Assembly: GCA_963923765.1 (NCBI GenBank)
Contig: CAWUOF010000044.1
Span: forward strand, 1 to 14,049
DNA from: an uncultured bacterium
GTDB taxonomy: Bacteria > Cyanobacteriota > Cyanobacteriia > Cyanobacteriales > CAWUOF01
Direction of reading: 5' to 3'
DNA: 14,049 bases
Shown here: in pieces, positions 1 through 14,049 of the stretch
Numbering within the stretch: position 1 is the first letter of the stretch
How the letters are laid out: each line of letters opens with the position of its first letter
Program-made: the position numbers and the translations under genes
Notes under the pieces: generated by a model
The model's input: the letters and a program-made list of their open reading frames with translations, nothing else
Databases searched by the model: none
What the model was told of the DNA's origin: nothing

Positions 1-89
1 TATAACTTATCCCATAACCCGCCCCTACAATTTACTTGATATTTTTAATTTATTTATGAACAGATAATTATTTTAATATTCTATCTGTA

Positions 90-1946
90 TTATTTCATAA
101 AATACCATAATTTAATAGTTTTATCCTTACTGCCACTAGCGATAATTTTACCACTAGAATCAATGGCAACAGCAGAAATAGAATTTAAATGACCTGCTAA
201 ACTAGCTATTTCTTTGCCTGTATTTATATCCCATAATTTGATAGTTTTATCCCAACTACCACTAACTAAATTTTCGCTATTAGGAGTAAAAGCGAGTGCT
301 ACAACTGACCAGGAATGACCTAAAATTGTCGAAATATTCTCTCCGGTTTTTATATCCCATAATTTGATAGTTTTATCATCGCTACCACTAGCTAAAATGT
401 TGCCATCGGGACTAAAAGTAACTACAAAAACCGACCATAAATGACTAATAAAAGTATAGTGCAACTGCGGGCGAAATTCTGGGGAAAATCGCTTTAAATC
501 CCACAAACGAATAGATCTATCAAAGCTTGCACTAGCTAGAAAATTACCACAGGGACTAAATGCAACACAAGTTATTTGCAAACTATGACCGGTTAAAGTA
601 TAAATTTCTTTACCTGTATTTACATCCCATAATTTGATGGTTTTATCCCAACTACCACTAGCTAAAAGTTTACCATCGGGGCTAAAAGCTATAGATTTAA
701 CTGCCTGTAAATGTCCGCTAAGAGTATATATTTCTTGTTGAAGATTCCATAGTTTTATAGTTTTATCATCGCTACAGGAGGCTAATATATTACCATCAGG
801 ATTAAATGCTACACAGTTAATCCTATGGGAATGACCAGTGAGAATATTATTAATTGTTCCTGTTTCTATATTCCACAGGTAAATATTTTTGTCTTCGCTA
901 CCACTAGCCAGGATATTATCTTTAATGGCTATAGTATTAATATTAGATAATACTCCAGCAGGATTGGTAAGGGTTTTTAGGCATTGCCATTGTAAAGGAG
1001 GAATAGGGCTTTTTAGAGTTAGGTTTTTTGGCTGGTGTTTAATTTGAATGCCGAATTTCTGCATAGTTTCTAAGACTTCATCAGCCGATCGAAATCTACG
1101 ATTAAGGGCATTTTGTAATAATTTATCTAAAATTTCTCCTAAATTATTACTAACTTTATTTATGGTATAATCTCGCCATGCCCAGCAATCGTTAATAGCA
1201 TCAAATAAATCAAAAGGGGGAATACCTGTTAATAAATAAATACAGGTGACACCTAAACTATATAGATCGCTGGCAAAAACGGCTTTTCCCTTGGTTTGTT
1301 CCGGGGCTATATATTCAGGACTACCAATGCTAGTTCCGGTTTGAATTGGGGTATTTTCTGTTACTAATTTAGCTGCACCAAAATCAATTATGACAAATTG
1401 ATTAGAGGCTTCTGGGTTTTCTATGATATTTCTACGAATAATATTTTTAGGTTTAATATCTCTATGAATTATTTGATGTTGGTGAATAAATTTTAATACT
1501 GGTAATATTTCTGTTAAAAGTTGCCAAATTTGGGTTTCATTAAATGTACCTTCTTCCTCTAAAATTTGATTTAAATTCATTCCTTCTATATATTCTTGTA
1601 CTAAATAAAGATTTTCATGTTCAGTAAAATGTGTGATTAAATTAGGAATTTGGGGATGTGGGTTTAGTTGTTGTAGAAGTATTGCTTCTTGTTGAAATAT
1701 TTGTTGGGCTTTTGGTGCTGTTTCTGGGGTAAGATTTTGCGAGGAAAATTGTTTAATTATGCAGGAAAATGCAGGAGATTGACTTTCATCTAATGCGATA
1801 AATGTGCGATTCATTCCGCCTCGATCGATTAATTGAAGCGGGCGAAAACGTTGCTGTAGAAGTAAAGGAAAACCGCAAAAATGACAAATTTGATTTGTAT
1901 CGGGATTTTGCGGTTTTTGACATTCTGGATTAAGGCAATAGGTCAT
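90..1946 (-). CDS. Serine/threonine protein kinase with an N-terminal Cys-rich zinc-ribbon-like segment and a C-terminal seven-repeat WD40 beta-propeller
   Basis: 618-aa ORF. Seen in translation: Hanks kinase motifs HRDIKPKNI (catalytic loop), DFG, APE and a VAIK-type lysine in CIIKQF. The N-terminus CLNPECQ...CHFCG has four Cys spaced like a zinc ribbon. The C-terminal half has seven units of the form GH..x..(S/N)PDG.iLASGS.DKTIKLWD. Established knowledge: this kinase-WD40 architecture is common in filamentous and unicellular cyanobacteria. The Gly-rich loop is degenerate (DRGGMN instead of GxGxxG). Confidence 0.9.
   Translation of the reverse strand: MTYCLNPECQKPQNPDTNQICHFCGFPLLLQQRFRPLQLIDRGGMNRTFIALDESQSPAFSCIIKQFSSQNLTPETAPKAQQIFQQEAILLQQLNPHPQIPNLITHFTEHENLYLVQEYIEGMNLNQILEEEGTFNETQIWQLLTEILPVLKFIHQHQIIHRDIKPKNIIRRNIIENPEASNQFVIIDFGAAKLVTENTPIQTGTSIGSPEYIAPEQTKGKAVFASDLYSLGVTCIYLLTGIPPFDLFDAINDCWAWRDYTINKVSNNLGEILDKLLQNALNRRFRSADEVLETMQKFGIQIKHQPKNLTLKSPIPPLQWQCLKTLTNPAGVLSNINTIAIKDNILASGSEDKNIYLWNIETGTINNILTGHSHRINCVAFNPDGNILASCSDDKTIKLWNLQQEIYTLSGHLQAVKSIAFSPDGKLLASGSWDKTIKLWDVNTGKEIYTLTGHSLQITCVAFSPCGNFLASASFDRSIRLWDLKRFSPEFRPQLHYTFISHLWSVFVVTFSPDGNILASGSDDKTIKLWDIKTGENISTILGHSWSVVALAFTPNSENLVSGSWDKTIKLWDINTGKEIASLAGHLNSISAVAIDSSGKIIASGSKDKTIKLWYFMK
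225..647. repeat. Intragenic direct repeats within the WD40 kinase gene: an identical 27-mer tatatcccataatttgatagttttatc at 225-251 and 351-377, plus a 2-mismatch copy at 621-647
   Basis: Seen directly in the sequence. The repeats correspond to the reverse complement of the codons for the conserved DKTIKLWDI blade motif of consecutive WD40 repeats. Confidence 0.8.
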
Positions 1947-2049
1947 AGTAATTAATTACAATTAGGGTAGCATCAAATATCAATATTTTAGTTTATTAGT
2001 TTAACTTTTTATTAATAATGATCCACCTCTATTATACATTAATTACTAA

Positions 2050-4161
2050 TTATTTTCTATTAGCTAAATTATTATTTTCTGTAACAAATTCAGCAGTTAT
2101 CGGCGATGAATTTTCCAGAGCAGATGTTGATAATTCTTGTGGATTATTTGGCGTTTGATTTTGGGAATTTATAGGCATTTGTTTGCCGGTTTGATTCCAT
2201 AAAATCATGGTTAATAACCCATCAACTAAGCTGTTACTGCTGCCATTGTTACCACCGACTAATATATCGGGAATTAAGCGCACATGACGATCGCCTATTA
2301 TCTGCATTAATTGCATAGCTGTATAACTTTGTGCGCCCAAGGCTTCCACACCATTTTTATAGGTTTCTGCCTTAGCATTACCAGTAGCGCGAATAGCATC
2401 AGCTTCGGCAACGGCTTGTAATTTAGTAGCTTGGGCTTGACCTTCTGCTTGTTTAATTTGTGCTTTAGCTTTTAAGTCGGCAATGTTAACATTTTGCTCA
2501 TTTTTTACCATTTCTTGTTGAATATCAGCCAAGGAAGTTTCTCTTACTAATAGCTGCCTTTGTTGCTGTGCCATTTGCTGCACTTCATAGGTTTTACGCT
2601 GTTCTTCAGCTATTTTGCGATCGGTCTGGGTTTGCATTAGTTGGGATGGCGGTTGAATATCACCAATTAAAGTATCGATCGCCTGCACATCATAGGCACG
2701 CAAAGCTGTTTTAATATACTCAGCGGCTTCTGCTTGTCTCTCACTCCTAGCACTGAGGAAATCTAACACGGTATAATCTTGAGAAGAATTGCGGAAATAA
2801 TTACCTATAGTTGGTTCTAAAACATGATCTACTAAGTTTTGCATTAAACCAACACGAGATATTACTTTTGGTGCATCTAAAGCGCCGACATGGATAATTT
2901 GTGCTACTTCTAAATCAAAGGCAAAACCATCTTTTGACCGTACCGTTAACGAGGCAAGTTTAGAGTCATAATTATGTCTTTCTGTGCGGGCAGACCAGTT
3001 AAGAACTATATTAGTTGTTGGTACTAATTCAACTTTCATTACACGGGTATTAATAGGATGTTTACCGGGATAAAGTGGCTCATTCCATACACCTTTATGT
3101 CCGGGTTTAACCAAATCTCCATGAGTGAAAGCAGCGCCGCTAATATCTTCATGGGCTTTACCAACATAAGAAATAACTACACCCACATAACCAATGGGAA
3201 TTTCAGTCATATTGACTTGTTCAACTTGCACAAACCAAGGGTTAAGATTCCAAGACCCGGAAAGTAACACTTGTTCTTGTAAACCTCGTCTACCTCCACC
3301 GCTAATAAATTTCTGTCCGTTTTGAAAGTTTTCGTGACCAGAAATAACCGGACCTGCAATTTCTCCATCTTCAATAGGCATCCCGTCTAAAGTGGTAACA
3401 ATACCAACTTTATCGGAATCAACAGAATAAATATGTAATTTATCAGCAGCAATGCCATTTTTATTAGCATTACTAGCAGTAATTACCGTAAATAATGCCG
3501 TATTAATCCGATAACTTCCAGCCGTCAAAAATCCCATTTGCCGACCTTTTTCACCCCCATGAGTTAAAAAATTTCTGGCATTTTGGAAGTTATCGCATTC
3601 TACTACTTTGCCAAGAATTCTTTCTGGGGGAATTGATGCACCATCGGCGGCGACAATTAGGGCTATTTGTCCTTGGGGAATAACAATTACTGATTCTTTG
3701 CGGACTTCATATTGCCAAGGCCAAAAGCCCCAATGCCAGCCAGGGGCGAGGGTATCTGCTTGATAGCCGGCTTCCCCATGAAGGGCAATTAAACGACCGG
3801 GAGGTAAACTATTTTTAGCGAATTTTTTAGCAACTATACCAACTTCTCTTTCACCGATAATAACTAAACCGGAGGTAAAGCCAATTATACCTATTCCACC
3901 CAGAAAAATTATTGGCACAATTAACCAAATAAATCCGCCTATTTCCATTAATTGATAGTTTACTTGAGCAAGGTTTTTTGGCGTATTATCAGGGTTAATT
4001 TGATTGTAATTAAGGCTTATAGCTGTGGTTTCGTTAATATTGTAATTTTGGGAGTTATTAGCATTAGCACCAGGAGAAGTAATAGAGGCGATCGCTAAAC
4101 TTGCTGCTACTGAAGCTACTAACCATTGGGGCTTTTTCAGTAGTTTTTTAAAAATTTTCAT
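2050..4161 (-). CDS. Flotillin-like SPFH/band-7 family membrane protein (YqiK/FloT-like) with an extended N-terminal region
   Basis: 703-aa ORF. Seen: an N-terminal hydrophobic signal-like segment (WLVASVAASLAIASI), an Asn/Gln-rich linker, then a TM helix (FIWLIVPIIFLGGIGIIGF) followed by an SPFH-like core (EREVGIVAKKF...). The C-terminal half is a long Ala/Gln/Glu-rich coiled-coil (AEEQRKTYEVQQMAQQQRQLL...AKAQIKQAEGQAQATKLQAVAEADAIRATGNAKAE) and ends ...IPDILVGGNNGSS, which resembles the flotillin C-terminus. The SPFH region looks roughly twice the usual length and may be two tandem SPFH-like segments (inference). Confidence 0.85.
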   Translation of the reverse strand: MKIFKKLLKKPQWLVASVAASLAIASITSPGANANNSQNYNINETTAISLNYNQINPDNTPKNLAQVNYQLMEIGGFIWLIVPIIFLGGIGIIGFTSGLVIIGEREVGIVAKKFAKNSLPPGRLIALHGEAGYQADTLAPGWHWGFWPWQYEVRKESVIVIPQGQIALIVAADGASIPPERILGKVVECDNFQNARNFLTHGGEKGRQMGFLTAGSYRINTALFTVITASNANKNGIAADKLHIYSVDSDKVGIVTTLDGMPIEDGEIAGPVISGHENFQNGQKFISGGGRRGLQEQVLLSGSWNLNPWFVQVEQVNMTEIPIGYVGVVISYVGKAHEDISGAAFTHGDLVKPGHKGVWNEPLYPGKHPINTRVMKVELVPTTNIVLNWSARTERHNYDSKLASLTVRSKDGFAFDLEVAQIIHVGALDAPKVISRVGLMQNLVDHVLEPTIGNYFRNSSQDYTVLDFLSARSERQAEAAEYIKTALRAYDVQAIDTLIGDIQPPSQLMQTQTDRKIAEEQRKTYEVQQMAQQQRQLLVRETSLADIQQEMVKNEQNVNIADLKAKAQIKQAEGQAQATKLQAVAEADAIRATGNAKAETYKNGVEALGAQSYTAMQLMQIIGDRHVRLIPDILVGGNNGSSNSLVDGLLTMILWNQTGKQMPINSQNQTPNNPQELSTSALENSSPITAEFVTENNNLANRK

Positions 4162-4322
4162 AATTCTTTTATCCGATTACTTGTTATTTCTAATTTTAGC
4201 TATTTTATTAGTAATTTTCCAGAAAATTTAAAGCTTTATTAAGAAAGTTACTAAAAACGTATTTTTGTGTTTAACCTAGCTAGTAAATATCAGCAAAATC
4301 ACCTAGCTATTTAGGGAAAATA

Positions 4323-5246
4323 ATGTTTATAGATGCCCGAAATTATCAGATTTTATTTTTATCTCTGTTTTTATTTCTAGGTATTGCTACTAGAGATTGG
4401 ACGCTACACCCCCAATTAATTTTAGTCACCATAGTCACCTGTTTAATTACTCAATGGTTAATGGTATCGATCGCCCCTAAATTTACCTCTAAATTTACAG
4501 TAAATATACTCAATTTTTTAACAGAAAAAAATACCGTACCCCAGGAAAATAATTTAATTGTTAATTCTAATTTATTTAATTCCGAAAAATTACTTTCTCT
4601 TCGCAGTGCTGCCATTACATCTTTAGGGCTTTGCTTATTACTACGGGCAGATAATTACACCACAATGATAATAGCAAGTTGCCTAGCAATTCTCAGTAAA
4701 TTTTTATTACAAATTCGTGGTAAACATTTCTTTAATCCTGCCAATTTTGGCATTATTTTTGTGTTAATATTCACTCCCGATGCCTGGGTATCTCCGGGAC
4801 AGTGGGGAGATGATTGGTGGTATGGATTAGTATTTTTAGGAACAGGAGGAATAATTTTAAAAAAAATTGGAAGATTAGATACAACGGCAGCTTTTTTAGG
4901 AGTTTATATTCTACTAGAAACTATCCGAAATATCTGGTTAGGGTGGACGTGGGATGTATTATTACATAAACTAATGAGCGGATCTTTACTATTATTTGCT
5001 TTGTTTATGATTACAGATCCTCGATCGATTCCCAACGCTAAAATTAGTCGTTTAATTTGGGCAATTTCCCTAGCCGGATTAACCTTTATTTTACGGAATT
5101 ACTTTTTCCTATCTACAGCTATGTTTTGGGCATTATTTACCCTTTCTCCCTTAACTATAGGTTTAGATATAATTTGGTCAGATTCCCAATTTTCTTGGTT
5201 AAATTCACAAAATAACAAAAATAACCTCACCAATATATCTGTTTAA
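4323..5246 (+). CDS. Polytopic integral membrane protein (about 9-10 TM helices), function unknown; speculative distant resemblance to the NqrB/RnfD membrane-subunit family
   Basis: 307-aa ORF that is hydrophobic throughout. Candidate TM segments include LILVTIVTCLITQWLMV, TTMIIASCLAILSKFLL, FGIIFVLIFT, LVFLGTGGIIL, AAFLGVYILLE, LLLFALFMIT, LIWAISLAGLTFIL and AMFWALFTLSPLTIGL. The motifs FFNPANFG and FMITDPRS recall the conserved FNPA and TDP segments I remember from RnfD/NqrB, but that is from memory only. I could not find the flavinylation motif D-x-x-(S/T)-G-A-(T/S). The start codon lies 20 bp upstream of the next gene on the same strand. Confidence 0.6.
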   Translation: MFIDARNYQILFLSLFLFLGIATRDWTLHPQLILVTIVTCLITQWLMVSIAPKFTSKFTVNILNFLTEKNTVPQENNLIVNSNLFNSEKLLSLRSAAITSLGLCLLLRADNYTTMIIASCLAILSKFLLQIRGKHFFNPANFGIIFVLIFTPDAWVSPGQWGDDWWYGLVFLGTGGIILKKIGRLDTTAAFLGVYILLETIRNIWLGWTWDVLLHKLMSGSLLLFALFMITDPRSIPNAKISRLIWAISLAGLTFILRNYFFLSTAMFWALFTLSPLTIGLDIIWSDSQFSWLNSQNNKNNLTNISV

Positions 5247-5265
5247 ACAAAAATAGGAGGATGTA

Positions 5266-6582
5266 ATGAAAATATTTCGGATAATATTAGGAATATTTAT
5301 AGCTTTAGTAGCTATAATTTGCTTTGTTCCCCAAGCCTGGGCTTTTTGTGGTTTTTATGTCGCCAAAGCTGATGCAAAACTTTATAACAAAGCTTCTCAA
5401 GTAGTAATTGCCAGAAATGAAAATCGCACTATTTTAACAATGGCAAATGACTTTCAAGGAGAAGTAAAAGATTTTGCTATAGTTGTGCCAGTTCCTGTAG
5501 TTTTAAAAAAAGAACAAGTACGAATAGGCGACCCAAAAATTATCGAAAGATTAGATGCTTTTAGTGCGCCAAGACTGGTAGAATATTTTGATTCCGATCC
5601 TTGTGCTGTTTCCGAAAAAGAGGGATTATTCGATCGAGCAGTTCCCGCCCCAGCAACAACAGGTGCGGCCAGGACTAGAAGAGATGAAAATAGCTTAGGT
5701 GTCACCATAGAAGCGCGTTTTTCTGTAGGAGAATATGACATTTTAATCCTCAGTGCCAAAGAATCTAATGGCTTAGAAAAATGGTTAAAACAAAATGGTT
5801 ATCGTATCCCCAATAATGCTGCACCATTACTAAAGCCTTACATACGACAAAACATGAAATTTTTTGTGGCTAAAGTCAATTTAGCTGAATTTGAAAAAAC
5901 TGGATATCAATATTTACGACCGCTTCAAATGGCTTACGAATCCCCTAAATTTATGTTACCAATTCGTTTAGGGATGATTAATGCTCAAACTGCACAAGAT
6001 TTACTAGTTTACGTACTCTCACCCAAAGGTCAAGCAGAAGTTACTAACTACCGAACAGTAAAAGTACCTTCAGGCGATGAAATACCTGTATTTGTAAAAA
6101 ATGAATTTGCCGATTTTTATAAAGCCATGTTCCAAACATCCTATACTCGCGAAGATAAAAAAGTAGCATTTTTGGAATATGCCTGGGATATGAATAGTTG
6201 TGACCCCTGTTCCGCAGAACCTTTAAATACAGAAGAATTACGAAAAGCGGGAGTATTTTGGTTAACTCCAGATTCAGGTAATAATGTCTTTATTACTCGT
6301 CTTCATGTGCGTTATACTCGTGATAAATTTCCGGAAGATTTGATATTTCAAGAAACCGGAAACCGAGAAAATTTCCAAGGTCGTTATGTTTTACGTCATG
6401 CCTTTACTGGAGAAATGAAATGTGAAGCAGGAGAACAATATAAAAGAAGTTTACCAAAACGCTTTGAACAAGAAGCACAAACTTTAGTTAAATTAACAGG
6501 ATGGAAAATCCAAGATATTCGCAAAAAAATCAATATCAATCAAAGCGAGATTAATCAATGGTGGCGTAATGCTTTTGATTAA
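5266..6582 (+). CDS. Secreted or periplasmic conserved hypothetical protein with a cleavable signal peptide and conserved Cys residues (possibly DUF2330-like, uncertain)
   Basis: 438-aa ORF. An SD-like AGGAGG lies 8 bp upstream of the ATG (aaataggaggatgtaATG). Signal peptide MKIFRIILGIFIALVAIICFVPQAWA with an AxA cleavage site. The mature protein starts FCGFYV and contains a CDPC Cys pair and further Cys residues. It is soluble, charged and Lys-rich. I can name no recognizable catalytic motif. Confidence 0.75.
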   Translation: MKIFRIILGIFIALVAIICFVPQAWAFCGFYVAKADAKLYNKASQVVIARNENRTILTMANDFQGEVKDFAIVVPVPVVLKKEQVRIGDPKIIERLDAFSAPRLVEYFDSDPCAVSEKEGLFDRAVPAPATTGAARTRRDENSLGVTIEARFSVGEYDILILSAKESNGLEKWLKQNGYRIPNNAAPLLKPYIRQNMKFFVAKVNLAEFEKTGYQYLRPLQMAYESPKFMLPIRLGMINAQTAQDLLVYVLSPKGQAEVTNYRTVKVPSGDEIPVFVKNEFADFYKAMFQTSYTREDKKVAFLEYAWDMNSCDPCSAEPLNTEELRKAGVFWLTPDSGNNVFITRLHVRYTRDKFPEDLIFQETGNRENFQGRYVLRHAFTGEMKCEAGEQYKRSLPKRFEQEAQTLVKLTGWKIQDIRKKININQSEINQWWRNAFD

Positions 6583-6594
6583 TATCTAATGTTT

Positions 6595-6626
6595 ACAAAC
6601 CCGGTGCAAACTGGGTTTGTGATTAA
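6595..6626 (+). terminator. Hairpin downstream of the secreted-protein gene (8-bp stem acaaaccc/gggtttgt, 10-nt loop); weak candidate terminator
   Basis: Seen: ACAAACCCggtgcaaactGGGTTTGT at 6595-6620, 13 nt after the TAA at 6580-6582. The trailing sequence gattaatattta is only moderately U-rich. Confidence 0.3.
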
Positions 6627-6671
6627 TATTTATGATAATGTTTAATTAAAATATTATTTATTTCTCCGAAT

Positions 6672-7202
6672 ATGCACCTATATATTAAACCAGAAAACCA
6701 AGAAAACATCCTAGAAATTGAGAAAGTAGTAATAGCTGCTTTTGGTGGAAGTGCGGAAGCAAAATTGATAAAAACTATAGGAAAATCATCTAATTTTATT
6801 CCCGAATTATCTTTAGTAGCAGTAGAAAAAGAAAAAATTTTAGGGCATATTTTATTTAGCCCTATAGTCATTGAGAATGAAACGAAAAGTACAATTTCAA
6901 AAATATCAGCATTAGCCCTAGCCCCTTTAGCTGTAATTCCTGCACGTCAAAAACAAGTCATTGGCAGTGAATTAGTGCGATTAGGTTTGACAAAATGCCG
7001 AGATTTAAATTATAATATTGTAGTAGTTATCGGTCATCCAGAGTATTATCCTCGCTTTGGGTTTCAGACAGCAAAAAAATTTGGTATAGCCGCACCTTTT
7101 CCTGTTCCTGATGAAGCGTTTATGCTATTGGAATTGCAACCAGATGTTTTGATGGGTATAAGTGGAATAGTAAAATATCCAGCATATTTTAATGAAGTTT
7201 GA
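6672..7202 (+). CDS. GNAT-family N-acetyltransferase (YhbS/COG3153-like)
   Basis: 176-aa ORF. Seen: HILFSPIVIEN...ALAPLAVIPARQKQVIGSELVRLGLTKCRDLNYNIVVVIGHPEYYPRFGFQ. This matches the GNAT acetyl-CoA-binding core (the Q/R-x-x-G-x-G/A-type segment QKQVIGSEL) and the C-terminal YYxRFGF of YhbS-like acetyltransferases (established family features). Confidence 0.8.
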   Translation: MHLYIKPENQENILEIEKVVIAAFGGSAEAKLIKTIGKSSNFIPELSLVAVEKEKILGHILFSPIVIENETKSTISKISALALAPLAVIPARQKQVIGSELVRLGLTKCRDLNYNIVVVIGHPEYYPRFGFQTAKKFGIAAPFPVPDEAFMLLELQPDVLMGISGIVKYPAYFNEV

Positions 7203-7262
7203 AAGGGATATAGACGATCGCCCTTTAATAATAAATAAAATCAAATTATTTTTTTATAGCAA

Positions 7263-7847
7263 ATGAAATTAGAATCTTTACTAAGACTAAATAGAGTAAT
7301 TCGAGCGATCGGCTTTGATGATGTACCATTTAAACGTCGTCGAGGTAGTAATGTACCAATTGCTGGTGTAATTTGTGCCGATACTCGTTTTGAAGGTATG
7401 GTATGGGGAAAAATACGCCAAGATGGATGGAATGCTACAGATGTTATTTGTAATTTACTTTTACCTAGCAAATTTTTACCCCAATTAGATATAGTTTTAC
7501 TTGACGGTATTTCTGTAGGCGGTTTAAATATTATAGATTTACCCCAATTGTGCGATCGTCTCGAAATTCCCTGTGTTGCTGTTATGAGACGCATTCCCGA
7601 TATTACCGCCATGACTACAGTAATTAACCGCTTACCCCAAGCCAAAAAACGCTTAAAAATACTACAACGCGCAGGAATTATTCACGCCTATCCCCCCTTC
7701 TTTTTTCAAGTTTGCGGAGAAACTCCCGATATCATAGCAGCTACTTTACAGCGTCTTACTGATTGTGGTAATGTGCCAGAATCATTACGTTTAGCCCATT
7801 TAATTGGTGCAGCAGTAGTGAAAGGAGAAAGCGGCAGACAAGCATAA
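7263..7847 (+). CDS. DUF99/UPF0215 family protein (archaeal-type; the family is annotated as endonuclease dU-like)
   Basis: 194-aa ORF. Seen: an N-terminal IGFDDVPF (the family's GxDD motif), then VICADTRFEGMVWGKIRQDGWNATDVI (DG.DaT) and IVLLDGISVGGLNIIDL (mLDGi..aGfN.vD). This is as I recall the DUF99 consensus. The call is from memory of the family and is unverified. Confidence 0.6.
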   Translation: MKLESLLRLNRVIRAIGFDDVPFKRRRGSNVPIAGVICADTRFEGMVWGKIRQDGWNATDVICNLLLPSKFLPQLDIVLLDGISVGGLNIIDLPQLCDRLEIPCVAVMRRIPDITAMTTVINRLPQAKKRLKILQRAGIIHAYPPFFFQVCGETPDIIAATLQRLTDCGNVPESLRLAHLIGAAVVKGESGRQA

Positions 7848-8000
7848 TTTCATATATAATAGACTTATTGCAGAAGATAGAAAAATTTTTAACAGGAAAC
7901 AATAATAAGTTTGGATGAATTGCATTAAAATGTTCATAATCAAATTAAAGACACGATATCATCGCAAAAACTTATTTTTAGAATTTTGATAAGCACACTT

Positions 8001-8582
8001 TCAAGTTAAATTAGCAACGGTTTTGATTAATTCATCGCGAGATAATTGCATAATTAATTTAACGCTTTCTTTTTGGGATATTTGCATTAAAGGTTGTATA
8101 ATTTGGTATAATTCCTGATCAATTTTTCCAAATCTTATTCTTATAATGTTTTCGATGTTTATCGGTGGAAGATCATCCAAAGCTAATAAAAATTTCTCGG
8201 AACCAGTATAAATATCTTCTAAACAGAGGAGGTGATAAACAAAAATACCCTCCTCTATTCTGGGATAGCTTTTAAGGCGAGGCAAAAATTTTGAATTGTA
8301 ACCAACACCAGCCAGCATAATTCCTATTTGAGATTTTGATTTCTCTAAGCCAGCATAGAATTCATCAGCATATTTAGAGCCTAAAGACTCTTGCGAAAGT
8401 TTGCATTGGAAATAAATCAAACGGTCTGCAACTGTACCATAACCATCAATAAGATCATCAGCGCCAGACTTTCCGGGCGTTAATCCTAGCATGATAGCAT
8501 AGGCTTGTCCATCACGTTGTTTAGTAGCAGAATTGGCGCGGGTTTTACTATTAATTATGGCTCGCAACTGCATTGCATCCAT
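8001..8582 (-). CDS. Standalone Mrr-type (Mrr_cat) PD-(D/E)xK restriction-endonuclease-fold protein with no N-terminal DNA-binding domain
   Basis: 193-aa ORF. Seen: GADDLIDGYGTVADRLIYFQCK matches the Mrr catalytic core (G-D-x-G-I-D-x ... v-Q-c-K, with Q in place of E as in Mrr itself). It is followed by SQIGIMLAGVGYNSKF...EEGIFVYHLL, which corresponds to the Mrr_cat distal strands (gilvttsgFs...i.lidg). Only about 35 residues precede the nuclease core, so there is no winged-helix N-domain. The start is 7 nt after the stop of the upstream RHH gene, which suggests translational coupling. Confidence 0.7.
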   Translation of the reverse strand: MDAMQLRAIINSKTRANSATKQRDGQAYAIMLGLTPGKSGADDLIDGYGTVADRLIYFQCKLSQESLGSKYADEFYAGLEKSKSQIGIMLAGVGYNSKFLPRLKSYPRIEEGIFVYHLLCLEDIYTGSEKFLLALDDLPPINIENIIRIRFGKIDQELYQIIQPLMQISQKESVKLIMQLSRDELIKTVANLT

Positions 8583-8589
8583 TCTACTA

Positions 8590-9069
8590 CTACCCTACTT
8601 TATTCATTTCGATCAATCGTAAATAGAAAATTTCTACTCCTAGAATTGCAATTTTAGAAACATCACAGAGTAAATTTTGGTTTTCGAGTTCATCAAAAAT
8701 TTTTTGACTCAACTCAAGTTTTAGTGTCGTACAATCATCGTCAGAATTTATTTCTTTTGGATAACCCTTAAGACTTTGAATTTTAATTTCTTTGTCTTTA
8801 GCGTAATTGATAACATAGTTAATCGCACTATGCAATATGTTATCAGTAGACAATGCTAAATAATTATTGAGATTTCTAAATTTTGCTTGCATTGAGAGAG
8901 GAATTGTCATAGATACAACTGTTTCTGTATTTTCGCCATTAGCTGCACGATTTTCACGATGTTGCTCAACGATGTTATGTGCTCTTTGGCTAACGCCGTT
9001 AGTTGCTTTATTTAGATGCTCAGTCGCAGCTATGGATGAGTTGACTGGATTTTGATGTTGACTAGACAT
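8590..9069 (-). CDS. Ribbon-helix-helix (CopG/Arc/ParG-like) DNA-binding protein with a disordered N-terminal tail and a roughly 65-aa C-terminal extension
   Basis: 159-aa ORF. A GGAGG Shine-Dalgarno lies 11 nt upstream of the ATG, and the start is 21 nt after the ParA-like stop. Seen: an N-terminal polar, low-complexity 50 aa, then a beta-strand VVSMTIPLS, helix-1 MQAKFRNLNNYLA and helix-2 STDNILHSAINYVINYA. This is the RHH fold pattern by inference; I recognize no named family. The C-terminal extension (KEIKIQSLKG...LLCDVSKIAILGVEIFYLRLIEMNKVG) is not part of classical ParG or omega proteins. Confidence 0.55.
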   Translation of the reverse strand: MSSQHQNPVNSSIAATEHLNKATNGVSQRAHNIVEQHRENRAANGENTETVVSMTIPLSMQAKFRNLNNYLALSTDNILHSAINYVINYAKDKEIKIQSLKGYPKEINSDDDCTTLKLELSQKIFDELENQNLLCDVSKIAILGVEIFYLRLIEMNKVG

Positions 9070-9090
9070 AACCTATTTAACCTCCGGAAT

Positions 9091-9780
9091 TTACTCCTTA
9101 ATTAAATCAATAAAATAAGTTTTTGTATTTTCTAAATTTGCATATTTCCAAATGTATTTTTTTTCTTTCAAAGATTTTCGTGTTTCTGCGGCTAGAGATT
9201 GCATTGGTGTACAAATTTCAACTTGAATAGAAAAATTATCAATATTCAACTCATTCTCTATTTCCTCACTGCTAAGTCCCAAAGGTACAACTTTTATAAT
9301 TGGGTTGTAATAAATACTAGTTAATTGCTGAAATTTAATTTCACGTTCCAAATCACTAATAAAAACAGAAATATCTTCAATGGCATGAGACTGTGACTCA
9401 GAAATTGGTACTAGAAAAATATTGGGTAGAGAGTCACTTAGAATCGTAAGAGCATCTTCCGGCGGACTATCTGCATCAATAACGACATAATCATACAATT
9501 CCCAGTCTCGTTTAGTTATGGGTTTAAATCGAGAACCTTTAGATTGTGGTGGATTCCAGCGCAAATCAATATTATTCGGAAGAGATAACTCTTTTTGAGG
9601 GATATCTGGCCTTGAACCACTAAAAAATTTCCAAGAATCTGGTCGAGGATCGCAATCCACGAGCAAAATTTTTCTGATAGTTTGCTCATTAAGGATACCT
9701 GCAATATGAACAGCAAGAGTTGTTTTCCCTGCTCCTCCTTTGATGTAATTGCATAAGATAACACGAGTTTTCCTAGTCAT
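9091..9780 (-). CDS. ParA/MinD/Soj-superfamily deviant Walker A ATPase (small type-Ib ParF-like size, no N-terminal HTH)
   Basis: 229-aa ORF. Seen: deviant Walker A KGGAGKTT within NYIKGGAGKTTLAVHIA, an A' motif KILLVDCDPR, a Walker B YDYVVIDADSPP, then ALTILSDSLPNIFLVPISESQSHAIEDIS, which matches the ParA hydrophobic core. It is the first gene of a three-gene minus-strand cluster. Confidence 0.85.
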   Translation of the reverse strand: MTRKTRVILCNYIKGGAGKTTLAVHIAGILNEQTIRKILLVDCDPRPDSWKFFSGSRPDIPQKELSLPNNIDLRWNPPQSKGSRFKPITKRDWELYDYVVIDADSPPEDALTILSDSLPNIFLVPISESQSHAIEDISVFISDLEREIKFQQLTSIYYNPIIKVVPLGLSSEEIENELNIDNFSIQVEICTPMQSLAAETRKSLKEKKYIWKYANLENTKTYFIDLIKE

Positions 9781-10240
9781 AGCTTTTATGATAATCCTAG
9801 TTGCTATTTAGACAATACCCCAGCTTAAAACTCAAAAAACGGATTTTTGGATATTCTGGTTAATTACATCTATTTGCATGATCATAACATACAGGGTAAA
9901 ACATAAAATGCTTATATAGCAATAATTTAAAGTATGATTGCTCTGTGATATAGCTAAGTGTTGTATTTTATTAATATAACACAAATTAACAAGATTTTGG
10001 TGAAAATCAAAAATAATCTTTCTATCGCCAGTATCGAGGGTGATAGTGAAAATACTTAACCCAAAAAAATAGTACAGATTGTTTTAGACTCAGAAATATT
10101 TTCTTGTCGAGACTTAGACGAATTTTCGTGGTAAATAGGGTTAAAAACCATACTAGGCAAGGAAAATACGTCAAACGGGTAAAAAAACTCAAACCCATAC
10201 CCATCAAGGTTTTAACTTTTTTCGAGGTAAAACCTATACC

Positions 10241-10280
10241 AAAAAAGGCTTTCAGCCTTTTTCCCATATTTTTTTTCTAA
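10241..10280. terminator. Bidirectional rho-independent terminator hairpin (9-bp perfect stem AAAAAGGCT/AGCCTTTTT, 3-nt loop) flanked by an A-run on the 5' side and a T-run on the 3' side
   Basis: Seen: aaaaaaggctTTCagcctttttcccatattttttttc. The stem is 10242-10250 paired with 10254-10262. A T-tract follows on the plus strand. Because the A-tract precedes the stem, the minus strand also reads stem plus T-tract. No annotated gene ends here on either strand. Confidence 0.5.
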
Positions 10281-10506
10281 GTCCCGCCAAAAAACTGCAA
10301 GATTATGACATTTGTATGTTCAATATCCTTGCACGTGGTTGGCGGGGTCAATTTTGAAATCCATCTCCAAATCTCTTATTTTGCATACTTTGTCACACCT
10401 CAATTCAATTTGTAGACTTATTCACCGAGTTCTATGTTATAATAATTTATAATAAATATAATAAAATTATATAATCAAATAATAATTACTACTATAAACA
10501 AAAACA

Positions 10507-11211
10507 ATGTCTAACCAAGAATCACCAGAAATCGAACAATTTTTAACTACAGTTCAATTATTTAAAGGCATATCTGAACAACAAATCAACGCCTTAGCCA
10601 ATATTGCCATAAAACAAACATATTCCAAAGGAGAAACCTTATTTTTACAAGGTGATGAAGGTAAAGGATTTTTTATAGTAATTTCCGGCAAAGTTAAAGT
10701 ATTTAAAATTTCACCAAAAGGAAAAGAACAAATACTAGAAATTTTCAGCAATGGCGAACACTTTGCCGAAGTACCAGCATTTGATGGACAATGTTTTCCG
10801 GCATCAGCAACAGCATTAGAAACAACACAAGTATTATTTTTCCCTCGGATAGACTTTCTGGAATTATTACAAAAATACCCAAACTTAGCCATTGCTATGT
10901 TAGCCATTTTTGCCCGTCATTTGCGACAATTTGCCCATAAGATCGAAAATTTATCCTTAAAAGAAGTACCCGAAAGACTAGCCGCATATTTGCTGTATCT
11001 TCAGGAACGCCATAATTTCAGCGAAACAGTAGAATTAGATATGACTAAAACACAACTAGCGGCATTTTTGGGTACAATTCCAGAAACTATATCGAGGGTA
11101 TTGGCAAAATTATCAACAGAAAAATTAATTATTATCGATGGATCTAAAATTAAAATATTAGATCGCAACCGTTTGGAAACTCTAGCAGGTTATAGAGATA
11201 ATTTAGTGTAA
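10507..11211 (+). CDS. CRP/FNR-family transcriptional regulator (cNMP-binding beta-roll plus C-terminal HTH); not NtcA
   Basis: 234-aa ORF. Seen: the cNMP-binding-domain pattern (LFLQGDEGKGFFIVISGKVKVFKISPKGKEQILEIFSNGEHFAE), a dimerization helix and a C-terminal HTH (MTKTQLAAFLGTIPETISRVLAKLSTEKLI). A 240-bp AT-rich leader with several TATAAT-like hexamers lies upstream. There is no Shine-Dalgarno sequence. Confidence 0.9.
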   Translation: MSNQESPEIEQFLTTVQLFKGISEQQINALANIAIKQTYSKGETLFLQGDEGKGFFIVISGKVKVFKISPKGKEQILEIFSNGEHFAEVPAFDGQCFPASATALETTQVLFFPRIDFLELLQKYPNLAIAMLAIFARHLRQFAHKIENLSLKEVPERLAAYLLYLQERHNFSETVELDMTKTQLAAFLGTIPETISRVLAKLSTEKLIIIDGSKIKILDRNRLETLAGYRDNLV

Positions 11212-11238
11212 AATAACTTCAGTTAACAGGACATATCC

Positions 11239-12063
11239 TTGAGTACAGAAAATTCTAACCAAAATCATCAGACAATATCGCCCTTAGCGCCAGCAGTTTA
11301 TATAATTGGTGCCGGTCCTGGCGATCCGGAATTACTGACAGTGAAAGCTTATAAAATATTAGCTAAAGCCGATGTAATTTTATTTGCAGACTCTTTAGTA
11401 CCAAAGCAAATTTTAACAGGAGTACGTCAAGATGCAGAAATTATTAGAACTGCGAATAAAACCTTAGAAGATATATTACCAATAGCGATCGCCAAAGTCA
11501 AAGCAGGTAAATCAGTTGTACGTTTGCATTCCGGTGATTTAACCCTATATAGTGCTATTCACGAACAAATGCAAATTTTAGCAGAAGCAAACATACCTTT
11601 TGAACTTATACCAGGCATCAGCGCTTTTCAAGCAGCCGCCGCTAAAATTCAAGCAGAACTTACCATACCAGAATTAGTACAAACTATCATTCTTACCCGC
11701 ATAAGCGGCAGTGCTTCCGCAGTTCCGGAAGCAGAAGAATTAGCCAGTTTAGCAGCCCATAAAGCCAGCCTTTGCCTTTATCTTAGCGCTAGACATATTG
11801 AAACAGCCCAGGAAAAACTATTACAACATTACCCAGCAGATACCCCAGTAGCAATATGTTTTCGCGTAGGTTGGCCCGATGAAAAAATTATGATTGTACC
11901 CCTTGACAAAATTGCCAGCATTACTAACAAAGAAAACCTAATTAGGACTACTCTTTATCTAATTAGTCCAGCATTAGCGGCAGGAAAAACGCGATCGCGC
12001 CTATATCATCCCGAATATAATCACATTTTCCGCCCATCTCATTCCAGCCAAACTATTTACTAA
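11239..12063 (+). CDS. cobM: Precorrin-4 C11-methyltransferase (CobM/CbiF; tetrapyrrole (corrin/porphyrin) methylase family), TTG start
   Basis: 274-aa ORF starting at a TTG. Seen: VYIIGAGPGDPELLTVKAYKILAKADVILFADSLV is the class-III SAM-dependent tetrapyrrole methylase N-terminal motif. The length and the RLHSGDLTLYSAI...IPGISAF segments match CobM/CbiF rather than CobA or CobI. Confidence 0.85.
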   Translation: MSTENSNQNHQTISPLAPAVYIIGAGPGDPELLTVKAYKILAKADVILFADSLVPKQILTGVRQDAEIIRTANKTLEDILPIAIAKVKAGKSVVRLHSGDLTLYSAIHEQMQILAEANIPFELIPGISAFQAAAAKIQAELTIPELVQTIILTRISGSASAVPEAEELASLAAHKASLCLYLSARHIETAQEKLLQHYPADTPVAICFRVGWPDEKIMIVPLDKIASITNKENLIRTTLYLISPALAAGKTRSRLYHPEYNHIFRPSHSSQTIY

Positions 12064-12196
12064 CATCCTTAACAAAATAGGAAATAGGGAATAAAAGCCA
12101 AAAATTGCCTATTTCTGTACAAAAATTAATTTTACTTTTGATTTTAGGAGATAATGTAAACTTACCCTAGAATCCCAAACAAGTAGGTAAACCATC

Positions 12197-12676
12197 ATGT
12201 TAGACGAACAAGCGAAAAAAACATTACTGCGAAAAATTCCACATGGCATCTATATTTGTGGTGTCAAAGATGGCGAAGATGTTAACGGCTTTACCATCAG
12301 TTGGGTAATGCAAGCATCTTTTAAACCACCCTTAGTAGTTAATTGTGTTAGACAAGATTCTAAAGCCCAGGAAATGATTAAAAATAGTGGCGTATTTGCT
12401 ATTAGTTTCCTAGAGGCTAATCAAAAAGAATTAGCTCAAAAATTTTTCCAACCCAGACGCAGAGTAGGTAACAAATTCGAGGATGTAGAATTTTATACAA
12501 AAGAAACAGGTTGCCCAATTATTACTGATTCTCTTGGTTATATAGAATGTAAATTAGTTGGTACCGTTGAACAAGGCGATCATATTGTTTTTGTTGGTGA
12601 AGTAATTGCAGCTAGTATGCACCGCGAAGGTGAACCCCTAATTTTAGAAGCCACTGGCTGGCAATATGGCGGATAA
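12197..12676 (+). CDS. Flavin reductase-like (FMN-binding split-barrel, PF01613-type) protein; candidate corrin reductase (CobR-like) by genomic context
   Basis: 159-aa ORF with an SD-like aggtaa upstream. Seen: LRKIPHGIYICGVKDGEDVNGFTISWVMQASFKPPLVVNCVRQDSKAQEMIKNSGVFAISFL is the flavin-reductase-like domain signature (GvyvvT/GfT.SWvmqaSfdPPlv). It lies 133 bp downstream of cobM on the same strand. Confidence 0.85.
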   Translation: MLDEQAKKTLLRKIPHGIYICGVKDGEDVNGFTISWVMQASFKPPLVVNCVRQDSKAQEMIKNSGVFAISFLEANQKELAQKFFQPRRRVGNKFEDVEFYTKETGCPIITDSLGYIECKLVGTVEQGDHIVFVGEVIAASMHREGEPLILEATGWQYGG

Positions 12677-12688
12677 TAGATAATAGTT

Positions 12689-12820
12689 TTTAGGGGTGCA
12701 TCTCATATTTGCAAAAAACCATATTTTAACTATACAAATATCTAGGATTTTTTAGCCTAGTGCATAAGAAGCGCTGAAGCGCCACAACAATTTTTGACAA
12801 TTTTGAGATGCACCCTTAAA
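12689..12820. repeat. Long-range inverted repeat (12-bp perfect arms GGGTGCATCTCA / TGAGATGCACCC, extendable to about 17 bp with one G-T) enclosing about 98 bp that contains a GCGC-tgaa-GCGC mini-hairpin
   Basis: Seen: the left arm is 12694-12705 and the right arm is 12804-12815. Flanking A/T pairs extend the stem to 12689-12705 / 12804-12820. An internal palindrome gcgctgaagcgc sits at 12771-12782. The repeat lies in the 195-bp spacer between the flavin-reductase gene and the MIF gene and overlaps the MIF -35 region. Confidence 0.45.
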
Positions 12821-12823
12821 TCA
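12794..12823 (+). promoter_or_regulatory. Candidate sigma70-type promoter for the MIF gene (TTGACA -35 at 12794-12799; weak -10 taaatc about 17 nt downstream)
   Basis: Seen: a perfect TTGACA hexamer whose TTG is the false start codon of the 142-aa ORF in the track. The -10 match is poor (3/6), so the call is tentative. Confidence 0.25.
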
Positions 12824-12871
12824 ATAAACAGTTTAAAGTCACCAAAAAATTATCAACAAACACACCCAATT

Positions 12872-13222
12872 ATGCCTCTAATTAAAGTACAAACATCTGT
12901 GGCTGCCCCTGATAAATCCGTAGTAGAAGGATTGTTAAAAACACTGTCAGCAAAACTAGCTAAACATTTAAATAAACCAGAAAGTTATGTAATGACAGCT
13001 TTTGAGCCAGAATTAGCTATGACCTTTGCCGGTACATTTGAGCCAGTTTGCTATGTGGAAATTAAAAGTATTGGCAGTATGCAAGCAAATCAAACTAAGT
13101 CCATGAGCCAAGATTTTTGTGAAGAAATTAGTCAAAAATTAGGAGTACCCAAAAATCGCATTTATATAGAATTTGCTGATGCAAAAGGTGCGATGTGGGG
13201 TTGGAATGGTGGTACTTTTTAA
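12872..13222 (+). CDS. Macrophage migration inhibitory factor (MIF)/tautomerase-superfamily protein with an N-terminal catalytic Pro-1
   Basis: The ORF track gives 12794..13222. The MIF domain begins at the internal Met27 (ATG at 12872), giving MPLIKVQTSV..., which matches the MIF N-terminus MP-x-(F/I)-x-V-x-TN(V). The rest aligns closely with MIF (KPESYVMTAFEPELAMTFAGTFEPVCYVEIKSIG...NRIYIEFADAKGAMWGWNGGTF versus human MIF [34 protein letters not shown]...[22 protein letters not shown]). The upstream 78 nt of the long ORF overlap a TTGACA -35 box, so the long start is spurious. Confidence 0.85.
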   Translation: MPLIKVQTSVAAPDKSVVEGLLKTLSAKLAKHLNKPESYVMTAFEPELAMTFAGTFEPVCYVEIKSIGSMQANQTKSMSQDFCEEISQKLGVPKNRIYIEFADAKGAMWGWNGGTF

Positions 13223-13271
13223 AAGTCGATCGCATTCCTGAGACTAGGTTAAGCTAATTATCCATAATTAT

Positions 13272-13310
13272 GGGGGTAATTTATAAATTCCCCCTATTAT
13301 ATTATTTTAG
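13272..13310 (+). terminator. Putative intrinsic terminator downstream of the MIF gene
   Basis: Seen: GGGGGtaatttataaattCCCCC (5-bp G/C stem extended by A/T pairs aattta/taaatt with one bulge) followed by tattatattatttta, which is U-rich. It lies about 50 nt after the MIF stop at 13222. Confidence 0.4.
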
Positions 13311-13780
13311 TATTTTAATATCAGCCTTTTATCACAAATATACAAAAACTCAACGGAAAATAGACTACATATAACAATAGATAGTTAAACAATATATATG
13401 GAAACAAAATATTGAGGTAATAAACCAAGTATTGTTCAGAAAACCCCCGTTTATTTATTTAAATTGGTTCTATATAAAAATCTATAATCTTGATTTATCA
13501 AATTTGCCAACATCCGGATAAAGCGAAATATTCCCTGTGATGATATAGCTAGAGTAATTTTTAATCCTAAAGTTTAAGAATAAAAATTTATCACTAGAGT
13601 TCCCGATCGAAAATTAAAGCGATCGCAGACTCTGGGGTGTTTCCTGATGAGGTTAAAGAGCTATGTATTTGTAGATAGCACCAGAAAAAATAATTTATGT
13701 ATCTACATTACCAGAATTTGCTTAATTTCCCGTGTTCTACCCGAAATTAATCATTGCTTCAACCGAAAAGGATAATTAAT

Positions 13781-14049
13781 ATGCGTCTCCCTATAATTGC
13801 AATATGTCCCTTAATAGTCCTAGCAAGCTGGGCACTAACACGGGAAAATAATGATAGTCCTAACTTACAGCCTGTAACAAAACAACCAAAAGCCAGTAAT
13901 TTTGGTACACCAGTAGAAGCAGCAACACCCGCAGCAGTCAAACCGATCGCTTCCCCAGAAACAGACATAAAACCAGAATTTTCCTTTGGTAAAAAAAATA
14001 CAAATACTACCAAACAAACCAAAACAGAAACCGATCGCCAACTTACAAA
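13781..14049 (+). CDS. 5' end of a secreted or lipoprotein-like protein (signal peptide), truncated at the window end
   Basis: An ATG at 13781 is preceded by aaaagga (SD-like) at -13..-7. The frame stays open to the window end (89 codons). Seen: MRLPIIAICPLIVLASWALT is signal-peptide-like, then a Pro/Thr/Lys-rich low-complexity linker (PKASNFGTPVEAATPAAVKPIASPETDIKPE...KQTKTETD). The ORF track lists only the opposing 87-aa minus-strand ORF (13759..14022), which has no RBS and a hydrophobic but non-genic composition. I prefer the plus-strand reading. Confidence 0.4.
   Translation, partial: MRLPIIAICPLIVLASWALTRENNDSPNLQPVTKQPKASNFGTPVEAATPAAVKPIASPETDIKPEFSFGKKNTNTTKQTKTETDRQLT

Follow-up and report, generated by a model that had tools for sequence, protein, structure and literature searches.

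Small Walker-type ParA ATPases are known to act together with ribbon-helix-helix (RHH) centromere-binding proteins in type Ib partition pairs, such as ParF/ParG of TP228 and delta/omega of pSM19035, and omega of the latter also regulates the epsilon/zeta toxin operon. Par-like proteins can also be recruited to DNA processing and not to partition, as it was described for VirC1/VirC2 (PMC8406263), where VirC1 is treated as a ParA/MinD-like protein (Atmakuri 2007, as cited in PMC8406263) and VirC2 as a protein of the RHH fold (Lu 2009, as cited in PMC8406263). For cyanobacteria, islets of HIP1 scarcity have been reported (Delaye et al. 2011, PMC3025956; see also Elhai et al. 2012, PMC3497702), and HIP1 scarcity combined with unusual codon usage has served as a signal of recent xenology, with the caveat, given in the same work, that selection or a slow gain of HIP1 may stand behind the pattern as opposed to repeated recent arrival (PMC3025956).

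The window considered here is a stretch of 14,049 nucleotides from an uncultured cyanobacterium. An earlier note had singled out positions 7848-10506 as a HIP1-free, ORF-poor island, flanked by a 10-bp direct repeat and suggestive of recent horizontal acquisition. From our analysis we propose, with a probability of about 0.6, that a smaller unit, the three-gene operon at 8001-9780, has been moving horizontally among cyanobacteria and encodes a ParA-gated, RHH-targeted two-subunit nuclease. The features of the locus are the following:

7263-7847, plus strand: left flank, DUF99/Endo_dU gene, native (Pfam Endo_dU, 4e-49)
7860-7869, plus strand: left copy of the decamer TAGACTTATT, 13 nt past the DUF99 stop codon, judged a chance match
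8001-8582, minus strand: gene 3, predicted stand-alone PD-(D/E)xK nuclease domain of Mrr/FokI type, 193 aa (p193)
8590-9069, minus strand: gene 2, putative DNA-binding adaptor, 159 aa (p159), assigned from predicted structure
9091-9780, minus strand: gene 1, ParA/MinD-type deviant Walker ATPase, 229 aa (Pfam AAA_31 2e-10, CbiA 5e-9, MipZ 4e-6)
9781-9830, minus strand: probable promoter region of the cassette, suggested by a consensus scan only
9831-10506, no strand assigned: remainder of the 726-bp ORF-poor gap, which separates the cassette from the divergent crp-family gene
10236-10352, no strand assigned: strongly structured element within the gap (MFE -37.3 kcal/mol, z = -5.3 on the plus and -4.85 on the minus strand)
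10413-10422, plus strand: right copy of TAGACTTATT, 85 nt upstream of the crp ATG, judged a chance match
10507-11211, plus strand: right flank, Crp/FNR-family regulator (Pfam cNMP_binding 6e-27, HTH_Crp_2 6e-19)

The calls of the three genes as ATPase, RHH protein and nuclease, made in the earlier note, are supported. The ATPase carries KGGAGKTT at residues 14-21 together with the motifs LLVDCDPRPD and YVVIDADSPP, with the deviant Walker A, the signature lysine and the A'/B aspartates all present, and lacks an N-terminal HTH. Its Pfam AAA_31 and CbiA scores exceed the cutoffs of these models, and it further matches the PDB sequences of MipZ and Soj and a ParA-like PHROG; the NCBIfam ParA_partition match (5e-9) scores 35.9 under a cutoff of 180, so the protein is a member of the superfamily and not of that equivalog. 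In the predicted structure p159 has a disordered N-terminal tail, a long helix with the conserved GVSQRA motif, and then two beta-alpha-alpha units (residues 51-92 and 113-157) in one chain, which makes it, according to this model, a single-chain tandem RHH protein, of the same type as TraY, VirC2 and DndE, whose two units form a pseudo-dimer. The model of p193 shows a restriction-endonuclease fold with the motif D42/D46-G ... Y-F-Q59-C-K61, i.e. a D ... QxK arrangement, and points to a cleavage domain of Mrr/FokI type; the catalytic D/Q/K residues are conserved, and only the window copy is prolonged at its C-terminus, by a helical stretch of about 45 aa (about 8004-8141).

Pfam, NCBIfam and PADLOC gave no significant matches for the RHH protein and the nuclease, PDB sequence-profile searches matched neither of them to a solved structure, and none of the three proteins matched any defence model, described or candidate, in PADLOC-DB 2.0 at E <= 0.01. 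Phage searches (a viral contig scan, tblastn against phages, PHROGs) returned nothing for the RHH protein and the nuclease, and a homologue search with p159 alone found only p159 itself. The tandem RHH is fused to the nuclease domain in four natural proteins, with hhalign probabilities of 98.4% and 98.3% (E 4.6e-15 and 1.3e-14), and these fusions, in which the catalytic lysine is replaced by asparagine, are Rosetta-stone evidence for genes 2 and 3 working as a single unit.

The same operon is found at no fewer than nine other cyanobacterial loci with different neighbours each time, which together with the window gives at least ten contexts. The hosts are Synechococcus elongatus UTEX 3055, where the cassette resides on a plasmid, GCA_000380225.1, Phormidium yuhuli AB48, Cronbergia, Aphanizomenon, Cuspidothrix, Anabaena azotica and two metagenome lineages, and within Nostocales alone it occupies four different sites. 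The architecture is conserved, with an ATPase of about 215-239 aa, an RHH protein of about 144-165 aa and a nuclease of about 152-156 aa, with little space between the genes. In Nostocales the ATPase copies are devoid of the signature lysine (DGGVGKTT). The families of the nuclease and of the RHH protein have very few members, and all those with a source name are cyanobacterial; relative to the window copy, nucleases bearing the names Phormidium or Planktothrix are 65-71% identical and those of Nostocales 40-47%, and the window ATPase shares 61-63% identity with the cassette ATPases of the loci L092, L096 and L097. Only at some loci does the cassette have neighbours of a defence type (Abi, ApeA-HEPN, type I and type IIG restriction-modification genes). 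Decayed copies at L137, L140 and L141 indicate gain and loss.

It is this comparison with other genomes, evidence beyond the sequence signals of the earlier note, that upholds its claim of a horizontal origin for the three-gene cluster. In the nine loci outside the window the flanks contain 133 HIP1 sites and the cassettes none, where 15.6 would be expected (product P0 about 5e-8), and the GC content of the cassette lies 5-17 points under that of its flanks in all nine, being the lowest of the locus in seven. In five loci HIP1 sites come as close as 109-270 bp to the ends of the cassette and so delimit a unit of about 1.7-2.2 kb. Since the cassette elsewhere is accompanied by short flanks (upstream 41-227 bp, downstream 23-407 bp), the larger part of the 726-bp gap is not demonstrably cassette, and the limits 7848-10506 proposed for the island are not supported; the foreign unit is likely to be about 1.8 kb and not 2.66 kb. 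The contexts and the sequence comparisons suggest that the cassette is a small mobile unit, probably acquired horizontally. Of the properties by which genomic islets are recognised, a patchy distribution and differing contexts are observed, compositional deviation is seen in the nine other hosts and not in the window, and mobility signatures do not rise above chance. The absence of HIP1 from the cassette in every host, even at decayed sites that two strains share, could also stem from selection against HIP1 or from its slow gain, and not from repeated recent arrival.

Sampling of relatives by DUF99 scans of genome and metagenome contigs yielded 114 loci, at most 76% identical at DUF99, and none of them provided an empty site, with neither crp nor the cassette adjoining DUF99. 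The order RnfD-DUF2330-DUF99 is kept only in two of them (L003 and L008), and in both the cassette is absent after DUF99, which further supports horizontal acquisition, and GroEL and CorA lie downstream instead. Synteny with relatives stops at the DUF99 stop codon, and the spacers show no trace of the genes that relatives carry after DUF99. That the acquisition was recent, as it had been suggested, is not supported by the data. Composition of the island (GC3, Karlin codon distance, delta*, tetranucleotides) is host-like and no outlier: GC3 lies at 0.23-0.27, inside the 0.19-0.39 of the host, and dinucleotide delta* and tetranucleotide distances fall only in the top 12-16% of equal-sized windows. 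The nearest cassette homologues are distant (63% identity for the ATPase, 39-45% for the RHH protein, 75-76% for the nuclease), and all four assemblies of the population, at 99.8-99.96% identity, contain the cassette without indels. Exact-protein look-ups returned the same population only.

The HIP1 signal in the window itself proved to be less informative. Exact copies of GCGATCGC occur only at 4088, 11485, 11991 and 13619, just as listed in the earlier note (4 observed against 0.04 expected in shuffles), and the stretch 7848-10506 is indeed devoid of them. One-mismatch variants exist too, ten in number (2287, 2617, 2675, 4467, 7214, 7305, 7552, 13226, 13943 and 14031), the last two before the gap, 7305 and 7552, being in the DUF99 gene; the kinase and the cobM flanks, to which such variants had also been ascribed, contain none, and neither does DUF2330. 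The interval free of HIP1-like sites is really 7553-11484 (3.9 kb) and takes in the end of DUF99, the whole crp-family gene and the start of cobM, hence it is not coextensive with the proposed island. For the 2659-bp stretch, the probability of receiving none of the four exact sites in the window is 0.43, and none of the 14 exact and one-mismatch sites 0.053. In a 23.2-kb contig rebuilt from other assemblies as a wider context for these statistics (13 exact and 23 one-mismatch sites) P0 for a region fixed in advance is 0.21 with exact sites and 0.0125 with both kinds counted; because the HIP1-poor region was chosen after looking, the scan statistic applies, and it gives P = 0.046 for a largest gap of at least 3933. 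No exact HIP1 is found in 34% of the cassette-sized flank windows in this host. The density in the stretch is thus not significantly below the window average, the gap is within chance and neither dates nor delimits an acquisition, and counting of HIP1 has almost no power in a genome of 34% GC with 0.3-0.6 HIP1 per kb.

The 726-bp non-coding stretch reported before corresponds to the ORF-poor gap 9781-10506; the spacer on the other side of the cassette is of 153 bp (7848-8000). A candidate promoter, TTGTCT-16-TATCAT at 9815-9788, lies immediately upstream of the ATPase start codon, and the gap from 9831 to 10506 presumably holds the promoter and leader of crp. Within the structured element a 9-bp hairpin (10242-10262) is followed by a T8 run and is terminator-like on the plus strand, and a long hairpin (10281-10348) comes after this terminator-like site; an inverted repeat (I3) was recorded for the element as well. 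We found no credible ORF and no Pfam, tRNA or Rfam match in the gap, and its sequence is not repeated elsewhere in the contig or at other loci; a snoU54 match in the island (E 0.15) was dismissed as noise.

That the 2.55-kb segment as a whole, cassette and 726-bp gap together, was inserted recently and in a site-specific manner, with TAGACTTATT as a target-site duplication or att core, appears to us very improbable. The decamer does stand, exact, at both ends (7860-7869 and 10413-10422), as it was stated earlier, with neither exact nor one-mismatch HIP1 between its copies, and the absence of SNPs from 7286 to 11498 among the four assemblies (scan P = 0.03 with clusters collapsed to 18 events, 0.001 for the 28 positions uncollapsed) could come from a recently spread segment; however, the HIP1-free and SNP-free tracts run well past both decamers. 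A shared direct word of at least 10 bp between spacers of 153 and 726 bp is expected by chance with P = 0.42 (Markov-1 simulations), on which ground we reject the target-site duplication; among real window pairs at equal spacing 22% have a word of this kind in common, and the window contains 416 different 10-mers that occur more than once. The right copy is 633 bp from the cassette start and overlaps the -10-like hexamer of crp (TTGTCA-17-TAGACT, 10390-10418). Integrase, transposase and tRNA genes are all absent from the island, and no direct or inverted flanking repeat is consistent among the ten cassettes, the nine others with their short flanks included. Against a recent arrival of the segment stand also its host-like composition and the absence of a near-identical donor copy among 5.8 billion proteins, where the next best nuclease match is 76% identical.

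One could also suppose that there was no relevant horizontal event, and that long-resident accessory genes coincide with a chance HIP1 gap in a HIP1-poor, AT-rich genome amid the poor synteny of cyanobacteria. The insignificant HIP1 deficit and the host-like composition fit such a view, as do the conservation of DUF99's own neighbours in just 2 of the 114 related loci and the rough agreement of cassette similarity groups with taxonomy. It is still unlikely, given that in HIP1-dense hosts the cassette is the HIP1-free segment of lowest GC, that Nostocales alone offer four sites, that the family is extremely rare and patchy with decayed copies, and that the UTEX 3055 plasmid copy adjoins an Abi gene, a recombinase and a toxin-antitoxin pair. 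The same plasmid could be cited in favour of a remnant of an integrated plasmid, where ParA and RHH would represent a partition module of type Ib, with the nuclease linked to it as a stabilisation gene, and the ORF-poor flanks would be decayed plasmid DNA: a ParA gene followed by an RHH gene is the layout of ParF/ParG and delta/omega, and the 726-bp gap is gene-free with orphan terminator-like hairpins. This explanation we regard as distinctly unlikely. The three genes stand alone, tightly packed between housekeeping genes, in at least eight chromosomal contexts with no other plasmid genes, and upstream of the ATPase, at eight loci, there are no iterons, centromere-like repeats or shared motif. 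The UTEX 3055 plasmid, moreover, has a second ParA pair beside a recombinase, so the cassette need not be the partition system of that plasmid.

Our preferred reading thus remains that of a horizontally moving operon, a self-contained unit with probably less than 200 bp on each side, which here lies at a synteny breakpoint immediately behind DUF99. The RHH protein would supply recognition of a DNA site or a DNA structure and recruit the cleavage domain, and the two would comprise a FokI-like endonuclease of two subunits, p193 having no DNA-recognition domain of its own. The ParA-type ATPase may serve as a DNA-bound ATP switch, stimulated by the N-terminal tail of the RHH protein as likened to type Ib ParA/ParG or VirC1/VirC2 pairs, and may position or gate the nuclease. 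Biologically, the cassette most likely serves in conflict, as a defence against incoming DNA or as an addiction and stabilisation module. Against this reading speak the asparagine that stands for the catalytic lysine in the natural fusions, the missing signature lysine of the Nostocales ATPases and the lack of any PADLOC match, and, as to movement, the lack of a mobility gene, a tRNA or a consistent terminal repeat that would explain it. Positioning of carboxysomes by McdA/McdB was considered and set aside: the partner here, an RHH protein, is folded, the cassette always includes a nuclease, and the match to McdA in the PDB is weak (E 0.0017-0.0018). We may go further and suggest, quite tentatively and with more doubt than confidence, that this is a new DNA-conflict system, seen so far in cyanobacteria only, with an ATPase-gated RHH/nuclease for which the lack of HIP1 is a functional requirement; the strict lack could reflect, e.g., self-avoidance by a nuclease that senses HIP1-associated methylation or structure.

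As a sign of recent insertion, the HIP1 gap and the 10-bp repeat are weak. The useful result is a comparative one, a very rare ParA / tandem-RHH / Mrr-like nuclease operon, known from cyanobacteria only so far, which behaves as mobile, is HIP1-free and AT-rich in every host sampled, and has its RHH and nuclease parts sometimes fused. Should its role turn out to be defence or addiction, a ParA-gated nuclease would join the systems known so far, and the operon would offer a way to study how foreign DNA gains HIP1 or is kept free of it.

In comparison with the described systems, the locus shares with HIP1-scarcity islets a HIP1-free, low-GC segment between HIP1-bearing native genes and a patchy distribution, and for the cassette the pattern is clear in nine other hosts. 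Unlike in those islets, the signal is not significant in this host, because HIP1 is sparse there (0.3-0.6 per kb) and genome and cassette are equally AT-rich, and no integrase, tRNA or repeat marks the boundary. VirC1/VirC2 of the Agrobacterium Ti plasmid and TraY of the F relaxosome differ in that no relaxase, oriT or type IV secretion genes lie near the cassette, whose partner enzyme is a predicted PD-(D/E)xK domain and not an HUH relaxase; similarity of VirC1 to the cassette ATPase is marginal (E 0.09 for the window copy and 1e-4 for the plasmid copy). The cleavage domains of Mrr, MspJI, AspBHI and FokI type, found in type IIS, type IV and ISP enzymes, share the predicted fold and the D...QxK motif with p193, and the FokI cleavage domain, too, has no specificity of its own. 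Unlike these enzymes, the cassette nuclease is free-standing, of about 150 aa, and encoded beside its presumed DNA-binding partner, no methyltransferase accompanies the cassette, and Pfam Mrr_cat stays under threshold for the window copy. From the type Ib pairs the cassette is distinguished by its RHH protein, predicted to be a single-chain tandem pseudo-dimer where theirs is a homodimer, by the lack of centromere repeats at the cassette and the chromosomal location of most copies, and by a third gene that encodes a nuclease domain, in some genomes RHH-fused. With these same pairs it has in common a small ParA without HTH, next to which comes an RHH protein whose flexible N-terminal tail bears a conserved arginine, and a link to a potentially toxic third gene, comparable to delta-omega-epsilon-zeta.

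A horizontal origin of the 1.8-kb cassette of three minus-strand genes, a ParA-type ATPase, the tandem-RHH protein p159 and the nuclease p193, is well supported by comparison of sequences, and the decisive evidence is the occurrence of the same cassette in other cyanobacteria. The earlier note had proposed a recently acquired island, 7848-10506, from the lack of the HIP1 octamer in it and from a decamer direct repeat at its ends; both signals are real in the sequence, yet no more than chance would give. The window, cyanobacterial DNA rich in AT (GC about 34%), is laid out as follows.

Layout of the window, left to right
Left part, in order: kinase-WD40 (minus), flotillin (minus), RnfD-like, DUF2330, GNAT, DUF99/Endo_dU
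7263-7847, plus: DUF99/Endo_dU
8001-8582, minus: nuclease p193
8590-9069, minus: RHH protein p159
9091-9780, minus: ParA-type ATPase
9781-10506: 726-bp gap
10242-10262: terminator-like hairpin followed by a T8 run, within the gap
10281-10348: long hairpin adjoining the terminator-like one
10507-11211, plus: crp-family gene, followed by cobM, flavin reductase and MIF

Gaps of 21 and 7 nt separate the cassette genes, which therefore form one operon. Homologues of the nuclease are confined to 24 clusters among 5.8 billion proteins, and every context retrieved holds the same three-gene operon with differing neighbours.

Neighbours of the cassette elsewhere
GCA_000380225.1: ribBA, cassette, Npun_R2479
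Phormidium yuhuli: aldo-keto reductase, cassette, Uma2
Metagenome lineage: cassette, then DUF433
Second metagenome lineage: cassette, then ApeA-HEPN
Cronbergia: Rce1-like, cassette, LpxD
Aphanizomenon: DUF3146, cassette, 303-aa gene
Cuspidothrix: flavodiiron genes, cassette, VanY
Anabaena azotica: Band_7, cassette, EVE

In S. elongatus UTEX 3055 a tblastn search of plasmids placed ATPase and nuclease together on a plasmid of 89 kb, with a 147-aa p159 homologue between them; neighbouring genes encode an Abi protein, a tyrosine recombinase and a RelE/ParE pair, and there is also a type I restriction fragment. Some copies are decayed (L137, 5292-5813; L140, 7714-8818; L141, 7655-8846): one Aphanizomenon strain has a broken middle gene, and a second Cuspidothrix strain and Anabaena azotica each have a truncated ATPase and nuclease. 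In nine loci outside the window HIP1 occurs 133 times in the flanks and never in the cassettes, where 15.6 would be expected (the product of P0 being 5e-8), and the GC of the cassette is 5-17 points under that of its flanks in all nine, being the lowest of the locus in seven. Selection can likewise remove HIP1, a caveat of Delaye et al. (PMC3025956) that still applies here. The horizontal origin of the cluster, which the earlier note suggested, has good support from the comparative data, namely the same operon among different neighbours, free of HIP1 and low in GC elsewhere.

Local signals say much less. Four exact HIP1 sites lie where they had been reported (0.04 expected by chance), and none of the ten one-mismatch variants falls in 7848-10506, as claimed, but the kinase, DUF2330 and the cobM flanks, for which the note had listed variants, have none either. 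The interval free of HIP1-like sites extends over 7553-11484 and so also covers crp, a native gene, as well as the ends of DUF99 and of cobM. The deficit is weak because the sites are so few: within the window the probability of none is 0.43 for the 4 exact sites and 0.053 for all 14 exact and one-mismatch sites. The same contig could be reconstructed over 23.2 kb from three other assemblies (99.84-99.96% identical, indel-free), where exact sites number 13 and one-mismatch sites 23; if the region is taken as chosen beforehand, P is 0.21 (exact) and 0.0125 (all sites), while a scan statistic for a gap this long anywhere in that context gives P = 0.046. Elsewhere in this contig 34% of cassette-sized windows lack HIP1. 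In this host, poor in HIP1 and matching the cassette in AT-richness, the test is without power. Composition is similarly ordinary, as the GC3 of the three genes (0.23-0.27) is enclosed by the host range (0.19-0.39), their codon-usage distance is no greater than in other short genes, and 7848-10506 is in the top 12-16% of equal-sized windows by dinucleotide and tetranucleotide distance, other stretches being more deviant.

The decamer TAGACTTATT is exact at 7860-7869 and 10413-10422, as reported, but its role as a boundary is unsupported, the match being at chance level. The two spacers, of 153 bp and 726 bp (24% and 30% GC), share a word of 10 bp or longer in 42% of Markov-1 simulations, as do 22% of real window pairs with equal spacing, and 416 distinct 10-mers recur within the window. 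A -10-like hexamer, 85 nt upstream of the crp start codon, overlaps the right copy of the decamer. Spacers at the other loci are short (41-227 bp upstream, 23-407 bp downstream), which also speaks against the proposed boundaries, and no consistent flanking repeats surround those cassettes. A search of the island for tRNA, Rfam families, integrase and transposase found none. Judged from other hosts, the cassette promoter would need only about 50-200 bp of the 726-bp gap, the rest of which holds no credible ORF. Its two-hairpin element (10236-10352) folds far better than shuffles (z = -5.3 on the plus and -4.85 on the minus strand), has no Rfam match and no repeat in the 23-kb contig or the other loci, and may be the leader of crp, a small RNA or an orphaned 3' end left behind by a lost gene.

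Scans with DUF99 gave 114 related loci (Floridaenema, Aerosakkonema, Oscillatoriaceae and others; identity at most 76%), none with crp or the cassette near DUF99 and none offering an empty site at a useful evolutionary distance. The order RnfD-DUF2330-DUF99 is kept in two relatives only, L003 and L008, where GroEL and a CorA-like gene, both absent from this contig, come next, without cassette or crp; the cassette therefore stands exactly at the synteny breakpoint. Both relatives also lack the GNAT acetyltransferase gene (6672-7202, between DUF2330 and DUF99), which may be a second lineage-specific insertion beside the cassette. In one metagenome relative (L127, 5590-7603) an insert of roughly 1.4 kb, which may be an insertion sequence, splits DUF99 itself in two.

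Acquisition called recent in the earlier note is not supported by these data, and one hint runs counter to the chance-level reading. Four near-identical assemblies differ at 28 distinct SNP positions in the window, none of them between 7286 and 11498 (4.2 kb; scan P = 0.001, or 0.03 once SNP clusters are collapsed), and this tract almost coincides with that free of HIP1-like sites. It could be a segment recently spread through the population by recombination, although four assemblies are a small sample and native genes lie within the tract. The kinase-WD40 gene (90-1946) holds 13 of the 28 positions, four within 30 bp (1716-1744), which suggests that the WD40 repeats either vary by a repeat-driven process or were collapsed in assembly.

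The cassette brings together known domains in an uncharacterised combination. Its ATPase belongs to the ParA/MinD superfamily, and the deviant Walker A motif is intact; Nostocales counterparts (L135, 6860-7522; L136, 6831-7484) read DGGVGKTT instead of KGGxGKTT and have lost the signature lysine. RHH protein and nuclease gave nothing significant against Pfam, NCBIfam, PHROG or PDB sequences, PADLOC models matched none of the three proteins, and a search for a phage copy of the nuclease found none. An exhaustive profile search of 1.84 billion proteins returned only 63 representatives of the nuclease family, four of which are natural single chains of tandem RHH and nuclease domain (P0091, P0093, P0109 and P0120; 259-296 aa); these fusions argue that genes 2 and 3 would act as one DNA-targeted nuclease. 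The fusions carry Asn in place of the catalytic Lys of the YFQxK motif (e.g. FFQSNLRK), and are perhaps inactive or else rely on a shifted Lys. In the window nuclease alone, about 45 aa at the C-terminus form a helical extension (residues about 148-193; 8004-8141), confidently modelled by AF2 (pLDDT about 89-95), all 23 homologues stopping some 8 residues past the LPxL motif.

A rare, patchy and decaying distribution, with defence or mobile neighbours at some loci, would point to a role in conflict or addiction. We propose that the RHH subunit may bind DNA and recruit a cleavage domain having no specificity of its own, and that the ATPase would tie this nuclease to ATP-dependent, DNA-bound positioning or gating. 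Stimulation of the ATPase would come through the N-terminal tail of the RHH protein, in likeness to ParF/ParG or VirC1/VirC2 (PMC8406263).

Follow-up and report, generated by a model that had tools for sequence, protein, structure and literature searches.

Three adjacent genes of the window (the whole 14,049-nt stretch of DNA that was analysed) form a real conserved unit, a so far undescribed cassette that combines a ParA-type ATPase, an RHH-like adaptor and a minimal nuclease. This triad is not a plain partition locus, given that it has no iterons in the upstream regions searched, is mostly chromosomal, is patchy in its distribution and is decaying, and it looks like a set of plasmid-partition parts reused to control a DNA-cutting enzyme. 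We give about an even chance to the reading that the triad is one co-evolving accessory machine, a conflict (defence or addiction) nuclease system, and defence or addiction appears to be its most likely role. No named system for the triad was found in PADLOC, PHROGs or literature searches, in agreement with the initial annotation, which had not recognized the combination as a named system. The features of the locus are the following:

9091..9780, minus strand: gene 1, ParA/MinD-type deviant Walker-A ATPase of 229 aa without N-terminal HTH (Pfam, PHROG and PDB matches)
9718..9741, minus strand: Walker A motif of gene 1, K14-GGAGK-TT21, including the 'signature' lysine K14 (read from the sequence, KGGAGKTT, aa 14-21)
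8590..9069, minus strand: gene 2, fast-evolving putative adaptor of 159 aa with an N-terminal tail and two RHH-like beta-alpha-alpha units (orthologues and profile alignment)
8926..9069, minus strand: N-terminal tail of gene 2 (aa 1-48) with the motif NGVSQRA..I...NRE.R (motif conservation)
8794..8925, minus strand: RHH-like unit 1 of gene 2 (aa 49-92: VVSMTIPLSMQAKFRNLNNYLALSTDNILHSAINYV) (hhalign against CopG)
8605..8733, minus strand: RHH-like unit 2 of gene 2 (aa 113-155: TLKLELSQKIFDELENQNLLCDVSKIAILGVEIFYLRL) (hhalign against CopG)
8001..8582, minus strand: gene 3, stand-alone Mrr-like PD-(D/E)xK nuclease core of 193 aa (motif, alignment and model)
8400..8459, minus strand: predicted active site of gene 3, D42-D-L-I-D46-G ... 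Q59-C-K61 (alignment and model)
8004..8150, minus strand: lineage-specific helical C-terminal extension of gene 3, ~48 aa (family alignment)
9781..10506, no strand assigned: AT-rich region of 726 nt 5' of gene 1, presumed promoter/operator (repeat, promoter and Rfam searches)

The ORF coordinates (9780-9091, 9069-8590 and 8582-8001 for genes 1, 2 and 3) bear out the close packing described earlier, with a gap of 21 nt between genes 1 and 2 (9070-9090), containing GGAGG 5' of the gene 2 ATG, and one of 7 nt between genes 2 and 3 (TAG-tagtaga-ATG). The identical three-gene order was found in more than 25 independent loci, which is above chance, and is conserved across orders and into Gammaproteobacteria (Thiomargarita). 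The hosts are Nostocales, Oscillatoriales, Spirulina, Arthrospira, Prochloron, Thiomargarita and one S. elongatus plasmid, and the order is the same in this sole plasmid copy, in three Thiomargarita loci and in metagenome loci. Among the assessable GTDB species representatives that carry gene 3, 20 out of 21 have the triad or its remnants, in differing flanks (15 intact triads, 5 decayed triads and 1 solo gene 3 in a rearranged region), so gene 3 does not routinely occur alone. Positional orthologues of gene 2 are present in 21 of the 24 genome loci, at 40-46% identity or less (39-46% to the window protein in the close subfamily), and in most loci genes 2 and 3 are separated by 1-9 nt. The gene 1 subfamily is essentially limited to the triad, travelling with genes 2 and 3, and a single plasmid relative was detected at E<1e-10 among 72,556 plasmids searched.

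A Rosetta-stone fusion was found in Thiomargarita, in which a gene 2-like sequence is fused to a gene 3-like one, with a ParA-like gene before the fusion and an intact gene 3 after it. The catalytic residues of the fused gene 3-like part are degenerate (D to S, E or N; QxK to Q/YxN), and the fusion implies that gene 2 pairs physically with a dimer of gene 3. The view that the genes are a plain par locus, or lie together by chance, with gene 3 as unrelated cargo, has only the order of a ParA gene followed by one for a small protein in its favour, and it is opposed by the conservation of the triad across orders, the fusion, the gene 1 subfamily exclusive to the triad and the recurrent short gaps between genes 2 and 3; because the co-occurrence and fusion data effectively refute it, we regard this explanation as extremely improbable. 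Likewise, the chromosomal copies, the lack of iterons upstream, the fusions and the module-specific gene 1 speak against the par locus of a resident plasmid in which gene 3 merely happens to lie.

The product of gene 3 has the PD-(D/E)xK restriction-endonuclease alpha/beta core fold with the Mrr-type D...QxK signature, as had been proposed from the motif GADDLIDG...YFQCK, which is present. D46 and Q59 are invariant in the family alignment and K61 is at least 90% conserved; the model places the catalytic residues on its two central strands (44-51 and 54-61), and in both fold and active site the protein corresponds to the cleavage modules of AspBHI, MspJI, LlaBIII, FokI and BspD6I. The match to Pfam Mrr_cat (PF04471) itself is sub-threshold (12.9 bits against a cut-off of 21, E=0.13), and two members of the family (P0020 and P0022) have a precomputed match to this model. 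Also as proposed, the N-terminal winged helix (Mrr_N) is absent, and ahead of the core there are only two short helices (aa 3-31). The window protein exceeds the family norm of ~153 aa, and its C-terminal extension, missing in all other family members, is modelled as four helices with pLDDT ~90 in a single-sequence model and has neither RHH similarity nor a Pfam match. Identity to the window protein is 66-76% in the close subfamily and 38-46% in the distant one.

For gene 2, profile alignment suggests a tail followed by two CopG-like ribbon-helix-helix units. In hhalign comparisons of a 24-sequence family sub-profile with a CopG sequence entered by hand, unit 1 was aligned in register with a probability of 77% (P=2.1e-5) and unit 2, also in register, with a probability of 18% (P=1.3e-3), and 0 of 40 shuffles equalled the score of either unit. 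The similarity between the two units was not significant. The RHH character attributed to gene 2 in the initial annotation is thus backed by the profile alignment to CopG, but not by Pfam, NCBIfam or PDB, where no match was obtained (including the RHH, ParG and Omega Pfam models), nor by the AF2 prediction, which has a pLDDT of 40; with this modest profile evidence, the RHH assignment is the weakest element and the fold should be taken as putative. Since unit 2 aligns with CopG, the extra region of about 65 aa that had been described as a C-terminal domain looks like a second RHH-like unit. In the N-terminal tail the motif NGVSQRA..I...NRE.R is invariant across three close orthologues, and, judging from the corresponding tails of ParG and omega, this tail may be a ParA-contacting, ATPase-stimulating peptide.

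Gene 1 conforms to the small deviant-Walker ATPase previously recognized by its KGGAGKTT motif, with scores above the Pfam cut-offs for AAA_31 (41.3 bits, cut-off 27) and CbiA (36.6 bits, cut-off 25.4), a match to the PHROG 'ParA-like partition protein' (3e-11) and MipZ and Soj as top PDB matches (1e-6); its aspartate motifs are LLVDCD and VVIDAD. Identity to the window protein is 61-68% in the close subfamily and ~32% in the distant one. In the family alignment GG.GKT is invariant, and the Walker A' and Walker B aspartates (LL.DCD and hhhhD) are invariant in 16/16 members, but about half of them have D, N, S or T in place of K14. Because the signature lysine is lost in so many members, the canonical ParA sandwich-dimer cycle may not hold family-wide, and the ATPase of this family may not work like ParA. 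Gene 1 may even be dispensable, as several genomes (L018, L025/L043 and L044) retain genes 2 and 3 but have no intact gene 1.

These independent losses of gene 1, after which genes 2 and 3 were kept together, would fit an addictive core and bear on an alternative that we consider unlikely, in which genes 1 and 2 would be a type Ib segregation pair of a replicon or excisable element and gene 3 a post-segregational-killing nuclease, with gene 2 doubling as antitoxin in a design resembling inc18 delta-omega-epsilon-zeta. In type Ib loci, too, the ATPase gene precedes one for a small RHH-like protein with a tail at its N-terminus, the order and tight coupling (1-9 nt) of genes 2 and 3 match those of an antitoxin-toxin pair, and one copy resides on a plasmid of 89 kb. 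However, this S. elongatus plasmid carries a second ParA locus elsewhere, nearly all copies are chromosomal (among them copies on chromosomes of 4.7, 5.4, 6.07 and 6.1 Mb, with differing flanks), and gene 1 reaches only 35.9 bits against the cut-off of 180 of the NCBIfam ParA_partition equivalog. Moreover, gene 2 has no obvious separate toxin-neutralising domain, and intact gene 3 is found next to a gene 2 that is truncated at its C-terminus (L026) and on its own, with no gene 2 (L019).

The lack of a centromere-like array also argues against segregation. The region 9781..10506 is common to gene 1 and a divergent Crp-family gene, and a repeat search of it gave no iteron array and only short 2-copy matches; promoter-like sites occur in it at background frequency and it has no Rfam match. 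In the upstream regions of 15 orthologous loci there was no repeat family of more than two copies and no motif common with the window, and one locus (L007) has only 46 nt upstream of the triad. The iteron search covered the upstream regions.

A further explanation, which we judge distinctly unlikely, is that the triad is a site-specific DNA-processing accessory, in which a VirC1/VirC2-like pair formed by genes 1 and 2 would direct gene 3 to a defined locus for excision, mobilisation, homing or programmed rearrangement. The two predicted RHH-like units in one gene 2 chain would fit this explanation, two RHH units per chain being the arrangement of VirC2 and TraY. XisI genes adjoin two of the loci and could be counted in its favour, but genes of this kind are abundant in cyanobacteria. 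A precedent for a Par-like pair that aids a DNA-cleaving enzyme is given by VirC1/VirC2 of Agrobacterium Ti plasmids, a ParA/MinD-like ATPase and its RHH partner that aid site cleavage and not DNA segregation (PMC8406263). Against a DNA-processing accessory, no relaxase, T4SS or integrase is consistently near the triad among its neighbours, no conserved target-like repeats were found in the flanks, and the similarity of gene 1 to VirC1 is weak and at the level of the P-loop (Pfam E=0.1, 12.4 bits against a cut-off of 24; PRK13849 E=0.09).

The neighbourhoods were also compared with known defence systems. Genes 1 and 3 have no match in PADLOC-DB v2.0.0 and gene 2 only a spurious one to JetC (E=0.024); about 10 of the 134 neighbouring genes match defence models, with no clear defence-island enrichment among them, and most neighbours are ordinary housekeeping genes. 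In Thiomargarita the triad directly follows a C5-methyltransferase and an NgoFVII-like restriction enzyme, on the S. elongatus plasmid it adjoins an Abi gene and a type I restriction fragment, and in Phormidium yuhuli a DndD/PbeC-like ATPase lies near it. No methyltransferase is consistently linked across the loci, which leaves the sparing of self-DNA without explanation in the conflict reading, and no phage or viral-contig copies of the triad were found.

Housekeeping flanks might instead point to a function in the nucleoid, with a ParA-positioned nuclease for chromosome-copy management, DNA turnover or repair in large polyploid cells. The hosts agree with this possibility, since filamentous cyanobacteria and giant sulfur bacteria are polyploid, as do the purifying selection on all three genes (dN/dS 0.1-0.5 in most pairs) and the syntenic housekeeping position of the triad in ADA-clade Nostocales, which suggests long vertical residence. 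We nevertheless consider such a function very unlikely, given that the family occurs very sparsely (in 24 species representatives of GTDB and in 63 clusters among 1.84 billion proteins), that pseudogenisation is repeated (decayed copies L017, L018, L025/L043, L026, L031 and L044), that one MAG has two divergent, paralogous triads (L011 and L015), and that the plasmid copy lies beside an Abi gene and the Thiomargarita copy beside an R-M system.

The conflict nuclease system that we favour draws on the conservation of the triad in variable flanks, the Thiomargarita fusion, the cleavage-module character of gene 3, the module-specific gene 1 subfamily, the purifying selection on all three genes, the sparse and decaying distribution, the defence genes beside some loci and the lack of iterons upstream, while the mostly housekeeping neighbours, the syntenic position in ADA-clade Nostocales and the lack of a consistently linked methyltransferase count against it. 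For this system we infer a scheme in which gene 3, with its intact D...QxK site and devoid of a DNA-recognition domain, would be a Mrr/FokI-type cleavage module that is minimal and probably dimeric. The RHH-like units of gene 2 would probably form a single-chain DNA-binding domain, responsible for DNA recognition and for autoregulation of the operon, and gene 2 would act as an adaptor in direct contact with gene 3, its N-terminal tail probably engaging the gene 1 ATPase in the manner of the ParG and omega tails. Gene 1 would be a ParA-type ATP switch that, by ATP-dependent dimerisation and non-specific DNA binding, probably gates when or where the gene 2-gene 3 nuclease acts. The outcome would be restriction of incoming phage or plasmid DNA, or a selfish addiction cassette, rather than segregation of a replicon. 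DNA targeting in trans by gene 2, gating by the ATPase and a role in defence or addiction, all put forward as possibilities in the initial annotation, are compatible with the sequence data. More tentatively, and at somewhat less than even chances, the triad could represent a new class of conflict system, in which a ParA and a single-chain tandem-RHH adaptor were exapted to license a minimal Mrr-like nuclease; this 'ParA-guarded restriction' would be methyltransferase-free and take foreign or mis-segregated DNA as its target, and it might be confined to filamentous cyanobacteria and Thiomargarita and exchanged between both.

ParA/MinD ATPases are familiar as motors that position DNA and protein cargo, and stand-alone Mrr/FokI-type cleavage modules as effector halves of restriction and immune enzymes, but an obligate, conserved ParA-nuclease partnership bridged by an RHH-like adaptor has no prior description. 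If the role in defence or addiction is true, the triad would reveal a new way of controlling a nuclease, with a ParA as ATP switch instead of an SMC, AAA+, STAND or helicase protein, and, besides VirC1/VirC2, another case of partition machinery put to a new use. It would also provide a compact three-gene cassette for cyanobacteria, whose defence content bears on genetic tractability and bloom-phage ecology. The fusion of pseudo-nuclease and adaptor in Thiomargarita offers a natural handle on the subunit architecture, and if the triad instead manages DNA in polyploid giant cells, this would be new biology too.

Among known systems, the type Ib pairs (ParF/ParG of TP228 and delta/omega of pSM19035) share with the triad a small deviant Walker-A ATPase without N-terminal HTH, a small downstream partner whose N-terminal tail is flexible and whose DNA-binding part is RHH-like (in gene 2 by prediction), and tight operon coupling. 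Unlike these pairs, the triad adds a third, obligatory nuclease gene, and its gene 2 has two predicted RHH-like units per chain, about twice the size of ParG or omega. It also has no iteron centromere in the regions searched, is mostly chromosomal, patchy and decaying, and has a ParA_partition score far below the cut-off and a signature lysine absent in half of the gene 1 family. The inc18 delta-omega-epsilon-zeta region places partition and a toxin-antitoxin under one RHH regulator and likewise unites this regulator with a ParA ATPase and a toxic effector for maintenance, but there the toxin is a kinase, the antitoxin is separate, and two transcription units reside on a plasmid, whereas the triad is a chromosomal single operon with a nuclease effector and no separate antitoxin.

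The carboxysome-positioning pair McdA/McdB also consists of a ParA-like ATPase of cyanobacteria and, encoded after it, a partner that is small and fast-evolving, and the signature lysine is missing in some members. This identity was rejected, given that gene 2 ends in ...IEMNKVG, without the invariant C-terminal Trp of McdB, and that there are no carboxysome genes nearby (no ccm genes in the window or in L001); gene 1 matches McdA of the PDB in the P-loop only (E=1.8e-3), and the triad adds a nuclease gene. In VirC1/VirC2, the RHH of VirC2 was reportedly found by Lu et al. in 2009 to be built from one chain. The nuclease of that system is VirD2, an HUH relaxase whose gene lies elsewhere and which is tied to a T4SS, whereas the triad has a dedicated PD-(D/E)xK gene within its operon and no transfer genes among its neighbours.

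With Mrr_cat enzymes (AF1548, MspJI, AspBHI and LlaBIII), FokI and heterodimeric R.BspD6I, gene 3 shares the fold, the D...QxK signature and the need for recognition from a separate domain or subunit. In contrast to such Mrr-type and type IIS/IV modules, it stands alone at ~150 aa, without SRA, winged-helix or helicase domain and without a linked methyltransferase, and has a ParA-type ATPase and an RHH-like protein as partners. The Thiomargarita variant, with an inactive copy fused to the adaptor and an active small subunit, recalls the large and small subunits of BspD6I.

Three open reading frames occupy the minus strand of the window in exactly the layout described in the initial annotation, with 21 nt between gene 1 and gene 2, where GGAGG precedes the gene 2 ATG, and 7 nt between gene 2 and gene 3 (TAG-tagtaga-ATG). 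The same contig is contained in three metagenome assemblies, in which the gene caller finds the same three genes and no further gene in the spacer upstream of gene 1. The window has a GC content of about 34% and housekeeping genes of cyanobacterial type, and an Rfam scan of it, spacer included, gave zero matches. The features of the locus are:

9780-9091, minus strand: gene 1, ORF of 229 aa (ParA/MinD-type ATPase)
9069-8590, minus strand: gene 2, ORF of 159 aa (putative RHH-like adaptor)
8582-8001, minus strand: gene 3, ORF of 193 aa (Mrr-like PD-(D/E)xK nuclease)
8004-8150, minus strand: C-terminal helical extension of gene 3, about 48 aa (aa ~145-193), window protein only
9781-10506: AT-rich, unusually long spacer (726 nt) that separates gene 1 from a divergent gene for a Crp-family regulator
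10242-10262, plus strand: terminator-like hairpin within the spacer
10283-10346: imperfect 24-nt inverted repeat within the spacer

Neighbours of the module in the window encode a Ser/Thr kinase-WD40 protein (90-1946, minus strand), a Band_7/SPFH protein of 703 aa (2050-4161, minus strand) and an Endo_dU/DUF99 protein (7263-7847, plus strand), none of which recurs beside the module in other genomes.

When a single genome of each GTDB species was scanned, 24 loci were identified, all cyanobacterial, including Nostocales, Oscillatoriales, Spirulina, Arthrospira and Prochloron; contig ends cut three of them (L010, L012 and L029), leaving 21 assessable loci. The intact gene 1-gene 2-gene 3 array was found in the same order in 15 of these, with a gene 2-gene 3 gap mostly of 1-9 nt, and recognisable remnants of the triad were found in five:

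L017: genes 1 and 3 truncated
L018 (Spirulina), 5384-5980: gene 1 cut to an 18-aa stub and fused to gene 2
L025, 4765-5448: gene 1 split
L026: gene 1 not found upstream, gene 2 truncated
L031: genes 1, 2 and 3 all truncated

Gene 3 stands alone at one locus (L019; 4763-5870, 7485-7715), in a rearranged region where three tandem XisI-family genes precede it and a second copy of part of the 3' end of gene 3, about 1 kb downstream, indicates local rearrangement. Routine occurrence of gene 3 homologues without their partners, which the initial annotation had named as fatal to a three-part system, is not seen, given that the triad or its remnants are present at 20 of the 21 assessable loci. More intact triads came from metagenome loci, among them one of a third subfamily (L045), and one MAG (CAKZKB01) carries two divergent modules, one of the type found in the window and one of a distant type (L011, 79-1770, and L015, 4709-6459). 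The flanks of the module vary between lineages and are syntenic among close Nostocales relatives, and most comparisons give a dN/dS of 0.1-0.5 for each of the three genes, gene 2 evolving fastest. In the draft genome of an Aphanizomenon (L038, 5288-5817) gene 2 seems disrupted, but relative to L037 (7480-8005) the differences are four +1 indels, all within A/T homopolymers, and the disruption was discarded as a sequencing artefact and not a pseudogene. On these comparative grounds we take it as shown that the three genes form one unit.

Independent losses of gene 1 that leave genes 2 and 3 intact are seen in two Arthrospira assemblies where the gene is broken at one and the same position (L025 and L043, 6765-7448), in the Spirulina locus L018, and in a Planktothrix-like contig where a 32-aa remnant is left (L044, 457-552). 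This repeated loss of the ATPase with genes 2 and 3 kept together is what would be expected of a partition system coupled to a killer, in the style of delta-omega-epsilon-zeta; we nevertheless consider such a cassette unlikely, because no centromere was found and intact gene 3 also occurs beside truncated or absent gene 2. No convincing centromere or operator repeats were found: upstream of the module there is no repeat family of more than two copies in the window or in 15 orthologous loci, no upstream motif common to the module loci was found, and in Phormidium yuhuli there are 46 nt in all upstream of gene 1.

Gene 1 contains KGGAGKTT (residues 14-21), the switch motif LLVDCD and the Walker B motif VVIDAD, passes the gathering scores of both AAA_31 and CbiA in Pfam, and matches the PHROG family annotated as ParA-like partition protein. 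Its closest solved structures in a PDB sequence search are MipZ and Soj, both weak (about 1e-6), and it scores far below the cut-off of the NCBIfam ParA_partition equivalog (35.9 bits versus 180). Among 72,556 plasmids there is a single relative with E<1e-10, on a plasmid of Synechococcus elongatus UTEX 3055, and it is itself a member of the same three-gene module. Because of these motif and family matches, and because its sole plasmid relative is module-borne, gene 1 is, as judged from sequence, a genuine ParA/MinD-type ATPase of a subfamily dedicated to the module. All 16 aligned family members share the GG.GKT P-loop and the aspartate motifs without variation. Window-type proteins retain the signature lysine (K14, window 9739-9741), as do those of loci L028, L030 and L032; roughly half of the family has D, N, S or T at this position, as in HNDGGVGKTT and similar sequences.

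Gene 2 is fast-evolving: a word-indexed search returned gene 2 alone and a profile search five proteins, so that orthologues were gathered by their position beside genes 1 and 3. These are 144-180 aa long and share one plan, namely a tail, a beta-alpha-alpha unit, a variable linker and a second beta-alpha-alpha unit, the tail carrying a short conserved motif (NGVSQRA..I...NRE.R in the window subfamily). We compared 24-sequence sub-profiles of each unit by hhalign with a hand-entered sequence of the CopG repressor, using 40 shuffles as control. Unit 1 aligned in register with a probability of 77% (P=2.1e-5) and unit 2 with 18% (P=1.3e-3), both from the strand to the second helix, and none of the 40 shuffles scored as high in either case. 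Arc and ParG also aligned in register, within shuffle noise, Mnt and omega did not align, and the alignment of unit 1 to unit 2 was not significant. The CopG alignments give moderate support to the view that gene 2 consists of an N-terminal tail and tandem RHH-like units. The RHH assignment of the initial annotation thus gains moderate profile support, set against the lack of any Pfam, NCBIfam or PDB match for the whole protein, of any RHH family in Pfam scans of 16 orthologues and ten excised RHH-like fragments, and of any PDB profile match other than spurious armadillo and ACC ones; the AF2 model from a 5-sequence alignment (pLDDT 40) was unusable. The extra C-terminal domain noted there is probably the second RHH-like unit.

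Gene 3 had been described as an Mrr-type nuclease devoid of an N-terminal recognition domain, and this description holds for the core and for the missing domain, with the qualification that the Pfam Mrr_cat match is below threshold (E=0.13). D46 and Q59 do not vary in the family alignment and K61 hardly does, and the three residues are predicted to lie on two central strands in the D...QxK configuration usual for Mrr-like enzymes. Two short helices are all that precedes the core, and therefore there is no recognition domain. Several known nucleases were recovered in comparison with gene 3:

Comparison of gene 3 with known nucleases (enzyme, value)
AspBHI, 9.9
LlaBIII, 9.1
AF1548, 9.1
MspJI, 9.0
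FokI, 8.6
N.BspD6I, 8.4
R.BspD6I small subunit, 8.0

From the alignment and the model we take it as shown that gene 3 looks like a competent cleavage module and has no targeting domain of its own. It has no match in PADLOC, in NCBIfam, in PHROGs or among PDB sequences, and its family is small: the 90% database has 24 clusters, of which those with an NCBI name are called restriction endonuclease, and there are 63 clusters at E≤1e-3 among 1.84 billion representative proteins. The window protein is an atypical member through its C-terminal extension, which is absent from the other 23 cluster representatives and from the 63 library relatives; AF2 models it confidently from the single sequence, and it has no Pfam match. 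The idea that it is a third RHH found no support, the extension not being RHH-like. Gene 3 proteins of the distant subfamily end in a conserved ...(S/D)xxxW(A/S)x(Y/F/L)(K/R) with Trp near the end (for instance L013, 6001-6468, and L021, 6001-6468), a motif absent from the window subfamily.

Four representative gene 3 relatives are longer (259-296 aa), with an N-terminal half resembling gene 2, including both RHH-like units, and a C-terminal half resembling a gene 3 with a degenerate catalytic site (S, E or N in place of D; QxN or YxN in place of QxK). Two of the four (P0056 and P0083) are named as from Thiomargarita MAGs. At all three loci examined (P0054, P0056 and P0083) the fusion lies between a ParA-like gene (HNSGGVGKTT) upstream and an intact gene 3 of ~150 aa downstream, with reading frames that overlap or abut. 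The variant modules, each with this order of genes, are located at:

L033, 500-2478
L034, 54-2103
L035, 8337-10272
L036, 3282-5217

Thiomargarita MAGs are the source of L033, L035 and L036, and in the last two a C5 DNA methyltransferase gene and an NgoFVII-like restriction gene lie directly upstream of the module. Exchange of the module between cyanobacteria and Beggiatoaceae is suggested by these sequences. Because a natural fusion is followed by an intact gene 3, there is strong comparative evidence that the products of genes 2 and 3 would interact physically and that gene 3 would act as a dimer; the Thiomargarita-type variant may form a pseudo-nuclease/nuclease heterodimer tethered to the adaptor.

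Copies of the module lie on chromosomes of 4.7-6.1 Mb. The sole plasmid copy (L032, 1100-8042; S. elongatus UTEX 3055 plasmid NZ_CP033062) has an Abi-family gene on one side and a fragment of a type I restriction enzyme on the other; just upstream are a separate ParA locus, next to a tyrosine recombinase gene, and a RelE/ParE toxin-antitoxin pair. Its host is genetically tractable. The initial annotation had allowed for a plain par locus of a resident plasmid with gene 3 as unrelated cargo. The mostly chromosomal location, the lack of upstream iteron arrays and the fusions speak against it, and gene 3 as unrelated cargo is effectively excluded. Nor does the module clearly reside in defence islands: about 10 of 134 neighbouring genes match PADLOC models, the commonest Pfam families among the neighbours are ordinary ones, and gene 3 was not found in phages and viral contigs. 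Given the absence of upstream repeats or a shared motif, the chromosomal copies, the rarity, patchiness and decay of the module and the presence of two modules in one MAG, its traits are those of an accessory or selfish cassette and not of housekeeping or replicon-segregation genes. A role in nucleoid housekeeping in giant polyploid cells seems very improbable.

We postulate that gene 2 would bind DNA through a single-chain RHH and position or restrain a gene 3 dimer, that its N-terminal tail may signal to gene 1, by analogy with the tails of ParG and omega, and that the ATP cycle of gene 1 on DNA would gate nuclease action. With the corrections on gene 2, gene 3 and defence islands, the earlier description and its hedged interpretation, in which the RHH protein supplies DNA targeting in trans and the ATPase gates the nuclease, can be retained. 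The likeliest role of the module, to which we give about an even chance, is a conflict function, either anti-plasmid or anti-phage restriction or addiction. That it aids site-specific DNA processing in the manner of VirC1/VirC2 (PMC8406263) is quite improbable.

No name was found for the three-gene combination: PADLOC v2 and PHROGs hold no such system, there is no NCBIfam model for genes 2 and 3, and full-text literature searches for this gene combination returned nothing relevant. Conflict systems of multicellular bacteria do carry MinD/ParA-like domains of an inactive effector type (Kaur et al. 2020, PMC7159879); these were rejected as a precedent, their domains being inactive effectors in other architectures. 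It is possible, if somewhat doubtful, that the module is a system of a new type for controlling a nuclease. The replacement of the signature lysine in about half of the gene 1 family is shared with S. elongatus McdA; identity with McdAB was rejected, as gene 2 has no C-terminal Trp and there is no carboxysome linkage. The module resembles type Ib ParF/ParG loci in its gene order and in the tail-plus-RHH-like partner formed by gene 2, and each of its parts falls in a known superfamily, the pairing of an ATPase with an RHH protein being a known design.
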